From a virus (Duplodnaviria > Heunggongvirae > Uroviricota > Caudoviricetes), in the IMG/VR virus record IMGVR_UViG_2585427793_000011: a stretch of DNA of 32,993 nucleotides; one strand, 5' to 3'. How positions within the stretch are numbered: position 1 is the first letter of the stretch; the number at the start of each line of letters is the position of its first letter. Below the pieces are notes generated by a model. That model searched no databases, was not told the origin of the DNA, and saw only the letters and a list, made by a program, of their open reading frames with translations. The translations under genes were made by a program, and so were the position numbers. Of this stretch, positions 1 to 32,993 are shown piece after piece.

Positions 1-996
1 TTATGGACGCATTATGGACATTCCTGACACCGGGTTAAGAGTCACAGCATCTTGTAAGAAATCCGGTGCAAAGTGTGCGTAGGTCATAGTTTGCTGAATG
101 TTAGAATGACCCAGGATGCGCTGCAATGTGATTATGTTACCTCCATTCATTATAAAATGTGTGGCAAATGTATGCCTCAAAACATGTACTGCTTGTCCGT
201 CAGGTAAATCGGGTTTTACTTCCCTGAGAGCGTTACGCACTTTGTAGTAACTGGCATTAAAAAGCCTGCCTGAATTTTTGGTCTTGATCCGTTTAATCAG
301 GTCCTGCGAAACGGGAATTGTCCTGCGTTTTCCGTTTTTAGTTTTCATAAACGTAACCATCTGGTTAATGATGTGTTCAGCTTTTAAATTAGACACTTCA
401 CTCCAGCGTCCACCAGTAGAAAGGCAGACCAGAGTTGCATTTAATTCATCACCATCAAGCATGGATAACAGCCGCGTAATCTCTTCACTGGACAAAAAAG
501 CCATTTCCGTAACAGCTTCACGTAACCGTTTAATCTCACGGAACGGGTTGTGAGAGTGGTATTCACCGGCGTCAATTAACTTGGTGAACATCCCGCTCAT
601 TATTGCCAGATGTCGATTTACGCTGGCTGGTTTCAGACCATCGTTCATCATTACAACGCGATAATCAGTTATCGTTTTCTTTGTTAGCTGGTCAGCTCTG
701 GACACTCCCATTTCTGCAAATTTGGCGATTATTGTCGTTAAACGCCCCCGTTCAATATCTCCACGCTCATGTGATTTTCCGTGATATATCCACCATCTGC
801 CTAACAACTCTGTAAGAGTTCGGCGGTCGGCTGGTTTCTCCAACCACTCTTTGTTGTGGTAGTTAACCAGTACATGACGTTCGAATGCTTGAGCTTCACC
901 TTTAGTTTTAAATTTCCGCCTGATACGTTTTCCATCTGCACCCTGCGGTCTGACGTCCACTTCATAACGACCATCATCGAGCTTTTTAATAGACAT
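1..996 (-). CDS. int: Tyrosine-type site-specific integrase
   Basis: 331-aa ORF at prophage left end next to the repressor; C-terminal VLRHTFATH...LGH...TMTYAH box typical of tyrosine recombinases. Confidence 0.9.
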   Translation of the reverse strand: MSIKKLDDGRYEVDVRPQGADGKRIRRKFKTKGEAQAFERHVLVNYHNKEWLEKPADRRTLTELLGRWWIYHGKSHERGDIERGRLTTIIAKFAEMGVSRADQLTKKTITDYRVVMMNDGLKPASVNRHLAIMSGMFTKLIDAGEYHSHNPFREIKRLREAVTEMAFLSSEEITRLLSMLDGDELNATLVCLSTGGRWSEVSNLKAEHIINQMVTFMKTKNGKRRTIPVSQDLIKRIKTKNSGRLFNASYYKVRNALREVKPDLPDGQAVHVLRHTFATHFIMNGGNIITLQRILGHSNIQQTMTYAHFAPDFLQDAVTLNPVSGMSIMRP

Positions 997-1089
997 AAAG
1001 CCCTCCGATGACGCTGTTTACTTCTACTACTTGAAAATTAATGCAATTTTCTTTCGTACATTTACTACACACATATGCTGAATAAATCG

Positions 1090-1389
1090 TCAGCCAGTCT
1101 TCTGGTCTGAGTGGTGCAAGGTTGTTGAGTCTTGCCCAATGTGTGCGAGAGCCGGGGCTATTTGTCCAGCTGCTGGATCTGTTTCATCAAACATGAACCA
1201 GTCACGATACTTGCGAAAGCGTGGATGCTTAAACAGCTTCATACCTGCTTCCATAGGCATTTTTGATTTTCCTGATTCATATCCATGATATGTGTAGTAA
1301 TTAATTCCAATTAATTCAGCAAGTTCCTTAGTTTTAAGGCGTTCGGATTCACGGATGAGCTTTAGTTTCTCACTTTGTTCACTTGACAT
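1090..1389 (-). CDS. C: Immunity repressor, P2 C-type
   Basis: 99 aa from ATG at 1389 (ORF track extends to a TTG at 1407); small HTH-like protein divergent from cox; C-terminal GQIAPALAH...QKTG tail matches my recollection of P2 C. Confidence 0.75.
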   Translation of the reverse strand: MSSEQSEKLKLIRESERLKTKELAELIGINYYTYHGYESGKSKMPMEAGMKLFKHPRFRKYRDWFMFDETDPAAGQIAPALAHIGQDSTTLHHSDQKTG

Positions 1390-1482
1390 AATTTTGCTAA
1401 TCTCCAATTATATTGTTACTTGGCAATTTGTGATTCGCTCAAAAAGGCTCTAGATGGCTCCAGTTGGTGAATCGCAAATCTT
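1390..1482. promoter_or_regulatory. C/cox intergenic switch region (expected divergent Pc/Pe promoters and operators)
   Basis: AT-rich intergenic region between divergent repressor and cox ORFs; imperfect direct repeat TGATTCGC / TGAATCGC. Exact operators not resolved. Confidence 0.45.
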
Positions 1483-1854
1483 ATGGAGGATAGCAAAGTG
1501 ACGACAAATGTAGAAATTTCTTGTCCAACTAGCGATGAGGCAAGTTTCGAAAATGAAGCCAAACGTAAAAGCATTCAGATTTCAGAGCGCCCATCTGATT
1601 TGCTGTCGAAAGAAGGTTTTGCTCTTTACATCGGTAAGACACCACGCGCGGTGGCTGAAATGGCTAAAGCAGGAAAGCTGCCAGCCTTCTACATGACAGA
1701 CCCATTAAAACCAAGAGGGAAAGCTGAATTATGGATTAATCGCCGTGAGTGGGACAAGTACGCAGCCCAGCTAGTTGATGAAGCTCCGACAGAATGGCAT
1801 GACTGGAAAAATCGCATTAGTTACAGCAAATCAAGACATGGCCGTGCGGCTTAA
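1483..1854 (+). CDS. cox: Cox-like excisionase / early repressor
   Basis: ORF divergent from C; central IGKTPRAVAEMAKAGKLP..YMTDP segment resembles Cox/excisionase HTH proteins. Start uncertain: a GTG at 1498 preceded by GGAGGA is a plausible alternative. Confidence 0.6.
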   Translation: MEDSKVTTNVEISCPTSDEASFENEAKRKSIQISERPSDLLSKEGFALYIGKTPRAVAEMAKAGKLPAFYMTDPLKPRGKAELWINRREWDKYAAQLVDEAPTEWHDWKNRISYSKSRHGRAA

Positions 1855-1864
1855 GGTGGAAAGG

Positions 1865-2035
1865 ATGAACGAGCCTCGTTGTATTGCTCAGTTATTGCGT
1901 AACGAAAGCCCCAGGGCGATTGACTTCACCATCACCCACGGTAAGGGGCGTAAGGGAATCATTATCCGCACCAAAAAACAGAGTCCGGTAAAAAAGGCTC
2001 TGACCTTTCTGAAAAGCCGGAGGGTCTGGAAATGA
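1865..2035 (+). CDS. Hypothetical protein (P2 orf78 position)
   Basis: 56-aa reading frame from internal ATG at 1865 preceded by AAGGTGG; stop overlaps next gene start (ATGA at 2032). Confidence 0.45.
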   Translation: MNEPRCIAQLLRNESPRAIDFTITHGKGRKGIIIRTKKQSPVKKALTFLKSRRVWK

Positions 2036-2532
2036 CAGTGATGACGCTCAATCTCGTTGAAAAACAGCCAGCAGCTATGCGCCGGATAATTGGTAAGCAT
2101 CTTGCCGTCCCTCGCTGGCAGGAGACATGCGATTATTATAATCAGATGATGGAACGCGAACGGCTAACGGTTTGCTTCCATGCGCAGTTAAAACAGCGTC
2201 ATGCAACGATGCGTTTTGAAGAAATGAATGATGTCGAACGTGAACGACTGGTATGTGCAATTGATGAATTGCGTGGGGCATTCTCAAAACGCCGTCAGGT
2301 TGGCGCAAGTGAGTATGCATATATTAGTTTTTTAACAGTCAGTCAGCGTCGTACTTTATTTATGCATGCCGGATTGACTGAAAAAGAATTCAACCAGCCA
2401 TACTGGCGAATTAATGAAGAATCATGTTACTGGCGTGATGCTTTATTCCGTGCATTACGTGAATTATTCAGCCTGTTTGAGTATGCACCGACAATTCTGA
2501 CGTCGGTAAAACCAGAGCAATATCTGCATTAA
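2032..2532 (+). CDS. B: P2 B-like replication protein (putative helicase loader)
   Basis: 166-aa ORF at the position and with the length of P2 gpB; assignment by synteny and length only. Confidence 0.55.
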   Translation: MTVMTLNLVEKQPAAMRRIIGKHLAVPRWQETCDYYNQMMERERLTVCFHAQLKQRHATMRFEEMNDVERERLVCAIDELRGAFSKRRQVGASEYAYISFLTVSQRRTLFMHAGLTEKEFNQPYWRINEESCYWRDALFRALRELFSLFEYAPTILTSVKPEQYLH

Positions 2533-2595
2533 GTAATTAACCAGAGTTTTTAACGCACTTAATTGTGCGGGGCTTCTTTTTGCCTGGAGAAAGTC

Positions 2596-2820
2596 ATGCA
2601 TACAGTTTCTGAAAATCAGTGCGGTAAATACGCATTACTGCTGCAACAGGCCAGAACCGAAGCACAGGCCGACGCAGCGACGCGCTTTTCTTCTCATCTT
2701 GACGCCATGATTCGCCACATCACAAAGGCGGAGTTATCCCGCGTGGAGATAGTCGAGCTGCTCAGTCAGGAGTCGGAAAAATTTCACAATATCGGATTGT
2801 CTCGCGGGGAGGTGCTTTGA
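2596..2820 (+). CDS. Hypothetical early protein (P2 orf80 position)
   Basis: ORF with ATG at 2596 preceded by GGAGAAA; in the early operon between B and A. Confidence 0.5.
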
Positions 2821-3122
2821 TGTCCTGTTCTCGTTCAGTTGTATTACTGAATAACGCCTTAAAAATCGCCGTTATGAAAAATGGCGATTTATCTCTTATT
2901 CAACTTGGTCTTGATAAAGAAAAACGCGAAATAACTGAGTCTGTTATCGCGATTTATCAGAACGAATTAAATCTCCTGTCTGATGTGGTCAATTTACTTG
3001 TTAAACGCGCTGTATTTCACAAGCAAATCTCCTCCGTGGATGAACTGACGAAATTAACGACAGAAATTGCCAGCTATTGCGCTGATGAATTTAAAAAACT
3101 TAACGACAAAAGGAGCTGGTAA
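2817..3122 (+). CDS. Hypothetical early protein (P2 orf81 position)
   Basis: 101-aa ORF, ATGA overlap with upstream gene, same strand as the early operon. Confidence 0.5.
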
Positions 3123-3346
3123 TGCCGGACAACGTAGATTTTATTCAGGAACAACAGGCTGAATTACTGGAGCGCCAGATTAACGCGGCAAGGGTAAAGC
3201 ATTGCGGTGTTTCTGCGCTGGTTTGCGAAGAGTGTGACGCGCCAATACCTGCTGCCCGTCGTGCGGCTTATCCGTCAGCCACGCGTTGTGTTTCCTGCCA
3301 GTCAGTCTTTGAAGCAAAAAACAAACATTACCGGAGAACGTCATGA
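3122..3346 (+). CDS. TraR/DksA-family C4 zinc-finger protein (P2 orf82 position)
   Basis: 74-aa ORF with C-x2-C-x17-C-x2-C (CEECDAPIP...CVSC) typical of TraR/DksA-like zinc fingers. Confidence 0.7.
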   Translation: MPDNVDFIQEQQAELLERQINAARVKHCGVSALVCEECDAPIPAARRAAYPSATRCVSCQSVFEAKNKHYRRTS

Positions 3347-3618
3347 GTATTCGTATTGAAATTGGCGAACGTTATGTCGTTACCAGTGACAGCTTTCAGT
3401 TTATTCTCCACGAGAAAAAGAGAGCTGAAAGCGGTAAAAACGCCGGTCAGGAATGGCTGGCGGTGGTTGGTTATTACCCGAAATTAAGCCAGCTTGTTTC
3501 CGGCCTGATGCATCACGATATTCTGACCGGAAGCGCAAAGTCTTTTGCTGATTTAAACGCGCAGGTTGAGCAACTCAGCAAGCGTTGTTCAGAGGCTTTT
3601 GGCTCATATGGCCGTTAA
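3343..3618 (+). CDS. Hypothetical early protein (P2 orf83 position)
   Basis: 91-aa ORF immediately upstream of A, overlapping its start. Confidence 0.5.
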   Translation: MSIRIEIGERYVVTSDSFQFILHEKKRAESGKNAGQEWLAVVGYYPKLSQLVSGLMHHDILTGSAKSFADLNAQVEQLSKRCSEAFGSYGR

Positions 3619-5887
3619 AGCCTCCGGGCGTTTTGTCCCTCCGTCAGCATTTGCCGCAGGCACCGGTGAGACGTTTACCGGTGCTTATGCATGGAACGCG
3701 CCACGCGAGGCCGTCGGGCGCGAAAGACCCCTTACACGTGACGAGATGCGTCAGGTGCAAGGTGTTTTATCCACGATTAATCGCCTGCCTTACTTTTTGC
3801 GCTCGCTGTTTACTTCACGCTATGACTACATCCGGCGCAATAAAAGCCCGGTGCACGGGTTTTATTTCCTCACATCCACTTTTCAGCGCCGTTTATGGCC
3901 GCGTATTGAGCGCGTGAATCAGCGCCATGAAATGAACACCGACGCGTCGTTGCTGTTTCTGGCAGAGCGTGACCATTATGCGCGTCTGCCGGGGATGAAT
4001 GACAAGGAGCTGAAAAAGTTTGCCGCCCGTATCTCATCGCAGCTTTTCATGATGTATGAGGAACTCTGCGATGCATGGGTTGATGCACATGGCGAGAAAG
4101 AATCGCTGTTTACAGATGAGGCGCAGGCACATCTGTATGGTCATGTTGCTGGCGCTGCACGTGCTTTCAATATTTCCCCTCTCTACTGGAAAAAATACCG
4201 TAAAGGACAGATGACCACGAGGCAGGCATATTCTGCCATTGCCCGTCTGTTTAACGATGAGTGGTGGACTCATCAGCTTAAAGGCCAGCGTATGCGCTGG
4301 CATGAGGCGTTACTGATTGCTGTCGGGGAGGTCAATAAAGACCGTTCTCCTTATGCCAGTAAACATGCCATTCGTGATGTGCGTGCACGCCGCCAGGCAA
4401 ATCTGGAATTTCTTAAATCGTGTGACCTCGAAAACAGGGAAACCGGCGAGCGCATCGACCTTATCAGTAAGGTGATGGGCAGTATTTCTAATCCTGAAAT
4501 TCGCCGGATGGAGCTGATGAACACCATCGCCGGTATTGAGCGTTACGCCGCCGCAGAGGGTGATGTGGGGATGTTTATCACTCTGACCGCGCCGTCAAAG
4601 TATCACCCGACACGTCAGGTCGGAAAAGGCGAAAGTAAAACCGTCCAGCTAAATCACGGCTGGAATGATGAGGCATTTAATCCAAAGGATGCGCAGCGTT
4701 ATCTCTGCCGCATCTGGAGCCTGATGCGCACGGCATTCAAGGATAATGATTTACAGGTCTACGGTTTGCGAGTCGTCGAGCCACACCACGACGGAACGCC
4801 GCACTGGCATATGATGCTTTTTTGTAATCCACGCCAGCGTAACCAGATTATTGAAATCATGCGTCGTTATGCGCTCAAAGAGGATGGCGACGAAAGAGGA
4901 GCCGCGCGAAACCGTTTTCAGGCAAAACACCTTAACCGGGGCGGTGCTGCGGGATATATCGCGAAATACATCTCAAAAAATATCGACGGCTATGCACTGG
5001 ATGGTCAGCTCGATAACGATACCGGCAGACCGCTGAAAGACACTGCTGCGGCTGTTACCGCATGGGCGTCAACGTGGCGTATCCCGCAATTTAAAACGGT
5101 TGGCCTGCCGACAATGGGGGCTTACCGTGAACTACGCAAACTGCCTCGCGGCGTCAGCATTGCTGATGAGTTTGACGAACGCGTCGAGGCTGCACGCGCC
5201 GCCGCAGACAGTGGTGATTTTGCGTTGTATATCAGCGCGCAGGGTGGGGCAAATGTCCCGCGCGATTGTCAGACTGTCAGGGTTGCCCGTAGCCCGTCGG
5301 ATGACGTTAACGAGTACGAGGAAGAAGTCGAGAGAGTGGTCGGCATTTACGCACCGCATCTCGGCGCGCGTCATATTCATATCACCAGAACCACGGACTG
5401 GCGCATTGTGCCGAAAGTGCCGGTCGTTGAGCCTTTGACTTTAAAAAGCGGCATCGCCGCGCCTCGGAGTCCTGTCAATAACTGTAGAAAGCTCTCCGGT
5501 GGTGATACTTCGTTACCGGCTCCCACACCTTCTGAGCACGCCGCAGCAGTGCTTAATCTGGTTGATGACGGTGTTATCGAATGGAATGACCCGGAGGTCG
5601 TGAGGGCGCTCAGGGGTGCATTAAAACACGGACTGAGAAGACCAAACCGCCAGCAAAGAAACGGAAGCCCGTTAAAACCGCATGAAATAGCGCCATCGGC
5701 CAGACTGACCCGGTCGGAACGAATGCAAATTACCCGTATCCGCGTTGACCTTGCTCAGAACGGTATCAGGCCGCAGCGATGGGAGCTTGAGGCGCTGGCG
5801 CGTGGCGCGACCGTAAATTATGACGGGAAAAAATTCGCTTATCCGGTCGCTGATGGATGGCCAGGGTTCACAACTGTAATAGATTGA
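3608..5887 (+). CDS. A: Replication initiation endonuclease A (rolling-circle, HUH-type)
   Basis: About 760 aa from ATG at 3608 (ORF track starts at TTG 3566); contains HWHMMLF (H-hydrophobic-H) motif; size and position as P2 gpA. Confidence 0.85.
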   Translation: MAVKASGRFVPPSAFAAGTGETFTGAYAWNAPREAVGRERPLTRDEMRQVQGVLSTINRLPYFLRSLFTSRYDYIRRNKSPVHGFYFLTSTFQRRLWPRIERVNQRHEMNTDASLLFLAERDHYARLPGMNDKELKKFAARISSQLFMMYEELCDAWVDAHGEKESLFTDEAQAHLYGHVAGAARAFNISPLYWKKYRKGQMTTRQAYSAIARLFNDEWWTHQLKGQRMRWHEALLIAVGEVNKDRSPYASKHAIRDVRARRQANLEFLKSCDLENRETGERIDLISKVMGSISNPEIRRMELMNTIAGIERYAAAEGDVGMFITLTAPSKYHPTRQVGKGESKTVQLNHGWNDEAFNPKDAQRYLCRIWSLMRTAFKDNDLQVYGLRVVEPHHDGTPHWHMMLFCNPRQRNQIIEIMRRYALKEDGDERGAARNRFQAKHLNRGGAAGYIAKYISKNIDGYALDGQLDNDTGRPLKDTAAAVTAWASTWRIPQFKTVGLPTMGAYRELRKLPRGVSIADEFDERVEAARAAADSGDFALYISAQGGANVPRDCQTVRVARSPSDDVNEYEEEVERVVGIYAPHLGARHIHITRTTDWRIVPKVPVVEPLTLKSGIAAPRSPVNNCRKLSGGDTSLPAPTPSEHAAAVLNLVDDGVIEWNDPEVVRALRGALKHGLRRPNRQQRNGSPLKPHEIAPSARLTRSERMQITRIRVDLAQNGIRPQRWELEALARGATVNYDGKKFAYPVADGWPGFTTVID

Positions 5888-5993
5888 AATAGTGTGAATA
5901 TCTAAGAGATAAAACTATATAAGGTGTGTATTAATACTGTGCTGGAGGAAAAGGTGAAAACCAGATGGCATGGCTACAATAATAAAACGATAA

Positions 5994-6020
5994 GCCTCAT
6001 TTTTAATGAGGCCGTTTTTA
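5994..6020. terminator. Bidirectional intrinsic terminator between A and the cargo operon
   Basis: Hairpin GCCTCAT-TTTTA-ATGAGGC followed by CGTTTTTATT and preceded by an A-rich run; lies between convergent gene ends (A stop 5887, cargo gene stop 6053). Confidence 0.55.
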
Positions 6021-6052
6021 TTACATCAAAAGAATTGAATTGTATTGTTAAC

Positions 6053-6724
6053 TTAAAGGGCAAACCTTTCTATGGTTCGATACACCTTGTCAAAAATTTG
6101 CTCTGAAAGTGAAATGGACCCATTTGTGTTAATTTCTAATGACTCATAACCGGTAACGTCCTTAACATTAAGTTTAACTTTATCAATTGTAAAATTTGCA
6201 TTTTTGAAAATGTTTCTTATTTCCATAAGTGCGTCACTTGATGACTCAAGTTCCAGTATGCCGGATGTGTGTTTGCTAAACGTTAAGTCTTTTAATTTTG
6301 CCTTGTGCACTTGTATTTTTTCAAAGTGCGGGGTCAGGAAATAAATGAAGTCCTCAATTTTGATGTTGAGATTTGACACATTAAAATCAGAATGTGTTGA
6401 TTTAATTATGTTTGATATGAAGTTCTTAATGCTTCTGGGAGGCGACTCAATGATTAAGATGAAGTTTTTACCTTTTGTTGTGTAAAGCCAAAAGTTAAAT
6501 TGAATATATTTTAGCTGTGTATATTGAGTCTCGTTTCCATATGGATCAACGATTATCTCGTTGACCTCTACTTTCTCGATGTATCGAGATGATATTGCAT
6601 TTTCTTCATATGAGTTGATACTAAATCCCCAGCCTTTATCACTATCAAAAGGAGTGTTAATGATAGACTGATATAAACTATCAAGTCCAGCAGGGAAGTT
6701 GGCAGTAAACCATTTTGTTTTCAT
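6053..6724 (-). CDS. Hypothetical protein, third gene of AT-rich cargo operon
   Basis: 223-aa ORF with AAGGAG Shine-Dalgarno 7 nt upstream of ATG; low GC; no family recognised. Confidence 0.7.
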   Translation of the reverse strand: MKTKWFTANFPAGLDSLYQSIINTPFDSDKGWGFSINSYEENAISSRYIEKVEVNEIIVDPYGNETQYTQLKYIQFNFWLYTTKGKNFILIIESPPRSIKNFISNIIKSTHSDFNVSNLNIKIEDFIYFLTPHFEKIQVHKAKLKDLTFSKHTSGILELESSSDALMEIRNIFKNANFTIDKVKLNVKDVTGYESLEINTNGSISLSEQIFDKVYRTIERFAL

Positions 6725-6735
6725 AACAACTCCTT

Positions 6736-7848
6736 TTATTTATCAGTAACAACCTCAATTGTGTTGGAGGCGATAATACTGTTTGAAATTTCGCGAGCGG
6801 TTTTTTCAAGTGCTAATAATAGCAGTTTTTCCTTCTCTTTATCTACATTTTGACGATTTGCATATTCGTTTATATTTTTGTACTTATAAACACCGCGAAC
6901 GATATACGAGAATAACTTGCAATTATCTGGGTCGACAAATTGAGCCTCGAATTCATATTTGTCCGAGTCTTTATAAGTGTCAACAACAGAACTCCAAATG
7001 ATTTTGGTAATATAAAATCCTTTTCCTAACAACTCCTTAAACTCGAGAGAGTCAAGAACGCTGCGCCCTTTTAGTGAAGCTTTGGAGATATGATATCCTG
7101 TGTCAATAATTGTATCGTCATCATCAGAATCATCTTCATTTTCGTTAGACTTATTTGACTCAAGAATTGGATGCGTAACGTATACATCCGATACGTCAAT
7201 GCATTTGTAGTTAGGTATGCTTGAGATTAGTTGCTCAAAAAATTTGCTTCTTTCCGCTGGTGATTTAACAGTTTCGAGCGAAATCTCATCAAGACTGGCT
7301 GGATCCTCATTGTTGTCTTCTTTGATCTTCTCCACGAGGCGCTCGTTGAATTCCCTTGCTTTAGCATTTTGAGGGAAACGGGTGATAAATTCACCGCTTT
7401 CATTCATTTCAACTTGTATTTTGGCTTCACGTGATGAGGATTGGCGAAACTCGCTCATTTTGAAATCTAGTTTCACATATTTTATTGATACTTCAAAACC
7501 ATTCTCGGTGTAATTTATATTAGTTATATCGCCTTCTTTTTGAAGATCTTCACAAATAGATTTAATAGTATTTTCCATACTATTTTTATCTATATTTGTA
7601 TTAATAATGTTAATTGATACTTTTTCTCTCCGCCCAACAGAACCGAGTATGTTTGAAAGAAATTCAAAATCAGAATAGCCATGATAGTATCTGGAAAAAT
7701 CCAAAGCCAATGTTTTTCGTTTAGTCTCTTTGGATATAATCATTCCTCTTTTAAAAAAGAGACTTTTCATATCTTCATGAGTGACTTTAGTTTGATTCAA
7801 TGCGTCAAACATTGCCTTATCATTTACACTATATAATCCAATTTTCAT
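6736..7848 (-). CDS. Hypothetical acidic protein, second gene of AT-rich cargo operon
   Basis: 370 aa from ATG at 7848, which forms an ATGA overlap with the upstream gene stop (ORF track extends to TTG 7863); GGGAG upstream; contains NENEDDSDDDD acidic tract. Confidence 0.7.
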   Translation of the reverse strand: MKIGLYSVNDKAMFDALNQTKVTHEDMKSLFFKRGMIISKETKRKTLALDFSRYYHGYSDFEFLSNILGSVGRREKVSINIINTNIDKNSMENTIKSICEDLQKEGDITNINYTENGFEVSIKYVKLDFKMSEFRQSSSREAKIQVEMNESGEFITRFPQNAKAREFNERLVEKIKEDNNEDPASLDEISLETVKSPAERSKFFEQLISSIPNYKCIDVSDVYVTHPILESNKSNENEDDSDDDDTIIDTGYHISKASLKGRSVLDSLEFKELLGKGFYITKIIWSSVVDTYKDSDKYEFEAQFVDPDNCKLFSYIVRGVYKYKNINEYANRQNVDKEKEKLLLLALEKTAREISNSIIASNTIEVVTDK

Positions 7849-8909
7849 GCCTGTCGCTCCCAACCAATCTCTACCGAACTAAAACGAGGCTTTGTAAATT
7901 CTACCTGTTGAAAATCAATAGCATCTATTATCGTTTTTTTATGTTCATCGAAACCCCATTCTTGACAATAACTATCCTTTGCACGCATAAAAATACTGCG
8001 AACATCTTTATGTATGTTAGGGTTAACTATTCTAATTCTTATATTTTCATTGCCATCCAGTAATTGATATTTAGATAGTGTGTCCAGAATGTAAATAAAC
8101 TCTAGCTCGTTTTTTCCTTCGCCATTGTAATAAATAATGTAACCATGTTTAAATGTGGTTTCCCATTGTGATGTTTCTTCATTGCAATGTCTGACGTCAT
8201 TATGTTTTATAATAAGGAATGGGCCTGTCAATAATTCTACAGTTGCTGGAAGTTCTTCGGGCGAACCGCTTACTTTATGTAGTGAAAGGTCTGGGTAAAA
8301 GAATTGATATTTTTTACCGAGTGGAAACTCTCTTTTGTGGCTTAGTTGTGATAAATCGCAGATTATTGACTGCAGGTAGTTTATAGTTCTTGGTTCAATA
8401 ATGTGTATTTTTTGACCGGCCCTTACCGGTATATTGTCAAGATTGATACCTCTTTTCTTCTTATCAGTTTCAGTATTGTGAGACTGATAGAATACATCAT
8501 AAAAAGATTGGTCAAAGTCTCCGTCATGGTTGTATACAAAGAGCATGCCTCTGACTTCTGACGCACCACTTTTATAAGAATAACGCTCCTTCCATTCTTT
8601 ACAACCTTGAGCACAGTCAATAGAATTAGCCAGCGATACTAAAGCATTGCGCATTTTAGTTGCTGTAATTGAGCCTTTAATATAGCTTTTTAAATCAGTA
8701 TTTAAAAAAATGGTTCTATTCAAATAGGGATCTTTATAAGAAAATACAACATCAGTTGGATGTGTTCCGGCTAGTGTTTTATGTTGATCTTTTTTCATGC
8801 ATGGAAAGTTTTCATTGGTTGGACCAACGAGTTCCCACTTAAACCATTTGAATAGGTCTGAAGATATTTTTTCTGCCATTGCTGAAATATTTTGAGTTTC
8901 ACCTGACAT
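7845..8909 (-). CDS. Hypothetical protein, first gene of AT-rich cargo operon
   Basis: 354-aa ORF, AGGT 9 nt upstream of ATG, AT-rich promoter-like region upstream; no family recognised with confidence. Confidence 0.7.
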   Translation of the reverse strand: MSGETQNISAMAEKISSDLFKWFKWELVGPTNENFPCMKKDQHKTLAGTHPTDVVFSYKDPYLNRTIFLNTDLKSYIKGSITATKMRNALVSLANSIDCAQGCKEWKERYSYKSGASEVRGMLFVYNHDGDFDQSFYDVFYQSHNTETDKKKRGINLDNIPVRAGQKIHIIEPRTINYLQSIICDLSQLSHKREFPLGKKYQFFYPDLSLHKVSGSPEELPATVELLTGPFLIIKHNDVRHCNEETSQWETTFKHGYIIYYNGEGKNELEFIYILDTLSKYQLLDGNENIRIRIVNPNIHKDVRSIFMRAKDSYCQEWGFDEHKKTIIDAIDFQQVEFTKPRFSSVEIGWERQA

Positions 8910-9147
8910 GATAATTACCTATATATATTTTGTATAAATCCCTATGAGCCATAACTCTTATGAACCACATGTAACAACGTGGGGCATATTATGGCTAATC
9001 GATCTGTACCATAATTTCATCATTCTTGCATCATCTTGAATGAATTCGCATGCTTACGCCATATCCATATCAAAACATCAATGTCAACAATGGCGCGGAT
9101 TCGGCTAAATCATGCAACTGCATTAAAATCGCCCCATGAAGCGGGCG

Positions 9148-9166
9148 GGCGAGGCGGGGAAAGCAC
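9148..9166. other. cos site (cohesive-end sequence)
   Basis: GGCGAGGCGGGGAAAGCAC, matching my recollection of the P2 19-nt cohesive end, in the expected position upstream of Q. Confidence 0.7.
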
Positions 9167-9335
9167 TGCGCGCTGGCGGGGGTGCTGATTTTATTTTTTC
9201 AGCGTCTGAGCGCGTCGTGATGGCGTTTAGATTGTGCGCCGGGGCGTTGGTTTGTCTGCGGGCTGTTTTGCGCGGTGGTGAGCGTGTGAGGGCGTGATGA
9301 CGGGGTGTAAAAAAGCCGCCCGCAGGCGGCGATGT

Positions 9336-10370
9336 TCAGCCGTTGTCAGTGTCCAGTGAGTAGTTTTTAAAGCGGATGACCTCCTGACCGAGCCAGCCGT
9401 TTATTTCCCGAATCCTGTCCTGTAACGGGATAAGCTCATTGCGGACAAAGACCTTTGCCACTTTCTCAATATCACCCAGCGACCCGACGTTCTCCGGCTT
9501 GCCGCCCATCAACTGAAAGGGGATGCGGTGCGCGTCCAGCAGGTCTGCGGCACTGGCTTTTTTGATATTAAAAAAATCGTCCTTCGTCGCCACTTCACTG
9601 AGCGGGATAATTTTAATGCCGTCAGCTTTCCCCTGCGGGGCATAGAGAAACAGGTTTTTAAAGTTGTTGCGGCCTTTCGACTTGACCATGTTTTCGCGGA
9701 GCATTTCGATATCGTTGCGATCCTGCACGGCATCGGTGACGTACATGATGTATCCGGCATGTGCGCCGTTTTCGTAATACTTGCGGCGGAACAGCGTGGC
9801 CGACTCATTCAGCCAGGCAGAGTTAAGGGCGCTGAGATATTCCGGCAGGCCGTACAGTTCCTGATTAATATCCGGCTCCAGCAGATGAAACACGGAGCCG
9901 GGCGCGAAAGGTGTCGGCTCGTTGAAGGACGGCACCCACCAGTAAACATCCTCCTCCACGCCACGGCGGGGATATTTTGCCGGTGAGGTTTCCAGTCTGA
10001 TGACCTTACCGGTGGTGCTGTAACGCTTTTCCAGAAACGCATTACCGAAAACCAGAAAATCCAGCACAAAGCGGCTGAAATCCTGCTGGGAAAGCCACGG
10101 ATGCGGGATAAATGTCGAGGCCAGAATATTACGTTTGACGTAAATCGGTGAGCTGTGATGCACGGCAGCACGCAGGCTTTTTGCCAGACCGGTAAAGCTG
10201 ACCGGCGGCTCATACCATCTGCCGTTACTGATGCACTCGACGTAATCCAGAATGTCACGGCGGTCGAGTACCGGCACCGGCTCACCAAAGGTGAATGCCT
10301 CCATTTTCGGGGCGCTGGCGGTCATTTTTTTTGCCGCAGGTTGCGGTGTTTTCCCTTTTTTCTTGCTCAT
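9336..10370 (-). CDS. Q: Portal (capsid) protein
   Basis: 344 aa, same length and position as P2 gpQ; one-nucleotide stop/start overlap with P. Confidence 0.9.
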   Translation of the reverse strand: MSKKKGKTPQPAAKKMTASAPKMEAFTFGEPVPVLDRRDILDYVECISNGRWYEPPVSFTGLAKSLRAAVHHSSPIYVKRNILASTFIPHPWLSQQDFSRFVLDFLVFGNAFLEKRYSTTGKVIRLETSPAKYPRRGVEEDVYWWVPSFNEPTPFAPGSVFHLLEPDINQELYGLPEYLSALNSAWLNESATLFRRKYYENGAHAGYIMYVTDAVQDRNDIEMLRENMVKSKGRNNFKNLFLYAPQGKADGIKIIPLSEVATKDDFFNIKKASAADLLDAHRIPFQLMGGKPENVGSLGDIEKVAKVFVRNELIPLQDRIREINGWLGQEVIRFKNYSLDTDNG

Positions 10371-12142
10371 CAGTAAAACTCCAGAATGGTGGATGTCAGT
10401 GGGGTGCTGATACCGGCGGTGAGTGGCTCATTTAACAGGGCGTGCATGGTCGCCCAGGCGAGGTCGGCGTGGCTGGCTTCCTCGCTGCGGCTGGCCTCAT
10501 AGGTGGCGCTGCGTCCGCTGCTGGTCATGGTCTTGCGGATAGCCATAAACGAGCTGGTGATGTCGGTGGCGCTGACGTCATATTCCAGACAGCCACGGCG
10601 GATGACGTCTTTTGCCTTGAGCACCATTGCGGTTTTCATTTCCGGCGTGTAGCGGATATCGCGCGCGGCGGGATAGAACGAGCGAACGAGCTGGAACACG
10701 CCGACACCGAGGCCGGTGGCATCAATTCCGATGTATTCGACGTTGTATTTTTCGGTGAGTTTGCGGATGGATTCAGCCTGGGTGGCAAAGTCCATGCCTT
10801 TCCACTGGTGACGCTCAAGTATTCTGAATTTGCCACCGGCCACCACCGGCGGTGCCAGCACCACGCATCCGGCGCTGTCGCCACGGTGTGACGGGTCGTA
10901 ACCAATCCATACCGGGCGGGATCCGAACGGATTGGCGGCAAACGGCGCATAGTCTTCCCATTCTTCCAGCGTGTCGACCATGCAGCGTTGCAGCTCCTCG
11001 AACGGGAACACCGACGCCTTGTCGTCAACAAATTCACACATGAACAGGTTTTTAAAATCGTCGGCGCTGTTTTCGCGTTTAAGCTGCTCAATGTCGAACA
11101 ATGTGCAGCCGCCTTTCAGGGCGTCCTCAATGGTGACAATCTGCCGCCACTGGCCGTCCGCACAGAGAAGCCCACCGGCAAGGGCGTTATGACTGACGTC
11201 GATTTCCACGCGTTCGGCGGCGCTGGCGCGTCCCCGGTTAAACAGTTCACCGGACCAGAACGGGTAGGCGTCGTGCGCCAGCGTGGACGGGGTGGAGAAA
11301 TAGGTCGACCGCAGGTGACTCTGTGAGGCCATACCTGATGCCACCTTACGCAGTACCTGAAAATTCGGGATCCAGAAAATCTCATCGACGTACAGGTCGC
11401 CGTTATGGCTCTGTGCGGTGTTGGAGTTGGTGCCGAGAAAAATCAGTTTTGCACCGTTATTGCCCAGGACAATCGGGTCACCGGTCAGGTCAACGTCAAC
11501 CAGCCGGGCAAAGGCGATGATGTATTCGCGGAACACATACGCCTGCGTTTTACTGGCCGACAGAAAAATCTGGTTATGACCGGTTTTCAGGGCGCGCAGC
11601 AGCGCCTCGCGGGAAAAATAAAACGTCGCGCCAATCTGGCGGGATTTCAGGATATCGCGGATGCGGTGCTCAAGCCCGGCGCGATACCAGTGCAACTGAT
11701 ATTCGAAAGACTGCTCAAAGAAAATCTGCTCCAGCTTTTCGATGGCTTCGTCACTGAAAAAATTCTTTTTCGGTTTGCGACGCCCGCCTTTGTTGCGGTT
11801 AGCGACGTTCGGATTAAGGTCTGCCTCGTTGCCGGTCTGACTGTAACGGTTTACCCGTGCCAGTCGTTCAATCTGGCGTCCCAGAAGGTCAATTTCCTTG
11901 AAGTCACCGCCGGTTTTCTGCGGTTTGATGATGAGCTGAGTCAGCCGCGCTTCCAGACTCATTTCGACACGGCTGATGGGGGCAACGCTGTCCCAGCCGT
12001 CGCGCTGTTTCCAGCTCTGCACCGTCGGGCGTTTCATCTGCAACATGGCGGCAATCTGCGGTACGGAAAACCCCTGCCAGTACAGCAGCGCCGCCTGACG
12101 ACGCGGGTCGTGTAAAAGAGAGGTGTCTGTGGTGATGGTCAT
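10370..12142 (-). CDS. P: Terminase large subunit (ATPase/nuclease)
   Basis: 590 aa from ATG at 12142 (MTITTDTSLL...), same length as P2 gpP; divergent from the O operon. Confidence 0.9.
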   Translation of the reverse strand: MTITTDTSLLHDPRRQAALLYWQGFSVPQIAAMLQMKRPTVQSWKQRDGWDSVAPISRVEMSLEARLTQLIIKPQKTGGDFKEIDLLGRQIERLARVNRYSQTGNEADLNPNVANRNKGGRRKPKKNFFSDEAIEKLEQIFFEQSFEYQLHWYRAGLEHRIRDILKSRQIGATFYFSREALLRALKTGHNQIFLSASKTQAYVFREYIIAFARLVDVDLTGDPIVLGNNGAKLIFLGTNSNTAQSHNGDLYVDEIFWIPNFQVLRKVASGMASQSHLRSTYFSTPSTLAHDAYPFWSGELFNRGRASAAERVEIDVSHNALAGGLLCADGQWRQIVTIEDALKGGCTLFDIEQLKRENSADDFKNLFMCEFVDDKASVFPFEELQRCMVDTLEEWEDYAPFAANPFGSRPVWIGYDPSHRGDSAGCVVLAPPVVAGGKFRILERHQWKGMDFATQAESIRKLTEKYNVEYIGIDATGLGVGVFQLVRSFYPAARDIRYTPEMKTAMVLKAKDVIRRGCLEYDVSATDITSSFMAIRKTMTSSGRSATYEASRSEEASHADLAWATMHALLNEPLTAGISTPLTSTILEFY

Positions 12143-12315
12143 GAATACCTCGCCGTGATGAATACACGGCAAGGCTACTGAGTCGCGCCCTGCGATTCGC
12201 TAAGGTGCTGTTGTGTCAGTGATAAGCCATCCGGGACTGATGGCGGAGGATGCGCATCGTCGGGAAACTGATGCCGACATGTGACTCCTCTAATCACTAT
12301 TCAGGACTCCTGACA

Positions 12316-13170
12316 ATGGCAAAAAAAGTCTCAAAATTCTTTCGTATCGGCGTTGAGGGTGACACCTGTGACGGGCGTGTCATCAGTGCGCAGGATATTC
12401 AGGAAATGGCCGAAACCTTTGACCCGCGAGTCTATGGTTGCCGCATTAACCTGGAACATCTGCGTGGCATCCTGCCTGACGGTATTTTTAAGCGTTATGG
12501 CGATGTGGCCGAACTGAAGGCCGAAAAGATTGACGATGATTCGGCGCTGAAAGGCAAATGGGCGCTGTTTGCGAAAATCACCCCGACCGATGACCTTATC
12601 GCGATGAACAAGGCCGCGCAGAAGGTCTATACCTCAATGGAAATTCAGCCGAACTTTGCCAATACCGGCAAATGTTATCTGGTGGGGCTGGCCGTCACCG
12701 ATGACCCGGCAAGCCTCGGCACGGAATACCTGGAATTCTGCCGCACGGCAAAACACAACCCTCTGAACCGCTTCAAATTAAGCCCTGAAAACCTGATTTC
12801 AGTGGCAACGCCTGTTGAGCTGGAATTTGAAGACCTGCCTGAAACCGTGTTCACAGCCCTGACCGAAAAGGTGAAATCCATTTTTGGCCGCAAACAGGCC
12901 AGCGATGACGCCCGTCTGAATGACGTGCATGAAGCGGTGACCGCTGTTGCTGAACATGTGCAGGAAAAACTGAGCGCCACTGAGCAGCGCCTCGCTGAGA
13001 TGGAAGCTGCCTTTTCCGCTCTTAAGCAGGAGGTGACTGACAGGGCGGATGAAACCAGCCAGGCATTCACCCGCCTGAAAAACAGTCTCGACCACACCGA
13101 AAGTCTGACCCAGCAGCGCCGCAGCAAGGCCACCGGTGGTGGCGGTGACGCCCTGATGACGAACTGCTGA
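12316..13170 (+). CDS. O: Capsid scaffolding protein
   Basis: 284 aa from ATG at 12316 (MAKKVSKFFRIG...), P2 gpO length; first gene of the head operon. Confidence 0.9.
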   Translation: MAKKVSKFFRIGVEGDTCDGRVISAQDIQEMAETFDPRVYGCRINLEHLRGILPDGIFKRYGDVAELKAEKIDDDSALKGKWALFAKITPTDDLIAMNKAAQKVYTSMEIQPNFANTGKCYLVGLAVTDDPASLGTEYLEFCRTAKHNPLNRFKLSPENLISVATPVELEFEDLPETVFTALTEKVKSIFGRKQASDDARLNDVHEAVTAVAEHVQEKLSATEQRLAEMEAAFSALKQEVTDRADETSQAFTRLKNSLDHTESLTQQRRSKATGGGGDALMTNC

Positions 13171-13228
13171 CCGGCGTCAGTCAGTCCGGGAAAACCTTCA
13201 CGATTAACCCTTAATTTCAGGAAAAACT

Positions 13229-14302
13229 ATGCGCCAGGAAACCCGCTTTAAATTTAATGCTTACCTGTCCCGTGTTGCCGAACTGAACGGCATCGACGCC
13301 GGTGATGTGTCGAAAAAATTCACCGTTGAACCGTCGGTCACCCAGACCCTGATGAACACCATGCAGGAGTCCTCTGATTTTCTGACCCGCATCAACATTG
13401 TGCCGGTCAGCGAAATGAAAGGGGAAAAAATTGGTATTGGTGTCACCGGCTCCATCGCCAGCACCACCGACACCGCCGGTGGCACCGAGCGTCAGCCGAA
13501 GGACTTCTCGAAGCTGGCGTCAAACAAGTACGAATGCGACCAGATTAACTTCGATTTTTATATCCGCTACAAAACGCTTGACCTGTGGGCGCGTTATCAG
13601 GATTTCCAGCTCCGTGTCCGTAACGCCATTATCAAACGCCAGTCCCTTGATTTAATCATGGCCGGTTTTAACGGCGTGAGGCGTGCCGAAACCTCTGACC
13701 GCAGCAGCAATCCGATGCTGCAGGATGTGGCGGTCGGCTGGCTGCAGAAATACCGCAATGAAGCCCCGGCGCGCGTGATGAGCAAGGTCACTGACGAGGA
13801 AGGTCACACGACCTCTGAGGTCATCCGCGTGGGTAAGGGCGGTGATTATGCCAGCCTCGATGCACTGGTGATGGATGCGACCAACAACCTGATTGAGCCG
13901 TGGTATCAGGAAGACCCTGACCTTGTGGTGATTGTGGGGCGTCAGCTACTGGCGGACAAGTATTTCCCCATCGTCAACAAGGAGCAGGACAACAGCGAAA
14001 TGCTGGCCGCTGACGTTATCATCAGCCAGAAACGCATCGGCAACCTGCCGGCGGTACGCGTCCCGTACTTCCCGGCGGATGCGATGCTCATCACGAAGCT
14101 GGAAAACCTGTCCATCTACTACATGGATGACAGCCATCGCCGCGTGATTGTGGAAAACCCGAAACTCGACCGCGTGGAGAACTACGAGTCAATGAACATT
14201 GATTACGTGGTGGAAGACTATGCCGCCGGTTGTCTGGTGGAAAAAATTAAGGTCGGTGACTTCTCCACACCGGCTAAGGCGACCGCAGAGCCGGGAGCGT
14301 AA
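13229..14302 (+). CDS. N: Major capsid protein
   Basis: 357 aa, P2 gpN length and position. Confidence 0.9.
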   Translation: MRQETRFKFNAYLSRVAELNGIDAGDVSKKFTVEPSVTQTLMNTMQESSDFLTRINIVPVSEMKGEKIGIGVTGSIASTTDTAGGTERQPKDFSKLASNKYECDQINFDFYIRYKTLDLWARYQDFQLRVRNAIIKRQSLDLIMAGFNGVRRAETSDRSSNPMLQDVAVGWLQKYRNEAPARVMSKVTDEEGHTTSEVIRVGKGGDYASLDALVMDATNNLIEPWYQEDPDLVVIVGRQLLADKYFPIVNKEQDNSEMLAADVIISQKRIGNLPAVRVPYFPADAMLITKLENLSIYYMDDSHRRVIVENPKLDRVENYESMNIDYVVEDYAAGCLVEKIKVGDFSTPAKATAEPGA

Positions 14303-14305
14303 CCG

Positions 14306-15049
14306 ATGACGAGTCCCGCACAGCGCCACATGATGCGGGTCTCGGCAGCGATGACCGCGCAGCGGGAAGCCGCCCCGCTGCGACATGCAACTGTCTATGA
14401 GCAGATGCTGGTTAAGCTCGCCGCAGACCAGCGCACACTGAAAGCGATTTATTCAAAAGAGCTTAAGGCCGCGAAAAAGCGCGAACTGCTGCCGTTCTGG
14501 TTGCCGTGGGTGAACGGCGTGCTGGAGCAGGGCAAAGGTGCACAGGATGACATTCTGATGACGGTCATGCTGTGGCGTCTGGATACCGGCGATATTGCCG
14601 GTGCGCTGGAGATTGCCCGTTACGCCCTGAAGTACGGTCTGACCATGCCGGGTAAACCCCGCCGCACCCCGCCGTACATGTTCACCGAGGAGGTGGCGCT
14701 CGCGGCCATGCGCGCTCACGCTGCCGGTGAGTCTGTGGATCCCCGCCTGCTGACGGACACACTTGAACTGACTGCCACGGCAGACATGCCTGATGAAGTG
14801 CGCGCAAAGCTGCACAAAATCACCGGTCTGTTTCTGCGTGACGCTGGTGATGCCGCAGGGGCGCTGGCGCACCTGCAACGTGCGACACAGCTCGACTGTC
14901 AGGCAGGCGTCAAAAAAGAGATTGAACGACTGGAGCGGGAGCTGAAACCGAAGCCGGAGCCGCAGCCAAAAGCGGCCACCCGTACCCCGCGTAAGACCCG
15001 GAGCGTGACACCGGCAAAACGTGGACGCCCGAAAAAGAAAGCCAGTTAA
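14306..15049 (+). CDS. M: Terminase small subunit
   Basis: 247 aa, P2 gpM length and position; basic lysine/arginine-rich C-terminus. Confidence 0.85.
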   Translation: MTSPAQRHMMRVSAAMTAQREAAPLRHATVYEQMLVKLAADQRTLKAIYSKELKAAKKRELLPFWLPWVNGVLEQGKGAQDDILMTVMLWRLDTGDIAGALEIARYALKYGLTMPGKPRRTPPYMFTEEVALAAMRAHAAGESVDPRLLTDTLELTATADMPDEVRAKLHKITGLFLRDAGDAAGALAHLQRATQLDCQAGVKKEIERLERELKPKPEPQPKAATRTPRKTRSVTPAKRGRPKKKAS

Positions 15050-15148
15050 CAACCGAATGCGCCCCGCGCCAGGGCGGCACGCCGGTCAGTGAGGGGGAAT
15101 CACCTGACACTGCACCGGCGTCCACCGCCCGACTTTTCAGAGGTAGTC

Positions 15149-15658
15149 ATGATGACGCTGATTATTCCGCGAAAGGAGGCTCCCGTGTCCGGTGAGGGTA
15201 CGGTGGTCATCCCGCAACCGGCAGGCGACGAGCCGGTGATTAAAAACACGTTCTTTTTCCCCGATATCGACCCGAAGCGCGTCCGGGAACGTATGCGCCT
15301 TGAGCAGACCGTCGCCCCCGCTCGTCTGCGTGAGGCCATCAAGTCAGGCATGGCGGAGACGAATGCGGAGCTGTACGAGTACCGCGAACAGAAAATTGCC
15401 GCCGGTTTTACGCGTCTGGCGGACGTCCCGGCGGACGATATCGACGGTGAAAGCATCAAAGTTTTTTACTACGAGCGCGCCGTGTGTGCGATGGCGACCG
15501 CGTCGCTTTATGAGCGTTATCGCGGCGTGGATGCCAGTGCGAAAGGCGACAAGAAGGCTGACAGCATTGACAGCACCATTGATGAGCTGTGGCGGGATAT
15601 GCGCTGGGCGGTGGCGCGTATCCAGGACAAGCCGCGCTGCATCGTGAGTCAAATCTGA
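15149..15658 (+). CDS. L: Head completion / stabilisation protein
   Basis: 169 aa from ATG at 15149 (MMTLIIPRKEAP...), P2 gpL length. Confidence 0.85.
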   Translation: MMTLIIPRKEAPVSGEGTVVIPQPAGDEPVIKNTFFFPDIDPKRVRERMRLEQTVAPARLREAIKSGMAETNAELYEYREQKIAAGFTRLADVPADDIDGESIKVFYYERAVCAMATASLYERYRGVDASAKGDKKADSIDSTIDELWRDMRWAVARIQDKPRCIVSQI

Positions 15659-15861
15659 TGAAGACCTTTGCGCTACAGGGCGACACGCTCGACGCCATTT
15701 GTGTCCGGTATTACGGGCGCACTGAGGGCGTGGTCGAAGCCGTGCTCGCCGCAAATCCGGGACTGGCTGAACTGGGTGCGGTGCTGCCACACGGCACCGC
15801 CGTCGAACTGCCCGACGTTCAGACCGCGCCCGTGGCTGAAACTGTCAATCTGTGGGAGTAA
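15658..15861 (+). CDS. X: Tail protein X
   Basis: 67 aa from ATG at 15658 overlapping the L stop; P2 gpX length and position. Confidence 0.8.
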   Translation: MKTFALQGDTLDAICVRYYGRTEGVVEAVLAANPGLAELGAVLPHGTAVELPDVQTAPVAETVNLWE

Positions 15862-15864
15862 CGC

Positions 15865-16146
15865 ATGACAGCAGAAGAAAAAAGCGTCCTGTCGCTTTTC
15901 ATGATTGGGGTGCTGATTGTTGTCGGCAAGGTGCTTGCCGGTGGTGAACCCATCACCCCGCGTCTGTTTATCGGACGCATGTTGCTCGGTGGTTTTGTCT
16001 CGATGGTTGCCGGTGTTGTTCTGGTGCAGTTTCCTGACCTGTCACTGCCTGCGGTGTGCGGCATCGGCTCCATGCTGGGTATCGCCGGTTATCAGGTGAT
16101 TGAGATTGCCATTCAGCGTCGCTTTAAGGGCAGGGGGAAACAGTAA
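15865..16146 (+). CDS. Y: Holin
   Basis: 93 aa with hydrophobic transmembrane segments, immediately upstream of the endolysin. Confidence 0.85.
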   Translation: MTAEEKSVLSLFMIGVLIVVGKVLAGGEPITPRLFIGRMLLGGFVSMVAGVVLVQFPDLSLPAVCGIGSMLGIAGYQVIEIAIQRRFKGRGKQ

Positions 16147-16643
16147 TGCCGGTAATTAACACGCATCAGAATATCGCCGCCTTTCTCGACATGCTGGCGG
16201 TATCCGAAGGGACGGCGAATCATCCGCTGACGAAAAACCGTGGCTATGACGTGATAGTCACCGGACTGGACGGGAAGCCGGAAATTTTCACCGACTACAG
16301 TGACCACCCGTTCGCACATGGCCGACCGGCGAAGGTGTTTAACCGTCGCGGTGAAAAATCCACGGCCTCCGGTCGCTATCAGCAGCTTTACCTGTTCTGG
16401 CCGCATTACCGCAAACAGCTTGCCCTGCCGGATTTCAGTCCGTTGTCACAGGACAGACTCGCCATTCAGTTGATCCGCGAACGCGGTGCACTGGATGACA
16501 TCCGGGCGGGACGCATTGAGCGCGCCATTTCACGCTGTCGCAATATCTGGGCGTCCCTGCCGGGTGCCGGTTACGGTCAGCGTGAGCATTCACTGGAAAA
16601 ACTGGTCACCGTCTGGCGTACCGCTGGCGGCGTACCGGCTTAA
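16146..16643 (+). CDS. K: Endolysin (lysozyme-like)
   Basis: 165 aa, P2 gpK length; position in the lysis cassette. Confidence 0.85.
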   Translation: MPVINTHQNIAAFLDMLAVSEGTANHPLTKNRGYDVIVTGLDGKPEIFTDYSDHPFAHGRPAKVFNRRGEKSTASGRYQQLYLFWPHYRKQLALPDFSPLSQDRLAIQLIRERGALDDIRAGRIERAISRCRNIWASLPGAGYGQREHSLEKLVTVWRTAGGVPA

Positions 16644-16657
16644 ACGGAGTAAACACC

Positions 16658-17083
16658 ATGAAGAAATTATCCCTTTCACTGATGCTGAACGTGTCGCTGG
16701 CGCTGATGCTGGCACTGTCCCTGATTTACCCGCAGAGCGTGGCCGTCAGTTTTGTCGCCACCTGGGCGATTCTGGCGACGGTTATCTGTGTGGTTGCCGG
16801 TGGTGTCGGGGTGTATGCCACTGAGTATGTACTGGAACGCTACGGACGGGAGCTGCCGCCGGAATCGCTGGCCGTGAAGATTGTCACGTCGCTGTTTTTG
16901 CAGCCGGTGCCGTGGTGCAGACGGGCGGCGGCTCTGGTAGTGATGGTGGCGACGTTTATCTCGCTGGTTGCCGCCGGGTGGATTTTTACTGCGCTGATTT
17001 ATCTCGTGGCGTCGCTGTTTTTCCGGCTGATACGCACGGCCTGCCGTCAGCGTCTTGAGGGGTGGGAACTATGTCAAAGCTGA
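16658..17083 (+). CDS. lysA: Lysis regulator LysA (membrane protein)
   Basis: 141 aa, strongly hydrophobic, follows the endolysin as in P2. Confidence 0.75.
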   Translation: MKKLSLSLMLNVSLALMLALSLIYPQSVAVSFVATWAILATVICVVAGGVGVYATEYVLERYGRELPPESLAVKIVTSLFLQPVPWCRRAAALVVMVATFISLVAAGWIFTALIYLVASLFFRLIRTACRQRLEGWELCQS

Positions 17084-17514
17084 TGATTGCACTGGTCGTG
17101 TTGTTAACGCTGGCGGTGGCGGGGCTGTTTCTGGCGAAGCATGAAAACGCCAGACTGCGCGCCTCACTGGACAGGGCGAACAACGTCGCCAGTGAACAGC
17201 AGGCGACCATCACCATGCTGAAAAATCAGCTTCATGTTGCCCTCACCAGGGCAGACAAAAACGAGCTGGCGCAGGTGGCACTGCGTCAGGAACTGGAGAA
17301 CGCCGCGAAGCGTGAAGCACAGCGCGAGAAAACCATCACGAGGTTACTTAATGAAAACGAAGATTTTCGCCGCTGGTACGGCGCTGACCTGCCTGATGCT
17401 GTGCGCCGGTTGCACCAGCGCCCCGCCTGCACCGACGCCAGTGATTGTCCACAACACCTGCCCGAAAGTGAGTCTTTGCCCGATGCCGGGCAGCGACCCG
17501 GAGACGAACGGTGA
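17071..17514 (+). CDS. lysB: LysB, Rz-like inner-membrane spanin component
   Basis: N-terminal TM helix followed by a charged coiled-coil-like region; ATG at 17071 preceded by GAGGGG. Confidence 0.75.
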   Translation: MSKLMIALVVLLTLAVAGLFLAKHENARLRASLDRANNVASEQQATITMLKNQLHVALTRADKNELAQVALRQELENAAKREAQREKTITRLLNENEDFRRWYGADLPDAVRRLHQRPACTDASDCPQHLPESESLPDAGQRPGDER

Positions 17515-17641
17515 TTTAAGTGCCGATATCCGGCAGCTTGAGAACGCGCTGGCACGCTGTGCCAGCCAGGGAAAAATGATTAAACACTGTCAGGACGAAA
17601 ACGATGCTCAAACCCGACAGCCTGCGCAGGGCGCTGACTGA
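17351..17641 (+). CDS. lysC: LysC, Rz1-like outer-membrane lipoprotein spanin component
   Basis: 96-aa ORF embedded out of frame in lysB; signal peptide ending in LCAGC lipobox-like motif; proline-rich. Confidence 0.7.
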   Translation: MKTKIFAAGTALTCLMLCAGCTSAPPAPTPVIVHNTCPKVSLCPMPGSDPETNGDLSADIRQLENALARCASQGKMIKHCQDENDAQTRQPAQGAD

Positions 17642-18071
17642 TGCCGTCATGGTGCTGAAAACCAGTCCCGAGATGCTGCGGATATTCGTGGATAACGGGA
17701 GTATTGCCTCCACACTGGCGACGTCGCTGTCATTCGAAAAGCGTTACACGCTCAATGTGATTGTGACCGACTTTACCGGTGATTTTGACCTGCTCATCGT
17801 GCCGGTGCTGGCGTGGCTGCGGGAAAATCAGCCCGACATCATGACCACTGACGAAGGTCAGAAAAAGGGCTTCACGTTTTATGCAGACATCAACAATGAC
17901 AGCAGCTTTGATATCAGCATCAGCCTGATGCTGACCGAGCGCACGCTGGTCAGTGAGGTGGACGGCGCGCTGCATGTGAAGAATATCCCGGAACCCACGC
18001 CGCCGGAGCCGGCCACCCGCCCGATGGAGCTTTATATCAATGGCGAACTGGTGAGCAAGTGGGATGAATGA
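17604..18071 (+). CDS. R: Tail completion protein R
   Basis: 155 aa, P2 gpR length and position. Confidence 0.85.
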   Translation: MLKPDSLRRALTDAVMVLKTSPEMLRIFVDNGSIASTLATSLSFEKRYTLNVIVTDFTGDFDLLIVPVLAWLRENQPDIMTTDEGQKKGFTFYADINNDSSFDISISLMLTERTLVSEVDGALHVKNIPEPTPPEPATRPMELYINGELVSKWDE

Positions 18072-18516
18072 GTTTAAGCGTTTTGAAGACCGGCTGGCGG
18101 GACTTATTGAATCGCTGTCACCGTCAGGGCGTCGGCGACTGAGCGCCGAACTGGCGAAACGTCTGCGTCAGAGTCAGCAGCGTCGGGTGATGGCACAGAA
18201 AGCCCCGGACGGCACACCCTACGCGCCACGCCAGCAGCAGAGCGCCAGAAAAAAGACCGGTCGTGTTAAGCGAAAAATGTTTGCGAAACTTATCACCAGT
18301 CGTTTTTTGCATATCCGCGCCAGCCCGGAACAGGCATCAATGGAATTTTACGGCGGGAAGTCGCCGAAAATCGCCAGTGTGCATCAGTTCGGTCTGTCGG
18401 AAGAAACCCGGAAAAACGGTAAGAAAATTGATTATCCGGCGCGTCCTCTGCTCGGCTTTACCGGTGAGGATGTGCAGATGATTGAAGAGATTATCCTGGC
18501 TCACCTTGAGCGTTAG
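18064..18516 (+). CDS. S: Tail completion protein S
   Basis: 150 aa, P2 gpS length and position. Confidence 0.85.
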   Translation: MNEFKRFEDRLAGLIESLSPSGRRRLSAELAKRLRQSQQRRVMAQKAPDGTPYAPRQQQSARKKTGRVKRKMFAKLITSRFLHIRASPEQASMEFYGGKSPKIASVHQFGLSEETRKNGKKIDYPARPLLGFTGEDVQMIEEIILAHLER

Positions 18517-18546
18517 TTTTATCCAGGCAGAGGCTGATGCGCAATT

Positions 18547-18581
18547 AAACATTGAGCGGCCATGCTGGTCGCTCAATGTTT
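18547..18581. terminator. Bidirectional terminator / 12-bp perfect inverted repeat between S and the minus-strand cargo gene
   Basis: AAACATTGAGCG-(11 nt)-CGCTCAATGTTT perfect inverted repeat between convergent gene ends. Confidence 0.55.
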
Positions 18582-18587
18582 AGAGGT

Positions 18588-19373
18588 TTATGAGTGATTT
18601 TTATTTGATGCTTTGTATTCTACAACCTTCTTATTGGCGTAAAGGAATTTTGTATATGACAGGAATATAACCAGACCTGAAATGAAATAGATGAGGGATA
18701 TTATTAATAATGCTTTTTTTTGGCTGTTATTATCTTTAATCTCCTGACTTAACCATTCGGAGTCCTCCTCGTTTAGCTGTAAGAGCTTATTGCAGGCGAT
18801 CTCAGGAAGTGTGTCTTTTATAAATACGTTTCGTAGCCTCTTGCAATCGGCAAGGCTATAAGTTTTATTGAATTCAACTGTTTTATTGTTGAAGGATAAA
18901 AGAACTTTGTCACTATAAACATAGTACATCATATTTTTATATGGTATGCCTATGGCATCTCTTACTATAGCGGATTGTTTGTTGTGTATATAACATGCGA
19001 GGAGAATGTAAAAAATACTGGCCAGAATTACAATTATTGTTTTAATTATGTGTGGTGGTTTTGTTATGTCACCCCAGATGCGAGTAAGGAAAAAATACGA
19101 TGTTTTTAGTTTTCCATCAATCAGTCCCTGCTGTATCATTCTCACATTTTCAATGCCTGATACATTGATTCCGTTAATTATTTTAAATAGTTGAATGTCG
19201 CGCCACTCGCGGTCAAGTCTTTTTAATTTTTTGTCTGAATATCCAAAATTGAAATAATGTGCAATAAGCCTCATAAGGTTACTTTTACCAAAGCTAAAAA
19301 ATGCTAATACTGCAAAGCTACAAAGGAAAAAAACGATTAGCCCCCACACATTAGTCACATTATAGCTGACCAT
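18588..19373 (-). CDS. Hypothetical membrane protein (P2 orf30 position cargo gene)
   Basis: 261-aa AT-rich ORF, AAGGAG upstream of ATG; three hydrophobic segments (N-terminal, central, C-terminal) consistent with TM helices. Confidence 0.7.
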   Translation of the reverse strand: MVSYNVTNVWGLIVFFLCSFAVLAFFSFGKSNLMRLIAHYFNFGYSDKKLKRLDREWRDIQLFKIINGINVSGIENVRMIQQGLIDGKLKTSYFFLTRIWGDITKPPHIIKTIIVILASIFYILLACYIHNKQSAIVRDAIGIPYKNMMYYVYSDKVLLSFNNKTVEFNKTYSLADCKRLRNVFIKDTLPEIACNKLLQLNEEDSEWLSQEIKDNNSQKKALLIISLIYFISGLVIFLSYTKFLYANKKVVEYKASNKNHS

Positions 19374-19456
19374 TACGCTCTCCTTGAATGTTGTCTGGTA
19401 GTTCTACAAATGAATCCAGATAGCATAACTTTTATATATTGTGCAATCTCACATGC

Positions 19457-20092
19457 ATGAACACTCTCGCAAATATTCAGGAACTCGCGCGCGCACTGCG
19501 CAACATGATTCGCACCGGCATTATCGTCGAAACCGACCTTAACGCCGGTCGCTGCCGTGTGCAGACCGGCGGCATGTGCACTGACTGGCTTCAGTGGCTG
19601 ACCCATCGTGCCGGTCGTTCGCGCACATGGTGGGCACCTTCCGTGGGGGAGCAGGTGCTGATTCTGGCCGTGGGCGGTGAACTCGACACGGCGTTCGTTC
19701 TGCCGGGGATTTATTCCGGCGATAACCCCGCGCCGTCTGCGTCGGCGGATGCCCTGCATATCCGTTTCCCTGACGGGGCGGTGATTGAATATGAACCCGA
19801 AACCAGTGCACTCACGGCAAGCGGAATTAAAACGGCCAGCGTGACGGCTTCTGATTCTGTTACTGCCACGGTGCCGATGGTCATGGTGAAAGCATCAACC
19901 CGCGTCACCCTGGACACACCGGAGGTGGTCTGCACCAACAGGCTGATTACCGGCACGCTGGAAGTGCAGAAGGGCGGGACGATGCGCGGCAACATTGAAC
20001 ACACCGGCGGTGAACTCTCATCAAACGGTAAGGTACTGCATACCCACAAACACCCCGGCGACAGCGGCGGCACAACCGGGAGTCCTTTATGA
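19457..20092 (+). CDS. V: Baseplate spike / assembly protein V
   Basis: 211 aa from ATG at 19457 (MNTLANIQ...), P2 gpV length. Confidence 0.9.
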   Translation: MNTLANIQELARALRNMIRTGIIVETDLNAGRCRVQTGGMCTDWLQWLTHRAGRSRTWWAPSVGEQVLILAVGGELDTAFVLPGIYSGDNPAPSASADALHIRFPDGAVIEYEPETSALTASGIKTASVTASDSVTATVPMVMVKASTRVTLDTPEVVCTNRLITGTLEVQKGGTMRGNIEHTGGELSSNGKVLHTHKHPGDSGGTTGSPL

Positions 20093-20436
20093 CAGCGCGT
20101 TATCTCGGAATGAATCGCAGTAATGGCCTGACTGTCACTGACCTTGAGCATATCAGCCAGAGTATCGGCGATATCCTGCGCACGCCGGTCGGCTCACGGG
20201 TGATGCGTCGTGATTACGGCTCGTTGCTGGCATCAATGATTGACCAGCCGCAGACCCCGGCGCTTGAGTTGCAGATTAAGGTCGCCTGTTACATGGCAGT
20301 GCTGAAATGGGAACCCCGCGTCACCCTGTCATCCGTCACCACGGCGCGCAGCTTTGACGGGCGAATGACGGTCACGTTGACCGGCCAGCACAACGACACC
20401 GGCCAGCCACTTTCGTTAACCATCCCTGTGAGTTGA
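20089..20436 (+). CDS. W: Baseplate protein W
   Basis: 115 aa, P2 gpW length; ATGA overlap with V. Confidence 0.9.
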   Translation: MTARYLGMNRSNGLTVTDLEHISQSIGDILRTPVGSRVMRRDYGSLLASMIDQPQTPALELQIKVACYMAVLKWEPRVTLSSVTTARSFDGRMTVTLTGQHNDTGQPLSLTIPVS

Positions 20437-20440
20437 AACC

Positions 20441-21349
20441 ATGCCGATTATCGACCTGAACCAGCTACCCGCACCGGATGTGGTCGAGGAGCTGGACTTT
20501 GAAACCATTCTCACCGAACGCAAGGCGACACTGATTTCCCTTTACCCGGAAGACCAGCAGGAGGCGGTCGCCCGTACCCTGACGCTGGAATCCGAGCCTC
20601 TCGTCAAACTGCTGGAGGAAAATGCTTATCGTGAGCTTATCTGGCGTCAGCGTGTGAATGAGGCTGCACGGGCGGTGATGCTGGCCTGTGCAGCCGGTAA
20701 TGACCTTGATGTGATTGGTGCCAATTACAACACCACGCGCCTGACTATCACCCCGGCAGATGATTCGACCATTCCGCCGACACCGGCAGTGATGGAGTCT
20801 GACACCGATTATCGTCTGCGTATTCAGCAGGCGTTTGAGGGCTTAAGCGTCGCCGGGTCGGTGGGTGCCTATCAGTATCATGGTCGCAGTGCCGACGGGC
20901 GTGTCGCGGATATCTCTGTCACCAGTCCGTCTCCGGCCTGCGTCACCATCTCTGTGCTGTCACGTGAAAATAACGGTGTTGCATCCGAAGACCTGCTGGC
21001 CGTGGTGCGTAACGCCCTTAATGGTGAGGACGTCAGGCCGGTGGCCGACCGAGTGACCGTGCAGTCTGCCGCCATCGTTGAATACCAGATAAACGCCACG
21101 CTTTACCTTTACCCTGGTCCCGAAAGCGAACCCATCCGCGCTGCCGCCGTGAAAAAACTGGAAGCGTATATCACGGCACAGCACCGGCTGGGGCGCGACA
21201 TCCGTCTGTCTGCCATTTATGCCGCTTTGCATGTGGAAGGTGTGCAGCGTGTCGAACTGGCAGCACCACTGGCCGACATCGTGCTCAACAGTACGCAGGC
21301 GTCTTTCTGTACCGAATACCGCGTCGTGACCGGAGGCTCGGATGAGTGA
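20441..21349 (+). CDS. J: Baseplate protein J
   Basis: 302 aa, P2 gpJ length and position. Confidence 0.9.
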   Translation: MPIIDLNQLPAPDVVEELDFETILTERKATLISLYPEDQQEAVARTLTLESEPLVKLLEENAYRELIWRQRVNEAARAVMLACAAGNDLDVIGANYNTTRLTITPADDSTIPPTPAVMESDTDYRLRIQQAFEGLSVAGSVGAYQYHGRSADGRVADISVTSPSPACVTISVLSRENNGVASEDLLAVVRNALNGEDVRPVADRVTVQSAAIVEYQINATLYLYPGPESEPIRAAAVKKLEAYITAQHRLGRDIRLSAIYAALHVEGVQRVELAAPLADIVLNSTQASFCTEYRVVTGGSDE

Positions 21350-21872
21350 TTCGCGACTGCTGCCGACCGGCTCATCACCGCTTGAGGTCGCCGCCGCAAA
21401 AGCCTGTGCGGAAATTGAAAAAACGCCGGTCAGTATTCGTGAGCTGTGGAACCCGGACACCTGTCCGGCAAATCTGCTGCCGTGGCTGGCGTGGGCGTTT
21501 TCGGTCGACAGGTGGGATGAAAAGTGGCCGGAAGCGACAAAACGCGCCGTTATCCGCGATGCCTATTTCATCCACTGTCATAAAGGCACTATAGGTGCAA
21601 TCCGGCGTGTGGTGGAGCCGCTCGGCTATCTCATCAACGTGACGGAGTGGTGGGAAACCAGTGACCCGCCGGGCACCTTCCGGCTTGATATTGGTGTACT
21701 GGAAAGTGGCATCACAGAGGCAATGTATCAGGAAATGGAACGGCTGATTGCTGATGCCAAACCTGCAAGCCGCCACCTTATTGGCCTGAACATTACCCGG
21801 GACATTCCCGGCTACCTGTTCGCCGGTGGTGTGGCTTATGACGGCGATGTAATTACGGTTTACCCCGGATAA
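21342..21872 (+). CDS. I: Baseplate protein I
   Basis: 176 aa, P2 gpI length and position. Confidence 0.9.
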   Translation: MSDSRLLPTGSSPLEVAAAKACAEIEKTPVSIRELWNPDTCPANLLPWLAWAFSVDRWDEKWPEATKRAVIRDAYFIHCHKGTIGAIRRVVEPLGYLINVTEWWETSDPPGTFRLDIGVLESGITEAMYQEMERLIADAKPASRHLIGLNITRDIPGYLFAGGVAYDGDVITVYPG

Positions 21873-21882
21873 GTGAGGAATA

Positions 21883-24207
21883 ATGAGCACAAAATTCAGA
21901 ACCGTTATCACCACTGCCGGTGCAGCAAAGCTGGCAGCGGCAACCGCGCCGGGAGGGCGGAAGGTCAACATTACCACGATGGCCGTCGGGGATGGCGGTG
22001 GTAAATTGCCTGTCCCGGATGCCGGACAGACCGGGCTTATCCATGAAGTCTGGCGACATGCGCTGAACAAAATCAGCCAGGACAAACGAAACAGTAATTA
22101 TATTATCGCAGAGCTGGTTATTCCGCCGGAGGTGGGCGGTTTCTGGATGCGTGAGCTTGGCCTGTACGATGATGCGGGAACATTAATTGCCGTGGCGAAC
22201 ATGGCCGAAAGTTATAAGCCAGCTCTTGCCGAAGGCTCAGGGCGTTCGCAGACCTGTCGCATGGTCATCATCGTCAGCAGTGTGACCTCAGTGGAGCTGA
22301 CCATTGACACCACAACGGTGATGGCGACGCAGGATTACGTTGATGACAAAATTGCAGAACATGAACAGTCACGACGTCACCCGGACGCCTCGCTGACCGC
22401 AAAAGGTTTTACTCAGTTAAGCAGTGCGACCAACAGCACGTCTGAAACACTGGCTGCAACGCCGAAAGCGGTTAAGGCCGCATATGACCTGGCTAACGGG
22501 AAATATACCGCACAGGACGCTACCACAGAGCGAAAAGGTCTTGTCCAGCTCAGTAGTGCCACCAACAGCACGTCTGAAACGCTTGCCGCAACACCAAAAG
22601 CGGTAAAAGCAGCATATGACCTTGCTAACGGGAAATATACCGCACAGGACGCTACCACAGCGCGAAAAGGTCTTGTCCAGCTCAGTAGTGCCACCAACAG
22701 CACGTCTGAAACGCTTGCCGCAACACCAAAAGCGGTAAAAGCAGCATATGACCTTGCTAACGGGAAATATACCGCACAGGACGCTACCACAGCGCGAAAA
22801 GGTCTTGTCCAGCTCAGTAGTGCCACCAACAGCACGTCTGAAACGCTTGCCGCAACACCAAAAGCGGTAAAAGCAGCATATGACCTTGCTAACGGGAAAT
22901 ATACCGCACAGGACGCTACCACAGCGCGAAAAGGTCTTGTCCAGCTCAGTAGTGCCACCAACAGCACGTCTGAAACGCTTGCCGCAACACCAAAAGCGGT
23001 AAAAGCAGCATATGACCTTGCTAACGGGAAATATACCGCACAGGACGCCACCACAGCGCGAAAAGGTCTTGTCCAGCTCAGTAGCGTCACCAACAGCGAT
23101 TCTGAAACGCTTGCGGCAACGCCAAAGGCGGTAAAGGCCGCGTATGACCTTGCTAACGGGAAATACACTGCACAGGACGCCACCACGGCGCGGAAAGGTC
23201 TTGTTCAGCTCAGTAGCGCCGCCAACAGTGATTCTGAAACGCTGGCCGCAACACCAAAAGCAGTGAAGTCTGCCTATGACAATGCTGAAAAACGTCTTCA
23301 GAAAGATCAGAACGGTGCGGATATTCCGGGAAAGGATACCTTCACGAAAAATATCGGTGCCTGTCGTGCTTATAGCGGCGCTTTGAGCACTGAAGCCGGA
23401 AACTGGACAACCGCTCAGTTTATTGAATGGCTGGATTCCCGTGGTGCATTTAATCATCCGTACTGGATGTGCAAATGTTCATGGTCATACGGCAATAATA
23501 AAATTATTACCGATACTGGCTGTGGAACTATTCATCTTGCAGGTTGCGTTATTGAGGTTATGGGTAATAAAGGTGCCATGACCATCCGTGTAACAACACC
23601 AAGCACTTCTACCGGAGGCGGCACCACTAACGCTCAATTCACTTATATTAATCATGGTGATGCTTATGCCCCCGGCTGGCGACGAGACTACAACACGAAA
23701 AACCAGCAGCCTGCATTTGCTTTAGGGCAAACAGGAAGCAGGGTTGCAAATGATAAAGCTGTTGGCTGGAACTGGAATAGCGGTGTTTATGATGCAGATA
23801 TCAGCGGTGCATCGACATTAATCCTCCACTTCAATATGAATGCGGGGAGTTGCCCTGCCGTACAGTTCCGTGTGAATTATAAGAACGGCGGTATTTTTTA
23901 TCGTTCAGCACGTGATGGTTATGGATTTGAGGCTAACTGGTCAGAGTTTTACACCACAACCCGCAAACCCTCTGCGGGAGATGTTGGTGCATATACCAAA
24001 GCTGAATCGGATTCTCGCTATGTACGAGATATTCGCCTGGGCACACGTGTTGTTCAGACTATGCAAAAAGGTGTGATGTATGAAAAATCAGGCCATGTAA
24101 TTACAGGGCTTGGTATTGTCGGTGAAGTCGATGGTGATGACCCCGCAGTATTCAGACCAATACAAAAATACATTAATGGCACATGGTATAACGTCGCACA
24201 GGTGTAA
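21883..24207 (+). CDS. H: Tail fibre protein with expanded internal repeat array
   Basis: 774-aa ORF after I and before the fibre assembly chaperone; contains about 6.7 tandem 44-aa repeats (KGLVQLSSATNSTSETLAATPKAVKAAYDLANGKYTAQDATTAR). Confidence 0.9.
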   Translation: MSTKFRTVITTAGAAKLAAATAPGGRKVNITTMAVGDGGGKLPVPDAGQTGLIHEVWRHALNKISQDKRNSNYIIAELVIPPEVGGFWMRELGLYDDAGTLIAVANMAESYKPALAEGSGRSQTCRMVIIVSSVTSVELTIDTTTVMATQDYVDDKIAEHEQSRRHPDASLTAKGFTQLSSATNSTSETLAATPKAVKAAYDLANGKYTAQDATTERKGLVQLSSATNSTSETLAATPKAVKAAYDLANGKYTAQDATTARKGLVQLSSATNSTSETLAATPKAVKAAYDLANGKYTAQDATTARKGLVQLSSATNSTSETLAATPKAVKAAYDLANGKYTAQDATTARKGLVQLSSATNSTSETLAATPKAVKAAYDLANGKYTAQDATTARKGLVQLSSVTNSDSETLAATPKAVKAAYDLANGKYTAQDATTARKGLVQLSSAANSDSETLAATPKAVKSAYDNAEKRLQKDQNGADIPGKDTFTKNIGACRAYSGALSTEAGNWTTAQFIEWLDSRGAFNHPYWMCKCSWSYGNNKIITDTGCGTIHLAGCVIEVMGNKGAMTIRVTTPSTSTGGGTTNAQFTYINHGDAYAPGWRRDYNTKNQQPAFALGQTGSRVANDKAVGWNWNSGVYDADISGASTLILHFNMNAGSCPAVQFRVNYKNGGIFYRSARDGYGFEANWSEFYTTTRKPSAGDVGAYTKAESDSRYVRDIRLGTRVVQTMQKGVMYEKSGHVITGLGIVGEVDGDDPAVFRPIQKYINGTWYNVAQV
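22402..23298 (+). repeat. In-frame 132-bp tandem repeat array within H (about 6.7 copies, several nucleotide-identical)
   Basis: Repeat units begin at 22402, 22534, 22666, 22798, 22930, 23062, 23194; copies at 22534, 22666 and 22798 are nucleotide-identical and the 22930 copy differs by one base. Confidence 0.9.
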
Positions 24208-24210
24208 TTT

Positions 24211-24738
24211 ATGCAGCATTTAAAAAATATTACTGCGGGTAATCCCAAAACTGTTGCCCAATATCAACTGACAAAAAATTTTGATGTTGTCTGGTTATGG
24301 TCTGAAGACGGAAAAAACTGGTATGAGGAAGTAAGTAATTTTCAGGAAGACACGATAAAGATTGTTTACGACGAGAATAATATAATTGTCGGCATCACCA
24401 GAGATGCTTCAACGCTTAACCCTGAAGGTTTTAGCGTTGTCGAGGTTCCTGATATTACCGCCAACCGACGTGCTGATGACTCAGGTAAATGGATGTTTAA
24501 GGATGGTGCCGTGATTAAGCGGATTTATACGGCAGACGAACAGCATCAACTGGCAGAATCACAAAAGGCAACTTTACTTTCCGAAGCTGAATCCGTGATT
24601 TTGCTGCTGGAGCGCGCTGTCAGGCTGAATATGGCAACAGAGGAGGAACGCAGCCGACTGGAAGCATGGGAACGCTACAGTGTTCTGGTCAGTCGTGTGG
24701 ATCCTGCAAATCCTGAATGGCCGGAAATGCCGCAGTAA
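24211..24738 (+). CDS. G: Tail fibre assembly chaperone
   Basis: 175 aa, P2 gpG length; immediately downstream of H. Confidence 0.85.
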
Positions 24739-24801
24739 GTTGTATGAGCTCTGGTGGGAGCTTACATATCTATGGCACAGAGTAAAGTCTAATCTGACAG
24801 T

Positions 24802-24830
24802 CCGCTCTGTGCCAAGAGCGGAAGTTTTCC
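24802..24830 (+). terminator. Putative intrinsic terminator of the V-G operon
   Basis: Hairpin CCGCTCT-GTGCCA-AGAGCGG followed by AAGTTTTCC. Confidence 0.45.
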
Positions 24831-24989
24831 AGCAAATTGTCTTGGTCAAAAGAGAGGCAGACCAGTTAGCCCCATATTTTTCACGCTAGTCATTTCTATT
24901 AAAGATATATAAGCCCATATCTATATTAATAACTTAAAATAAATTCAACAGAGTGAGTAACTAAGAGCATAAATGCATCCTTTTACTAA

Positions 24990-26072
24990 CTAATTATTTT
25001 GGCAAGTGCTGTCAGCGAGCAGAGAAAAATCACTATTTTCAATTGCGTTCACAAGTTTTGCAATATCATGATTTTTTTCATAAAAGATATATAACGCCGC
25101 ATACAGATTCATTTCGGGTTCAATCTTTGGAAATGACACGCTGATCATACGTTCATTTTTGATATATGCATCATCACCCTTATAGTACATTCCAACATAA
25201 TTGTCCCATCGTTCAATAAGACTCATCTCGAACAAATCATCAAGGTCTTTTGAAAAAGATTGATAGTTTGTATCGTCAATCATTAGTGGCCCGAAAAGTT
25301 GCTTTTCAGGAAACTCGATTTTCGTGCTTGTACTCTTCGGTATATTTATCTCACTGATAATTTTGCTTAAAAGATTTCTAGCAGATAAAGTGCATTGACG
25401 CAGTCTATTTTTAAAAAGTTCTAGAAATTCATATACGATCTGCTCACCTTCGTCAACATCATCAAACCATTCATTAGTATGAATTAACGCGTTGAAAAGA
25501 CTCAAGTCAAAGGGGATCGGCTTGTTTTTTGATACACAATACCCCTGATTGAAAGCAACGTCCCCAGGAGAGAAATAATCCGAGTATTCTTTCCGGGCAA
25601 GGGTCAAAAAATCACGCTGAAATTCTAAAGTTTGTCCCATTACCTTTTCGACTAGGTCGTACAATGTGAAATATTTGCACTGAAAATCGTCAGGGTGTTC
25701 ACGTACGTTATCAGGTAGGCGTTCAGCCGTGAGGACGAAAAACCAAATCTCGTCAAACTTACCCTTTAACTTCTCATTGTTTCGAAGTTTGTCTAATGTT
25801 TTCTGATACTTAACCTTTCTTGCAGTGGCAGTCATTTGCAAACCTAAGCGCTTTCCCGGTTGCACATAGTCGAGACCAGGGTAGTTTTGGGATATCCTAT
25901 TCATATCCTCAAACTGCTCTCCCCAGGCATGATTGATTAGAGGCAATAGCGAACTCTCTTGGGCTGTAGAAAGATCATTTAAATTGCTGCTGGTTTGCAT
26001 CTTGATTTGAGTAGCAAGTTTCGTTGCAAAGCTAGTTAATTCTTCCCTGTTTTTCATTTGCTCTGGTTTCAA
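24990..26072 (-). CDS. Hypothetical protein (Z/fun-locus cargo gene, candidate defence/abortive-infection protein)
   Basis: 355-360-aa AT-rich ORF counter-oriented to the flanking tail genes; start either TTG at 26072 (GGAG upstream) or ATG at 26057. Confidence 0.7.
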   Translation of the reverse strand: MKPEQMKNREELTSFATKLATQIKMQTSSNLNDLSTAQESSLLPLINHAWGEQFEDMNRISQNYPGLDYVQPGKRLGLQMTATARKVKYQKTLDKLRNNEKLKGKFDEIWFFVLTAERLPDNVREHPDDFQCKYFTLYDLVEKVMGQTLEFQRDFLTLARKEYSDYFSPGDVAFNQGYCVSKNKPIPFDLSLFNALIHTNEWFDDVDEGEQIVYEFLELFKNRLRQCTLSARNLLSKIISEINIPKSTSTKIEFPEKQLFGPLMIDDTNYQSFSKDLDDLFEMSLIERWDNYVGMYYKGDDAYIKNERMISVSFPKIEPEMNLYAALYIFYEKNHDIAKLVNAIENSDFSLLADSTCQNN

Positions 26073-26266
26073 TTTAATTTCTCCAGCCGATATTCGTATC
26101 TGCCATTGTGACTTACTCTCTATTGATTAACAAATAGAAGCAGGTTTACCTTTTCTATAAGAAGGATGCTAATGTCTGCTTTTCGCTCAAAATAGGCTGT
26201 CAGATTTGATAGCGTTTGGGCTATGTAAATTGTCAGTTGAAAAATGAGTGAGTACAAATCAGGACG

Positions 26267-26293
26267 GGCGGGCGAGTTGCCCGCCTTTTCTTT
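26267..26293 (+). terminator. Intrinsic terminator-like hairpin upstream of FI
   Basis: GGCGGGC-GAGTT-GCCCGCC followed by TTTTCTTT; no plus-strand ORF of 60 aa or more upstream of it. Confidence 0.45.
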
Positions 26294-26390
26294 AATCTGT
26301 TGTTTCATCCACTGACCAGTCAGGTCAAATAGCGTCTTATGCACTGCCCAACAGAAAATAGTTGCACCCATTAACCACGGAGTTAAACGG

Positions 26391-27581
26391 ATGAGTGACT
26401 ATCATCACGGCGTGCAGGTGCTGGAGATTAACGACGGCACCCGCGTCATTTCCACCGTATCCACCGCCATTGTTGGCATGGTCTGCACGGCCAGCGATGC
26501 GGATGCGGAAATCTTCCCCCTCAATAAACCGGTGCTGATTACCAATGTGCAGAGCGCAATTGCAAAGGCCGGTAAAAAAGGCACGCTGGCGGCGTCGTTA
26601 CAGGCCATTGCTGACCAGTCAAAACCGGTCACCGTTGTCGTACGTGTGGAAGACGGCACCGGCGAAGACGAAGAAACGAAACTCGCGCAGACCGTTTCCA
26701 ATATCATCGGCACCACCGACGAAAACGGTCAGTACACCGGACTGAAAGCCCTGCTGGCGGCGGAGTCAGTAACCGGTGTTAAACCGCGTATTCTCGGCGT
26801 GCCGGGACTGGACACCAAAGAGGTGGCTGTTGCACTGGCATCAGTCTGTCAGAAGCTGCGCGCTTTCGGGTATATCAGCGCATGGGGCTGTAAGACCATT
26901 TCCGAGGTGAAAGCCTACCGCCAGAATTTCAGCCAGCGTGAGCTGATGGTCATCTGGCCGGATTTCCTCGCATGGGATACGGTCGCCAGTACCACCGCCA
27001 CCGCGTATGCCACCGCCCGTGCGCTGGGCCTGCGCGCTAAAATCGACCAGGAGCAGGGCTGGCATAAAACGCTGTCCAACGTCGGGGTAAACGGTGTTAC
27101 CGGCATCAGTGCCTCTGTATTCTGGGATTTGCAGGAGTCCGGCACCGATGCTGACCTGTTGAACGAGTCAGGTGTCACAACGCTGATTCGCCGTGACGGT
27201 TTCCGCTTCTGGGGTAACCGTACCTGCTCTGATGACCCGCTGTTCCTCTTTGAAAACTACACCCGCACCGCGCAGGTGCTGGCCGACACGATGGCTGAGG
27301 CGCACATGTGGGCGGTGGACAAGCCCATCACTGCAACGCTGATTCGCGACATCGTTGACGGCATCAATGCCAAATTCCGTGAGCTGAAAACAAACGGCTA
27401 TATCGTGGATGCGACCTGCTGGTTCAGCGAAGAATCCAACGATGCGGAAACCCTTAAGGCCGGAAAACTGTATATCGACTACGACTATACCCCGGTGCCT
27501 CCTCTTGAAAACCTGACCCTGCGCCAGCGTATTACCGATAAATACCTGGCAAATCTGGTCACCTCGGTTAACAGCAATTAA
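26391..27581 (+). CDS. FI: Tail sheath protein
   Basis: 396 aa, P2 gpFI length; first gene of the tail operon. Confidence 0.9.
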   Translation: MSDYHHGVQVLEINDGTRVISTVSTAIVGMVCTASDADAEIFPLNKPVLITNVQSAIAKAGKKGTLAASLQAIADQSKPVTVVVRVEDGTGEDEETKLAQTVSNIIGTTDENGQYTGLKALLAAESVTGVKPRILGVPGLDTKEVAVALASVCQKLRAFGYISAWGCKTISEVKAYRQNFSQRELMVIWPDFLAWDTVASTTATAYATARALGLRAKIDQEQGWHKTLSNVGVNGVTGISASVFWDLQESGTDADLLNESGVTTLIRRDGFRFWGNRTCSDDPLFLFENYTRTAQVLADTMAEAHMWAVDKPITATLIRDIVDGINAKFRELKTNGYIVDATCWFSEESNDAETLKAGKLYIDYDYTPVPPLENLTLRQRITDKYLANLVTSVNSN

Positions 27582-27593
27582 GGAGCCTGACCG

Positions 27594-28112
27594 ATGGCAA
27601 TGCCGCGCAAACTCAAGTTAATGAACGTCTTTCTGAACGGCTACAGCTATCAGGGCGTTGCAAAGTCCGTCACGCTGCCAAAACTGACCCGTAAACTCGA
27701 AAACTATCGCGGTGCGGGGATGAACGGAAGTGCACCGGTAGACCTCGGCCTTGATGACGATGCGCTGTCAATGGAGTGGTCGCTCGGGGGCTTCCCGGAT
27801 TCGGTTATCTGGGAGCTTTACGCCGCAACCGGTGTGGATGCTGTGCCGATTCGTTTTGCAGGCTCTTACCAGCGTGACGATACCGGCGAAACGGTGGCCG
27901 TCGAAGTGGTCATGCGTGGACGTCAGAAAGAAATCGACACCGGCGAGGGTAAACAGGGAGAAGACACTGAGTCGAAAATCTCCGTGGTCTGCACCTATTT
28001 CCGGTTGACGATGGACGGTAAGGAGCTGGTCGAAATCGACACCATCAACATGATTGAGAAGGTGAACGGCGTCGACCGGCTGGAGCAACACCGCCGCAAT
28101 ATCGGCCTGTGA
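27594..28112 (+). CDS. FII: Tail tube protein
   Basis: 172 aa, P2 gpFII length; follows the sheath gene. Confidence 0.9.
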   Translation: MAMPRKLKLMNVFLNGYSYQGVAKSVTLPKLTRKLENYRGAGMNGSAPVDLGLDDDALSMEWSLGGFPDSVIWELYAATGVDAVPIRFAGSYQRDDTGETVAVEVVMRGRQKEIDTGEGKQGEDTESKISVVCTYFRLTMDGKELVEIDTINMIEKVNGVDRLEQHRRNIGL

Positions 28113-28168
28113 TTTTCATCCGGTCAGCCTGGCTGACCGGTTAACCCCGATTCAGAAGTGAGAAAACC

Positions 28169-28444
28169 ATGAACAAAGAAAACGTCATTACCCTGGACAA
28201 TCCGGTCAAACGTGGTGAGCAGGTTATCGAACAGGTCACGCTGATGAAACCCAATGCCGGGACGCTGCGCGGTGTCAGTCTGGCTGCAGTCGCGAACTCC
28301 GAAGTCGATGCACTGATTAAAGTGCTGCCGCGCATGACGGCACCGATGCTGACCGAGCAGGAAGTCGCCGCGCTGGAACTGCCTGACCTTGTGGCGCTGG
28401 CCGGTAAGGTGGTCGGTTTTTTGTCGCCGAACTCGGTGCAGTGA
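28169..28444 (+). CDS. E: Tail assembly chaperone E
   Basis: 91 aa, between tube and tape measure genes; contains GGTTTTTTG slippery site near its 3' end. Confidence 0.85.
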   Translation: MNKENVITLDNPVKRGEQVIEQVTLMKPNAGTLRGVSLAAVANSEVDALIKVLPRMTAPMLTEQEVAALELPDLVALAGKVVGFLSPNSVQ

Positions 28445-28596
28445 CGTTTCCGAAAAATCTCTCGGTCGATGACCTGATGGCGGATGTGGCAGTGATATTT
28501 CACTGGCCGCCATCAGAACTGTATCCCATGAGCCTGACCGAACTCATCACATGGCGCGAAAAGGCGCTCCGGCGAAGCGGAAACACGAATGAGTAA
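28169..28596 (+). CDS. Tail assembly chaperone E+E' (-1 programmed frameshift product)
   Basis: Slippery TTTTTTG at 28416..28422; the -1 frame stays open to TAA at 28594..28596, giving a fusion of about 142 aa that overlaps the T start. Confidence 0.65.
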
Positions 28597-31036
28597 CAAT
28601 GTAAAATTACAGGTATTGCTCAGGGCTGTTGACCAGGCATCCCGCCCGTTTAAATCCATCCGCACAGCGAGCAAATCGCTGTCGGGGGATATCCGGGAAA
28701 CACAAAAATCACTGCGCGAGCTGAACGGTCAGGCATCCCGTATTGAGGGATTTCGCAAGACCAGTGCACAGCTCGCCGTGACTGGTCATGCACTTGAAAA
28801 GGCTCGGCAGGAAGCCGAAGCCCTTGCCACACAGTTTAAAAACACCGAACGTCCGACCCGTGCTCAGGCGAAAGTGCTGGAATCCGCAAAGCGTGCGGCG
28901 GAGGACTTACAGGCGAAATATAACCGCCTGACGGATTCCGTTAAACGCCAGCAACGGGAACTGGCCGCTGTGGGAATTAATACCCGCAATCTTGCACATG
29001 ATGAGCAGGGACTGAAAAACCGTATCAGTGAAACCACCGCACAGCTTAACCGTCAGCGCGACGCGCTGGCGCGTGTCAGTGCGCAACAGGCAAAACTTAA
29101 CGCAGTCAAACAGCGTTATCAGGCAGGCAAGGAACTGGCCGGAAATATGGCCTCGGTGGGCGCTGCCGGTGTGGGGATTGCGGCGGCGGGAACGATGGCC
29201 GGAGTTAAGCTGCTGATGCCCGGTTATGAGTTTGCGCAGAAAAACTCAGAATTGCAGGCCGTGCTCGGTGTGGCAAAAGATTCCGCCGAAATGGCCGCGC
29301 TACGCAAACAGGCGCGCCAGCTCGGCGACAATACCGCCGCCTCGGCGGATGATGCGGCCGGTGCGCAGATTATTATTGCGAAAGCCGGTGGGGATGTTGA
29401 TGCCATTCAGGCGGCAACGCCGGTCACGCTGAACATGGCGCTGGCGAACCGCCGCACGATGGAAGAAAACGCCGCCCTGCTGATGGGGATGAAATCCGCC
29501 TTTCAGCTTTCAAACGATAAGGTCGCTCATATCGGGGATGTTCTCTCCATGACGATGAACAAAACCGCCGCCGATTTTGACGGCATGAGCGATGCGCTGA
29601 CCTATGCCGCACCTGTGGCAAAAAATGCCGGTGTCAGCATTGAAGAAACCGCCGCAATGGTCGGGGCGCTGCATGATGCAAAAATCACAGGCTCAATGGC
29701 GGGGACGGGAAGCCGTGCCGTGTTAAGCCGCCTGCAGGCACCGACGGGAAAAGCATGGGATGCACTCAAAGAGCTTGGAGTGAAAACCTCAGACAGCAAG
29801 GGAAACACCCGGCCAATATTTACCATTCTGAAAGAAATGCAGGCCAGTTTTGAGAAAAACCGGCTCGGTACTGCCCAGCAGGCTGAATACATGAAAACTA
29901 TTTTCGGGGAGGAGGCCAGCTCAGCCGCCGCCGTGCTGATGACTGCCGCCTCAACCGGAAAGCTGGACAAACTGACCGCTGCGTTTAAAGCCTCAGACGG
30001 GAAGACCGCCGAGCTGGTAAATATCATGCAGGACAACCTAGGCGGTGACTTTAAGGAGTTTCAGTCCGCTTATGAGGCGGTGGGGACTGACCTGTTTGAC
30101 CAGCAGGAAGGCGCACTGCGTAAGCTCACGCAGACGGCCACAAAGTATGTGTTAAAACTCGACGGCTGGATACAGAAAAACAAATCACTGGCGTCAACCA
30201 TCGGCATCATTGTCGGTGGTGCACTGGCGCTGACTGGTGTCATCGGTGCCATTGGCCTCATAGCCTGGCCGGTTATCACCGGCATCAATGCCATCATCGC
30301 GGCAGCAGGCGCAATGGGGGCAATCTTCACGACGGTTGGCAGTGCTGTTATGACCGCCATCGGGGCGATTAGCTGGCCGGTTGTGGCCGTGGTGGCCGCC
30401 ATTGTCGCCGGGGCGTTGCTTATCCGTAAATACTGGGAGCCTGTCAGCGCATTCTTTGGCGGTGTGGTGGAAGGGCTGAAAGCGGCATTTGCGCCGGTGG
30501 GGGAACTGTTCACGCCACTGAAACCGGTGTTTGACTGGCTGGGCGAAAAGTTACAGGCCGCGTGGCAGTGGTTTACAAACCTGATTGCTCCGGTTAAAGC
30601 CACCCAGGACACCCTGAACCGTTGCCGTGACACGGGCGTCATGTTCGGGCAGGCACTGGCTGACGCGCTGATGCTGCCGCTTAATGCGTTCAACAAACTG
30701 CGCAGCGGTATTGACTGGGTACTGGAAAAACTCGGTGTTATCAACAAAGAGTCAGACACACTTGACCAGACCGCCGCCAGAACTCATGCCGCCACGTATG
30801 GCACCGGTGGTTATATTCCGGCGACCAGCTCTTATGCAGGCTATCAGGCTTATCAGCCGGTCACGGCACCGGCTGGCCGCTCTTATGTGGACCAGAGTAA
30901 AAACGAATATCACATCAGCCTGACGGGTGGTACTGCGCCGGGGACACAGCTCGACCGCCAGTTACAGGATGCGCTCGAAAAATACGAGCGGGATAAACGT
31001 GCGCGCGCCCGTGCCAGCATGATGCATGACGGTTAA
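28589..31036 (+). CDS. T: Tail tape measure protein
   Basis: 815 aa, P2 gpT length; coiled-coil-rich N-terminus and glycine/alanine-rich hydrophobic central segment. Confidence 0.9.
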   Translation: MSNNVKLQVLLRAVDQASRPFKSIRTASKSLSGDIRETQKSLRELNGQASRIEGFRKTSAQLAVTGHALEKARQEAEALATQFKNTERPTRAQAKVLESAKRAAEDLQAKYNRLTDSVKRQQRELAAVGINTRNLAHDEQGLKNRISETTAQLNRQRDALARVSAQQAKLNAVKQRYQAGKELAGNMASVGAAGVGIAAAGTMAGVKLLMPGYEFAQKNSELQAVLGVAKDSAEMAALRKQARQLGDNTAASADDAAGAQIIIAKAGGDVDAIQAATPVTLNMALANRRTMEENAALLMGMKSAFQLSNDKVAHIGDVLSMTMNKTAADFDGMSDALTYAAPVAKNAGVSIEETAAMVGALHDAKITGSMAGTGSRAVLSRLQAPTGKAWDALKELGVKTSDSKGNTRPIFTILKEMQASFEKNRLGTAQQAEYMKTIFGEEASSAAAVLMTAASTGKLDKLTAAFKASDGKTAELVNIMQDNLGGDFKEFQSAYEAVGTDLFDQQEGALRKLTQTATKYVLKLDGWIQKNKSLASTIGIIVGGALALTGVIGAIGLIAWPVITGINAIIAAAGAMGAIFTTVGSAVMTAIGAISWPVVAVVAAIVAGALLIRKYWEPVSAFFGGVVEGLKAAFAPVGELFTPLKPVFDWLGEKLQAAWQWFTNLIAPVKATQDTLNRCRDTGVMFGQALADALMLPLNAFNKLRSGIDWVLEKLGVINKESDTLDQTAARTHAATYGTGGYIPATSSYAGYQAYQPVTAPAGRSYVDQSKNEYHISLTGGTAPGTQLDRQLQDALEKYERDKRARARASMMHDG

Positions 31037-31050
31037 GGAGGTGACGAAAA

Positions 31051-31530
31051 ATGATGCTCGCGTTAGGTATGTTTGTTTTTATGCGCCAGACGCTGCCACA
31101 CCAGACCATGCAGCGTGAATCAGATTATCGCTGGCCGTCAAATTCCCGTATCGGTAAACGGGATGCCTTTCAGTTTCTCGGTGTTGGCGAGGAAAACATC
31201 ACGCTTGCCGGTGTGCTTTATCCCGAGCTGACCGGCGGAAAGCTGACGATGACTACGCTCAGGCTGATGGCAGAGGAAGGCCGGGCGTGGCCGTTGCTGG
31301 ATGGCACCGGCATGATTTACGGCATGTATGTCATCAGCAGGGTGAGTGAAACAGGGAGTATTTTCTTTGCAGACGGCACCCCCCGAAAAATTGATTTTAC
31401 GCTGTCGCTCACCCGCGTTGATGAATCACTGGCTGCGCTTTATGGCGATATCGGTAAACAGGCGGAATCGCTCATCGGTAAGGCTGGCAGTATGGCGACT
31501 AAATTCACGGGTATGACGGGGGCGGGATAA
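31051..31530 (+). CDS. U: Tail protein U
   Basis: 159 aa, P2 gpU length and position. Confidence 0.85.
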   Translation: MMLALGMFVFMRQTLPHQTMQRESDYRWPSNSRIGKRDAFQFLGVGEENITLAGVLYPELTGGKLTMTTLRLMAEEGRAWPLLDGTGMIYGMYVISRVSETGSIFFADGTPRKIDFTLSLTRVDESLAALYGDIGKQAESLIGKAGSMATKFTGMTGAG

Positions 31531-32693
31531 TGCTGGATGCGCTGACATTTGATGCAGGCAGTACGCTGACGCCGGATTACATGCTGATGCTCGACAGCAG
31601 GGATATTACCGGCAATATCAGCGACCGTCTGATGAGCATGACTCTGACGGATAACCGGGGCTTTGAGGCTGACCAGCTTGATATTGAACTGAACGATGTC
31701 GACGGGCAGGTCGAACTGCCGGTTCGTGGCGCTGTCCTGACGGTGTATATCGGCTGGAAAGGGTTTGCCCTGGTATGCAAAGGGAAATTCACCGTTGATG
31801 AGGTAGAACACCGGGGCGCGCCGGATGTGGTCACCATCCGGGCCCGGAGTGCAGATTTTCGTGGCACGCTCAATTCCCGCCGTGAAGGCTCCTGGCATGA
31901 CACCACGCTCGGTGCGATTGTTGAGGCGATAGCCTCCCGTAACAGGCTGGAAGCCAGTGTCGCTCCGTCACTGGCCGGAATTAAAATCCCGCACATCGAC
32001 CAGTCGCAGGAGTCTGATGCGAAATTCCTGACCCGTCTTGCTGAACGCAACGGCAGTGAGGTGTCGGTAAAAATGGGAAAACTGCTGTTTCTCAAAGCGG
32101 GGCAGGGGGTGACGGCCAGCGGTAAAAAAATCCCGCAGATTACCATCACCCGCAGCGACGGCGACCGTCATCATTTTGCGATTGCTGACCGTGGAGCCTA
32201 TACCGGCGTAACGGCAAAGTGGTTACACACCAAAGACCCGAAGCCGCAAAAGCAGAAGGTAAAACTGAAACGCAAAAAGAAAGAAAAACACCTGCGCGCA
32301 CTGGAGCACCCGAAAGCGAAACCGGTCAGGCAGAAGAAAGCGCCAAAAGTACCGGAAGCGCGCGAAGGTGAATATATGGCCGGTGAGGCTGACAATGTTT
32401 TTGCCCTGACCACGGTATATGCCACGAAAGCGCAGGCTATGCGCGCCGCTCAGGCGAAGTGGGATAAACTGCAACGGGGCGTTGCGGAGTTCTCCATCAG
32501 CCTGGCTACCGGTCGGGCAGATATTTACACGGAAACACCGGTTAAAGTGTCAGGCTTTAAGCGCGTCATAGACGAGCAGGACTGGACAATCACTAAGGTG
32601 ACACATTTTCTGAATAATAGCGGCTTCACGACGTGCCTGGAGCTTGAGGTCAGGCTTTCTGATGTGGAGTACGAAACAGAAGATGATGAGTGA
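31530..32693 (+). CDS. D: Tail protein D (late gene)
   Basis: 387 aa, P2 gpD length; last gene of the tail operon, one-nucleotide overlap with the U stop. Confidence 0.85.
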   Translation: MLDALTFDAGSTLTPDYMLMLDSRDITGNISDRLMSMTLTDNRGFEADQLDIELNDVDGQVELPVRGAVLTVYIGWKGFALVCKGKFTVDEVEHRGAPDVVTIRARSADFRGTLNSRREGSWHDTTLGAIVEAIASRNRLEASVAPSLAGIKIPHIDQSQESDAKFLTRLAERNGSEVSVKMGKLLFLKAGQGVTASGKKIPQITITRSDGDRHHFAIADRGAYTGVTAKWLHTKDPKPQKQKVKLKRKKKEKHLRALEHPKAKPVRQKKAPKVPEAREGEYMAGEADNVFALTTVYATKAQAMRAAQAKWDKLQRGVAEFSISLATGRADIYTETPVKVSGFKRVIDEQDWTITKVTHFLNNSGFTTCLELEVRLSDVEYETEDDE

Positions 32694-32774
32694 TGTTTTT
32701 ATTTTATCTGTTTGTTTTATAAGGATAATTTAACTAAAATGGCACCATCAACAAAACCGGAAGAGGTGCTCGCG

Positions 32775-32993
32775 ATGTTTCATTGTCCTTTATGCCAGCA
32801 TGCCGCACATGCGCGTACAAGCCGCTATATCACTGACACGACAAAAGAGCGTTATCATCAGTGCCAGAACGTGAATTGCAGCGCCACGTTCATCACTTAT
32901 GAGTCGGTACAGCGATACATTGTGAAGCCGGGAGAAGTCCACGCCGTAAGGCCGCACCCGTTGCCATCAGGGCAGCAAATTATGTGGATGTAA
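32775..32993 (+). CDS. ogr: Late gene transcriptional activator (zinc-finger)
   Basis: 72 aa from ATG at 32775; C-x2-C-x22-C-x4-C zinc-binding arrangement (CPLC...CQNVNC); position after D as in P2. Confidence 0.85.
   Translation: MFHCPLCQHAAHARTSRYITDTTKERYHQCQNVNCSATFITYESVQRYIVKPGEVHAVRPHPLPSGQQIMWM

Follow-up and report, generated by a model that had tools for sequence, protein, structure and literature searches.

The DNA analysed here is a stretch of 32,993 nucleotides from a tailed virus of the Caudoviricetes (IMG/VR record IMGVR_UViG_2585427793_000011), which we refer to as the window. Between its P2 gene A and the cos site lie three co-directional open reading frames on the minus strand, coding for proteins of 354, 370 and 223 amino acids, in agreement with the original prediction, which had also placed their transcription opposite to that of the plus-strand A gene. 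The features of the locus are as follows.

3566..5887, plus strand: replication endonuclease A, 773 aa, flanking the cassette upstream
5888..9109, no strand assigned: full extent of the variable cassette, which occupies the A-cos (tin/old) hotspot of P2, delimited by GC fraction (0.342 vs 0.524) and by breakpoints relative to near-identical phages
5993..6013, no strand assigned: bidirectional intrinsic-terminator hairpin, GCCTCATT-TTT-AATGAGGC, between the stop codons of gene A and Hp3, matched in a terminator scan of both strands and read directly from the sequence
6724..6053, minus strand: Hp3, 223 aa, 26 kDa, compact, with a predicted RdgC/IML3/CENP-L fold
7848..6736, minus strand: Hp2, 370 aa if started at the ATG and 375 aa if started at a TTG upstream of it, 43 kDa, with a predicted RdgC/CHL4-like body; putative remote relative of GAPS4b from profile comparison
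8909..7845, minus strand: Hp1, 354 aa, 41 kDa, putative PD-(D/E)xK nuclease subunit akin to GAPS4a, from PADLOC, HMM searches and Pfam on homologs
8910..9109, minus strand: AT-rich spacer upstream of Hp1, the presumed promoter region, with a -35-like TTGACA at 9087..9082
9148-9166: the P2 cos 19-mer ggcgaggcggggaaagcac
10370..9336: portal gene Q, lying beyond cos, as does terminase P

The GC content of the cassette is 34.2%, against 52.4% in the remaining window, which puts figures to a difference previously judged by eye. The left-arm match to phages of 97-98% identity ends at about position 5880 and similarity to P2-like phages picks up again at 9110; in the close relative vB_YpM_46, the same locus is occupied by unrelated genes. 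The reverse complement of the cos 19-mer also occurs in the fragment of P2 that Rousset et al. (2022) cloned. The stop codon of Hp1 and the start codon of Hp2 overlap by 4 nt (ATGA), suggestive of translational coupling, and the gap between Hp2 and Hp3 is 11 nt. T-runs flank the hairpin at 5993-6013 on both strands, in keeping with the bidirectional terminator predicted for this position. The operon had also been credited with its own AT-rich promoter region, and here only part of the claim stands: the spacer is AT-rich and its TTGACA is a perfect -35 element, but the promoter scan found no good -10 and no convincing sigma-70 promoter between 8910 and 9109, and the sole match of the consensus scan overlaps the start codon. 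RNA and repeat searches of the cassette matched no Rfam family and revealed no repeats of note, thus excluding a retron-like or RNA component.

It is well supported that the cassette belongs to the published anti-phage system 3HP and that this P2-like prophage carries it at the tin/old hotspot as exchangeable cargo. The PADLOC models for Hp1 (PDLC03004; 1.7e-63, residues 1-350 of 354), Hp2 (PDLC03005; 3.6e-37, residues 5-364 of 370) and Hp3 (PDLC03006; 6e-8, residues 2-201 of 223) match the three proteins at full length, gene for gene in the same order. The system was described as "hp + hp + hp" from the P2 hotspot of E. coli E1114 and, cloned alone in E. coli on plasmid pFR109, it protected against one of eight phages, P1 (Rousset et al., 2022, Cell Host Microbe, PMC9122126). 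BLASTP against these validated proteins gave E-values of 2e-67 (Hp1), 2e-39 (Hp2) and 1e-10 (Hp3). The two cassettes thus share the A-cos hotspot, the Hp1-Hp2-Hp3 order, full-length homology and PADLOC matches to all three models, and their proteins are of comparable size (333/359/227 aa for pFR109 and 354/370/223 aa here). Identity between them is nevertheless only 36%, 31% and 19% for Hp1, Hp2 and Hp3, respectively, and the phage assay was that of pFR109, whereas the present variant has only been catalogued: three RefSeq proteins in Table S5A of the same study, its hotspot catalogue, are 100% identical to our trio. The expectation of anti-phage cargo at this site is thereby borne out by a validated homolog from the same hotspot, and the hotspot system made only of uncharacterised proteins to which the original prediction referred is the hp + hp + hp of Rousset et al. 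3HP is now annotated routinely in genome surveys. A survey from 2024 gives its mechanism as unknown, and no account of its mode of action turned up in our literature search.

The order Hp1-Hp2-Hp3 is strictly kept in all 72 informative loci, which span many phyla and always include the third gene, and it also holds on plasmids and on a conjugative element. This conservation and the start/stop overlap suggest that none of the three genes is dispensable. The Hp2 family comprises 651 representative clusters at 50% identity, and Salmonella Typhi and Paratyphi A are reported to carry 3HP in abundance. Among 80 representative-genome loci, a P2-like portal or A gene was nearby in only about 4, and one Vibrio element has the trio in the vicinity of RecT/SSB/YqaJ genes.

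Classical Pfam domains are absent from all three proteins, which the original prediction could not place in a family by inspection. Searches of NCBIfam and of a Pfam-A copy that did not include PF26115 and PF26110 returned only sub-threshold noise (LigA, TonB_2, MutS_IV, GcvR), matches to PHROGs were strong and all to families of unknown function, and single-sequence and profile searches against PDB sequences produced no match and no solved structure of a relative. Homologs of Hp1, on the other hand, carry the Pfam domain PF26115 (PDDEXK_GAPS4), and its RefSeq name is PD-(D/E)XK nuclease domain protein. GAPS4 consists of GAPS4a and GAPS4b (Mahata et al., bioRxiv 10.1101/2023.03.28.534373 and 10.1101/2025.09.07.674715). 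The Hp1 HMM scored GAPS4a at 25-28 bits (P about 1e-10), a reciprocal phmmer search gave 1e-11 and the alignment is collinear; judged by sequence, Hp1 is homologous to GAPS4a, the DNase subunit of the DNA-break-triggered GAPS4 system, and would itself be a DNase. Residues E4, D53, D72 and K74 are invariant in the Hp1 family, as is the triad C37/H43/C99, and we propose a catalytic core formed by E4, H50-P-x-D53 and D72-L-K74. Hp1 D53 aligns with GAPS4a D49, and Asp-to-Ala mutants at the matching residue lose defence (D59A in Vibrio GAPS4; the same conserved Asp in RiKo). The motif of GAPS4a reads HGxD...SxK, whereas that of Hp1 reads HPxD...DxK, and Hp1 is about 45 aa longer, with a C-terminal third unlike GAPS4a.

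Profile comparison points to Hp2 as a remote relative of the ring-forming GAPS4b, by a signal that is weak but specific. This signal emerged only with a profile of four GAPS4b sequences built from IMG/VR loci, which hhalign aligned to Hp2 over 288 collinear columns (P 0.006, probability 6%); Hp2 against a single GAPS4b sequence gave no signal. A GAPS4b HMM returned 27 matches of at least 8 bits, every one of them from the Hp2 family (best 14.8 bits), and none of 2,410 decoys reached at least 8 bits. In the reverse direction, the Hp2 HMM scored GAPS4b at 0.4 bits. All of the 150 matches listed for the Hp2 profile against the representative library were strong. GAPS4b against Hp3 gave nothing credible, the one match of 11 bits being non-collinear.

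Both Hp2 and Hp3 are predicted to adopt the DNA-gripping fold of RdgC, IML3-CHL4 (CENP-L/N) and RexA, proteins that bind DNA as rings or heterodimers (PMC11077077). In the predicted structure of Hp2, an N-terminal helical domain precedes an RdgC/CHL4-like alpha+beta body, and a conserved, acidic, disordered loop spans about residues 228-250; these two elements set it apart from the known members of the fold. In the models, the resemblance to RdgC, lambda RexA and IML3-CHL4 is one of fold only and does not extend to sequence: neither Hp2 nor Hp3 belongs to the RdgC Pfam family (Pfam; profile searches against PDB sequences). RdgC was absent from the top 50 Foldseek (PDB) matches of Hp2, and TM-scores were low. 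Sequence comparison gave no support for a paralogy of Hp2 and Hp3, hhalign having recovered just an 11-column K-A-x-L-K motif. Hp3 is the fastest-evolving of the three subunits.

We infer from these comparisons that 3HP, with its three subunits, is related to the two-gene GAPS4 and would rely on a DNA-sensing clamp to license a nuclease. GAPS4 is triggered by DNA breaks and is reported to act through abortive infection; it degrades host DNA as well as incoming lambda DNA, makes cells less viable at high multiplicity of infection and sensitises its carriers to DNA-damaging antibiotics and toxins, and escape phages could not be isolated. By analogy, Hp2 and Hp3 would probably pair, like CHL4 and IML3, into a ring or horseshoe that may sense breaks, free ends or other abnormalities of the DNA formed during infection. 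Once on DNA, the clamp would release or position the effector, the putative DNase Hp1, and the DNA would be degraded, with either the death of the infected cell, as in GAPS4, or the destruction of the incoming genome as the outcome. More speculatively, the acidic loop of Hp2 could serve as a brake, a DNA-mimicking autoinhibitor kept in place until displaced by real DNA. Taken together, membership of 3HP and this clamp-and-nuclease mechanism form the reading that we consider probable, with moderate confidence.

A direct, non-abortive defence, in which the clamp would load only where injected phage DNA, being linear, has free ends, and Hp1 would degrade that molecule while the circular chromosome is spared, strikes us as unlikely. 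Threading over a free end is the simplest way for an RdgC-type ring to load, and the DNA that P1 injects is linear and has to circularise. A central pore is the presumed route of DNA through RdgC-type rings (PMC11077077), and both the protection by pFR109 and the degradation of incoming lambda DNA by GAPS4 fit such a scheme. The homologous GAPS4 system, however, attacks host DNA too, at a cost in viability, and no discrimination of self from non-self is apparent in the 3HP sequences. It is distinctly improbable that Hp1 is instead a nuclease toxin restrained by Hp2 and/or Hp3 in the manner of a toxin-antitoxin pair and released by a specific phage protein rather than by DNA. Many hotspot systems, PARIS for example, do sense phage proteins (PMC9122126), the narrow range of the validated homolog fits a specific trigger of this kind, and the acidic loop of Hp2 could mask the nuclease; yet the trigger of GAPS4 is DNA breakage, GAPS4 has yielded no escape phages, and the fold predicted for Hp2 and Hp3 is that of DNA-binding proteins and not antitoxin-like.

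We give very little credence to a role outside defence, as a prophage accessory module that would modulate host recombination or replication restart for the benefit of the phage through RdgC-like RecA inhibition and a nuclease. RdgC acts as an inhibitor of RecA functions and RexA affects the lysis-lysogeny switch of lambda (PMC11077077), and the neighbours of the trio in the Vibrio element would suit this idea, but the homolog cloned alone conferred phage resistance, P2-like genes are rare around the family as a whole, and the trio is found on plasmids and a conjugative element and sits here in a known defence hotspot. The novelty put forward in the original prediction, a previously undescribed defence system, is scarcely credible. 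The empty Pfam and NCBIfam searches and the lack of a solved structure for any relative would be in line with it, but it is refuted by the PADLOC models for all three proteins and the strong homology to the validated pFR109 system and by the identical proteins already listed in Table S5A, and the routine annotation of 3HP also speaks against it. What is new here are the link of Hp1 to GAPS4a, the weak one of Hp2 to GAPS4b, the predicted fold of Hp2 and Hp3 and the invariant gene order; 3HP itself was already known. The value of the cassette is thus as a lead on the mechanism of 3HP and is small as a discovery, since the system had been published.

Returning to the clamp-and-nuclease reading, we tentatively suggest, at somewhat less than even chances, that 3HP and GAPS4 belong, as two branches, to a single widespread family of defence nucleases that sense DNA ends or breaks, the homodimeric GAPS4b ring being replaced in 3HP by a heteromeric Hp2-Hp3 clamp resembling the CHL4-IML3 of the kinetochore. 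If true, this would represent a third use of the RdgC fold in phage exclusion after RexA, would provide a testable mechanism for 3HP, so far an orphan system (a DNA-triggered DNase and sensitisation to DNA damage) and would point to possible evasion of 3HP by phage proteins that mask DNA ends, such as homing endonucleases. If the link to GAPS4 holds, carriers of 3HP should also be sensitised to antibiotics and toxins that damage DNA.

Neither of the two GAPS4 papers mentions 3HP. The systems have in common PF26115 in Hp1 and GAPS4a, with aligned catalytic Asp and Lys residues, Cys/His triad and N/D motif, a similar size of Hp2 and GAPS4b, and residence in hotspots of P2-like prophages, GAPS4-RiKo being at the other hotspot. 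They differ in that two genes, or a fusion of them, suffice for defence by GAPS4, whereas 3HP has three, and GAPS4 has no gene corresponding to Hp3; in GAPS4-RiKo, the sheath gene FI directly follows the two genes. The sensor modules of Shedu and Hachiman, whose PD-(D/E)xK effectors respond to DNA ends or aberrant DNA, are unrelated to that of 3HP, and the likeness to these systems, a comparison drawn by the GAPS4 authors, is one of general logic only, that of a PD-(D/E)xK nuclease licensed by DNA ends or damage, as proposed here for 3HP.

Our analysis showed that the three-gene cassette between gene A and cos is a member of 3HP, the three-gene anti-phage system published as "hp + hp + hp" (Rousset et al., 2022; PMC9122126). 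It lies in a complete P2-like (Peduovirus) prophage laid out as follows:

1..996, minus strand: integrase
3566..5887, plus strand: replication endonuclease A
5993-6013, both strands: hairpin with T-runs on both strands, a plausible bidirectional terminator
6724..6053, minus strand: Hp3 ORF, 223 aa
7848..6736, minus strand: Hp2 ORF, 370 aa, with an ATG start as in RefSeq
8909..7845, minus strand: Hp1 ORF, 354 aa
9148-9166: P2 cohesive-end 19-mer ggcgaggcggggaaagcac, whose reverse complement is present in the P2 fragment of Table S2A (Rousset et al., 2022; PMC9122126)
from 9336, minus strand: portal Q and terminase P

The original prediction of three minus-strand ORFs opposite in orientation to A was thus borne out, as was the low GC content of the operon (34.2% at 5888-9109 vs 52.4% in the remaining window). 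The Hp1 and Hp2 ORFs overlap by ATGA and Hp2 is separated from Hp3 by 11 nt. A promoter of its own, which had also been proposed, was not recovered: in the AT-rich spacer upstream of Hp1, a perfect TTGACA (9087..9082) lacks a good -10 partner, and the only promoter-scan match overlaps the start codon. Neither Rfam RNAs nor meaningful repeats were found in the cassette.

The assignment to 3HP rests on full-length matches, in order, to the PADLOC models PDLC03004 (Hp1, 1.7e-63), PDLC03005 (Hp2, 3.6e-37) and PDLC03006 (Hp3, 6e-8), and all the defining features of 3HP that can be tested are present. Rousset et al. tested cargo from this same P2 hotspot, including pFR109 "hp + hp + hp" from E. coli E1114 (sequences in Table S2A; PMC9122126), to whose proteins Hp1, Hp2 and Hp3 are 36%, 31% and 19% identical end to end (E 2e-67, 2e-39 and 1e-10). 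The window trio is moreover 100% identical to WP_024160514, WP_001398851 and WP_032238998, a P2-encoded locus in Table S5A of that study (Rousset et al., 2022; PMC9122126). These homologies support the predicted anti-phage role and at the same time refute the proposal that the system is novel; as a finding, the cassette is already known. 3HP is a routinely used name, and a 2024 survey lists the system under "unknown" mechanism (PMC10855318); our literature search for a paper on its mechanism found none.

Over its left arm the window shares 97-98% identity with phages such as Yersinia phage vB_YpM_46 and Peduovirus P24A7b. The match to these near-identical phages ends at about 5880 and restarts at 9110; vB_YpM_46 (NC_055845.1) is 97.7% identical through gene A, and its own A-cos locus (30468..32141) encodes a DUF3850 protein, a small ORF and a 313-aa minus-strand hypothetical protein, all unrelated to the 3HP genes. 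The cassette is therefore cleanly swapped hotspot cargo, and the comparison shows that cassettes are exchanged between near-identical phages. The window variant is rare, occurring in 9 of 5,426 complete E. coli genomes at a DNA identity of at least 99%, with a 76% variant in one of the 5,426; well over 1,000 contigs of Salmonella and E. coli carry its Hp3 sequence. When one genome per species was scanned, 80 3HP loci emerged, only about four of them P2-like. The 80 span Gamma-, Beta- and Alphaproteobacteria, Desulfobacterota, Verrucomicrobia, Acidobacteria, Armatimonadetes, Zixibacteria and a cyanobacterium. Wherever the downstream sequence was long enough to tell (72 loci), an Hp1 homolog is directly followed by Hp2 and then Hp3 homologs, and the order is kept on plasmids of Citrobacter and Vibrio as well as in a conjugative element from Vibrio, indicating that the trio is an obligate, mobile three-gene unit. 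In that element (V. parahaemolyticus JANFRQ010000099.1; 354/357/226 aa), the trio has TraN/TraU to one side, and an Endonuclease_1 gene together with RecT/SSB/YqaJ recombination genes to the other.

Hp1 is named a PD-(D/E)XK nuclease domain protein in RefSeq, and precomputed Pfam annotation places PF26115 (PDDEXK_GAPS4) on its listed homologs; all 339 homologs retrieved are about 350 aa long. GAPS4, known from Vibrio and E. coli, consists of two genes; its nuclease GAPS4a carries a divergent HGxD-SxK motif with an essential Asp (Mahata et al., GAPS4 preprint). Using GAPS4 sequences from the preprint's supplementary files, an Hp1-family HMM (121 sequences) matched GAPS4a at 25-28 bits (P ~5e-11 to 5e-10), and in the reverse search GAPS4a matched only Hp1-family proteins among 482 fetched, down to 1e-11. 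The alignment is collinear over ~230 residues, pairing C37/C36, H43/H41, H50-P-x-D53/H46-G-x-D49, C99/C97, N127..D129/N127..D129 and E225/E204 (Hp1/GAPS4a). MAFFT sets Hp1 D72-x-K74 two residues out of register with GAPS4a S69-x-K71, so their probable correspondence is our own reading, not that of the computed alignment. Across the Hp1 family E4, D53, D72 and K74 never vary and, judged from sequence, form a canonical E...D...DxK core. A structural metal site is one possible role for the C37/H43/C99 triad, which is likewise invariant, is conserved in GAPS4a as C36/H41/C97, and is not discussed in the GAPS4 text consulted.

Neither Hp2 nor Hp3 has a Pfam family; the Hp2 family comprises 651 clusters at 50% identity. 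Confident AlphaFold2 models (pLDDT 88.2 for Hp2 and 91.7 for Hp3) resemble, in predicted fold only, RdgC, which the RexA structure paper places with IML3-CHL4 and RexA in one DNA-binding fold; RdgC is a ring-shaped homodimer and IML3-CHL4 a small-plus-large heterodimer contacting DNA (PMC11077077). The Hp2 model has an extra N-terminal helical domain and a disordered loop (residues ~228-250; window 7099..7167) that is variable in sequence and conserved in acidity (net charge -5 or lower in 83 of 104 homologs); DNA mimicry or autoinhibition are possible roles. No relation was found between Hp2 and a single GAPS4b sequence. A profile of four GAPS4b sequences, including GAPS4-RiKo and two divergent relatives from IMG/VR contigs, aligned with the Hp2 family by hhalign over 288 columns, end-to-end collinear (P = 0.006, probability 6%), with invariant Hp2 motifs facing similar GAPS4b motifs (RG-I/F, R..FF..L, DVSDVYV.P, LKG, YEF, P..C..F). 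Searching the same 482 proteins with the GAPS4b HMM gave 27 matches at or above 8 bits, every one in the Hp2 family (top score 14.8 bits, E 2.4e-4); of 2,410 decoys, reversed or shuffled, none scored as high as 8 bits. This weak but specific signal suggests that Hp2 is a remote homolog of GAPS4b; hhalign found no relation between Hp3 and the GAPS4b profile. A K-A-(S/K)-L-K-(G/D) motif, located at a beta-strand in both models, is common to Hp2 252-262 and Hp3 137-147 (hhalign 11 columns, not significant) and, with the common fold, hints that the two are ancient paralogs.

The best-supported model is that 3HP is a three-subunit relative of GAPS4, in which Hp1 would be the DNase effector and Hp2 and Hp3 an RdgC-like DNA-gripping module, most likely a CHL4-IML3-type heteromer replacing the GAPS4b homodimeric ring. 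This module would sense DNA ends, breaks or other aberrant DNA arising during infection and license Hp1, with the Hp2 acidic loop, more speculatively, as a DNA-mimic brake; the outcome may be abortive, as in GAPS4, or the direct destruction of linear incoming DNA. The rival readings considered were direct restriction-like action, a toxin-antitoxin mode triggered by a protein, and a role outside defence as a recombination accessory.

Two further ORFs of the prophage were noted. At the second of the P2 variable loci (Z/fun, with tail-fibre assembly gene G on one side and sheath gene FI on the other) lies a 360-aa minus-strand ORF (24990..26072); its N-terminus has a SMEK domain (PF21941, 1.6e-19) and it matches the N-terminus of the PADLOC Argonaute-associated model Aga_REase-PNTD1-PNTD2 (4e-18), and it probably represents a second cargo gene of the defence type. 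A 261-aa minus-strand ORF (18588..19373), at the orf30 position of P2, where it runs against the tail genes around it, has no Pfam or PADLOC match.

The link between 3HP, GAPS4 and the RdgC fold, which we put forward as a hypothesis, is the only part of this analysis with some novelty: we did not find it in the searchable literature, and the GAPS4 papers do not mention 3HP (Mahata et al., bioRxiv 10.1101/2023.03.28.534373 and 10.1101/2025.09.07.674715). The cassette was rejected as a member of GAPS4 itself, since it has a third gene, a variant motif and a relationship to GAPS4b that is uncertain. Its mode of action is probably like that of GAPS4. The experimentally studied GAPS4-RiKo pair occurs in three viral contigs of 32-41 kb; in the one in which its placement was read (IMGVR_UViG_2579779007_000009, 2085..4158), it lies between G and FI, the other P2 hotspot. 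Sheath gene FI comes directly after the pair, which therefore lacks a third gene, in contrast to 3HP with its Hp3. Judged from this contig, the related 3HP and GAPS4 systems thus sit at separate hotspots within one phage family.

Follow-up and report, generated by a model that had tools for sequence, protein, structure and literature searches.

The middle gene of a three-gene cassette in a P2-like prophage encodes a putative 3HP subunit with remote similarity to GAPS4b and a conserved acidic loop

The DNA analysed here, a stretch of 32,993 nucleotides referred to as the window, is a P2-like prophage with terminase, capsid and tail genes. A cassette of three genes in this prophage is supported, from its sequence, as a member of the anti-phage system 3HP (Rst_3HP), because of profile matches, gene order and hotspot position, and the gene at 6736–7848 would encode its middle subunit, Hp2. 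Our main reading, to which we give a probability of roughly 0.55, is that Hp2 acts as a DNA-sensing scaffold for the predicted nuclease Hp1 and carries a regulatory acidic loop. The relation of Hp1 and Hp2 to GAPS4a and GAPS4b, the predicted RdgC folds of Hp2 and Hp3, and the conserved acidic loop of Hp2 are new. The GAPS4 relation and the RdgC-fold predictions provide a concrete, falsifiable mechanism for an orphan defence system.

Hp1, Hp2 and Hp3 are encoded by three co-directional, closely packed genes. The earlier note had described the reading frame at 6736–7848 as the second gene of an operon, with a product of 370 aa, and this was confirmed, the gene being the second of three on the minus strand. 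The note had left the role of the protein open and recognised neither the operon as a catalogued anti-phage system nor its first gene as one for a predicted PD-(D/E)xK nuclease. The features of the operon are as follows.

8910–9147, minus strand: intergenic region between cos and Hp1, presumed from the gene layout to hold the operon promoter
7845–8909, minus strand: Hp1, 354 aa, predicted effector, GAPS4a-type PD-(D/E)xK nuclease
6736–7848, minus strand: Hp2, 370 aa, with ATG at 7848 and TAA at 6736–6738
7645–7821, minus strand: predicted N-terminal four-helix domain of Hp2 (aa 10–68)
6763–7620, minus strand: predicted RdgC-like body of Hp2 (aa 77–362), two alpha/beta modules with a long C-terminal helix at the end
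7099–7167, minus strand: acidic loop of Hp2, predicted to be disordered (aa 228–250)
6053–6724, minus strand: Hp3, 223 aa, second predicted RdgC-fold protein
5993–6013, minus strand: bidirectional terminator-like hairpin directly past Hp3, closing the operon (pattern match only)

The Hp1 and Hp2 genes overlap by the sequence ATGA, and Hp3 starts 12 nt past the Hp2 stop codon, with AGGAG ahead of it. In consensus scans, the hairpin past Hp3 has a stem of 9 pairs followed by a T-rich tail, and a single, weak sigma-70-like match was found at 8936–8908. RefSeq annotates the same ATG as the Hp2 start in an E. coli cassette with 99.8% identity (WP_001398851). A TTG at 7863, which would extend the ORF to 375 aa, was considered as the start and is disfavoured, because M1 is invariant in the family alignment and RefSeq also calls the ATG at 7848.

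The PADLOC models for 3HP match all three proteins over nearly their full length, with E-values of 1.7e-63 for Hp1, 3.6e-37 for Hp2 and 6e-8 for Hp3. The lengths of these models (333, 359 and 227 for Hp1, Hp2 and Hp3) equal those of the validated proteins of E. coli E1114 encoded on pFR109. The E1114 system has three genes, was cloned from a P2 hotspot, is carried on plasmid pFR109 with the label 'hp + hp + hp', and was found to protect against P1, and only against P1 among the eight phages used (Rousset et al., 2022, Cell Host Microbe; PMC9122126). Proteins near-identical to those of the window (WP_024160514, WP_001398851 and WP_032238998) are listed in Table S5A of the same paper as 'hypothetical + hypothetical + hypothetical'. 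The window and E1114 cassettes are alike in their three co-directional genes, matching protein sizes, location in the P2 hotspot and position of the acidic loop in Hp2. They differ in sequence: Hp1 shares 36% amino acid identity with its E1114 counterpart, Hp2 31% and Hp3 19% (BLASTP E-values of 2e-67, 2e-39 and 1e-10). Because its proteins are only 19–36% identical to the tested E1114 proteins, the window cassette is, by sequence, a divergent 3HP sub-lineage, and its defence activity is predicted from the E1114 relative. The 3HP system is included in DefenseFinder and PADLOC and has been counted in many genome censuses. Our literature search found no published mechanism for it, and the papers it retrieved that mention Rst_3HP by name are all censuses; according to a 2024 review, no known domain family can be given for Rst_3HP.

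The hotspot described for P2-like phages is the gpA-to-gpQ region adjoining cos (PMC9122126). It is the setting in which 3HP was first described, although a 3HP system need not lie there. The corresponding features of the window are listed below, with gpA and gpQ named after the RefSeq annotation of the 99.8% identical locus.

1–996: integrase
1483–1854: cox
3566–5887, plus strand: gpA replication endonuclease, one hotspot flank
9148–9166, plus strand: presumed P2 cos cohesive-end sequence, GGCGAGGCGGGGAAAGCAC, one exact match with 0 expected
9336–10370, minus strand: gpQ portal protein, the other hotspot flank

We take the sequence GGCGAGGCGGGGAAAGCAC at 9148–9166 to be the P2 cos site. With cos at this position, the cassette lies exactly in the cos-proximal hotspot between gpA and gpQ. 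The cassette block between these two genes is 3.3 kb in length and has a G+C content of 0.33–0.35, whereas that of the flanks is 0.50–0.57 (approximately 0.53 in gpA).

Relatives of Hp2 are widespread. A first search retrieved 63 relatives after clustering at 90%, and an exhaustive profile search retrieved 618 representative clusters at 50% identity, 524 of them with E ≤ 1e-10. Relatives of Hp2 are also present in deposited records of Klebsiella, Pseudomonas and Vibrio phages. Gene order was compared across 34 informative loci from Gamma-, Beta- and Alphaproteobacteria and one Balneola MAG. All 34 have the genes in the order Hp1-Hp2-Hp3, overlapping or abutting. Judged by this gene order, Hp1-Hp2-Hp3 is an obligate unit in which Hp3 is an obligate third component. 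The trio occurs in different mobile contexts: the window has it in a P2 prophage, Metapseudomonas in an integrase islet and Vibrio parahaemolyticus in a conjugative element.

Hp1 contains a conserved motif, H50-P51-x-D53 followed by N70-T71-D72-L73-K74-S75-Y76, and carries the RefSeq name 'PD-(D/E)XK nuclease domain-containing protein'. Precomputed matches to Pfam PF26115 (PDDEXK_GAPS4) exist for Hp1 homologues in three other loci. GAPS4 has been reported to be an a2b2 heterotetramer with a non-selective DNase activity that is triggered by DNA breaks or linear DNA. Its GAPS4a subunit belongs to the PD-(D/E)xK nucleases and has the motif HGxD-SxK in its N-terminal part, and its GAPS4b subunit forms a ring-like dimer (Mahata et al., bioRxiv 10.1101/2025.09.07.674715). 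For comparison, GAPS4a and GAPS4b of E. coli RiKo were transcribed from the AF3 model file of this preprint; proteins that carry the name 'GapS4b family protein' matched at 99%, which validates the transcription. The Hp1 profile aligned with GAPS4a(RiKo) in hhalign with a probability of 94.2% (E 1.1e-7, 202 columns), and the reversed control reached 0.2%. In this alignment, the H50-P-x-D53 of Hp1 lies over HGxD of GAPS4a, and N-T-D72-L-K74 lies over S-x-K. Hp1 D53 is aligned with D49 of GAPS4a(RiKo), a residue required for defence (bioRxiv 10.1101/2025.09.07.674715). These results support Hp1 as a predicted PD-(D/E)xK nuclease of the GAPS4a type.

A similar comparison was performed for the second gene. 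A profile built from 201 Hp2 sequences aligned with a GAPS4b profile with an hhalign probability of 96.0% (E 4.9e-9) over 251 colinear columns, spanning residues 5–268 of Hp2 and 5–286 of GAPS4b. Reversed and column-shuffled controls gave at most 0.2%, and removal of the acidic loop left the probability at 95.5%. Comparison of Hp2 with a single GAPS4b sequence (0.2%) and of a narrow Hp2 profile (12.9%) gave no significant match, and no precomputed match to PF26110 (GAPS4b_N) was present on the 63 Hp2 relatives. At the C-terminus of Hp2, approximately 100 residues remain outside the alignment with GAPS4b. The profile comparison supports Hp2 as a remote homologue of GAPS4b, one that is not a family member by Pfam's definition. 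The N-terminal domain of Hp2 (aa 10–68) aligns colinearly with the N-terminus of GAPS4b, and in the published AF3 model GAPS4a docks on an alpha-helical globular domain of GAPS4b (bioRxiv 10.1101/2025.09.07.674715). Because the Hp2 N-terminus corresponds to the GAPS4b N-terminal domain, we infer by analogy that it is the docking site for Hp1.

The likeness to GAPS4 extends beyond the individual alignments. In both systems, the first gene encodes a nuclease of the PDDEXK_GAPS4 family whose N-terminal part holds the motif H-x-x-D ... x-K, and the second encodes a partner of approximately 370–385 aa with a homologous N-terminal helical domain and a body. The overlap of the first two genes, the gene order and the protein sizes are also alike, as is carriage on mobile elements, a conjugative element included. 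The two systems differ in several respects. GAPS4 consists of two genes, or a single fused gene, with no third gene at its loci, whereas 3HP includes Hp3. The active site of GAPS4a has S-x-K where Hp1 has the canonical D-L-K, and GAPS4b lacks the strongly acidic loop carried by Hp2. The reported phage range of GAPS4 is broad and covers many phages (bioRxiv 10.1101/2025.09.07.674715), in contrast to P1 only for the validated 3HP. Because of this narrow range, the trigger of 3HP may differ from that of GAPS4. Our literature search found no paper that mentions GAPS4 and 3HP together or that links 3HP to RdgC.

The structure of Hp2 was predicted as a monomer with AF2 (pLDDT 83.4, pTM 0.73). The model shows an N-terminal four-helix domain with helices at residues 10–17, 24–32, 44–52 and 58–68, then a pair of alpha/beta modules and, at the C-terminus, a long helix. 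In a Foldseek search against BFVD, phage RdgC proteins were on top, with low TM-scores of 0.34–0.38. Among PDB structures, only RdgC matched across both modules, in an alignment of 207 residues. The model thus predicts an RdgC-like fold with centre and base domains for Hp2, and the Hp2 family has 13 conserved basic positions. Hp3, likewise from an AF2 monomer model, is predicted to be a second RdgC-like protein. No meaningful profile similarity between Hp2 and Hp3 was found, so their shared fold is to be read as structural resemblance only, not as paralogy.

Domain searches of the three proteins against Pfam and NCBIfam gave only sub-threshold noise, with no Pfam RdgC match at E ≤ 1. The Pfam set used did not contain PF26115 and PF26110, as became evident when Hp1 homologues with known precomputed matches were scanned, so this null result is uninformative about those two families. 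In PHROGs, Hp1, Hp2 and Hp3 all fall into families of 'unknown function', and PDB sequence searches with the three proteins found nothing. RdgC (PDB 2OWL) is a ring-shaped dimer that is net negative overall and binds dsDNA through a basic 30-angstrom hole. Hp2 resembles it in predicted fold and differs from it in sequence, lying outside Pfam RdgC. RexA of the lambda RexAB phage exclusion system is also RdgC-like. Its likeness to Hp2 is structural only, and its partner is the membrane protein RexB, not a nuclease. Iml3-Chl4, a heterodimer of two RdgC-like folds, contacts DNA; the likeness to these and the CENP-L-N kinetochore heterodimers is again structural only, and they are eukaryotic proteins.

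The acidic character of Hp2, which the earlier note had stressed, is concentrated in one loop. The poly-acidic tract that it had pointed out was found as NENEDDSDDDDTIID at aa 235–249 (positions 7102–7146). The whole protein has a computed pI of 5.13, which is not near neutral, and a net charge of −12.1, with 17.6% D+E against 14.3% K+R. Without the 23-residue loop, the pI is 6.0 and the net charge −3.1, and approximately 9 of the 12 net negative charges of Hp2 thus sit in this loop. Acidity is therefore a local rather than a whole-protein property, and the description of Hp2 as a highly acidic protein, correct as to its pI and the tract, was overstated for the near-neutral remainder. A 15-residue window with a net charge of −9 or lower occurred in 233 of 20,000 shuffles of the Hp2 sequence (approximately 1.2%). 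We also found no Walker A/B or enzyme motifs in Hp2, as the note had stated, and no match to a characterised enzyme family.

The loop (aa 228–250) contains 10 D/E and 1 K/R and lies in the second, base-domain-like module of the predicted model. Residues 229–247 have pLDDT below 50 and are placed between well-predicted strands. The loop is preceded by a conserved strand, DVxDVYVxHP, and followed by a conserved motif, HI(S/T)KASLKG, both of which rank among the best-conserved motifs in Hp2; the conserved basic motif directly downstream of the loop is HISKASLKGR. Across 201 Hp2 relatives, which are 21–82% identical to Hp2 of the window, the loop has a median length of 22 residues with a median of 9 D/E and 1 K/R. 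Its net charge is −5 or lower in 167 relatives and −3 or lower in 188. In approximately 13 of the 201 it has little net charge, with some relatives almost devoid of acidic residues, which shows that some lineages do not depend on strong acidity. The loop is rich in indels. Its length ranges between 5 and 44 residues and no position in it is conserved; this and the low pLDDT support the flexible linker that the note had offered as one option. In the Hp2 of the validated E1114 system, TDASEDEDKEETID is found at the equivalent position. The equivalent segment of GAPS4b is far less acidic: its medians are 4 D/E and 2 K/R. In the alignment, it is the acidity of the loop, not its sequence, that is the conserved trait. 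A composition kept without sequence conservation, predicted disorder and a neighbouring conserved basic motif together argue for a charge-dependent function. The loop is probably regulatory. Its position relative to any DNA-binding surface is taken from the topology of the predicted model alone.

On this basis, a mechanism can be proposed. By analogy with GAPS4, RdgC and Iml3-Chl4, Hp2, probably together with Hp3, would form a DNA-binding ring or clamp, and its N-terminal domain would hold Hp1 as in GAPS4. The ring or clamp would recognise phage-derived DNA ends or aberrant DNA and then license Hp1 to degrade DNA. The most speculative part concerns the acidic loop, which may be regulatory and would most likely act as an intramolecular polyanionic plug or gate. 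In this way, the DNA-binding surface, or else the nuclease, would be held away from host DNA until the loop is displaced by a genuine DNA substrate. A more specific version, which we consider doubtful, takes 3HP as a three-component GAPS4, in which a heteromeric ring of Hp2 and Hp3 would sense DNA ends topologically and license Hp1, with the Hp2 loop as a DNA-mimic plug against autoimmunity. If true, loop autoinhibition would be a principle not described for GAPS4, Shedu or Hachiman.

Several other explanations compete with this mechanism, and most of them concern the loop. The strongest, to be held only tentatively, keeps Hp2 as a 3HP/GAPS4b-like subunit and regards the acidic tract as a passive, flexible, solubilising spacer. 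A low-pLDDT surface loop of 5 to 44 residues, without positional conservation and nearly free of acidic residues in some relatives, would suit such a role, as would a homology signal that is unaffected by its removal. A neutral spacer, however, is not expected to retain its acidity in 167 of 201 relatives at 21–82% identity, and the homologous GAPS4b segment has no such bias. The Hp2 loop is flanked by two of the best-conserved motifs of the protein. An unlikely alternative is that the loop serves as a bait or sensor surface for a basic DNA-binding protein of the phage, such as a recombinase, an SSB-like protein or an internal head protein, and that binding of this protein, not DNA ends, is the trigger. 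To a DNA-binding protein, a polyanionic loop can pass for nucleic acid, and the fast change in loop sequence and length is as expected of an arms-race interface; protection against P1 only, one of eight phages, also fits a specific protein trigger better than DNA-end sensing. This explanation has to contend with the reported activation of GAPS4 by DNA breaks or linear DNA, not protein, and with the conserved basic positions and RdgC fold of Hp2, which point to direct DNA contact.

The earlier note had also raised DNA mimicry. Applied to the whole of Hp2, as an Ocr/ArdA-like DNA-mimic or anti-restriction protein directed against host or competitor nucleases, the idea is scarcely plausible and was rejected on charge distribution and predicted fold. 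The pI of 5.13, the poly-D/E tract and the phage-borne gene would agree with it, but outside the loop the pI is 6.0 and the charge −3, and the model predicts an RdgC-like fold that has conserved basic residues and no DNA-shaped acidic surface. Moreover, the Hp2 gene shows translational coupling with a nuclease gene and invariably occurs as part of the trio Hp1-Hp2-Hp3, and the homologous E1114 trio gave defence, not anti-defence. What may be kept of the idea is a hypothetical intramolecular mimic or plug formed by the loop alone. It is also very unlikely that the GAPS4b and RdgC likeness is convergent or spurious and that Hp2 is some other adaptor, for example one that binds protein or RNA through its KA1/TBP-like modules, in a 3HP unrelated to DNA sensing. 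TBP-like and KA1 modules are widespread and have varied ligands, the Foldseek TM-scores reach only 0.34–0.38, the narrow-profile hhalign probability is 12.9%, and neither PF26110 nor Pfam RdgC is matched. Against this stand the strong broad-profile result with clean controls, the independent mapping of Hp1 to the GAPS4a family, the agreement of gene order and protein sizes with GAPS4a/b, and the RdgC match that spans both modules over 207 residues.

By the remote relation of Hp1 and Hp2 to GAPS4a and GAPS4b and the predicted RdgC folds of Hp2 and Hp3, two named systems, 3HP and GAPS4, would be grouped as one family with two-gene and three-gene forms. The acidic loop would offer a handle on how a non-selective nuclease stays off the host chromosome.

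The 99.8% identical cassette was found in 10 of 5,426 complete E. coli genomes, and its flanks in 2,157 genomes. As a genome feature, Hp2 is ordinary, being part of a catalogued defence cassette at the expected prophage hotspot.

The three-gene anti-phage system 3HP (Hp1-Hp2-Hp3) and GAPS4, a two-gene defence system to which Hp1 and Hp2 appear to be remotely related, were both found amid conjugative-transfer genes. The Vibrio parahaemolyticus 3HP trio (L004:6937-9761) is surrounded by TraN/TraU/TrbC, while in Enterobacteriaceae the canonical GAPS4 gene pair (L037:3085-5158) is surrounded by TraC/TraU. Thus the two related systems occupy similar cargo slots not only in prophages but also in conjugative elements.

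The P2-like prophage in the window contains the following features:
5994-6013, both strands: terminator-like hairpin with a terminator score, 3' of Hp3
7845-8909 (part), minus strand: C-terminal two thirds of Hp1 (aa 128-354), beyond the nuclease core
18588-19373, minus strand: ORF of 261 aa in a GC dip (about 0.46)
24990-26072, minus strand: cargo gene of 360 aa, low GC (about 0.39-0.42), with Pfam and PADLOC matches

The gene at 24990-26072, the second low-GC cargo in the prophage, is bordered by the gene for tail-fibre assembly (24211-24738) on one side and by further tail genes on the other, which is where the Z/fun locus of P2 lies. Its product contains a SMEK_N domain (Pfam, 1.6e-19) and, in PADLOC, hits the model Aga_REase-PNTD1-PNTD2 over the N-terminal part of that model (4e-18). 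The gene probably has a role in conflict or defence as well. The ORF at 18588-19373 runs opposite to the otherwise plus-strand late gene block in which it lies and could be a further moron; Pfam and PADLOC scans of its product gave no match.

Within 3HP, the Hp1 region aa 128-354 has no assigned domain and contains many invariant residues, e.g., H169, P173, Y205-P206, H211-K212, E225, Y260-Y261-N262, and W318. The hairpin is flanked by the convergent genes Hp3 and gpA (replication endonuclease), so the transcripts of both may end there.

Hp2 is broken into two ORFs in a single metagenome bin that carries the label Lactobacillales (L013:1670-2773); either a frameshift or a mistake in the assembly accounts for this. 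The bin assignment itself looks doubtful, since this DNA shares about 65% identity at the protein level with the enterobacterial type.

Follow-up and report, generated by a model that had tools for sequence, protein, structure and literature searches.

The AT-rich open reading frame (ORF) that runs counter to the tail genes S and V in a 32,993-nucleotide phage sequence (the window, meaning the whole stretch of DNA that was analysed) does more than share the position of phage P2 orf30: by sequence it is orf30 itself, an already known, named and non-essential P2 gene. Predictions from the protein suggest that orf30 may be a self-contained accessory (‘moron’) gene for a three-pass inner-membrane protein, and we tentatively favor the reading that Orf30 benefits the lysogen through an envelope or exclusion function. 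P2 ranks among the founding models of temperate phages; some thirty years after orf30 was named, it is one of the very few P2 genes that still lack a function. The question now appears tractable, with a conserved but fast-evolving family at a fixed slot adjoining the spike gene, a link to Pfam DUF6216 and retention of the gene by hosts that have lost the prophage. New here are the tiny Enterobacterales family, its distant homologues at S–V, the DUF6216 link, the solitary copies, the selection estimates and the predicted topology.

Identity and genomic context of orf30

An earlier note on this DNA, made from the letters alone, had described a counter-oriented 261-aa ORF between S and V, and we recovered it at 18588..19373 (−) with an ATG start, 261 aa plus stop and an intact frame. 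It was also described as AT-rich, in agreement with our values of 33.6% GC for orf30 versus 54% for S, 60% for V, ~58% for the surrounding tail genes and 50.7% for the whole window. Because an open frame of 261 codons would arise by chance at this base composition with a calculated probability of only ~2e-9, we consider orf30 a real gene. The encoded protein is 95.4% identical to P2 Orf30 (AF063097, AAD03281) over 261/261 aa, differing at 12 residues, and matches PHROG 2407 over its full length (1–261 of 261, E 1e-147). Length, S–V position, strand, hairpin and P_V activator site are all the same as in P2, and the differences are confined to allelic changes. The earlier note was thus right to place the ORF at the P2 orf30 position, treating it as an occupant of that position and missing that it is the known, named ORF. 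The P2 record (AF063097) labels orf30 ‘nonessential’, and PHROG 2407 lists its function as unknown. Phages vB_EcoM-12474II-V are 100% identical to the window over the 1.2 kb tested (18400–19600).

On the left, orf30 is flanked by gene S (tail completion / virion morphogenesis; 18064..18516, +), which matches Pfam Phage_tail_S (E 1e-43) and is 97% identical to P2 gpS, and on the right by the divergent baseplate spike gene V (19457..20092, +), which matches Pfam Phage_base_V and Phage_spike. Between them lies a 940-bp cassette (18517..19456) made up of a hairpin, orf30 and a P2-type V promoter region. Homology with Wphi breaks at both ends of this cassette, at the S stop codon and the V start codon, and in Wphi-type phages an unrelated 66-bp spacer takes its place. 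Viable relatives such as Wphi lack orf30, which is not an essential structural protein gene and is dispensable for building or propagating the phage.

Among 5426 complete E. coli genomes, 464 (~8.5%) carry orf30, and about 1021 have the empty 66-bp junction, so that about two thirds of E. coli P2-type S–V junctions are without the gene. The locus in E. coli is essentially binary, either empty or occupied by orf30. Two copies were present in 18 E. coli genomes, which shows that orf30 is no absolute bar to a second orf30-bearing prophage. Other cargo seen at S–V included a HigBA-like pair, a DUF4062 protein and an HNH-like ORF. The R18C ORF at this locus was considered as a relative of orf30 and found to be unrelated, being on the + strand and HNH-like with a profile score of −0.9 bits. 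Within the window, orf30 is one of three strongly AT-rich islands, the other two being the TO region and Z/fun, both of which match defence-candidate models. The recent P2 defence hotspot surveys that we found cover old/tin and Z/fun and do not cover the S–V locus.

Orf30 belongs to a small family linked to DUF6216

We found 44 representatives of the Orf30 family among 1.84 billion proteins, and all named hosts are Enterobacterales. Full-length members are 239–271 aa long with the same architecture, and even sequences with only ~20% identity still agree in length, architecture and motifs. Prophages of Gibbsiella, Serratia, Yersinia, Pectobacterium, Sodalis and strain ATCC 29904 carry homologues with 22–25% identity in the S–V interval, oriented away from V; a tblastn comparison of five of them gave 61–82% identity for gpV and 67–78% for gpJ. 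All family copies measured have a GC content of 32–38%. On these sequence comparisons, the usual home of the family is the S–V junction of P2-like prophages, with transcription directed away from V.

Pfam DUF6216 (PF19723) was matched, weakly, by 10 of 27 family members. One of them, the Sodalis S–V resident P0029, passes the gathering threshold (28.9 versus 27.3 bits) with a collinear, full-length match (10–255 against 10–265 of 270), and a P2 Orf30 profile finds P0029 at E 7e-14. The window protein itself had no DUF6216 match even at E<=10. The Orf30 family thus likely represents a divergent branch of DUF6216, the link for the window protein being transitive via the family profile.

Other searches with the window protein or the family profile were negative. 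Pfam and NCBIfam returned only chance-level matches (FtsX, E 2.5; PRK06286, E 2.1), and none of the 5027 defence models of PADLOC-DB v2 was hit at E<=10. When the family profile was run against PDB sequences, no match fell below E 0.03; Foldseek of the Orf30 model against BFVD gave nothing at E<=0.001, and fold searches as a whole returned no informative match. The homology search that the earlier note had proposed, with a structural or assembly protein as the result that would speak against its reading, produced no virion or assembly protein in Pfam, PHROG or PDB-profile searches; likewise, no characterised superinfection-exclusion (Sie) protein was found in Pfam, PHROGs, BFVD or PDB. A full-text literature search found no functional study of orf30.

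Predicted topology and domains

The earlier note had counted about three hydrophobic segments, and Kyte-Doolittle hydropathy bears this out, with segments at about aa 9–27, 109–127 and 221–239 whose 19-residue means reach 2.4–2.6. A topology prediction, also proposed there, gave three transmembrane (TM) segments, N-out, with a positive-inside charge pattern. From hydropathy and charge distribution, TM1 (aa 9–27; 19293..19349, −) is a predicted N-out signal anchor, while TM2 (aa 109–127; 18993..19049, −) and TM3 (aa 221–239; 18657..18713, −) are placed by hydropathy, family charge and the AF2 model. Charged residues across the family (K+R versus D+E) number 12/29 in the N-terminus, 236/148 in loop 1, 256/236 in loop 2 and 99/52 in the C-terminal tail. 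The short acidic N-terminus would accordingly lie in the periplasm and the basic C-terminal tail in the cytoplasm. As in Sie proteins, then, Orf30 is predicted to be an integral inner-membrane protein.

Loop 1 (aa 28–108; 19050..19292, −) is a predicted helical domain, assigned to the cytoplasm from the alignment, its net positive charge and AF2 helices. In an alignment of 27 family sequences it is the most conserved region, with Q61, G68, D76 and G87 and the motif D-x-Q-L-F-[KR]-x-x-N-G-[IV]-N-V, and this conserved ~80-aa helical loop would face the cytoplasm. Loop 2 (aa 128–220; 18714..18992, −) is predicted from alignment, charge and AF2 to form an alpha/beta domain of four strands plus helices, with a conserved cysteine pair, C177 and C194. 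Two loop-2 cysteines occur in every family member with three cleanly resolved segments, and C194 is invariant. We infer that the protein inserts into the membrane and that this ~90-aa loop would reside in the periplasm, where a C177–C194 disulfide probably stabilises it. TM3 is part of one long helix (aa 202–260) ending in the basic tail.

Signals flanking orf30

A strong AAGGAG ribosome-binding site had been noted upstream of the ORF, and indeed a Shine-Dalgarno sequence is present at 19380..19385 (−), 6 nt before the ATG, and is kept as AAGGAG or GAGGAG in 8 alleles. Between the S stop (18516) and the orf30 stop (18588) is an inverted repeat (18546..18582) with 17-nt arms at 18546–18562 and 18566–18582 that are 94% complementary. 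On the minus strand the hairpin folds at −21.3 kcal/mol (z −6.3), and on the plus strand a 91-nt stretch containing it folds at −38.1 kcal/mol (z −5.3). The earlier note had called this a terminator shared with S, built on a perfect 12-bp repeat. The repeat is there (AAACATTGAGCG/CGCTCAATGTTT), whereas the terminator is putative: the hairpin was not called by a simple terminator scan because it lacks the canonical T-run, and the P2 GenBank record, which annotates a rho-independent terminator for the O operon here, qualifies it as ‘putative’. From the fold energies and the P2 annotation, it may act as a bidirectional terminator for the convergent S and orf30.

The 83-bp spacer 5′ of orf30 is occupied by the late promoter P_V, whose Ogr/delta activator site (19388..19415, +) lies 15 bp from the orf30 start codon and is identical to the annotation at 10239–10266 of AF063097. 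Neither a tool scan nor a relaxed custom scan of this spacer found a credible sigma-70 promoter for orf30, the best candidate being an 8/12 match with a 19-nt spacer, below a consensus match. Inspection by eye saw no Ogr-type dyad positioned to drive orf30, and an Rfam search of the whole window found no RNA family. Expression of orf30 would presumably occur from the prophage.

Retention outside phages and selection

Intact orf30 persists where most or all of the phage has gone. Enterobacter cloacae has an intact orf30 on its own at a P2 attachment locus, flanked by the CyaR sRNA gene/yegQ and by yegS, and the nearest 7 kb contain no further P2 gene. Four E. cloacae alleles share this cyaR–yegS setting, with exact matches to them in 65 to 216 indexed blocks of the sequence collection; the E. 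cloacae protein P0030 was not found in IMG/VR. The defective P2 of E. coli B has lost everything from Q into S and keeps orf30 intact. A further copy has ogr and int fragments and a TIR-domain protein as its neighbours in a small island. The gene is intact in 7/7 phage alleles as well as in the E. coli B copy, and PGAP annotates its CDS in every E. coli genome among the matches listed.

Across the seven phage alleles, dN/dS is 0.46 for orf30, whereas R, S, V, W and J have values of 0.04–0.14 and are exceeded 5–20 times by orf30 in dN. By this comparison, orf30 is under purifying selection yet evolving 5–20 times faster than its neighbours. Values of dN/dS above 1 in TM1 and TM3 rest on few sites and could reflect tolerant hydrophobic replacement, and the solitary E. 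cloacae copies carry too few substitutions for an informative dN/dS. Together, the fixed slot beside the spike gene and survival after prophage decay suggest a host-protective role.

Possible roles of Orf30

The earlier note pointed out that membrane-protein cargo genes are often superinfection-exclusion or abortive-infection factors, and for Orf30 such a role is an inference from context. An autonomous, host-beneficial accessory role is supported by retention in decayed prophages, by the AT-rich accessory island and by the copy beside a TIR protein; the lack of a match to any defence model and of a recognisable sigma-70 promoter speaks against it. Most likely, Orf30 would act at the cell envelope to the advantage of the lysogen. 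There is precedent for a moron embedded in a tail-gene cluster in HK97 gp15. Classical P2 genetics credits old, tin and fun with the exclusion phenotypes, and P2 lysogens can still be plated by P2 vir, which makes self-exclusion of P2 unlikely. Any anti-phage activity of Orf30 would most probably consist in keeping the genomes of other phages from crossing the inner membrane, the mode of exclusion used by T4 Imm and HK97 gp15. The inner-membrane protein Imm of T4 binds the tape-measure pore and so blocks genome entry (bioRxiv 10.64898/2026.03.06.709160), and by analogy an Imm-like injection block by Orf30 is conceivable, if rather doubtful as a specific mechanism. Rousset et al. (2022) exposed E. 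coli C strains lysogenic for one of four P2-like phages to a phage panel, and three of these prophage sources (AC1, DC1 and SIAC10) carry orf30 alleles. Only the AC1 lysogen was reported as protective, and the TIR hotspot system alone reproduced its phenotype (Rousset et al. 2022); published lysogen tests of orf30-carrying phages thus include no phenotype that needs orf30.

Next after exclusion we rank a membrane-damaging abortive-infection effector, which we consider unlikely. Orf30 would be idle until its cytoplasmic loop sensed a phage product or signal, after which oligomerisation would permeabilise or depolarise the membrane and kill the cell. In a broader and similarly speculative proposal, which we think improbable as a whole, Orf30/DUF6216 would be an unrecognised lineage-wide immunity module of P2-like phages, an inner-membrane protein that has stayed beside the spike gene throughout the history of the lineage in Enterobacterales and that intercepts the tape-measure or spike pore of incoming contractile-tail phages or tailocins. 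An arms race would drive rapid change in its membrane helices, and its value to the host would explain domestication as a solitary gene, as at cyaR–yegS of E. cloacae.

Immunity of another kind at the envelope, protecting the lysogen from membrane damage by contractile-tail particles (P2-like virions from sibling cells, R-type tailocins) or by pore-forming bacteriocins, or an envelope change unrelated to phage, has a still smaller chance of being correct. It would fit the constant adjacency of orf30 to the spike gene, from which it diverges, and its upkeep by hosts that no longer have the prophage. As a counter-oriented, AT-rich gene for a small membrane protein, set between convergent and divergent units, orf30 recalls by analogy the genes for immunity to pore-forming colicins; however, there is no sequence link to colicin immunity proteins, and a Colicin-K immunity match of one family member is at chance level (E 0.11).

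A lytic-cycle accessory, dispensable in the laboratory, might tune lysis, assist membrane events of assembly or block re-adsorption of progeny. P2 already has non-essential lysis-tuning membrane proteins such as LysA, and prophages of several genera keep orf30 in the same place, close to P_V and the tail genes. We nevertheless hold this explanation to be quite improbable: orf30 is opposite in strand to every late operon and is not itself arranged like a late-promoter gene, most E. coli P2-like phages are viable without it, and it is kept alone in chromosomes with no phage left. Alternatively, orf30 could be a passenger, selfish or without function, that rides at a permissive site as an AT-rich insert silenced by H-NS. 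This would agree with the lack of a detected promoter, a GC content (33.6%) that we take as typical of H-NS targets and the lack of a published phenotype in our search, but is very improbable given the intact phage, E. coli B and solitary E. cloacae copies, a dN/dS below 1 and a protein whose length, architecture and motifs hold at ~20% identity.

Should Orf30 prove to act in exclusion or immunity, the P2 repertoire would gain a defence at the level of the membrane and DUF6216 its first function; were orf30 without phenotype, it would be an ordinary moron.

Comparison with known systems

A resemblance to CorA/ZntB/Mrs2 suggested by the better structure model was rejected because the defining GMN motif is absent and the predicted topology differs. 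CorA alignments of Orf30 have 2–10% identity with no sequence-profile match, and the sequence after TM3 is KFLYANKK, where an N is conserved but position −2 is not a G and no TM follows. Orf30 thus has one TM after the stalk, unlike the two of CorA, and its alpha/beta domain is predicted to be periplasmic, whereas that of CorA is cytoplasmic. DUF6216 is matched over its full length by P0029 and differs from the other comparisons in being a name without functional information.

With P2 old, tin and Z/fun, orf30 shares the character of AT-rich, horizontally acquired, non-essential cargo, placed at one of three variable loci that are recognised in P2-like phages. Those genes differ in having demonstrated exclusion phenotypes and hypervariable loci, in contrast to the binary orf30 locus of E. 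coli. From T4 Imm, HK97 gp15 and P22 SieA, Orf30 differs in showing no detectable sequence or fold similarity and in being larger (261 aa, three TM and two soluble domains); what it would have in common with them is being a small phage-encoded inner-membrane protein that is dispensable for phage growth.

Identification of the ORF between S and V

The window holds a complete P2-like prophage, with integrase at its left end, ogr at its right end and the head, lysis and tail genes arranged as in P2. Between the tail completion gene S and the baseplate spike gene V, on the strand opposite to the tail genes as the earlier note described, is an ORF of 261 codons with an ATG start (18588–19373, (−) strand). 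It is indeed AT-rich, with 33.6% GC compared with 54% in S, 60% in V and 50.7% across the window, and by our own calculation a stop-free run of this length would arise by chance at this base composition with p ~2e-9. The AAGGAG ribosome-binding site that had been called strong lies 6 nt before the ATG and is both strong and conserved, and hydropathy agrees with the suggested three or so hydrophobic segments (aa 9–27, 109–127 and 221–239). The 12-bp inverted repeat shared with S was likewise confirmed, so that the observation stood in all its elements. A perfect 12-bp core is present within an inverted repeat between the S stop (18516) and the orf30 stop (18588), with 17-nt arms that are 94% complementary and folding far above that of shuffled sequence on both strands; the hairpin has no canonical T-run, and a simple scan therefore does not call it a terminator.

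The ORF had been placed at the P2 orf30 position, and this held. Over 1.2 kb the region matches phages vB_EcoM-12474II-V at 100% identity and phage P2 at 97.8%, and the window protein shares 95.4% identity with P2 Orf30 over its full length. A homology search, proposed in the earlier note as a check, also matched the protein end to end to PHROG 2407 ('unknown function'). The P2 record labels Orf30 'nonessential' and flanks it with a 'putative rho-independent terminator for O operon' and an 'activator binding site; activation of pV promoter'; this 28-bp activator site of the late V promoter (P_V) is identical in the window at 19388–19415, 15 bp from the orf30 ATG. On these sequence grounds, the full-length identity, the P2 record flanks and the PHROG match identify the ORF as orf30 itself, beyond mere position. 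It is thus an already-known named gene whose presence is no surprise to a specialist. The searchable literature treats orf30 only as a function-unassigned ORF at one of three P2-like loci with horizontally acquired genes, the others being the TO region (old/tin) and Z/fun; we found no functional assignment for it there.

A present-or-absent unit in E. coli

The window and phage Wphi lose homology at the S stop codon and regain it at the V start codon, and the 66-bp Wphi S–V spacer is unrelated to the window. From these breaks, the unit that is present or absent is 18517–19456, comprising the hairpin, orf30 and the P2-type P_V region. The Wphi-type spacer (locus L005, 418–483) resembles V-upstream regions of Serratia, Yersinia and Gibbsiella prophages, not that of P2. 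Of 5426 complete E. coli genomes, a P2-type S–V junction is present in 1572 and an empty 66-bp junction, at least once, in ~1021; orf30 is carried by 464, chromosomally in every case, and 18 hold two copies. Other S–V cargo is rare in E. coli, an example being an unrelated same-strand AT-rich HNH-like ORF in phage R18C.

The window has three strongly AT-rich islands, which coincide exactly with the TO region, orf30 and Z/fun, and the TO and Z/fun islands match defence-candidate models (PADLOC Hp1-Hp2-Hp3 and a SMEK/Aga-like protein, respectively). The TO hotspot (6053–8909, (−) strand) contains three AT-rich ORFs of 223, 375 and 354 aa (33–35% GC), without Pfam domains, that match the candidate models Hp3, Hp2 and Hp1 (E 6e-8, 4e-37 and 2e-63). 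The Z/fun hotspot (24990–26072, (−) strand) encodes a 360-aa protein that carries a SMEK domain at its N-terminus (Pfam E 2e-19) and partially matches the PADLOC 'Aga_REase-PNTD1-PNTD2' model (E 4e-18).

The Orf30 family and its place next to V

When 5.8 billion proteins were searched through a word index, only four close clusters and a single 40% relative came up; an exhaustive profile search, run over 1.84 billion representatives, gave 44 proteins, of which those of full length are collinear and 239–271 aa long. In an alignment of 27 sequences, G68, G87, C194 and I212 never vary, G29, Q61, D76 and K254 are nearly invariant, and conservation is densest at aa 47–90 (motif D-x-Q-L-F-[KR]-x-x-N-G-[IV]-N-V...D-A). 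Named members come from Enterobacterales only (Escherichia, Enterobacter, Yersinia, Serratia, Pectobacterium, Sodalis and Gibbsiella), and tblastn of 50,697 sequenced phage genomes with the window protein and two further members (P0006 and Yersinia P0027) found the family only in ~21 P2-type Peduovirus records. The window protein has no Pfam match. Ten of the 27 members match DUF6216 (PF19723), and the Sodalis member exceeds its gathering score over the full length, which suggests that the family is a divergent branch of DUF6216, itself uncharacterised.

Homologues with 22–25% identity to the window protein lie between S and V, transcribed away from V, in P2-like prophages of Gibbsiella, Serratia, Yersinia, Pectobacterium and Sodalis, and a copy of ~32–35% identity is likewise placed and oriented in the P2-like prophage of strain ATCC 29904. 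By tblastn with window proteins in five of the homologue-bearing prophages, neighbouring proteins show identities of 61–82% (gpV), 67–78% (gpJ), 55–73% (gpW), 53–77% (gpR) and 44–52% (gpS). Every measured homologue has 32–38% GC, and the adjoining V 54–62%. Where extra S–V cargo accompanies it, in Gibbsiella and Pectobacterium, that cargo lies toward S and the orf30-like gene stays beside V. In other P2-like phages the S–V junction genuinely serves as a cargo site, and the fixed V-adjacent place is unlike sporadic insertion; the orf30-like gene is either an old, very fast-evolving resident or a cassette repeatedly swapped within one family. Cargo seen at the junction includes a DUF4062 protein (Gibbsiella), a HigB/HigA-like pair with an antirepressor-like ORF (Pectobacterium) and the R18C HNH-like ORF, on the forward strand (compared loci L003 8877–10214, L010 4507–6258, L011 5796–7436 and L017 981–1721).

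Selection and copies outside functional prophages

Across seven intact E. coli/Yersinia-phage alleles, orf30 has a dN/dS of 0.46 and a dN of 0.074, compared with 0.035–0.14 and 0.004–0.014 for R, S, V, W and J. The loops are constrained (dN/dS 0.25–0.38); TM1 and TM3 reach 1.2 and 1.75, from few sites at which hydrophobic swaps are easily tolerated. Intergenic DNA on either side is near-invariant.

Enterobacter cloacae has a solitary family member of 254 aa between the CyaR sRNA gene (Rfam, 101 bits)/yegQ and yegS, in a ~1-kb AT-rich islet (L019 6769–7765, also L025–L027) ~150 bp downstream of CyaR/RyeE, with no other P2-like coding sequence within 7 kb. Four alleles from different assemblies share this context, all intact, with their exact sequences occurring in 65 to 216 indexed blocks of the collection and a dN/dS of 0.31 from very few changes. 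The cyaR 3′ region is a P2-type attachment locus, at which the ogrK remnant of E. coli K-12 sits, and the solitary gene looks like a domesticated prophage remnant. A defective P2 in E. coli B (L024 4010–9786), the ancestor of BL21, has lost the stretch from the portal gene Q into S and has an intact orf30 beside V; its TO hotspot carries an 'ABC-three component system' and an AAA ATPase. A small AT-rich rplS–aroF island (L022 3530–5777) holds an orf30-family gene with ogr and int fragments and a CAP12/PCTIR-type TIR protein, and a Serratia copy lies just outside a P2-like integrase. The TIR and orf30-like arrangement recurs on a second contig (L023). Because orf30 is retained in these four settings, we argue that it works alone and is worth keeping for the host.

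Predicted topology and expression

AlphaFold2 with the 27-sequence alignment gave a model (pLDDT 85.7, pTM 0.76) with helix 6–28 (TM1), helices 30–40, 48–67, 74–86 and 91–94, helix 109–134 (TM2), four strands at 141–173, helices 174–179 and 189–198, and a long helix 202–260 containing TM3. Family-summed K+R versus D+E is 12/29 for the N-terminus (acidic), 236/148 for loop 1 (basic), 256/236 for loop 2 (neutral) and 99/52 for the C-tail (basic). Under the positive-inside rule this gives a predicted topology of N-out, loop 1 in, loop 2 out and C-in, a check that had also been suggested beforehand. Loop 2 has two cysteines, one the invariant C194, in every member with three cleanly resolved segments, and the pair would be compatible with a periplasmic disulfide.

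The 83 bp upstream of orf30 are taken up by P_V and its activator site, and neither standard nor relaxed scans found a credible sigma-70 promoter there (best candidate GTGAGA-19-TATGCT). Any promoter of orf30 has to overlap P_V or be located within V. In the P2 record, transcription of the V operon begins at the first base of the V coding sequence, and in the window (19388–19457) the centre of the activator site lies ~55 bp before the V ATG; V may therefore be translated from a leaderless or near-leaderless mRNA. Since orf30 is AT-rich, its silencing by H-NS is likely. A September 2026 preprint, 'H-NS silences antiviral immunity through 3D chromatin compaction' (bioRxiv 10.64898/2026.09.05.749240), has one mention of DUF6216, four of P2-like and 29 of BL21; it may bear directly on orf30 and perhaps already describe something on this family.

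Possible functions of Orf30

We tentatively propose that Orf30 would serve a lysogen-benefiting function at the envelope, the reading that best fits the facts, because the gene is non-essential, absent from many viable relatives, counter-oriented and one of three accessory islands, and because it encodes a real, constrained, predicted inner-membrane protein with cytoplasmic and periplasmic domains that is kept after prophage decay. Added here are a definition of the family with its link to DUF6216, the V-adjacent position conserved across genera, the topology model with its conserved cysteine pair, the selection pattern and the solitary chromosomal copies, which make the small, thirty-year-old orf30 question directly testable without answering it.

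Within the envelope reading, the first-ranked option is that Orf30 would block genome translocation in the manner of Imm/gp15. We consider this possible but unlikely; in its favor, T4 Imm was recently shown to bind the tape-measure pore (bioRxiv 10.64898/2026.03.06.709160), and the TM helices are the fastest-evolving parts of Orf30. Ranked second, and also unlikely, is an abortive-infection membrane effector, for which the conserved loop, cytoplasmic in the predicted topology, could be the sensor, and which would suit the CorA-like shape and the TIR neighbour. Another envelope immunity comes third and is doubtful, and a lytic-cycle accessory, fourth, is improbable. That orf30 has no function ranks fifth, as a very improbable reading.

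There is real evidence against a lysogen-benefiting envelope function. Orf30 has no PADLOC match. Among E. coli C lysogens of four P2-like phages, AC1 was the sole one reported as protective, and its protection was reproduced by its TIR system alone (Rousset et al. 2022). Three of these four phages carry orf30 (AC1, DC1 and SIAC10). For P2 itself, the exclusion phenotypes of classical genetics belong to old, tin and fun, and P2 lysogens still allow P2 vir to plate. Counter-evidence comes also from the 18 genomes that contain two orf30-bearing prophages.

Follow-up and report, generated by a model that had tools for sequence, protein, structure and literature searches.

PF03406 units in known tail fibers

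The closest described relative of the tail fiber gene that we analyzed is in the phage vB_EcoM-12474II-V (Peduovirus pv12474III; vB_EcoM-12474II below). Over about 80% of the first 25 kb of our window (the window being the entire 32,993-nt stretch of viral DNA under study), the phage genome has 98.1% identity to ours. The H protein of this phage (QDJ98452.1, 642 amino acids) contains four positions of a 44-amino-acid unit, which we call U1, U2, U3, and U4'. The window has these four units as well, along with the same tail fiber assembly protein and a neighboring gene that encodes a SMEK domain. In contrast, the window's H has seven unit positions, including a hybrid unit that is absent from vB_EcoM-12474II, and its first unit has a change from alanine to glutamate.

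The tail fiber protein of P2 (gpH, NP_046775) shares the N-terminal domain (14 of 519 nucleotides differ), the first unit, and the gene order V-W-J-I-H-G with the window. Unlike ours, it has two unit positions, and past the AATPKAVK core of the second one, its C-terminal part is unrelated (573 nucleotide differences in the final 900). The original prediction compared the 774 amino acids of the window's H to 669 for P2. That length for P2 is correct (12734..14743 of NC_001895), but P2's H is a poor comparator, with just two unit positions and a C-terminal part that is both different and longer. The 642-amino-acid allele of vB_EcoM-12474II is more apt. In an engineered lambda-P2 Stf chimera, the joint is at residue 251 of P2 H, just past the same AATPKAVK core in the second unit.

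In the S and S' fibers of phage Mu (PDB 5yvq, 9ki1, 8ju3), a single unit of the same Pfam family, PF03406 (residues 117-159), is followed by a region that is homologous to amino acids 466-772 of the window's H. The homology of H to residues 117-159 of Mu S starts at the terminal partial unit of H. Unlike H, the Mu fiber has just one unit and another N-terminal domain, and alternative fibers are produced via the invertible G segment (PMC11915804). We did not see a G-segment arrangement downstream of H, where the SMEK gene directly follows the assembly gene.

Lambda Stf and the collagen-like fibers of EHEC prophages also contain PF03406 ("Pf2"), and the alleles of those fibers differ in length by whole repeat periods of rod modules (Ghosh et al. 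2012, PMC3368898). However, these are siphovirus side fibers, and the reported length variation is in collagen and coiled-coil segments, not in PF03406. Other E. coli tail fibers, such as P0121 and P0123/P0136 among the proteins we compared, do have tandem PF03406 units with near-identical peptides. By reading its sequence, P0121 has about nine units, so seven is not the largest array known. Fibers of this type are built from 44+56-amino-acid (100-amino-acid) super-repeats, and among the matches listed, the P2-type start is missing or the N-terminus is different, and the C-terminal ends differ; many of these records are fragments. In a search of the literature, we found no description of copy-number polymorphism of the PF03406 unit in P2 H.

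Seven units in gene H

The window contains a P2-type prophage of E. coli, and H lies on the plus strand at 21883..24207. We identified it as a P2-type (Peduovirus) tail fiber gene from its N-terminus, which matches PF12571 (E = 2.5e-58) and is homologous to that of P2 gpH, and from its position in the late operon. The genes are in the order V-W-J-I-H-G, as in P2, with the tail fiber assembly gene following H, and the reading frames are full-length. The exact 774-amino-acid protein is present in NCBI (P0003 in our set, WP_072002980.1). Its N-terminal domain (PF12571, Phage_tail_fib; amino acids 1-151, 22335 being the last nucleotide and 21883 the first) presumably attaches the fiber to the baseplate, by analogy to Mu gp49, whose N-terminus docks onto a wedge protein (PMC11915804). 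The C-terminal receptor-binding region (23278..24198, plus strand) is of the Mu S'/P1 S type: amino acids 466-772 match residues 177-486 of the Mu tail fiber S/S' chimera (PDB 8ju3; E = 1.2e-149). This region has mosaic relatives in the P1-like phage RCS47, in Yersinia phages, and in Peduovirus phages. The next gene (24211..24738, plus strand) encodes a tail fiber assembly protein of the P2 G / Mu U type (PF02413, Caudo_TAP, E = 2.1e-33), and related records have the same annotation.

Between the two terminal parts of H, in the frame of the 774-codon gene, are seven in-register units of 132 bp at 22402..23325. They start at 22402, 22534, 22666, 22798, 22930, 23062, and 23194. The original prediction described about 6.7 in-frame copies of a 44-amino-acid unit at this site, and the unit's sequence was quoted exactly. 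It ended the array at 23298; the register extends to 23325, although the similarity between units does fade near 23280-23298. Tandem Repeats Finder reports the array as the single large repeat of the whole window (22423..23261, period 132, 6.4 copies, 95% matches, score 1426). The unit is the phage tail fiber repeat PF03406 (Phage_fiber_2), which matches H in seven separate stretches with 450.8 bits (the cut-off is 22) and E = 1.4e-138.

Some of the units are much more similar than others. As had been noticed from the sequence, three consecutive copies, units 2-4 (22534..22929, plus strand), are identical at 132 of 132 nucleotides. Unit 5 (22930..23061) differs from them at one synonymous position, with C at 23049 instead of T. 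Unit 2 differs from unit 1 (22402..22533) at 18 nucleotides and from unit 6 (23062..23193) at 16 nucleotides. In unit 7 (23194..23325), similarity is confined to the first 29 or so codons (the core, 23194..23280), and then the C-terminal domain begins; this partial unit is the joint to the receptor-binding part. All of the units are on the plus strand. A stretch of 519 bp (22530..23048) is perfectly periodic at a lag of 132, which cannot be chance.

Units 1, 5, 6, and 7 correspond to U1, U2, U3, and U4' of vB_EcoM-12474II. Units 5, 6, and 7 are identical to their counterparts, and unit 1, which we write as U1*, has a single difference: a lineage-specific change of C to A at 22529, which replaces alanine by glutamate and gives the motif TTER. 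The ancestral units are old. U3 differs from U2 at 15-16 nucleotides, with dS of 0.46-0.52 and dN of 0.036. Across pairs of old units, dS is 0.46-1.04 and dN/dS is about 0.07-0.1, versus dS of 0-0.03 for the new units. Because dN/dS between the older units is around 0.1, the 44-amino-acid peptide is under constraint.

We also considered other interpretations of this region. The antisense open reading frames at 22413..23186 and 22417..23457 are stop-free by-products of the periodicity, and we rejected them as genes. The TPR_20, ARM, and TX13 families from Pfam had weak matches to the repeats, either below threshold or with no stretch that passed by itself. A scan of 21800..24300 with Rfam gave one chance-level match to a snoRNA, far below threshold.

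Proposed stepwise origin of the added units

The original prediction proposed that the array expanded recently by slipped recombination, and that H should be compared across related prophages. That comparison recovers alleles with four, five, and seven units in one lineage. None of the first 519 nucleotides and none of the last 900 nucleotides of H differ between vB_EcoM-12474II and the window, and the two genes are distinguished only by three units and the one nucleotide in unit 1. Each of the three added units has the body of unit 2, but with T, which is the base in unit 1, at position 120 of the unit (22653, 22785, and 22917). The added units are thus hybrids of units 2 and 1, and we write this hybrid as H within the formula for an array.

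The intermediates are in prophages that are nearly identical to the window. Four-unit alleles have no hybrid unit and the five-unit alleles at six loci (L091-L096) have one. At four of these (L093-L096; protein P0017, on 13 contigs, one of which is 5.09 Mb), the array is U1-H-U2-U3-U4', which is the predicted product of the first step. The other two (L091 and L092) have this array plus the change of alanine to glutamate in unit 1. The flanks of L091 differ from the window at 4+2 nucleotides over 10,519+9,671 nt, and those of L092 differ at 0+3 nucleotides over 3,993+9,671 nt. The series in this lineage is four units (vB_EcoM-12474II), five units with one new hybrid, five units with the substitution, and then seven units (the window); the near-identical four-unit phage is the only one with a deposited phage genome. 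Among the related prophages that we compared, we found no six-unit intermediate of the window's lineage.

Similar events have occurred elsewhere. An independent six-unit allele (L007) contains a U3/U2 hybrid and one pair of identical units. A two-unit allele from O145 and its four-unit sister have the same flanking sequence over 2520+2881 nt; the two-unit allele arose by a 264-bp deletion that left a U2/U4' hybrid at the junction. In these cases, whole units were gained or lost, the junction units are hybrids (U2/U1, U3/U2, or U2/U4'), and the flanking sequence is unchanged or almost unchanged. Unequal exchange and replication slippage are both expected to leave this pattern. Because the added units in the window bear the unit-2/unit-1 signature, the proposal that they were made by one of these processes is supported, and the sequence alone would fit either process.

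We propose the following steps, which the comparison of alleles supports. In an ancestor with U1-U2-U3-U4', an in-register unequal exchange, or a replication slip, would have joined unit 2 to unit 1, with the crossover between unit positions 91 and 119. This would give the hybrid unit and the five-unit allele U1-H-U2-U3-U4'. The change of C to A in U1 would have arisen after the five-unit allele formed. Misalignment among the near-identical H and U2 copies could then have added two more hybrid units, to give U1*-H-H-H-U2-U3-U4'. The perfectly periodic 519 bp, a potential substrate for further slippage, would be expected to remain unstable. Overall, we think it is quite likely that the array is a genuine and very recent in-frame amplification of the 44-amino-acid PF03406 unit in the proximal shaft of a P2-type tail fiber.

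Copy number, alternative explanations, and significance

To count units in complete genomes, we used a query with only the flanks of the array, and we took the span between them in each record as the array's length. This replaced a BLAST search with the array alone, whose coverage was inflated: two overlapping pieces of a four-unit subject can cover the seven-unit query. Among the 58 complete E. coli genome records listed, 46 have four units and none have six or seven. For the window's receptor-binding type (28 of these records), 6 have two units, 21 have four, and 1 has five; for the sister type (30 records), 5 have three units and 25 have four. The two-unit O145 allele is in 6 of the listed records. 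None of 78 genes from IMG/VR had more than five units, and among the alleles that we found, the one with seven units is confined to one narrow lineage. The common array has four units; the one with seven is a rare, derived variant. We saw no clean relation between the number of units and the length of the C-terminal part, as might be expected from a trade-off.

Two other searches were less useful. A protein search with the array alone returned mainly other fiber families and fragments, and did not rank the alleles of H by copy number. In IMG/VR, we scanned for an exact 78-nt pattern from the hybrid unit and found no contigs with several matches; we rejected this pattern as a marker, as other lineages have the same bases across the junction of units 1 and 2.

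The copy number was predicted to vary, and alleles with 1 to 7 units do occur in different strains. All of the variation that we observed is between strains. This is not on/off phase variation, which is ruled out since 132 bp is 44 codons and the alleles with 2, 4, 5, 6, and 7 units all retain the frame and both termini.

Could the number of units be an artifact of assembly? The repeat would be real, and the true number of identical hybrid units would be one or two (if the assembly is over-expanded) or more than three (if it is collapsed). The original prediction warned of this hazard, which is real and can be quantified. If k is below 125, then every k-mer of the seven-unit allele is also in the five-unit allele, and a span of 521 bp is needed to count the units. 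The periodic stretch is longer than short sequencing reads, all of the seven-unit carriers that we found are draft assemblies (and we found no paper that gives their sequencing technology), and many tail fiber proteins in the databases end abruptly inside such arrays, on contigs of 1-2 kb. On the other hand, the same array is in at least two non-identical assemblies: L003 has an identical seven-unit gene, and outside of H, 9 of 21,111 nucleotides differ between L003 and the window. The identical 774-amino-acid product appears under three GenBank accessions, on three contigs of over 200 kb. Also, assemblers usually collapse or break at repeats instead of inserting in-register copies, and arrays of 2, 3, 4, and 5 units are each independently attested in complete genomes. 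We consider a wrong count to be unlikely, and the exact count is probably seven.

If the array is a genuine amplification, then it is reasonable to expect a longer shaft, as the original prediction suggested. Each chain of the presumably trimeric fiber would have 132 more residues, located between the N-terminal domain for baseplate attachment and the Mu S'-type domain for receptor binding, while the reading frame, the attachment domain, and receptor specificity would be unchanged. Using values for the rise per residue in other phage fibers, we estimate very roughly that 7-20 nm would be added. An AlphaFold2 model of the full-length H monomer, from an alignment of 21 sequences, has a mean pLDDT of 40, with usable confidence only in the N-terminal domain; the repeats, at 26-47, are too poor for a fold search. 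This low-confidence model has a recurring short strand, strand, and 11-residue helix in each unit. When we searched the PDB with the H protein and with a profile of 12 unit sequences, the unit was found only in Mu S and the S/S' chimera. In the cryo-EM study of Mu, only the N-terminus of the fiber was modeled (PMC11915804).

A longer fiber may or may not be important to the phage. The expansion might be a neutral or mildly harmful product of slippage that is tolerated because infectivity is not under selection in the prophage at present; a long fiber may assemble poorly. In favor of this, the allele is rare and its copy number is an outlier among those observed, and selection on virion genes is relaxed while the phage resides as a prophage. 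However, the genes of the window are in the standard P2 order and their reading frames are full-length, the expansion is in frame and the units' peptide is under purifying selection, and the closest four-unit relatives are viable phages whose genomes were deposited as complete. This explanation seems rather improbable to us.

Conversely, the expansion might be adaptive: the array could be a fast-mutating ruler, with selection for longer shafts that let the receptor-binding tip pass a thicker layer of O-antigen or capsule and contact the LPS core. Gains and losses have recurred independently in several lineages, always in frame, and the unit's peptide is strongly conserved while its copy number varies; nevertheless, four units are common in nearly all of the C-terminal length classes that we sampled, which suggests a preferred length instead of tuning, the seven-unit allele was found in only one narrow lineage, and a prophage's fiber is under selection only upon induction, so we find this account doubtful. 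It is similarly doubtful that the PF03406 arrays of P2-type fibers are rapidly mutating "length rulers," or in-frame contingency loci for host range that act separately from the swapping of receptor-binding domains. Whole units would then have to be gained and lost frequently, and these changes would have to be important for access to receptors beneath different O-antigen or capsule layers. If the arrays do act in this way, then nature has already supplied an isogenic set for testing any effect of fiber length by itself on adsorption, in the form of the alleles with 2, 4, 5, and 7 units, which are otherwise identical.

Returning to recent in-frame amplification as the most probable reading, the window's H is a new allele within a known and ordinary type of tail fiber variation, and it does not change the current understanding of phage biology. 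It does have a practical implication: because k-mers below 125 nt cannot give the number of units, fiber lengths in draft genomes and viral catalogs are unreliable. In addition, different receptor-binding parts are joined to the fiber at the conserved unit, a point that bears on how the mosaicism of fibers is understood and exploited. More broadly, this is a clean natural case in which a structural gene of a phage was amplified in tandem, step by step, and public genomes still contain the intermediates. With this allelic series, one could test whether shaft length affects adsorption or host range, and the series could also guide the engineering of P2, P4, or pyocin fibers.

Gene H and its neighbours

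The window holds a complete P2-type prophage, from the integrase-side end to ogr, and its head, lysis, tail and baseplate genes follow the usual P2 order. A 774-amino-acid ORF (21883..24207, + strand) lies downstream of the homologues of P2 V, W, J and I, and the next gene encodes a 175-amino-acid tail fibre assembly protein, so we identified the ORF as gene H. In Pfam, amino acids 1-151 of H are a tail-collar fibre N-terminal domain (PF12571), and seven stretches match the "phage tail fibre repeat" (PF03406; 450.8 bits versus a cut-off of 22). From amino acid 466 to the end, H is homologous to the solved Mu S/S' fibre (8ju3, 1.2e-149), and the last unit of the array aligns with Mu S residues 117-159. 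The fibre is thus built of modules: a P2-type attachment domain, a PF03406 shaft, and a receptor-binding part of the Mu S' type that has its own chaperone. The repeat family (curated as PF03406) and this fibre type are already known, and the exact protein is deposited (P0003: KDU32220.1, KDU55348.1, KEL27528.1 and WP_072002980.1). The receptor-binding part, of the Mu S' (G-minus) type (23278..24198, + strand), shows mosaic sharing with P1-like phage RCS47 and several Yersinia and Peduovirus phages, and no invertible segment lies alongside it in the window.

Three other loci stand out. Between the fibre assembly gene and sheath gene FI, at the P2 Z/fun position (a known cargo slot), is a gene for a 360-amino-acid SMEK-domain protein (24990..26072, - strand; PF21941, 1.6e-19). 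Its N-terminus (amino acids 5-116) also matches the PADLOC model PDLC02399 'Aga_REase-PNTD1-PNTD2' (4e-18). This gene is also present in phage vB_EcoM-12474II and in O145 prophages, and prophage L007 has a different gene of 197 amino acids there. Between replication gene A and portal gene Q, at the P2 tin/old cargo position, three adjacent ORFs (6053..8909, - strand; 223, 375 and 354 amino acids) have no Pfam match and match the PADLOC models Hp3 (6e-8), Hp2 (3.7e-37) and Hp1 (1.7e-63), which makes them candidates for a three-gene anti-phage system. Finally, tail genes S and V flank an opposite-strand ORF of 261 amino acids (18588..19373, - strand), at the position of the non-essential P2 orf30, that has no match in Pfam or PADLOC and is missing from the otherwise similar prophages L093-L096.

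Origin of the extra units

The only large array that Tandem Repeats Finder detects in the window spans 22423..23261 (period 132, 6.4 copies, 95% matches, score 1426). Within H, this is seven in-frame units, the first starting at 22402 and the others following at 132-nt steps. Units 2-4 have no base differences among them, and unit 5 differs from them by a single synonymous base (C instead of T at 23049); periodicity is perfect across 22530..23048 (519 bp). Relative to unit 2, unit 1 differs at 18 nt and unit 6 at 16 nt. Unit 7 follows the unit sequence for some 29 codons before giving way to the C-terminal domain. The original prediction of an in-frame 44-amino-acid unit with three nucleotide-identical copies was accurate, as were its peptide and the length it gave for P2 H (669 amino acids). 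Two antisense ORFs across the array (22413..23186 and 22417..23457, - strand; 257 and 346 amino acids) are not genes: they translate to periodic sequences and stay open only because, by chance, the unit has no stop codon in those frames.

The best DNA match to H is the H gene of Escherichia phage vB_EcoM-12474II-V, with 1929 bp instead of 2325 bp. The gap of 396 bp is three units. The two genes have no differences in the first 519 nt or the last 900 nt, and the phage's four units (U1, U2, U3 and the partial U4') are the window's units 1 (with one base different), 5, 6 and 7. In other words, the window's gene is the phage's gene with one point change and three more copies.

The added copies do not simply duplicate U2: they have the U2 sequence except for the U1 base, T, at unit position 120. 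Such a hybrid unit (H in the formulas) would arise if U2 paired out of register with U1 of another copy and exchange occurred between positions 91 and 119. The expected product is U1-H-U2-U3-U4'. This allele exists, with the units in exactly that order, in protein P0017 (13 contigs, one of 5.09 Mb) and in prophages L093-L096. A second five-unit allele, P0004 (from L091, GCA_015284165.1, and L092, GCA_016856785.1), adds a C>A change in unit 1 that is also in the window. (In the prophage flanks that we compared, L091 differs from the window by 4+2 nt and L092 by 0+3 nt.) Because five-unit alleles without and with this change are found in relatives, we propose that a four-unit gene gained the hybrid unit to reach five units, then acquired Ala>Glu (U1*), and then reached seven, U1*-H-H-H-U2-U3-U4'. 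We did not find a six-unit step in the window's lineage.

The matching termini of the four-unit gene, the hybrid extra units, and the existence of the predicted five-unit allele all support recent expansion by slipped recombination, as originally proposed. Unequal crossover and replication slippage give the same products and are inseparable here. As for age, differences between the old units are mostly synonymous (dS 0.46-1.04, dN 0.036-0.091, dN/dS about 0.07-0.1), while dS for the new units is 0-0.03. Compared with the expansion, the old copies are ancient, and their low dN/dS marks the unit peptide as a selected structural module.

Reliability of the unit count

For k < 125 nt, the seven-unit gene has no k-mer that is absent from the five-unit gene, and counting the units takes a read or insert that spans 22529..23049 (521 bp). 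Therefore, short-read assemblies cannot fix the number of units from sequence alone, and the anticipated assembly hazard is real. The five-unit draft alleles could themselves be collapsed. Still, we consider it unlikely that the window's count of seven is wrong: the identical product appears under three GenBank accessions, on contigs of >200 kb, and prophage L003 differs from the window at nine positions outside H yet shares the array exactly. Whatever the exact count, the expansion itself and its recency stand.

Many database entries built of PF03406 units (P0138, P0151, P0167, P0168 and others) are fragments, from 1-2 kb contigs that end inside arrays. Several are named 'short-chain fatty acid transporter', which looks like an annotation error propagated on repeat fragments. 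In prophage L088 (IMGVR_UViG_2563366972_000002), the H frame stops after 265 amino acids, right where the third unit begins; possible causes are a frameshift, a truncation and a misassembly inside the array.

Unit number and fibre length

Copy number has changed in other lineages as well. The six-unit allele of L007 (P0001, 730 amino acids) has one U3/U2 hybrid and two identical U3 copies: here a different unit has expanded, and independently. In E. coli O145, strain RM9872 has a two-unit allele and strain 95-3192 a four-unit one. The two match at every base across 2520 nt of upstream and 2881 nt of downstream sequence; their sole difference is an in-frame deletion of 264 bp, with a U2/U4' hybrid unit at its junction.

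We read array lengths in complete E. coli genomes directly, using a flanks-only query. Among the 28 records listed with the window's receptor-binding type, four units are found in 21, two in 6 and five in 1; for the sister type, 25 of 30 have four and 5 have three. None of these records has six or seven. Among 78 IMG/VR genes with a nearly identical N-terminal domain, 47 have four units (one unit, 4; two, 10; three, 9; five, 8), and in three alleles two neighbouring units differ at no more than 4 nt. Four is thus the usual number, gains and losses recur, and no allele found for this fibre type is larger than the seven-unit one. Larger arrays of the unit occur in other E. coli fibre families, where they are arranged as 100-amino-acid super-repeats. 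A phase-variation switch is excluded: the unit length is a multiple of three, and every allele is in frame.

In Mu, the fibre is docked by its N-terminus to a wedge protein, and resting fibres run along the sheath (PMC11915804). By position, the PF03406 units would form the proximal shaft, between the anchor and the receptor-binding tip. With three more units, each chain gains 132 residues. The rise per residue in other phage fibres is roughly 0.05-0.15 nm, which would correspond to some 7-20 nm more shaft. The AlphaFold monomer of H is unusable across the repeats, and a sequence search for solved structures that cover the unit found none, Mu S possibly excepted.

The attachment domain and first unit of the window's H are also in P2 H, which diverges immediately past the AATPKAVK core of its own second unit. 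An engineered lambda-P2 side-fibre chimera is joined at the same place (P2 H residue 251), so the unit doubles as a joint where different distal parts attach. Early work on P2 and Mu tail fibres had already recognised this role. Phage fibres with other rod modules are known to vary in length by whole repeat periods (PMC3368898); in the literature that we searched, we found no description of a preserved stepwise series with hybrid-unit junctions or of a quantified assembly limit. A preferred length for this fibre is suggested by how common four units are.

Follow-up and report, generated by a model that had tools for sequence, protein, structure and literature searches.

The window, that is, the whole 32,993-nt stretch of phage DNA analyzed here, contains a short cargo region between two late genes of a P2-like phage. 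To its left lies gene G, which encodes a tail-fibre assembly protein (24211-24738, plus strand; Caudo_TAP in Pfam), and to its right lies FI, the tail sheath gene (26391-27581, plus strand). Between them, and oriented against both, is a single open reading frame (ORF) that occupies exactly positions 24990-26072 of the minus strand and encodes 360 amino acids (aa); the preliminary description of one AT-rich, counter-oriented ORF at this site is thus borne out. Its GC content is 0.35-0.42 (overall 0.38), versus 0.54-0.59 in the flanking late genes. Databases already label the product "SMEK domain-containing protein". The ORF is the only gene within a cassette of about 1.35 kb (24825..26169), whose borders are defined by alignment of the flanks with those of phage Wphi and of P2-EC31 and whose DNA is not common to P2-like phages bearing other cargo. 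When such phages are compared with the window by megablast, the matches are confined to the flanks (18% of the query), and different genes, for example orf44 in Wphi, are found in between.

The slot is bounded by inverted repeats. The left arm (24788..24822) contains a hairpin that follows gene G as well as the core AATCTGACAGTC, comparable to the "left inverted repeat" of AJ512677; the right arm (26175..26209), with the core GGCTGTCAGATT, matches the "Right inverted repeat" of the same record. AJ512677 is the GenBank entry for the P2-EC31 "proviral Z-region", and its annotated repeats correspond to those of the window. The SMEK gene is the cargo of the P2-like Z/fun hotspot, situated between G and FI and bounded by inverted repeats, so the earlier placement in this variable locus also stands. 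Sequence matching the flanks occurs in 980 of 5,426 complete E. coli genomes, but the SMEK cargo occurs in only 21; the strains, among those listed, are mostly O145:H28 or O145. Z/fun is a recognized defence locus of P2 (PMC13586616). In P2-EC31 the gene that occupies the slot, ORF1 (AJ512677 321-1409), was deposited as a "putative lysogenic conversion protein" and is a full-length Shedu SduA (PADLOC PDLC04067, E 9e-163), and this shows directly that nuclease defences of a validated kind are carried in the Z slot.

A second, 83-aa ORF (26120-26371, minus strand) matches phrog_11095 (E 2.5e-50). Since its DNA belongs to the phage backbone and shows >90% conservation among P2-like phages whose cargo differs, the ORF is placed outside the cassette and was rejected as a partner of the SMEK gene. 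It holds a terminator-like hairpin on the plus strand (26266-26286), and the region is probably regulatory DNA, comprising the end of the H-G operon and the late-promoter region of FI, that gene callers have called as a protein. Further to the left, tail-fibre gene H (21883-24207) contains 6.4 tandem copies of a 132-bp (44-aa) repeat (22423-23261, 95% matches), and the fibre shaft is thereby longer than in phage vB_EcoM-12474III (774 aa versus 642 aa).

Two start codons are available to the 360-aa ORF, the TTG at 26072-26070 and an in-frame ATG at 26057, which would give a protein of 355 aa, the length of PHROG 36490; the stop codon is at 24990-24992. The TTG is favoured because a Shine-Dalgarno sequence, GGAG (26084-26081, minus strand), lies 8 nt before it and is visible in the upstream alignment, because the residues K-P-E-Q that precede Met6 are conserved at the protein level in homologs, because the TTG itself is kept in four aligned enterobacterial homologs, and because the RefSeq annotation of vB_EcoM-12474III comprises the same 1083 nt. 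Comparison with homologs from Morganella, Citrobacter, Enterobacter, and one viral metagenome contig, four in all and with identities of about 72%, gives a dN/dS of 0.15-0.22 for the full ORF. Taken by part, the values are 0.11-0.20 for the N-terminal domain and 0.16-0.27 for the C-terminal module. With both halves constrained in this way, the frame is more than a chance ORF; 24990-26072 is a real gene under constraint.

The DNA upstream of the gene is also conserved. In five unrelated insertion contexts about 130 nt of upstream sequence is retained, with a pattern of TTGTTA, a spacer of 16-17 nt, (C/A)A(C/A/T)AAT, and then GGAGAAA and the TTG start. Because this upstream stretch, the Shine-Dalgarno sequence, and the TTG are kept together in all five, the gene can be said to move as a self-expressing unit. 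In the window the promoter-like element (26105..26133, minus strand), recognized in the upstream alignment of homologs, consists of TTGTTA (26133-26128), 17 nt, and CACAAT (26110-26105). A scan with a promoter consensus upstream of the SMEK gene returned no minus-strand site, as the element scores 8/12 and falls under the threshold; conservation is what suggests it as a candidate promoter. The conserved stretch (26073-26230, minus strand) runs past this element into sequence that resembles the right inverted repeat and its hairpin (TTTGAGCGAA.AGC.GACATTAGCATC), and such repeat-like sequence is present upstream of the gene even on a 110-kb non-P2 contig. This hints that part of what appears as the "repeat" of the slot moves along with the cassettes.

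The N-terminal part of the protein (residues 1-165; 25578..26072, minus strand) is a SMEK_N/Mrr-like domain of the PD-(D/E)xK type. Membership in the SMEK_N family is established by scores well above the curated thresholds, both in Pfam (PF21941: 1.6e-19, 70.6 bits versus a cut-off of 27) and in NCBIfam (NF033859: 1.9e-24, 85.3 bits versus a cut-off of 30), the kind of profile search that had been suggested as a check. The initial impression of a SMEK-type N-terminal module was therefore correct, although the domain does not stop near residue 130 but continues to about 165; the accompanying term "Abi-like" is not upheld, as no Abi profile in Pfam or PADLOC matches the protein at E ≤ 1. Residues 1-120 are basic (pI ~9.4). 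A homolog of solved structure is the "Mrr domain" of the protein that partners a short Argonaute in Kordia (E 5e-8, residues 5-117), and E39, D68, Q79, T81, and K88 align with it (PDB 26bh_D). A PDB profile search that contained the Kordia sequence is circular and is excluded from the evidence. The corresponding complex, SMEK-APAZ/KjAgo, has been described as a nuclease whose collateral DNase activity is weak, and in the related SPARDA systems the nuclease heads are activated by target recognition and by filament formation (PMC10810196; PMC12205087; bioRxiv 10.1101/2023.06.08.544223). A literature search found no paper on the active site of SMEK-APAZ.

At the level of fold, the best matches of the N-terminal domain are the catalytic domains of AspBHI, MspJI, LlaBIII, and AF1548, which are modification-dependent or Mrr-type enzymes, and the top viral structural matches of the model (in BFVD) are "type IV Mrr domain" proteins; Foldseek searches of PDB and BFVD gave no match with E < 1e-3. 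Taken together with the Kordia homology, these likenesses suggest that the domain is a PD-(D/E)xK-type nuclease head that would be able to cut DNA. The motif itself is atypical: Q79-M-T81 stands for the canonical (D/E/Q)-x-K, with Thr in the position of Lys. Consequently, one might propose that the head is catalytically dead and that the protein is a binder, a regulator, or a decoy, such as an anti-defence factor or a scaffold, and the failure of hhalign to relate the SMEK profile to the one canonical Mrr_cat protein that was compared is compatible with this. However, the same Q-x-T with a downstream Lys is present in the Kordia domain, whose complex is the reported nuclease (PMC10810196; PMC12205087). 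In addition, five residues (D33, E39, Q79, T81, and K88) do not vary at all in the N-domain alignment to which the Kordia sequence belongs, and D68 hardly varies in the 22-member alignment, as would be expected of an active site; within the family, K86 is conserved at 95%. The N-terminal domain also has the lower dN/dS of the two halves. A dead head is thus very unlikely.

A variable linker (residues 170-184; 25521..25565, minus strand), whose length differs within the family alignment and whose predicted confidence (pLDDT) is <50 at residues 170-182, leads to the C-terminal module (residues 185-360; 24993..25520, minus strand). This module is specific to the family and strongly acidic, with a net charge of -14 and a pI of 4.4. 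The structure model, built from a 22-sequence alignment, has a pLDDT of 84 (an earlier model from 11 close homologs, with a pLDDT of 57, was discarded), and it predicts for the module a helical fold that also includes a winged-helix-like portion. All 22 members share the acidic character (net -7 to -19), and it includes the putative recognition helix and wing. An invariant arginine, R232, sits in a mildly basic pair of helices. Thus, the protein is divided by charge into a basic N-terminal domain and an acidic C-terminal module. Among 1.84 billion representative proteins the module has 10 matches, identical in architecture and always joined to SMEK_N, and its profile gives only noise against PDB and Pfam (Msh3 at E 0.65, and scattered winged-helix matches of single members). 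An acidic module private to one family is an unusual feature, and one that is so far undescribed.

E. coli Mrr consists of a winged helix and a PD-(D/E)xK domain. Given that precedent, the fold matches to AspBHI, MspJI, LlaBIII, and AF1548, the "type IV Mrr domain" labels of the viral matches, and the position of R232 in mildly basic helices, the protein could be read as a Type IV-like restriction nuclease, or one directed by some other DNA feature: the winged helix, a fold of a kind that often binds DNA, would read a modified base or a phage-specific structure, and the head would cut the invading DNA without death of the cell. This reading is weakened by the acidic surface of the module, which in every one of the 22 members extends to the parts that would have to contact DNA. 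Furthermore, neither Mrr_cat (PF04471) nor Mrr_N matches the protein, so that its likeness to Mrr, AspBHI, and MspJI exists at the level of fold only; compared with Mrr, the order of the two domains is reversed, Thr replaces the motif Lys, and the second domain is acidic, unlike a DNA-binding one. The protein is therefore not a canonical Mrr, and direct restriction of this type is rather unlikely.

The family is rare. Full-length members form 17 clusters in 5.8 billion sequences, and a scan of the GTDB species representatives with a single peptide pattern found one locus. The contexts of the gene are all mobile elements, large phage-plasmid-like plasmids among them, and in most of them it stands beside defence-type genes. 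A Morganella P2-like prophage carries it in the same G/FI slot. In Acinetobacter prophages it is at the integrase-proximal end, beside AbiH, SRAP, and UmuDC, and in an Enterobacter kobei prophage region with siphophage-type tail genes it again adjoins SRAP and UmuDC. In a Citrobacter Rep3/Dam/RecA element and in 60-110-kb viral contigs or Klebsiella plasmids its neighbours are a DUF4942 methyltransferase, an Mrr-like PDC-S02-type nuclease, and a PDC-M36A-like ATPase. On a 12.5-kb mobilizable Acinetobacter plasmid it lies beside an AriA/Old/GajA-like ATPase and a C5 methylase.

Mobility of this kind, together with the position of the cassette between inverted repeats, would also fit a selfish or maintenance function, in which the protein acts as a free-standing endonuclease of the homing type, as a factor in addiction or competition, or as a DNA-damage-related nuclease that works with SRAP and UmuDC; the adjacency of SRAP and UmuDC in both Acinetobacter and Enterobacter, and the frequency of another SMEK protein on IncX conjugative plasmids, can be cited for it. 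However, the same slot with the same repeats holds unrelated cargo, namely Shedu and orf44, and mobility therefore belongs to the slot and not to the SMEK gene. Unlike a homing gene, the family occupies non-homologous sites in unrelated elements, and neither SRAP nor UmuDC occurs in the P2-like, Klebsiella-plasmid, or ANC 3903 contexts. Such a function is accordingly judged quite unlikely.

Two features of these neighbourhoods deserve description in their own right. The SRAP gene (PF02586) is located some 150 nt upstream of its SMEK-family neighbour, divergently oriented in Acinetobacter and on the same strand in Enterobacter kobei, with UmuD/UmuC close by; this link recurs across genera, and the SMEK-family proteins concerned are only 32-72% identical to that of the window. 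In the Acinetobacter prophages an ORF of 353 aa (at 9958-11019 of one such Acinetobacter record) always follows the SMEK-family gene at a distance of 27-31 nt on the same strand. It contains a PD-(D/E)xK-like motif (PDF...VEVK), and neither Pfam nor PADLOC gives a match for it; its product might act as a partner or as another nuclease in its own right. The idea that it is required as a partner was rejected, because it is absent from all the enterobacterial contexts and from ANC 3903.

Among known systems, the closest in its N-terminal domain is SMEK(Mrr)-APAZ, the partner of KjAgo in Kordia jejudonensis ("SPARMA"; Aga_REase-PNTD1-PNTD2 in PADLOC; PDB 26bh). The two proteins share a homologous N-terminal head with the D...Q-x-T...K arrangement, and both consist of a head, a linker, and a non-catalytic module that controls the head in SMEK-APAZ and would do so in the window protein. 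In contrast to SMEK-APAZ, the window protein lacks APAZ; its PADLOC match covers only positions 3-113 of the 463 in the profile. No Argonaute or PIWI gene is present beside the window gene or in the related contexts that were inspected, and with no Argonaute there is no sensing through a guide RNA. The C-terminus is unrelated and acidic, and the gene stands alone in a prophage. It is thus outside the SMEK-APAZ system of prokaryotic Argonautes (pAgos).

Shedu (SduA, DUF4263) offers a parallel of another sort, as a single-gene PD-(D/E)xK nuclease with a variable non-catalytic domain that in P2-EC31 holds this very slot. Its nuclease domain is C-terminal, whereas that of the window protein is N-terminal; the window protein has no PADLOC match to SduA, and BLASTP against the SduA of P2-EC31 gives an E of 0.37. 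A central P-loop NTPase of the NACHT/NB-ARC type, the hallmark of STAND/Avs proteins, was not found in the window protein. With the other Z/fun cargo (fun(Z), Wphi orf44, and P2-EC31 ORF1) the gene has in common the slot, the flanking inverted repeats, and the logic of cargo, but it has no sequence similarity to orf44 or to ORF1/SduA and, unlike those two, is oriented against the late genes. The window protein probably works as Shedu and the pAgo-associated nuclease effectors do, with a non-catalytic module that gates a PD-(D/E)xK head. None of the models in PADLOC-DB 2.0 describes a protein composed of SMEK and the acidic module, and a literature search found neither a paper that treats a stand-alone SMEK protein as a defence nor experimental data.

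The reading we prefer, at a probability of about one half, is that the gene is an autonomous, self-expressed Z/fun cargo, or "moron", whose single product combines sensor and nuclease and guards the lysogen against other phages. Counted in its favour are the SMEK_N scores, the Kordia homology, the conserved residues of catalytic type, and a C-terminal module that is constrained and exclusive to SMEK_N, as well as the conserved promoter-like element, Shine-Dalgarno sequence, and TTG, a defence slot that elsewhere holds Shedu, and neighbours of defence type. In the mechanism proposed, the basic SMEK/Mrr-like domain would be the effector that cuts DNA, and the acidic module would be the regulatory part that holds the nuclease inactive in the lysogen. 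The signal to which the module responds would be supplied by an infecting phage, and a protein is considered the most likely signal, ahead of DNA. Activation would then probably consist of relief of the block in cis, the bringing together of nuclease heads, or both, a mode that is proposed by analogy with the target-triggered assembly of nuclease-APAZ/Argonaute complexes. Once active, the nuclease would degrade DNA and stop the superinfecting phage, possibly at a cost to the cell. What the analysis establishes is that the gene is real and rare, which domain and slot it represents, that the cassette is autonomous, and that the two modules differ in charge; the activity of the nuclease, the sensing by the C-terminal module, the way of activation, and the defence phenotype are inferred.

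A more specific version of this sensor-nuclease, and one that is quite a long shot, is that the acidic module is a nucleic-acid mimic that masks the basic head in cis as a decoy. A DNA-binding protein of the phage, such as SSB, a recombinase, or an anti-restriction factor, would capture the decoy and thereby free and cluster the nuclease. If this were true, the SMEK head would be a portable "warhead" common to guide-directed (pAgo) and protein-sensing immunity, and the family would be a new type of single-gene immune system.

The earlier suggestion of a candidate defence protein is strengthened by the SMEK head that it shares with short-Argonaute effectors, by Shedu in the P2-EC31 slot, and by the AbiH, Mrr-like, and AriA/Old-like neighbours, although all of this falls short of proof. 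Nuclease-plus-sensor defences encoded by single genes in prophage hotspots are now common, and a SMEK cassette of this type is for that reason no major surprise. If the phenotype is confirmed, the cassette would be a compact (1.35-kb), single-gene, self-promoted defence, and the SMEK/Mrr-like head of short-Argonaute systems would be seen to work also without Argonaute, coupled to an undescribed sensor module. This would add to the view that immune effectors can be exchanged among sensors and would provide the Argonaute field with a simpler system in which to study the switching-on of this nuclease head. The cassette would also be further evidence that unannotated cargo of the P2 Z/fun locus is defence, and its presence in prophages of E. 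coli O145:H28 could affect the phage susceptibility of these strains.

The SMEK_N domain is modular and is found with at least three unrelated C-termini: APAZ, the type present on IncX plasmids, and the acidic module of the window (the fusion partners were taken from a plasmid collection; the N-domain search of a large database yielded only fragments of 100-143 aa). The IncX protein (WP_001328098.1, on pMAS2027) is of similar size, is likewise carried on a mobile element, and has a SMEK_N domain 35% identical to that of the window protein over 96 residues (E 7e-14). Its C-terminal half, however, is unrelated (hhalign probability 0.3%), and its gene sits among conjugative-transfer genes rather than in a cargo slot of a hotspot. 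On pMAS2027 (NC_013503, IncX1/IncX3) this 321-aa protein is encoded at 3896-4861, between topB/hha/hns and the T4SS genes, with a gene for a HEPN-domain protein nearby. About 65 other plasmids, mostly conjugative and enterobacterial, have a similar match that is confined to the N-terminal domain. Finally, a weak, partial match (31% identity across residues 19-95; E 1e-4) occurs at positions 8-238 of the record of Klebsiella phage ST15-OXA48phi14.1, at its extreme end and beneath a feature annotated as "regulator of acetyl CoA synthetase"; this may be a truncated SMEK_N gene that is split by the ends of the record.
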